Positions 1 through 8,328 of a stretch of 8,328 nt of DNA are shown here, in pieces. The DNA is from Promethearchaeota archaeon (GTDB lineage Archaea; Asgardarchaeota; Thorarchaeia; Thorarchaeales; Thorarchaeaceae). Numbering within the stretch: the stretch's first letter is position 1; the number at the start of each line of letters is the position of its first letter. A program made the translations under genes and the position numbers. The notes under the pieces were generated by a model. The model was not told where the DNA came from. It was given only the letters and a program-made list of their open reading frames with translations, and searched no databases. The stretch is taken from positions 1 through 8,328 of the forward strand of contig JALVPN010000219.1 in the NCBI GenBank assembly GCA_027031765.1, in the 5' to 3' direction.

Positions 1-1197
1 GACATGGAGCTGACATTCACAGTTGCGACCTTTGGCGGACGGATGCTGGTCGACATGGCACACCACTCCAGCGATGACCCTGACGACCCGTCAAGCTACC
101 GGTACTTTGCCGAGTACCTCCGTGAGAACGGGGTCACGATGGGCACCTTTGGAGACCCGAATGACATTGCGCAGAGGCGCTTCGACCGGGCCACACTGGG
201 GACGTGTGAGGCCCTGCTGATAATGGACACCGAGACCAATTACGGGGAGAGTGAGATTGCAGCATTCCACGACTTCGTCAGAGATGGTGGTACTCTCCTT
301 GTGATGTCCGAGTACTATGACAACCGCAGCAACACTGCGAGCTTCGGGATAGATGCGTACAACAAGATACTGGAGCCATTTGGCATCCAGTGTGAACGGT
401 TCACCGTTGGCGGGTACCCGGAGGAGAACATGGGACATGTCTACGGTGCAGACCATGGGGGTGCGGTAGACGACGACCCGCTGACGGAAGGGGTGCGGAA
501 CATCTACGTGCTCCTCGGCAGTGCATTCACCGTCGACCCGTCCAGGGCACACGGACTGTTGTGGTATGATGCCGCCAGACAACACGCACTTGTGGCCACG
601 GCCCGCTACGGTCAGGGGCGTGTCATAGCAGTATCTGACGGCTCGACCCTGTATGACGACATCCTCTACGACGCAATCCGCAACGGGGCCGACAACCTCG
701 CGCTGCTGCACAACATAGCATCACTTGTGATACCGGAGGCCCCAAGGATATACGAGGTGCAGACCAAGTTCGACAGGATAGGCCAGCCCGGGAACGTGAC
801 GGCCTGGGTCTTTGACGATGACCTGAGCAACGTCACAATCACAGTGACCACACCCAGCGGCCAGAACATCACTTCCCCGGTAGTGGAGCGGCTTGGTTAC
901 GAGTTCATGCTCGACTTCCCAGTGGACACGGGTGGCTTCTACGTCGTCACAGTGCGGGCGACCGATGCGGCTGGGCACACGAAGGAGGTACGGGAAACAG
1001 TGCTCGTGCCTGTCCCGGCCGTGGACGATGTGTTCACCATGAGCGTGCTCGGGTCGCTCCTAGTGGTGGTGGTCGCCGGACTCGCATACGTCGGCTGCAA
1101 GCGGTTCAGACGGCCCATGGGAGGCCGTGAGGAAGAGGTCGAGTGGGAGCCGGTTTGGGACGACAGTGGACAGACGCCCCCACCAGTCATCGAATAG
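1..1197 (+). CDS. 5'-truncated type I membrane protein: GldG/IFT52-like (DUF4350, class I GATase-like fold) domain, Ig-like domain, C-terminal TM helix and acidic tail; probably the C-terminal part of an S1P/SKI-1-like S8 protease
   Basis: The ORF track gives 4..1197, but codon 1-3 (GAC) is in frame with no stop, so the gene probably starts upstream. Motifs: RMLVDMAHH, YFAEYLRENG, LLIMDTETNYGESEIAAFHDFVRDGGTLLVMSE, YGQGRVIAVSD. A beta-rich segment follows (VTAWVFDDDLSNVTITVTTPSG ... YVVTVRATDAAG). Hydrophobic helix VFTMSVLGSLLVVVVAGLAYVGC (1030-1098) is followed by KRFRR. Four N-x-S/T sequons lie in the ectodomain. Stop TAG at 1195-1197. Confidence 0.85.
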   Translation, partial: DMELTFTVATFGGRMLVDMAHHSSDDPDDPSSYRYFAEYLRENGVTMGTFGDPNDIAQRRFDRATLGTCEALLIMDTETNYGESEIAAFHDFVRDGGTLLVMSEYYDNRSNTASFGIDAYNKILEPFGIQCERFTVGGYPEENMGHVYGADHGGAVDDDPLTEGVRNIYVLLGSAFTVDPSRAHGLLWYDAARQHALVATARYGQGRVIAVSDGSTLYDDILYDAIRNGADNLALLHNIASLVIPEAPRIYEVQTKFDRIGQPGNVTAWVFDDDLSNVTITVTTPSGQNITSPVVERLGYEFMLDFPVDTGGFYVVTVRATDAAGHTKEVRETVLVPVPAVDDVFTMSVLGSLLVVVVAGLAYVGCKRFRRPMGGREEEVEWEPVWDDSGQTPPPVIE

Positions 1198-2470
1198 GCC
1201 CGTAGGTCTGTTCCAGCAGGCGCCTGATCCGGTCATGCACCGGGTCCAGCAGCGGGGCCTGCTCCAAGGTCACACCAGCAAGGACGCGCTTGTAGAGCTG
1301 AAGGCCTACGACAGACGCCATGCGGCTTGCAATGACCTGACCGCCCACGAGACGGCCCTCCTTTGTGGTCACAAGGGCGACCTTGGTCATCTCCGCAGTG
1401 TCCTCGATGACCTCAACGTCCGTTTCCACTCCGAGGGACGCAGCAACTGTTGACGAGTAGCCGACACACAGGACATCAGTCTCGAAGACCCTGTCATACT
1501 GGAGGCGCAGGGATACGTCCCTGAACCGTTTCCGACGGCCGAGCGCAGCAACAGCTGCCTGTCTGCCACCGCGTGCTGCGGCACTGGCCACAGGCAGGAG
1601 CACCGGCTTGCCGGTCAGTGCGTCCGGTATCTCTGCACAGTCACCCACTGCAAACACGTTCTCAACAGATGTGCGCATCTGCTCGTCAACCAGCACACCG
1701 CCAGCAGGGCCGAGCTCGAGGCCCAGTTCCTTGGCAAGTGCAGTGTTAGGCCTCAGGCCGGTGACACAGAGCACCGCATCAACATCGAGGTCGTCACCAC
1801 CCACCACCACGCACCGGGCCTGCTCCTCACCCACGATTGCCTCGGGGCTCCTCCCAAGGTGGAGGTGCACACGTGGTGCCACTCTTGCTGCGAGGTCCTC
1901 GCTCAGGGGCACCTCGAGTAGTCTTCGCATCAGCCGTGAGCGGACGACCAGGTGCACAGTCTTGCCCATCCTCTTGAGGCGCTCGGCCATCTCGAGGCCG
2001 ATATAGCCGGCACCAATCACTGCGACTGTCGACACATGGGCAAGGTACTCGCCGGCCCTGGAGGCGTCACGGATGTCCCTTATCGTGAACACACCGTCCA
2101 GGTCCACGCCCGGGATAGGTGGCAGTGCTGGCACTCCCCCGAGGGCAAGGATCAGACGGTCGTACTCCTCGACGAAAGTACTACCGTTAGGGGCACGACA
2201 GTCGAGGCGGTTGTCCTCCACGCTGCCCCCAACAACGGTCACACCTGTCTTCACCTTGATGCCAGCCCCTGCGAGTGTCTGGAGCGACCACTGGGGTACT
2301 GTGAGCTCTTTGGGCCAAGGCGACTCTAGGGCCATTGCCACACCCGGGCGTCTGTGAGCATCGTGTGTCTCATCGGTGAGGACAGCCACTTCCGCGGACT
2401 TGTCAAAGGTCTTCGCTGTGAAGGCCGCGGCAGCGCCCCCTGGGCCATAGCCGACAACTACAATCTTCAA
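1187..2470 (-). CDS. FAD-dependent pyridine nucleotide-disulfide oxidoreductase family protein (CoA-disulfide reductase/NADH oxidase-like, redox Cys absent)
   Basis: N-terminal FAD motif KIVVVGYGPGG, LILALGG, NAD(P)H motif VIGAGYIGLEMAE, GLRPNT, second FAD motif TSVENVFAVGDC, and a shortened dimerisation domain. The TTG start (2468-2470) is required to keep the GxGxxG motif and overlaps the upstream TGA stop. Confidence 0.93.
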   Translation of the reverse strand: MKIVVVGYGPGGAAAAFTAKTFDKSAEVAVLTDETHDAHRRPGVAMALESPWPKELTVPQWSLQTLAGAGIKVKTGVTVVGGSVEDNRLDCRAPNGSTFVEEYDRLILALGGVPALPPIPGVDLDGVFTIRDIRDASRAGEYLAHVSTVAVIGAGYIGLEMAERLKRMGKTVHLVVRSRLMRRLLEVPLSEDLAARVAPRVHLHLGRSPEAIVGEEQARCVVVGGDDLDVDAVLCVTGLRPNTALAKELGLELGPAGGVLVDEQMRTSVENVFAVGDCAEIPDALTGKPVLLPVASAAARGGRQAAVAALGRRKRFRDVSLRLQYDRVFETDVLCVGYSSTVAASLGVETDVEVIEDTAEMTKVALVTTKEGRLVGGQVIASRMASVVGLQLYKRVLAGVTLEQAPLLDPVHDRIRRLLEQTYGPIR

Positions 2471-5400
2471 TTCCTGAGACCCCCGCGCATCTTGAGGAGG
2501 ACAACAACCACTACTACCGCCACGGCACCCACACCGATGACAATGAGAGGTGTCGTGTCCTCAACGACTGCAATCGAGCCAGCATAGGCCTCGATAACGT
2601 TACCATAAAGGCTTACCGCGACTGCATAGACATCATACTCACCTGGCGCGAACCCGGACAGCGTGACAGAGAAGTTGTACACTCCACGGCTACCCGACAG
2701 TGTGAGGTTCACACACACACCATAGTCGGACTTCAAAGACAGGTACACCTGGTCAACTAGCAGGTAGCCGTCGAGCACGACGTGGCCCGACAGGACGCCG
2801 GGGCTCCACAGGCCCAGCACCACTGTGTCTTGGTCAAGGGTCACATTGCGGAATGCGATGTTGGCCGACATGCCGGCAGAGAGGACTACCGGTGGCAGCA
2901 CCAGCGCCCCCACACCATCGCTCACGTTGAGACAGAGCCATGTGATGCCAGACTGCCCGGATGGCAGCTCAAGTCGTAGCGAGAGAGCGCGACCACTGAC
3001 TGTACTGGTGTTGAGGAGCTGGTAGTCCGTAGAGACCAGGCCCCATCCCCACTGGAGGTCACTACTGGGTGTGTCACGGTCGTAGGCCTCCGCATAGATG
3101 TCCACAGCACTGCCCTCCTCGGTCAACTGCAGGCGCTGGACCCACGGGTGCCAGGTACATACGACGTCAACGTACCCGGTGGTGTCGTAGTCGGACACAT
3201 TCCCTGATACCATCGTGACAGATAGGCGCCCGAGCCCGGACGCTTCCGGACGCTCTGTGGTGACCAGAACCGTCTTGGCCCCAGTAGTCACAGACACCTG
3301 CATGGTGGATGGCTGGTAGGTGGTGTCATCCCACACGTATGCTGTTGACGTGCCGTCTGTGACATTCACCATGATGTCAGCGCCTCCAGCCCCGGTCTCC
3401 AGACTCTTGTCGGTGTCCCACCTGATGGAGAGGGTCCTACCGGTCAGTCCAGGCGGGCCTGCAAACGCCACGATAACACTGAGCGTGTCGAGCTCTGCAT
3501 ATGTGTGGACGCTGAGGATGTCCACGGCAGGGGAGATACCGGGGTCGTGCGGGTCGTCAATGACGCCGCCGATGCCGGTCCACTCGTGGACGGCAGTGAC
3601 ATTCGTCAGTGACCTGTTGAGCGAGTACTGTACGGCGAGAGGGGCGTCCACACGGCCGTAGCCCCACGACTGCGAGGGTGTCGAGTAGTGGGCCACCATG
3701 CCACCCGCAGACTGCACGAGGGCACTGTAGTCGGCCCACGGGTCCCTGCGACCGGATGCCTGCCGGACGAGTGCCAGTACTCCAGCGACATGCGGGGCTG
3801 CCATGCTTGTGCCTGCGCGTGTCCGCCACAACGACGTTGTTGACGGAGCGGCAGCCGTGATTGTCGAGCCGGGGGCCGCCACTTCAGGCTTGGGAAAACC
3901 ATCGACACGTGGCCCGCGGCTGGAGGAGGACAGGAACTCGCCATCAGTGTCGACGAAGGCACTCACGCAGACACCGTAGTCCGCAGTACCAGGGGAGCTT
4001 ATTGTGTGTGTCATGTCGAGGTGGTCTGTCAGACGCAAGAGCGAGGAGCTCCAGTCGCCGTCCCAGGCGTAGACGTCGACGGTCACAGGGGGGCCGGATG
4101 GGTTGTCGACCTCAATGGCCCACATCCCCGAGTCAATGTGCTGTTGTGGTTCTGAGAGCTGGACGACGAGCCTGTTGGTGCCGCGTGCACTCACATCTGC
4201 AAACAGCGAGACGTTCAGTACCGGCTCCTCCACGTATGCTGCTGAGCCCACAATGGACTCAAAGGGGCCGAAGGTAACGGCCTCGCCCGAGGGCGGCCTG
4301 AATATGATGGACTCGTCACGGTCAGTGCTGCGCCACAGGATGTTGATGTAGGAGTAGACGGGAGGGTTGCTGACCGAGAGGCCCACCGTGCCGGACTGGC
4401 CCGCGGCCACTGTCAGGCGTGCGTGCTTGCTCCGTCCGCCAAGGTTTCCGGCTGCAAGCGATGACAGAGTGCCGTTCGCAATGAAGGCCCTACTGGTGGC
4501 CAGGTCCTCGGGGTCAGTACCGTCGAGGAAGCCCAAGTAGCTTGAGAAACTCATGTTGATGATATCAGCATCCTGTTCTATAGCGAAACTGATACCGTCG
4601 AGTACGTCAGCCGAGTCAAGTCCACTCTGGACTACAATCAGATCCGCACCCGGGGCCACACCAACACGCTGTGTGAAACCGGGCTGGCCGCCTACAATCG
4701 TCGATGCCACGTGCGTCCCATGACCGTGGTAGTCAGTGACAGAAAGTGCCTCTGTCAGGTTCACCCCGCGGACGTAGACCTTCTGCCCCATCTGGTCGTA
4801 TAGTACTGCCACCTTGGACTCGCCAAGGACGACGACATCATCGTCAGGGAGCGTTACAGTGCCGTCCCCGTTGCCGTCGATACCACCCAGCCACCTGTCA
4901 CCATCGGTGAACGTGAAATGCCCATCGCCCCCCACATCAATGAACATGTAGTCCGAACTCAGGTCGTAGTTGTGGCCTGGCTGGTGCAGCACTGTCGCGA
5001 CCGGGCCCTCGTTGTCGTCAGCATACCCGTCACGGTCGAGGTCAACATAGAACGCCCCGTCGGAGAGGAGCACATCGAAGGGACCGGCACTCCGACGCCA
5101 GAAGGAGGGGTGCAACCAGTCGACGCCCGTGTCCAGTACTGCGACCCGGACTCCATAACCATCGATTGCCTGGCCATCAACGTGAAGACTATGCCACACC
5201 TGGTCAGCACCTGTCCAAGGTACGGACTCCACCAGCGAGGGGTAGAACTTCTTGCTGCCCGAGAATGCCCGCAGCAGGCCGAGCTGTTCCAGACGGTGGA
5301 CAGACGCCGCAGAACGTACCGATGCCAAGTACAGTTCTCCGACACGGACGGGCGTCCCGTGCCGGTAGCGCAGGTCAACACCGAGGCGGGCAACAGTAGC

Positions 5401-5658
5401 CAGCTCGGTCCGTGAGAGTACGTGGTCGAACTGCAGGAGCGCACGACAGCCACCAGAGGAGGCGAGCGAGTACCTGCCATTCAGAGTGCTCAGCTCGTGG
5501 AGGAGCATCGGCTCAACAGTCCGTGATGTCATGACGTGTGAGAGGGCAGGTACGAGTGGTTGTTCCCCTATTGCAGCACTGCTGGCCACAGCCGTTCCAC
5601 GGGTCACCATGGACATAGGTGCCAGCAGGATGATCAGTACTATGATGACGCGTCGCAT
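2467..5658 (-). CDS. Secreted, C-terminally membrane-anchored S8 family serine peptidase (subtilase, CspA-like with interrupted catalytic domain)
   Basis: Signal peptide MRRVIIVLIILLAPMSM. Catalytic D176 (VAVLDTG, 5131-5133), H313 (HGTHVA, 4720-4722), oxyanion N405 (AAGN, 4444-4446), S618 (GTSMAAPHVAG, 3805-3807), plus SSRGP...KPEVAAPG and WGYGRVD. Beta-sandwich domains follow. TM helix at 2494-2550 is followed by KMR. About 13 N-x-S/T sequons. SD-like AGGTG lies 5 nt before the ATG. Confidence 0.95.
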   Translation of the reverse strand: MRRVIIVLIILLAPMSMVTRGTAVASSAAIGEQPLVPALSHVMTSRTVEPMLLHELSTLNGRYSLASSGGCRALLQFDHVLSRTELATVARLGVDLRYRHGTPVRVGELYLASVRSAASVHRLEQLGLLRAFSGSKKFYPSLVESVPWTGADQVWHSLHVDGQAIDGYGVRVAVLDTGVDWLHPSFWRRSAGPFDVLLSDGAFYVDLDRDGYADDNEGPVATVLHQPGHNYDLSSDYMFIDVGGDGHFTFTDGDRWLGGIDGNGDGTVTLPDDDVVVLGESKVAVLYDQMGQKVYVRGVNLTEALSVTDYHGHGTHVASTIVGGQPGFTQRVGVAPGADLIVVQSGLDSADVLDGISFAIEQDADIINMSFSSYLGFLDGTDPEDLATSRAFIANGTLSSLAAGNLGGRSKHARLTVAAGQSGTVGLSVSNPPVYSYINILWRSTDRDESIIFRPPSGEAVTFGPFESIVGSAAYVEEPVLNVSLFADVSARGTNRLVVQLSEPQQHIDSGMWAIEVDNPSGPPVTVDVYAWDGDWSSSLLRLTDHLDMTHTISSPGTADYGVCVSAFVDTDGEFLSSSSRGPRVDGFPKPEVAAPGSTITAAAPSTTSLWRTRAGTSMAAPHVAGVLALVRQASGRRDPWADYSALVQSAGGMVAHYSTPSQSWGYGRVDAPLAVQYSLNRSLTNVTAVHEWTGIGGVIDDPHDPGISPAVDILSVHTYAELDTLSVIVAFAGPPGLTGRTLSIRWDTDKSLETGAGGADIMVNVTDGTSTAYVWDDTTYQPSTMQVSVTTGAKTVLVTTERPEASGLGRLSVTMVSGNVSDYDTTGYVDVVCTWHPWVQRLQLTEEGSAVDIYAEAYDRDTPSSDLQWGWGLVSTDYQLLNTSTVSGRALSLRLELPSGQSGITWLCLNVSDGVGALVLPPVVLSAGMSANIAFRNVTLDQDTVVLGLWSPGVLSGHVVLDGYLLVDQVYLSLKSDYGVCVNLTLSGSRGVYNFSVTLSGFAPGEYDVYAVAVSLYGNVIEAYAGSIAVVEDTTPLIVIGVGAVAVVVVVVLLKMRGGLRN

Positions 5659-5663
5659 AGGAG

Positions 5664-5668
5664 CACCT
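5664..5668 (-). promoter_or_regulatory. Ribosome-binding site (AGGTG) of the S8 peptidase gene
   Basis: The minus strand reads gcAGGTGctcctATG, an archaeal-type SD core 5 nt before the start codon. Confidence 0.55.
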
Positions 5669-5703
5669 GCGTCTGAGCGGTACGTCCACGGAGATAGACA
5701 CCC

Positions 5704-5712
5704 CTTTTCAAG
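5704..5712 (-). promoter_or_regulatory. Possible weak TATA box (CTTGAAAAG) for the peptidase-oxidoreductase operon
   Basis: This is the only AT-rich patch near the gene, about 45-55 nt upstream of ATG 5658. It overlaps a TCAA-G-TTGA inverted repeat (5708-5716). It is an imperfect match to the archaeal TTTAWA consensus. Confidence 0.3.
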
Positions 5713-5881
5713 TTGACTGGTGACACACCCGCTGTAGCAGTGTCGCGCTATGCTGCGGAGCCCTACGGAGACTGCGGGCAGTCAGGCCGTCATAACAATA
5801 CCGCAGCCCATATGCTGGCACGAGTGTTGGTAGATGGTGCCGGACCCTCTGTGCACACTTACTAGGGGGCCAACTGGCCAG

Positions 5882-5956
5882 ATGGGACGTGAACGGACTG
5901 CACGACCAGACTGGCGTAGTCCAAGGATACTGCACTGGACCCATGTGCGTCCCCAT
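5882..5956 (+). other. Potential structured RNA/DNA element in the divergent intergenic region
   Basis: Closing stem ATGGGACGTG (5882-5891) pairs with TGCGTCCC(C)AT (5946-5956). Inner hairpin GGACTGC (5895-5901) pairs with GTAGTCC (5916-5922). Paired by eye; strand and function unknown. Confidence 0.25.
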
Positions 5957-5987
5957 GTTCAGGACATAGGGCGACCGCGTCGTACAC

Positions 5988-6000
5988 TGAGCTTTTAATA
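5988..6000 (+). promoter_or_regulatory. Archaeal TATA-box promoter motif (TGAGCTTTTAATA) upstream of the TPR-longin gene
   Basis: AT-rich TTTTAATA in a GC-rich background. Matches the motif at 8139-8151 at 11 of 13 positions. The reverse complement (TATTAAAAG) could also serve the minus strand. Confidence 0.55.
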
Positions 6001-6078
6001 GCGTCGGCAGGGAGATGGATACGTCCTCAAGTGATGCAATGGCAACACTGTGAACCTGTTGGCCCCAGCAGTGCGTCT

Positions 6079-6082
6079 GGAG
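6079..6082 (+). promoter_or_regulatory. Ribosome-binding site (GGAG) of the TPR-longin gene
   Basis: GGAG lies 4 nt before GTG 6087 and 10 nt before the in-frame ATG 6093. Confidence 0.4.
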
Positions 6083-6086
6083 ATGT

Positions 6087-8111
6087 GTGCAGATGGACAA
6101 AGGGTTTGTGCCGCCCGAGTTCAGACACCTCGTGAATGAGAGTGGCGTCCCATGGGAGAGACTTGCTGAGGAAACTGAGAAGAGAGTGGCAAGTGGTAAG
6201 AGCGAGTTCGAGGCGTTCACAGATGCTGCAATAGACATTGCGTCCAGAGAGTGTATGGGTGAGAGGCCTGATGTTGCTGTGCTCCGCCTCGGCATGGAAG
6301 CAGCACTGAACAGGGGACGGCTGGCAGAGGCACTGTTCATCTCGACAGACACGGACGAGGTCGCAGTCCAGAGCCTACGAGGGATTGCCCTGTTCGTCCT
6401 CTCTGACGTGGACGGGCTGCGCAAGGTGCTCAGGGCCATAGAGCAGAAGGTGGACGACGACTCCCCGCCCGCCGACAGGGTCAGGCTCAGCACCGTGAAG
6501 ATATACCTGGGTGCCCTTGAACGTGACACCAGCACCATAATCTGCGTCATGGAGTTCGATAGCCTCCTTGAGGAATACCCCGAGCAGGTGGAACAGCCCC
6601 TCATCGAAACAATGTTCACACTCTACGTCATCGGCTCACTCCTCCGAGAGATTGGGGAGGCAGCACGGGCGACCCGGATTGCCGACACGCTGGAGGACAT
6701 GGCAAGGAGCAGGGGGCACAGGATGATGCTCGGGCTTGTCGAGAACCTGCGTGGCAATACCTGCAACCTGCAGGGGAAGTTCGATGAGGCCGAGGAACAC
6801 TACCTCAGGTTTCAGTGTATCAGCGAGGAGCTCTCCTTCGAGCTGGGCGCCGGAATTGCACTGAACAACCTTGGTACGCTCAAGCTGAACTCCCTGAAAC
6901 TGGAGGAGGCGCTTAGACTCTTCGAACAGGCGTACAGCGTCATGAACATGGCAAGGGCAAAGGTCAACGCACTGGCGAACATAGGCGAGATCAATACTCT
7001 CCTAGGCAGGTACGAGGATGCAGAGCGGGCACTCAGGGAGGCCATCACGCTAGAGAAGAAGACGCAGACCGACACGATTGAGGTGTATGCATGGTATGCA
7101 ATCCTGTTGGCAAGGACAGGGCGGACGCTGGAGGCCAAGAGATACCTGAAACATGCGAAGGAGATAGCCGACCGCACCGAGAGACCGCTCCAACGCGGTG
7201 TATACTGTCTGACAGAGGGCACAGTGCTGGTTGCCGAGGGCGACCTCTCAGGTGCGCTCGCCTGCTTCGAACATGCAGTACGCATTGGGAAGGAGAGTGA
7301 TGTCTTTGAAACGCTCGTACGCGGAAAGCTTGAACTGGCACGCACGCACCTAATGGCGTACCTGAGTGGTGGGGGCGACAAGCACCTGTCCAGCGCAGCG
7401 TACCACCTCAACGACCTCATCCAGATAGCGCAGGAACAGGGCCTCCAAGCGCTACATGCAGAAGTGCTACTGCTGAGGAGCGACATCTTCCGGCTGGACG
7501 ACAAGGTGCCGGAGGCGGAAGGTGACCTGAACAGGGCCCTCAGTATAGCGTCGTTCTTGCAGGACGACAGGCTGAAGACAGAGGCGACGGAACGGCTCCA
7601 TGCCTTGACGGTAACACCCACCGGTAGCAGCACGTTCGAACACCAGGTCGCTACAAGGTCGATGGACAGGGTCTCAGCGTTCAGGCCCGCACGCGGACCC
7701 ATCGTGGTCCCACAGCCAGAGCTGTACACACTGATTGCGGTCGACCGGGACTCCGGACTGCCAGAGTTCGTATACAGCTTCAACGAGGAGATGACCGTGG
7801 ACAGCTCGATAGTGAGCGGCTTCATATCTGCAATCAGCAGTTTCTCCAGCACCCTCATGGCCGGGACGGGTATGCTGCGTTCTGTCAACCATGAGGGCTT
7901 CGTGCTGATACTGGAGCACACACGCTCAAGGATTGTCGTGCTTGTCGCCAGCAAGGAGACCTTCGAGACACGGTACAGACTCAGGGACTTTGCGGCCAAG
8001 TTTGAAGAGAGGTACCCGGAGCGAGTGGGGAGTGGTGGTGTGGACACCAAGAAGTATGCCGACGCCGCGGAGCTAGTGGCCAGTGTGTTCGGTGCTGACA
8101 ACAAGGACTGA
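6087..8111 (+). CDS. Tetratricopeptide-repeat protein with C-terminal longin-like domain (Asgard-type eukaryotic signature protein)
   Basis: Tandem ~40-42-aa TPR units at ~6620-7610 (e.g. NLRGNTCNLQGKFDEAEEHY, NNLGTLKLNSLKLEEALRLFEQA, ANIGEINTLLGRYEDAERALREA). The C-terminal ~129 aa (7722-8108) show a longin-type beta-beta-alpha-beta-beta-beta-alpha-alpha pattern: LIAVDRDSGLPEFVYSF ... SIVSGFISAISSFS ... LRSVNHEGFVLILE ... IVVLV ... RYRLRDFAAKFEERY. No signal peptide or TM helix. The start may be ATG 6093. Confidence 0.9.
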   Translation: MQMDKGFVPPEFRHLVNESGVPWERLAEETEKRVASGKSEFEAFTDAAIDIASRECMGERPDVAVLRLGMEAALNRGRLAEALFISTDTDEVAVQSLRGIALFVLSDVDGLRKVLRAIEQKVDDDSPPADRVRLSTVKIYLGALERDTSTIICVMEFDSLLEEYPEQVEQPLIETMFTLYVIGSLLREIGEAARATRIADTLEDMARSRGHRMMLGLVENLRGNTCNLQGKFDEAEEHYLRFQCISEELSFELGAGIALNNLGTLKLNSLKLEEALRLFEQAYSVMNMARAKVNALANIGEINTLLGRYEDAERALREAITLEKKTQTDTIEVYAWYAILLARTGRTLEAKRYLKHAKEIADRTERPLQRGVYCLTEGTVLVAEGDLSGALACFEHAVRIGKESDVFETLVRGKLELARTHLMAYLSGGGDKHLSSAAYHLNDLIQIAQEQGLQALHAEVLLLRSDIFRLDDKVPEAEGDLNRALSIASFLQDDRLKTEATERLHALTVTPTGSSTFEHQVATRSMDRVSAFRPARGPIVVPQPELYTLIAVDRDSGLPEFVYSFNEEMTVDSSIVSGFISAISSFSSTLMAGTGMLRSVNHEGFVLILEHTRSRIVVLVASKETFETRYRLRDFAAKFEERYPERVGSGGVDTKKYADAAELVASVFGADNKD

Positions 8112-8138
8112 CGGTCGGTGTGATGCCACAGCGTCAGA

Positions 8139-8151
8139 TGAGCTTATATTA
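8139..8151 (+). promoter_or_regulatory. Archaeal TATA-box promoter motif (TGAGCTTATATTA) upstream of the GTPase-like gene
   Basis: TTATATTA at 8144-8151, about 40 nt before ATG 8191, matching the 5988-6000 motif at 11 of 13 positions. Confidence 0.6.
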
Positions 8152-8182
8152 TTGGGTGCGGGCCGGACTCGGTGAAAGGAAC

Positions 8183-8194
8183 ATGGGACTATGA
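8183..8194 (+). other. Minimal upstream ORF (M-G-L-stop) whose stop overlaps the next start codon (ATGA)
   Basis: ATG GGA CTA TGA. The SD-like GGTGA (8171-8175) is 7 nt before ATG 8183. The TGA at 8192-8194 overlaps ATG 8191. Confidence 0.3.
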
Positions 8195-8328
8195 CTTCAA
8201 TAGATGAGGTGCGGAGGATTCTCCGGGTAGGCGAGACCCGCAACCGGGAGTTCAAGCGCAAGCTCACCAGAGCCGACCTGAGGCCAGAGAGACGCCAGAG
8301 GCTTGTGTCGAGGATACGGTACATGACC
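8191..8328 (+). CDS. 3'-truncated protein with N-terminal AlbA_2/Schlafen-like domain, probably an archaeal GTPBP1/2-family translational GTPase
   Basis: Not in the ORF track (46 codons, open at the window edge): MTSIDEVRRILRVGETRNREFKRKLTRADLRPERRQRLVSRIRYMT. GE..N.EFK.KL and R..RLVS.I.Y resemble the GTPBP1/2 N-terminus (recalled pattern EGN.EYK.KL ... R.E.LVTQMK.R). An in-frame stop at 8173-8175 fixes the start, and a TATA box lies upstream. Confidence 0.75.
   Translation, partial: MTSIDEVRRILRVGETRNREFKRKLTRADLRPERRQRLVSRIRYMT

Follow-up and report, generated by a model that had tools for sequence, protein, structure and literature searches.

An Asgard Archaeal Membrane Protease with the Domain Order and Overall Shape of Site-1 Protease: Hints of an Archaeal Root of S1P

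The protease gene at the contig end

The window analysed in this study is a stretch of 8,328 nt from a Thorarchaeaceae genome, and its start coincides with base 1 of the contig (C219). The open reading frame found at this end, on the forward strand, is without a 5′ end and encodes the last 398 of the 955 residues of a protein (Table 1). A database protein of 955 residues, P0076, showed 100% identity across the entire window fragment, and its residues 1–557 were encoded, again with 100% identity, by the 3′-terminal part of a second contig from this genome (G000:C73:14164–15834). In addition, window nt 1–4496 were identical to positions 9672–14167 of an independent metagenome contig, L079 (4,496 nt), on which an intact, uninterrupted protease gene is present. 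Since C73 holds the N-terminal part and L079 has the gene whole, the protease gene is merely divided by an assembly break.

Table 1. Features of the protease gene fragment within the window.
Feature	Position (nt)	Strand	Basis
3′ part of protease gene, residues 558–955 of P0076 and stop codon	1–1197	+	5′-open ORF; P0076 identity 100%
Last strand of post-S8 β-sandwich (P-like/Tk-SP C-domain-like)	1–27	+	strand E554–566, full model
GIFT/DUF4350 domain, P0076 ~568–803, all five motifs inside	31–738	+	Pfam DUF4350 5.2e-9; VIA
Motif RMLVDMAHH	40–66	+	located in sequence
Motif YRYFAEYLRENG	97–132	+	located in sequence
Block LLIMDTET...SEYYD, 36 residues	214–321	+	located in sequence
Motif AYNKILEPFG	355–384	+	located in sequence
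Motif GQGRVIAVSDGSTLYDD	610–660	+	located in sequence
Ig-like (filamin/PKD-type) β-sandwich stalk, P0076 806–893	745–1008	+	strands E806–893 in models
Single transmembrane helix VFTMSVLGSLLVVVVAGLAYVGC	1030–1098	+	hydrophobic stretch; helix 900–927 in model
Cytoplasmic tail: basic stop-transfer KRFRR, acidic Trp motif EVEWEPVW, C-terminal PPPVIE	1099–1194	+	sequence

An ATG is present at nt 4, and the fragment could be read as a separate gene starting there and encoding a membrane protein of the DUF4350 or OST48/WBP1 type that stands alone, without a protease. Such a product would resemble OST48/Wbp1 (6S7O_G, 8B6L_N and 6C26_B), the whole chain of which is colinear with the window fragment through the GIFT domain, the Ig-like β-sandwich, the transmembrane (TM) helix and the short tail. 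The match to OST48 reached 2.4e-13 in Foldseek (437 columns, 410-residue chain) and a Z score of 18.2 in VIA (model 119–445 on chain 45–413), but the domains are oriented differently (rmsd 13–23 Å) and OST48 is without a protease. Against a separate gene, the frame is open up to the contig end, the same DNA on the independent contig runs on upstream into a single 955-residue gene, and the N-terminal part is encoded elsewhere in the same genome; furthermore, the orthologues are all single frames of 920–1100 residues and a product initiated at nt 4 would be without a signal peptide. The Pfam family OST48_N (PF03345) was matched neither by the window fragment nor by any of the 77 family members, and the GIFT-sandwich-TM module is fused to a protease instead of standing alone as in OST48/WBP1. 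We regard a separate gene as extremely improbable.

A gene start at the ATG of nt 4 was ruled out, the gene extending upstream on both L079 and C73. Asgard homologues of WBP1 were found by Eme et al. in Heimdallarchaeia only (PMC10307638).

The window stretch was also found in one metagenomic DNA run from a hydrothermal vent, a possible source; no RNA run was among the sequencing runs listed as containing it.

Domain composition of the complete protein

P0076 comprises, in order, a Sec-type signal peptide, a Tk-SP/I9-like propeptide, a Peptidase S8 domain, a β-sandwich, a GIFT/DUF4350 domain, an Ig-like stalk, a TM helix and a 32-residue tail. AlphaFold2 models were computed with no templates, from alignments of relatives gathered in the present analysis only, and gave a pLDDT of 90 and a pTM of 0.84 for the full-length protein and a pLDDT of 94 for the post-catalytic part. 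In P0076 numbering, the model boundaries are about 40–125 for the propeptide, 145–452 for the S8 domain, 458–566 for the β-sandwich and 568–803 for the GIFT domain, followed by the Ig-like sandwich (806–893), the TM helix (900–927) and the tail.

The S8 part is encoded on contig C73, upstream of the window. The gene product has a PF00082 record and an orthologue, P0001, scores 2.9e-54 with this family, which places the protein in Peptidase S8; the catalytic Asp and His, the oxyanion Asn and the catalytic Ser (D170, H203, N300 and S394) are invariant in the P0076 alignment of 87 relatives. The sequence-only reading of the window had proposed that the missing upstream region is a subtilase domain, and an S8 domain with an intact D/H/N/S set was indeed found there (P0076, C73 and L079), so the objection that no S8 domain lies upstream does not arise. 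The wider proposal of an archaeal type I membrane protease was likewise borne out by the signal peptide, the S8 domain, the single TM helix and the tail in a protein of Thorarchaeota.

Tk-SP of Thermococcus kodakarensis (3AFG and 9UES) is the closest solved relative of the propeptide, the S8 domain and the next β-sandwich (182 bits; Z 46.6–47.8). The solved Tk-SP chains (505–539 residues) are matched through the β-sandwich only, up to model residue 558, and possess no counterpart to the GIFT domain, the stalk, the membrane anchor or the cytoplasmic tail of P0076. In VIA, the β-sandwich aligned both with the Tk-SP C-domain and with residues 478–616 of site-1 protease (S1P).

The GIFT domain is assigned by sequence and by fold. 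In a Pfam search the window fragment matched DUF4350 (PF14258) with 37.1 bits (cut-off 30.4, E 5.2e-9) and ABC_transp_aux weakly, and the modelled domain adopts the GIFT fold. This is a GATase1-like α/β fold with no conserved Cys-His-Glu triad, D, G and L being the only residues in its invariant columns. All five ordered motifs that had been picked out from the letters of the window fall inside this domain, and the TM helix and cytosolic tail described at the same time are present as listed in Table 1. Filamin repeats matched the Ig-like stalk (E 3e-4), PKD and Filamin each matching 4 family members. In the tail, the pattern of a basic run, (D/E)EWE and PPPxIE at the extreme C-terminus is kept in most of the Thor-type orthologues listed.

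Likeness to site-1 protease and to other GIFT proteins

In eukaryotes, S1P initiates the regulated intramembrane proteolysis of SREBP, ATF6 and factors related to them. It is characterised by autocleavage in stages, by R-x-(L/V/I)-x specificity and by a cofactor of the SPRING type. Its layout consists of a signal peptide, A and B pro-domains, the Peptidase S8 domain and a P-like β-sandwich (479–616), after which follow a GIFT subdomain (617–998), a TM helix and a short tail (PMC11231238; PMC12067269). The pocket for the substrate P4 arginine sits between the S8 and GIFT subdomains (PMC12067269).

In comparison with the solved structures of S1P (8UW8, 8UWC and 9CSD), the order of parts in P0076 is identical from the signal peptide through to the short cytoplasmic tail, and the S8 domain, β-sandwich, GIFT domain, C-terminal TM helix and short cytosolic tail of the S1P body plan were all recognised, the domains in the models and in the Foldseek and VIA alignments, which span S1P residues 190–872, and the TM helix and tail in the sequence. 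When the full model was searched against the PDB with Foldseek, human S1P was the top match (9CSD_A, E 2.3e-43 over 756 columns; 8UW8_A, 5e-41), with Tk-SP behind at 5e-37. VIA-align superposed 590 residues, model 142–802 on S1P 190–872, with a Z score of 41.1 and an rmsd of 8.6 Å. In the ESM Atlas, the eukaryotic MBTPS1 cluster gave both the longest alignment with the full model (595 residues) and the highest TM score by query (0.51), and a language-model look-alike search placed a plant MBTPS1 cluster first with a score of 0.83, which is under the level that counts. S1P was still the top PDB match when the post-catalytic part was searched alone with Foldseek (3e-15, 438 columns). With this part as the only query, a shape search of the ESM Atlas listed bacterial DUF4350 fusions first and no S1P cluster.

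Thus, 590–595 residues of the two proteins can be superposed at once and their GIFT motifs are colinear, while the identity is merely about 21–25%. Since the rmsd to the solved S1P structure is 8.6–10.5 Å, the domain packing is similar to that of S1P but not the same. The two proteins differ further in the propeptide, a single compact one in the P0076 model versus the A and B pro-domains of S1P, in the additional Ig-like stalk between the GIFT domain and the TM helix of P0076, and in the tail, which in P0076 carries the acidic-Trp and PPPxIE motifs and differs from that of S1P. The SPRING cofactor and the SREBP and ATF6 substrates of S1P are eukaryotic.

Taken domain by domain, the comparison gave another result. 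The S8 domain, searched by phmmer with an orthologue as query, scored 182 bits with Tk-SP (E 1.5e-52), 80–89 bits with subtilisins and 71 bits with S1P, so that by this measure the catalytic domain is much nearer to Tk-SP, and nearer even to subtilisins, than to S1P. The β-sandwich aligns with S1P by fold only: Pfam MBTPS1_3rd (PF23094) gave no match at E ≤ 0.1 in P0001 and P0002 and none at E ≤ 0.01 in the 77 members, and a profile of the post-catalytic region searched against the PDB matched S1P via the GIFT domain only (21.6 bits), with nothing gained for the sandwich.

For the GIFT domain, the family profile (HMMER) was compared with 177,635 PDB sequences and scored 37 bits with IFT52 (1.9e-8) and 27.6 bits with S1P (1.7e-5); judged by sequence, the match to S1P exceeds chance. 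Three of the five motifs ascribed to human S1P in the sequence-only reading, one ending in SDWYN and GGGRIVLYGDSNCLDD among them, do pair with the archaeal blocks (HMMER GIFT profile; 8UW8 and 8UWC). In VIA, the GIFT domain of IFT52 was the closest (Z 21.7, rmsd 2.8, 205 residues aligned), S1P and OST48 each giving a Z score of 18.2. The GIFT domain of IFT52 (5FMR and 5FMS) is therefore the best single-domain match by both sequence profile and structure, but IFT52 acts in the cytosol as a scaffold of the ciliary transport complex and does not share the protease body plan; nor do the bacterial DUF4350/GldG-type proteins, which are without an S8 domain.

The Pfam families point in the same direction. 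At E ≤ 0.01, ABC_transp_aux matched 76 of the 77 family members, DUF4350 74, IFT52_GIFT 59 and MBTPS1_4th 43. MBTPS1_4th (PF23090), the “fourth GATase-like domain” of S1P, scored 19 bits with the window protein, below its cut-off of 27. Among the nine GIFT-like loci of the genome, this protease gene alone matches that family. Among remoter Asgard S8-GIFT proteins, some exceed the MBTPS1_4th cut-off (e.g., 31.1 bits) and others favour IFT52_GIFT, the relative scores of the two families being inconsistent, and some relatives carry precomputed PF23090 labels. Consequently, the claim that the fragment holds an S1P-specific post-catalytic domain did not stand, IFT52 exceeding S1P in both bit score and Z score and ABC_transp_aux, DUF4350 and IFT52_GIFT matching more members than MBTPS1_4th. 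Of the description “S1P-like”, the part that stood is the whole protein, for which human S1P is the best PDB match; the GIFT domain resembles IFT52, DUF4350 or GldG-type domains at least as closely as it does S1P. Since the GIFT and S8 scores reveal no special affinity to S1P at the level of domains, the likeness that remains lies in how the domains are combined, and the resemblance to S1P is architectural, not domain-specific.

Distribution, origin and proposed role

Orthologues of 46–54% identity were found in 21 of the 24 genomes of the host's own family, as single open frames of about 920–1100 residues, and the genome collection contained 56 Thorarchaeota loci. The named relatives are annotated as “S8 family serine peptidase” of Candidatus Thorarchaeota, and remoter named S8-GIFT kin belong to Asgardarchaeia, Odinarchaeia, Ranarchaeia and Lokiarchaeota. 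The GIFT-domain profile matched 299 of the 301 genomes sampled from the phylum. Among ten long GIFT-bearing frames from other Asgard families, nine have an S8 domain upstream in the same frame, seven of them with S8 at about 150–550 and GIFT at about 560–890. All eight of the frames that reach their C-terminus begin with a signal sequence and have a single TM helix near the C-terminal end; the tails of these eight vary, being a zinc ribbon, helical, or short and basic. Proteases of the S8-sandwich-GIFT-TM type are a family that occurs across Asgard archaea.

In a search of 1.84 billion protein representatives, S8-GIFT fusions were confined, among its hits, to this protease family and its kin, and all the kin bearing a name were Asgard; ten other long hits had a GIFT domain and no S8 domain. 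Searches aimed at eukaryotic S1P yielded archaeal members of the family and generic GIFT proteins only. Outside the phylum, these figures refer to a search of protein representatives with one query sequence and to a pattern scan for close relatives in species genomes only, and fusions elsewhere are possible. Matches in the ESM Atlas also showed GIFT domains fused to GH88 and to S49 peptidases; GIFT domains are promiscuous, and an independent fusion is therefore plausible.

In agreement with the above results, the ORF at the start of the window is the end of a type I membrane protease of 955 residues with the S1P body plan, a member of an Asgard-wide family; taken as a whole, with limited proteolysis as the favoured activity, this reading is considered probable. 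The protein has an intact catalytic set, an export signal, one membrane anchor flanked on the inner side by a basic cluster, and a non-catalytic GIFT domain. The precursor is predicted to be exported via Sec, whereupon the propeptide would assist folding and then be removed by autocatalysis. The mature protease would remain tethered at the outer face of the membrane, with the sandwich and the GIFT domain probably packed on the catalytic domain. By analogy with the position of the P4 arginine pocket in S1P, the GIFT domain of P0076 may also narrow the choice of substrate. Given the near-universal presence and conserved synteny of the gene in the family and the strong conservation of its cytoplasmic tail, we lean towards a role in limited proteolysis, with envelope or secreted proteins as substrates, and away from bulk digestion.

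The main alternative for the role is a nutritional surface protease, that is, a Tk-SP-like subtilase that gained a promiscuous GIFT/DUF4350 domain and an anchor and digests environmental protein, its likeness to S1P being convergent. This would account for an S8 domain and a sandwich that are nearest to Tk-SP (182 bits; Z 46–48), for the weak match to the Tk-SP N-propeptide in one remoter relative (L091), and for domain-level scores that lack a special affinity to S1P. It also suits a genome with no fewer than nine S8 loci, in which another two large S8 genes lie within about 10 kb of the protease gene, and a phylum in which GIFT domains are nearly ubiquitous in the sampled genomes and occur in many fusions. 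On the other hand, a near-universal orthologue in fixed synteny within the family and a strongly conserved cytoplasmic tail ill fit a feeding enzyme. The synteny, observed in five genera, consists of the protease gene, a convergent pyridine-nucleotide-disulphide oxidoreductase (flavoprotein) gene and then a second membrane subtilase gene. Furthermore, an S8 domain, a sandwich of about 110 residues and a GIFT domain recur at the same spacing across Asgard families, and the longest and best whole-chain structural match is S1P. A nutritional role with convergent likeness is possible rather than likely; under convergence, the gene would encode an ordinary surface subtilase equipped with an accessory domain.

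As to origin, the protein could be a true forerunner of S1P, the S8-sandwich-GIFT-TM fusion having arisen once in Asgard archaea and been inherited by eukaryotes, and the protease clipping membrane proteins before M50 site-2 protease. The body plan common to both proteins, the rank of S1P as top structural match, the presence of the architecture in many Asgard lineages and the confinement of S8-GIFT fusions to this family and its kin among the hits of the large protein search, the named kin all being Asgard, are consistent with such a descent, as are the relatives that pass the MBTPS1_4th cut-off or carry its precomputed label. The genome also has three M50 loci, but M50 is universal in the controls (14 of 14 genomes), and its presence is therefore uninformative. 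The nearest relative of the S8 domain, however, is not S1P, the sandwich is without a sequence match to the third domain of S1P, IFT52 equals or beats S1P in the GIFT scores, and the tails differ. We consider a forerunner of this kind unlikely on the present evidence. Doubtful to the same degree is the proposal that the Asgard S8-sandwich-GIFT-TM proteases are the direct source of S1P, performing site-1-type cleavage before M50, with a C-terminal GIFT-sandwich-TM module from which OST48/WBP1 may in turn have arisen.

In the literature, no paper pairing “site-1 protease” or “GIFT domain” with Asgard was found, no prokaryotic counterpart of the S1P body plan is described in the literature searched, and a 2026 structural-clustering preprint mentions OST48 and does not include the protease. 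With this body plan present in many Asgard lineages, phylogeny and biochemistry offer a direct test of where S1P came from, and the protease would be a candidate for the first-cut enzyme of archaeal intramembrane proteolysis. The colinearity with OST48 may have a bearing on the origin of eukaryotic GIFT proteins. Should the direct-source reading be true, the Asgard S8-GIFT proteases would constitute an overlooked eukaryotic signature protein. Besides the gene described here, the same genome encodes a paralogue of 900 residues on contig C198.

The contig break within the protease gene

The last ~50 bases of C73, the contig of the same genome that carries residues 1–557 of the S8-GIFT protease, were compared (as the end of piece L080) with positions 1–10 of the window. 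C73 follows the gene as far as GACATGG and then passes into unrelated GC-rich sequence, whereas the window carries the gene onward past this point. The end of C73 is an assembly break or a chimeric contig end, and a real disruption of the gene is ruled out.

Gene neighbourhood and cytoplasmic tail

The order S8-GIFT protease, convergent oxidoreductase and second membrane-anchored subtilase is conserved across five genera of the family. The S8 domain of the second subtilase was matched as two separate stretches, its C-terminus consists of a TM helix and a very short tail, and no Pfam match to GIFT was obtained in this protein. The features concerned are listed in the table. Large surface proteins and proteases are abundant around the S8-GIFT protease gene (L079 1-7814; G000:C73:6493-7353).

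Features in the window, upstream of the intact protease gene (independent metagenome contig L079) and in other Asgard loci
Feature	Location	Strand	Remarks
Pyridine-nucleotide-disulphide oxidoreductase	window 1187-2470	(-)	CoA-disulfide reductase/Nox-like; scores under NCBIfam cut-offs
Second membrane-anchored subtilase, 1063 residues	window 2467-5658	(-)	S8 match
TPR protein, 674 residues	window 6087-8111	(+)	TPR_12, MalT-like TPR; C-terminal region has no domain assigned
ORF, 116 residues	within L079 1-7814		upstream
Coiled-coil-like protein, 346 residues	within L079 1-7814		upstream
Arylsulfotransferase/TIG-like protein, 1058 residues	within L079 1-7814		upstream
Frame of ~1610 residues	within L079 1-7814		S8 match; upstream
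Own-genome paralogue, 900 residues	L021 4753-7452 = G000:C198	(-)	S8, GIFT, TM; a brief masked stretch in the sequence appears as X
GIFT search example	G141:C30:46986-47705		
GIFT search example	G001:C10:45334-45990		

For the cytoplasmic tail of the protease (window 1099-1194, + strand), the motif is a basic run, (D/E)EWE and, at the extreme C-terminus, PPPxIE, an arrangement common to most of the Thor-type orthologues listed. This motif looks like a candidate docking site for a cytoplasmic partner. The tails of the own-genome paralogue and of the remoter Asgard S8-GIFT proteins differ, being of zinc-ribbon, helical or short basic types.

GIFT domains in other Asgard genomes

GIFT domains related to that of the window protease were found by the phylum-wide search in nearly all the sampled Asgard genomes, and occur also in stand-alone frames of ~305–320 residues and in frames of ~810–826 residues. 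One of these loci, L096, encodes an 818-residue protein with the layout S8-sandwich-GIFT-TM and without the Ig stalk, which is the closest minimal layout seen to that of the eukaryotic site-1 protease.

Follow-up and report, generated by a model that had tools for sequence, protein, structure and literature searches.

The 672-residue protein encoded on the forward strand at 6093..8111 of the window (the whole stretch of 8,328 nucleotides that was analysed) joins a TPR solenoid to a single C-terminal domain, which, according to the structural models, adopts a true longin fold of the SNARE-like superfamily. This TPR-longin protein is a new architectural variant within the known expansion of longin proteins in Asgard archaea, and it is not unique to this genome. 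We see about an even chance that it acts as a dimeric scaffold or GTPase-platform adaptor, bringing a ligand of the TPR array to a small GTPase or to a longin/roadblock partner. The gene and the parts of its product are listed here.

5993..6000, forward strand: TATA-like TTTTAATA, putative promoter, about 92 nt 5' of ATG 6093, spotted by eye
6093..8111, forward strand: coding sequence for the TPR-longin protein (672 aa with ATG 6093 as start; as listed, the open reading frame spans 6087-8111 and begins at GTG 6087)
6114..6650, forward strand: helical N-terminal part, aa 10-188, confined to the orthologue group (AF2)
6651..7676, forward strand: TPR solenoid, aa 189-530, about nine hairpins, LGN/Pins-like (Pfam, AF2, Foldseek)
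7677..7721, forward strand: linker, aa 531-545, 15 residues, predicted coil (AF2)
7722..8090, forward strand: longin-fold domain, aa 546-668, 123 aa (AF2, Foldseek, VIA-align, Pfam longin matches in relatives)
7866..7898, forward strand: predicted dimer-interface strand, aa 594-604, signature L-R-S-x-N-H-E-G (homodimer model and conservation)

The open reading frame 6087-8111(+) is a genuine gene. Full-length orthologues form at least 70 clusters at about 50% identity, and the C-terminal domain is present in 293 library representatives. The orthologue alignment makes ATG 6093 a likelier start than GTG 6087, and the database gene call likewise gives 672 aa. The antisense frames 5708-6619(-) and 6812-8104(-) have no family match in Pfam and are most likely spurious. 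A scan of the entire window with Rfam at the gathering threshold gave zero matches. The only PADLOC matches were to generic models, of TPR and of subtilase, and do not indicate a defence system.

The full-length AF2 model (pLDDT 87, pTM 0.84) has 28 helices between aa 10 and 530, coil at 531-545 and an α/β domain at 546-668. The preliminary description had read a helical N-terminus, a TPR array, a short linker and a C-terminal domain of about 129 aa from the letters, and because of this model that layout is correct to within a few residues. The N-terminal helical region has no Pfam match, and it contains the most conserved block of the protein (aa ~145-186); profile A1 aligns to paralogues only from aa ~180-240 on. 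The Pfam TPR matches span aa ~185-490 and comprise TPR_12 (62.5 bits, cut-off 30.1), TPR_1 (56.9 bits), TPR_2 (55.7 bits), TPR_8 and TPR_MalT (51.6 bits, cut-off 45). Both marks of a TPR repeat protein, a curated profile match and a solenoid of helical hairpins, are present. A conserved motif, D-R-x-x-x-F-[KR]-P (aa 527-534), closes the last helix; it lies mostly within the solenoid, and the linker follows it.

By Foldseek, the solenoid resembles LGN, OGT, Ski3 and the TPR subunits of APC. The best matches are LGN/Pins scaffolds (3sf4, 4g2v, 6hc2; E ~3e-6; TM by target 0.56-0.63), with which it also shares an N-N-L-G motif, here at aa 260-263. LGN carries GoLoco motifs and no longin domain. 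The similarity to LGN is at the level of the repeat and is uninformative on the ligand.

The C-terminal domain folded well by itself in AF2 (pLDDT 88, pTM 0.83). Its strands are β1 (aa 546-553), β2 (559-564), β3 (599-602), β4 (605-611) and β5 (615-621), and its helices are α1 (573-589), α2 (626-642) and α3 (654-668). In the numbering of the isolated domain, DSSP assigned E12-19, E25-30, H39-56, E65-68, E71-77, E81-87, H92-108 and H120-134. The resulting order β-β-α-β-β-β-α-α, helix-free before β1 and ending in two helices, is that of a longin domain, and the full-length model shows these elements again. The best Foldseek matches of the domain were Fuzzy, Bet5, AP-2 sigma, Mon1 and Ccz1. With VIA-align, the first longin domain of Fuzzy (7q3d_C) gave a Z of 12.6 with 124 residues aligned at an rmsd of 3.1, and Sec22, VAMP7, Mon1 and Bet5 gave Z values of 11.4-11.8; these matches and that to AP-3 mu, together at Z 11.4-12.6, cover domain residues ~11-140. 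Roadblock and MglB proteins reached Z 8-11 over residues ~8-112 only. Thus, the match to solved longins is stronger and longer than that to roadblock, PAS, GAF or profilin structures. The preliminary description had proposed a longin domain at this position and had named a PAS, GAF, profilin or other non-longin fold as the outcome that would speak against it; AF2, Foldseek and VIA-align agree on the longin fold, and PAS, GAF and profilin are absent among the best 50 structural matches. Every structural neighbour is a longin from a GTPase platform, a SNARE or an adaptor.

Two related classes do not describe the protein. Roadblock/LC7/MglB proteins have a helix ahead of β1; here, residues 531-545 are coil, no helix precedes β1, and there is no Robl_LC7 match. 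The chain also differs from a tri-longin RabGEF subunit, as 546-668 is its single α/β domain and the remainder is helical. The GAP subunits among longin proteins (FLCN/NPRL2/SMCR8 type) carry a G-P motif just before β2 and a conserved arginine finger nearby (PMC12290439). In the present β1-β2 loop, G557-L-P559, the glycine is found in 73/78 family members and the proline in 38/78, with one additional residue between them. The sole nearby arginine, R615 in the β4-β5 turn, is R in 16 of the 23 orthologues and W in the other 7 (R in 17/78 of the family); the finger position was mapped by reasoning.

At the level of sequence, neither the protein nor its C-terminal 145 aa alone matches any longin family in Pfam. 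Its relatives do: among 78 domain relatives, Fuz_longin_1 (PF19036) is the most frequent Pfam family (10 matches, best E 1.1e-6), followed by Intu_longin_1 (7), Robl_LC7 (4, weakly) and Sybindin (2). A paralogue from the same genome, on contig C11, scores 27.9-28.6 bits against the curated Fuz_longin_1 cut-off of 26.1 bits. Since the relatives and this paralogue match and the protein itself does not, its homology to Fuz_longin_1 is transitive rather than direct. The domain-family profile found nothing significant among PDB sequences, the best natural match being Bet5 (7ea3_D) at E 0.34. We take membership at the superfamily level as established, together with the architecture, the fold and the conservation of the interface strand.

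The homodimer model scored 0.47 against 0.13 for the best control. In calibration, 20 of 30 proteins solved as one-chain pairs came up to this mark, as did 1 of 23 single-chain structures. The score was obtained with an alignment built in this analysis and may mirror a likeness to solved longin/roadblock dimers known to the model. Contact agreement between runs was at least 93%, and the partner pLDDT was at least 72. The predicted interface comprises aa 586, 590 and 594-604, is symmetric about residue 600 and is formed by the edge strand β3 and helix α1, so that the β3/α1 pairing of the longin fold is seen in silico. We take this pairing to be the LD1-LD1 mode of Fuzzy/Mon1/HPS1-type heterodimers. 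The LRSxNHEG strand is the most conserved strand of the family: in the 23 orthologues, 7 of the 13 interface residues never vary, compared with 13 of the 122 residues in the rest of the domain (Fisher p 5e-4). From the homodimer model, we infer that the longin domain probably dimerises.

The preliminary description had left the novelty of the exact architecture to be checked, and it was overrated. Contiguous TPR homology is found in 66 of the 149 nearest representative relatives of the longin domain, and these TPR-longin relatives span Thor-, Heimdall-, Hod-, Loki- and Harpocratesius-type Asgard archaea under database names that read only 'tetratricopeptide repeat protein' or 'hypothetical'. 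The searched texts on Asgard longins do not name the architecture. The genome itself holds about 24 copies of the longin domain, some of them fused to TPR arrays, winged helices or Arf-like GTPases, and has 25 Ras-family and 15 Roadblock matches. One paralogue (on C207) is an Arf/Ras-type GTPase fused to the longin domain, and an Atlas fold search found such Arf/Ras fusions in one cluster, which comprises 376 Asgard proteins. The protein belongs to the Asgard longin/roadblock expansion (Liu et al., bioRxiv 10.1101/2020.10.19.343400; Tran et al., PMC10933270), with its many lineage-specific paralogues, shuffled partners and GTPase-longin fusions. The gene is dispensable: of 86 family genomes, only 44 were found to carry it.

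The region downstream of the gene holds two further elements.

8144..8151, forward strand: TATA-like TTATATTA, putative separate promoter of the GTPase gene, 40 nt 5' of its ATG, spotted by eye
8191..8328, forward strand: start (46 codons) of the gene for a translational GTPase of the GTPBP1 family, which runs off the contig end; the remainder lies on G000:C102:12157-13800(-)

The GTPase gene starts 79 bp 3' of the TPR-longin gene on the same strand, and its product resembles GTPBP1 (E 3e-56 to the human protein versus 2e-23 to aEF1A). Among the 29 family genomes in which the relative position of both genes could be determined, 27 have them side by side in the same direction, separated by roughly 3-150 bp. 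Such an arrangement would suit a co-expressed pair in which the longin dimer or the TPR array docks or regulates the EF1A-family GTPase during the surveillance of translation; a loosely comparable case is the binding of SR-beta by the SRX longin domain. However, the entire block is syntenic (S8 peptidases, PmbA/TldD, a 559-aa unknown, MGMT and others), and the adjacency is therefore not specific to the pair; the TATA-like element also lies between both genes. In at least five genomes, the GTPase is present and the TPR-longin gene is missing at the syntenic site. An HMM scan of the regions upstream of GTPBP1 in such genomes gave no TPR-longin match, and the gene is truly absent there because PmbA/TldD or S8 genes occupy those regions. 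In genus g14, the TPR-longin gene is present in 7/7 genomes and the GTPase in 0/7, with the block otherwise intact in the two g14 genomes examined, as it is in one g10 genome with GTPBP1 elsewhere. Many other Asgard families have GTPBP1 homologues (50-58% identity), and in the genomes searched no strict TPR-longin orthologue turned up in any of these families. As either gene has been lost independently, the functional link is weak. The GTPBP1-like neighbour is tied to the protein by synteny and not by co-inheritance, and we consider a partnership between the two improbable.

Upstream, on the opposite strand, lie two genes for S8 peptidases and one for a pyridine-nucleotide oxidoreductase, an arrangement conserved in orthologous loci. 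The protein might then serve these divergently encoded subtilases as a cytosolic adaptor in a regulated-proteolysis or sorting module, which we find scarcely credible: the genes are divergently transcribed, synteny is the sole tie of the longin or TPR part to these proteases, and peptidase (or PmbA/TldD) genes remain beside GTPBP1 where the TPR-longin gene is missing (loci L035-L042), so that a lack of presence co-variation across genomes is already largely seen.

No small-GTPase gene was seen among the main open reading frames of the window (Pfam) or at orthologous loci (precomputed Pfam), and four paralogous TPR-longin loci from other Asgard lineages showed neither a small GTPase nor a recurrent neighbour. 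Longins of MK-D1 likewise have no operon link to GTPases (Tran et al., PMC10933270). At one of the four paralogous loci, a Robl_LC7 gene lies 3.6 kb away. The flanks of the own-genome paralogue on C181, scanned in part, encode an uncharacterised protein of 1448 aa and a transporter of the MFS/ATG22-like type and are uninformative.

These observations bear on the adaptor reading of the preliminary description, whose 'proto-trafficking adaptor' was drawn from domain identities. Its two structural components, the TPR solenoid and the longin domain, are there; the link to a small GTPase, roadblock protein, cargo or membrane was not found. In our reading as well, GTPase binding and any trafficking role are inferred. 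The protein would be a cytoplasmic scaffold of this Thorarchaeota archaeon, in which an α-solenoid of about 530 residues, made of the orthologue-specific N-terminal helices and then the LGN-like TPR array, may offer a groove for peptides or proteins. The longin domain would pair through edge strand β3 and helix α1, either with another copy of itself or with a paralogous longin, of which the genome has ~24, giving a two-longin platform of the kind that docks Ras-superfamily GTPases. Such a platform could join the TPR-bound ligand with one of about 25 small GTPases or with another longin/roadblock partner.

The fusions of the same domain to winged-helix and receiver domains also fit a generic dimerisation or sensor role. 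The protein could then be a regulatory scaffold independent of small GTPases, with the longin as a dimerisation or ligand-sensing module and the TPR array binding a transcription or proteolysis factor, much as GAF/PAS-type modules dimerise or sense ligands in prokaryotic signalling. Paralogues in the same genome (C27, C52, C145) carry the domain fused to a TrmB/HTH_47 winged helix. Among the Atlas fold matches are also fusions with HTH_47, fusions with response regulators from Thermoplasmatota, and OmpA/BON proteins of bacteria; Liu et al. (bioRxiv 10.1101/2020.10.19.343400) report Asgard longins fused to two-component signalling domains. The TPR region resembles that of MalT/AfsR-type regulators, but only their TPR part aligns with the protein. 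The N-terminal P-loop NTPase (NB-ARC/AAA) of a STAND/MalT-type sensor is absent in Pfam and NCBIfam, so that the protein does not fit that class, and DNA-binding, kinase, receiver and NTPase domains were all missing from the protein. The composition of the structural neighbours given above and the GTPase-longin fusions within the same family also argue against a GTPase-independent scaffold, which we regard as possible but rather unlikely.

Longin/roadblock platforms and small GTPases are central to models in which eukaryotic membrane trafficking arose from Asgard components, and to our knowledge hardly any longin protein of Asgard archaea has been assigned a partner. A large family so far named only 'TPR protein' is now defined as a longin hard-wired to a solenoid of the peptide-binding type. 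The protein is a soluble, well-modelled experimental target: R598, H602 and E603 suit probing of the predicted dimer, and the TPR groove is a handle for ligand fishing. Should its function prove to be ordinary scaffolding, the result would still be a useful annotation, though not a breakthrough.

Two-longin platforms that dock Ras-superfamily GTPases are found in eukaryotes (TRAPP, Mon1-Ccz1, Fuzzy-Inturned) and in bacteria (MglB). Closest in structure is the first longin of Fuzzy/Mon1/HPS1 (PF19036; 7q3d_C as above, Mon1 at Z 11.6). These tri-longin subunits have three longins rather than one and lack the added solenoid of ~530 aa; the Mon1/Fuzzy type is a RabGEF, to which the TPR-longin protein is likened by fold while failing PF19036 itself. 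The longins of TRAPP, Bet5/TRAPPC1 and Trs23/TRAPPC4 (Sybindin), match in fold (Bet5 3cue_C, Z 11.6, rmsd 2.7) but are stand-alone proteins flanked by Bet3-type subunits, whereas here the longin forms the C-terminal end of a TPR protein, and a Bet3/V4R domain is absent from it and from the other main open reading frames of the window. The half-complexes of AP and COPI likewise combine an α-solenoid of ~550 aa with a longin of ~130 aa, and VIA-align gave Z 9.6-11.4 for AP-3 mu, AP-2 sigma and the core longin chain of beta/delta-COPI (5mu7_B). In those adaptors, the solenoid is HEAT-like and sits on a separate chain from the longin; in the present protein, it is TPR and both share one chain. Neither the protein nor its 78 relatives show adaptin or Clat_adaptor_s homology in Pfam, and the resemblance is architectural only. 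It is a long shot that the protein is a one-gene counterpart of the AP/COPI/TSET solenoid-longin half-complexes, dimerising through its longin; if true, a fused or homodimeric solenoid-longin module, and possibly the ancestor of adaptor cores, would already have been present across Asgard archaea.

The gene at 6087–8111 (+) is shown to encode a soluble TPR solenoid joined to a longin-fold domain of a large Asgard family with a highly conserved edge strand. The source genome (G000) is 2.95 Mb and 95% complete, and the window is one whole contig of it (C219, 8328 bp). By the source names of the orthologues, the genome belongs to Thorarchaeota, an Asgard lineage. The reading frame translates into 674 residues without a stop. 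In the protein collection the gene product is called as 672 aa, and alignment with the orthologues begins at the second codon pair; the likely start codon is therefore the ATG at 6093. The Pfam profiles TPR_12 (62.5 bits, cut-off 30.1) and TPR_MalT (51.6 bits, cut-off 45) match the protein, as do TPR_1, TPR_2, and TPR_8 above their cut-offs, and the curated TPR matches span residues ~185–490. NCBIfam gave partial matches alone, to the TPR regions of regulators such as AfsR and MalT. The full-length AF2 model, for which 23 orthologues served as input (pLDDT 87, pTM 0.84), consists of three parts:

aa 10–530, 28 helices
aa 531–545, coil
aa 546–668, alpha/beta domain

The Pfam matches and this three-part model thus bear out the anatomy given in the preliminary description, namely a helical N-terminus, a TPR array, a linker, and a C-terminal domain. 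Two long minus-strand ORFs lie in the same region: 5708–6619 (−; 303 aa) partly overlaps the start of the gene, and 6812–8104 (−; 430 aa) is antisense to it. A family search of both returned no matches, and they are probably non-coding frames, artefacts of the 58–60% G+C content.

When the C-terminal 145 residues were searched by themselves, no Pfam family was matched. The isolated domain was modeled with a pLDDT of 88 and a pTM of 0.83, and its topology is b-b-a-b-b-b-a-a, with no helix preceding b1. The top-ranked Foldseek matches in the PDB are Fuzzy (CPLANE), Bet5, AP-2 sigma, Mon1, and Ccz1. VIA-align, which is independent of Foldseek, superposed the domain on the first longin domain (LD1) of Fuzzy with a Z score of 12.6 (124 residues, rmsd 3.1), and on Sec22, VAMP7, Mon1, Bet5, and AP-3 mu with Z scores of 11.4–11.8. 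These longin matches span model residues ~11–140 and include both C-terminal helices, while the roadblock/MglB matches end at residue ~112. The domain had been described as longin-like, to be abandoned if it proved to be a PAS, GAF, profilin, or other non-longin fold. The best matches of both methods are longins, and none of the three named folds appears in the top 50 of either list; by these model comparisons, the domain has the longin fold.

An exhaustive HMMER search with residues 535–674 collected 293 representatives at E≤1e-3, and 78 domain segments of these relatives were aligned. Ten of the 78 match Fuz_longin_1 (best E 1.1e-6); Intu_longin_1 is matched by seven, Robl_LC7 by four, and Sybindin and Longin by two each. 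A 208-aa paralogue on contig C11 of the source genome belongs to the aligned family (E 4e-12) and itself scores above the Fuz_longin_1 cut-off. At the sequence level, the link of the domain to the longin families is transitive, through relatives.

The domain profile finds 24 ORFs in the source genome at E≤0.01, of which ~22 are at E≤1e-5. They include stand-alone forms of ~110–130 aa and a second TPR-longin protein (662 aa, contig C181). On contigs C27, C52, and C145, the longin-like domain is joined to TrmB/HTH_47 winged-helix domains, which suggests longin-domain transcription regulators. At G000:C27:7255-9541 (loci L013 and L018), two adjoining genes each start with the domain, and the second carries a TrmB-type winged helix. 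An Arf/Ras-type GTPase is joined to the domain (residues 240–369) at G000:C207:2-1567 (L025); this gene is truncated by the contig start, and ~150 further residues have no assigned nature. In the ESM Atlas, a structure search found the domain in Asgard proteins that also contain HTH_47, V4R, or Arf/Ras domains and, outside Asgard, in Thermoplasmatota response regulators and bacterial OmpA/BON proteins. Two collected proteins, P0076 (701 aa, with a scatter of odd short Pfam matches) and P0112 (2810 aa), match the b2-a1 part in 8–9 separate stretches; they could be repeat proteins built from a longin fragment, or else low-complexity noise.

Among the near relatives, TPR-longin is the most frequent build. 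The orthologue profile aligns with 66 of 149 representatives far into the TPR region, and the source names of these 66 include Heimdallarchaeota, Hodarchaeota, 'Candidatus Harpocratesius', and 'Asgard group'. Longer Baldr-, Odin-, and Hodarchaeales proteins have the domain alone in common with it. The strict orthologue, marked by a conserved N-terminal 240 aa, was found in 44 of the 86 genomes of the source's taxonomic family and in 15 of its 16 genera, patchily within genera (g8, 9/28; g12, 4/17; g3, 0/3). It was not found outside this family among the 151 genomes of the phylum searched.

A two-copy model of the domain reached a median score of 0.47 (best control, 0.13). This lies above the mark of the prediction method, which 20 of 30 proteins solved as one-chain pairs reached in its calibration, as did one of 23 solved as single chains. 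At least 93% of contacts agree between the runs, and the partner pLDDT is at least 72. The predicted interface comprises residues 586, 590, and 594–604, that is, the end of a1 and strand b3, with the b3 strands antiparallel and centered on residue 600. We take this pairing to be the edge-strand pairing of roadblock and longin dimers. The stretch holds the family signature L-R-S-x-N-H-E-G, and 7 of 13 interface residues are invariant among the 23 orthologues, compared with 13 of the domain's other 122 residues (Fisher p 5e-4). The homodimer model may pass because of its likeness to solved dimers, and heterodimers with paralogous longins are just as plausible.

Two-longin platforms dock Ras-superfamily GTPases in TRAPP, Mon1-Ccz1, Fuzzy-Inturned, and MglB (PMC10933270). 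By analogy, the domain would pair, homo- or heterotypically, into such a platform, and the LGN-like groove of the TPR array would take up a peptide ligand. We infer this combined role with even confidence for and against. The source genome encodes ~25 small GTPases and 15 roadblock proteins as candidate partners, and the GTPase-longin fusions within the same domain family favor the small-GTPase class. The fusions to winged-helix and receiver domains point instead to a GTPase-independent regulatory or dimerization scaffold, a reading we hold possible at a clearly lower level. That such single-chain solenoid-longin modules dimerize into an assembly like an adaptor core, a reading drawn from the architecture, would be a highly improbable extension. 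The longins of FLCN, NPRL2, and SMCR8 have a GAP-type active site (PMC12290439). Such a site is not convincingly present here. The b1-b2 loop reads G-L-P, compared with G-P in GAP-type longins, and at R615, the nearest arginine, 7 of 23 orthologues have W.

The neighboring genes are as follows:

1–1197 (+), 3′ part of a DUF4350 protein, its 5′ part cut by the contig end
1187–2470 (−), pyridine-nucleotide-disulphide oxidoreductase, its ends overlapping both neighbors
2467–5658 (−), S8 subtilase, 1063 aa
8191–8328 (+), first 46 residues (138 bases) of a GTPBP1-family GTPase, 79 bp past the TPR-longin stop
G000:C102:12157-13800 (−), remainder of the GTPase, at the end of contig C102

The contig break divides the GTPase gene, and the two contig ends overlap across residues ~6–46. 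Its full-length orthologue P0221 has GTP_EFTU, D2, and D3 domains and matches human GTPBP1 at E 3e-56, compared with 2e-23 for archaeal EF1A; it is therefore a GTPBP1-family translational GTPase. The ~120-aa extension before the G domain has no Pfam match. The GTPase lies directly 3′ of the TPR-longin gene in three public Thorarchaeota loci, and by a coordinate tally the two are same-strand neighbors in 27 of the 29 family genomes that allow their relative placement. The synteny covers a whole block (S8 peptidases, PmbA/TldD, TPR-longin, GTPBP1, 559-aa and 158-aa unknown proteins, MGMT, and others). At least five genomes have no TPR-longin gene at this site, and their GTPase adjoins PmbA/TldD or S8 genes. 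Two g14 genomes and one g10 genome that were examined have the block with the TPR-longin gene and without the GTPase. In g14, all 7 genomes have the TPR-longin gene, and the GTPase was found in none of the 7, three of which are ≥91% complete. In both g14 genomes that were examined (G143:C1 and G161:C5; loci L055 and L057), the surrounding block is intact, and the absence therefore resembles a lineage-specific loss of a translational GTPase that Asgard archaea conserve widely. Many other Asgard families, without a detected strict TPR-longin orthologue, have GTPBP1 homologues of 50–58% identity. The linkage is therefore not specific. Taken with a candidate TATA-like element, TTATATTA, 40 nt before the GTPase start, the block synteny and separate losses make the pair a case of conserved synteny with independent loss. 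The functional link is weak, and a partnership with this GTPase is unlikely.

Window positions 1–5658 form a conserved divergent block. In orthologous loci, the counterpart of the DUF4350 gene is a ~965-aa protein with Peptidase_S8, with faint DUF4350 matches too in two of three loci. The PmbA/TldD pair is present in several orthologous loci (e.g. L029 and L030) and missing from the window and L031. That the TPR-longin protein is an adaptor for the neighboring subtilases is very improbable. In the examined Thorarchaeota loci that have the GTPase (L029–L031, 11.7–13.4 kb, and G000:C102:10416-12155), a gene convergent with it encodes a conserved protein of ~560 aa with no match in Pfam or NCBIfam.

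Four distant TPR-longin paralogue loci have no recurrent neighbor and no adjacent small GTPase, and none was seen among the flanking ORFs scanned around the C181 paralogue. There (G000:C181:18784-25312; L059), the gene lies directly 3′ of a same-strand 1448-aa ORF without a Pfam match. Tran et al. report a similar lack of linkage for the GTPase, roadblock, and longin genes of MK-D1 (PMC10933270).

The expansion and domain shuffling of Asgard longin and roadblock proteins are well documented (Liu et al. bioRxiv 10.1101/2020.10.19.343400; Tran et al. PMC10933270). We found no name for the TPR-longin architecture in searchable literature texts, and the database label is 'tetratricopeptide repeat protein'. 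With one longin domain, a TPR fusion, and no direct Pfam match, the protein is outside the Mon1/Fuzzy-type GEF subunits and TRAPP longins. Its domain is nevertheless a remote homologue of the TRAPP longins and the first longin domain of those GEFs, and would work alike.
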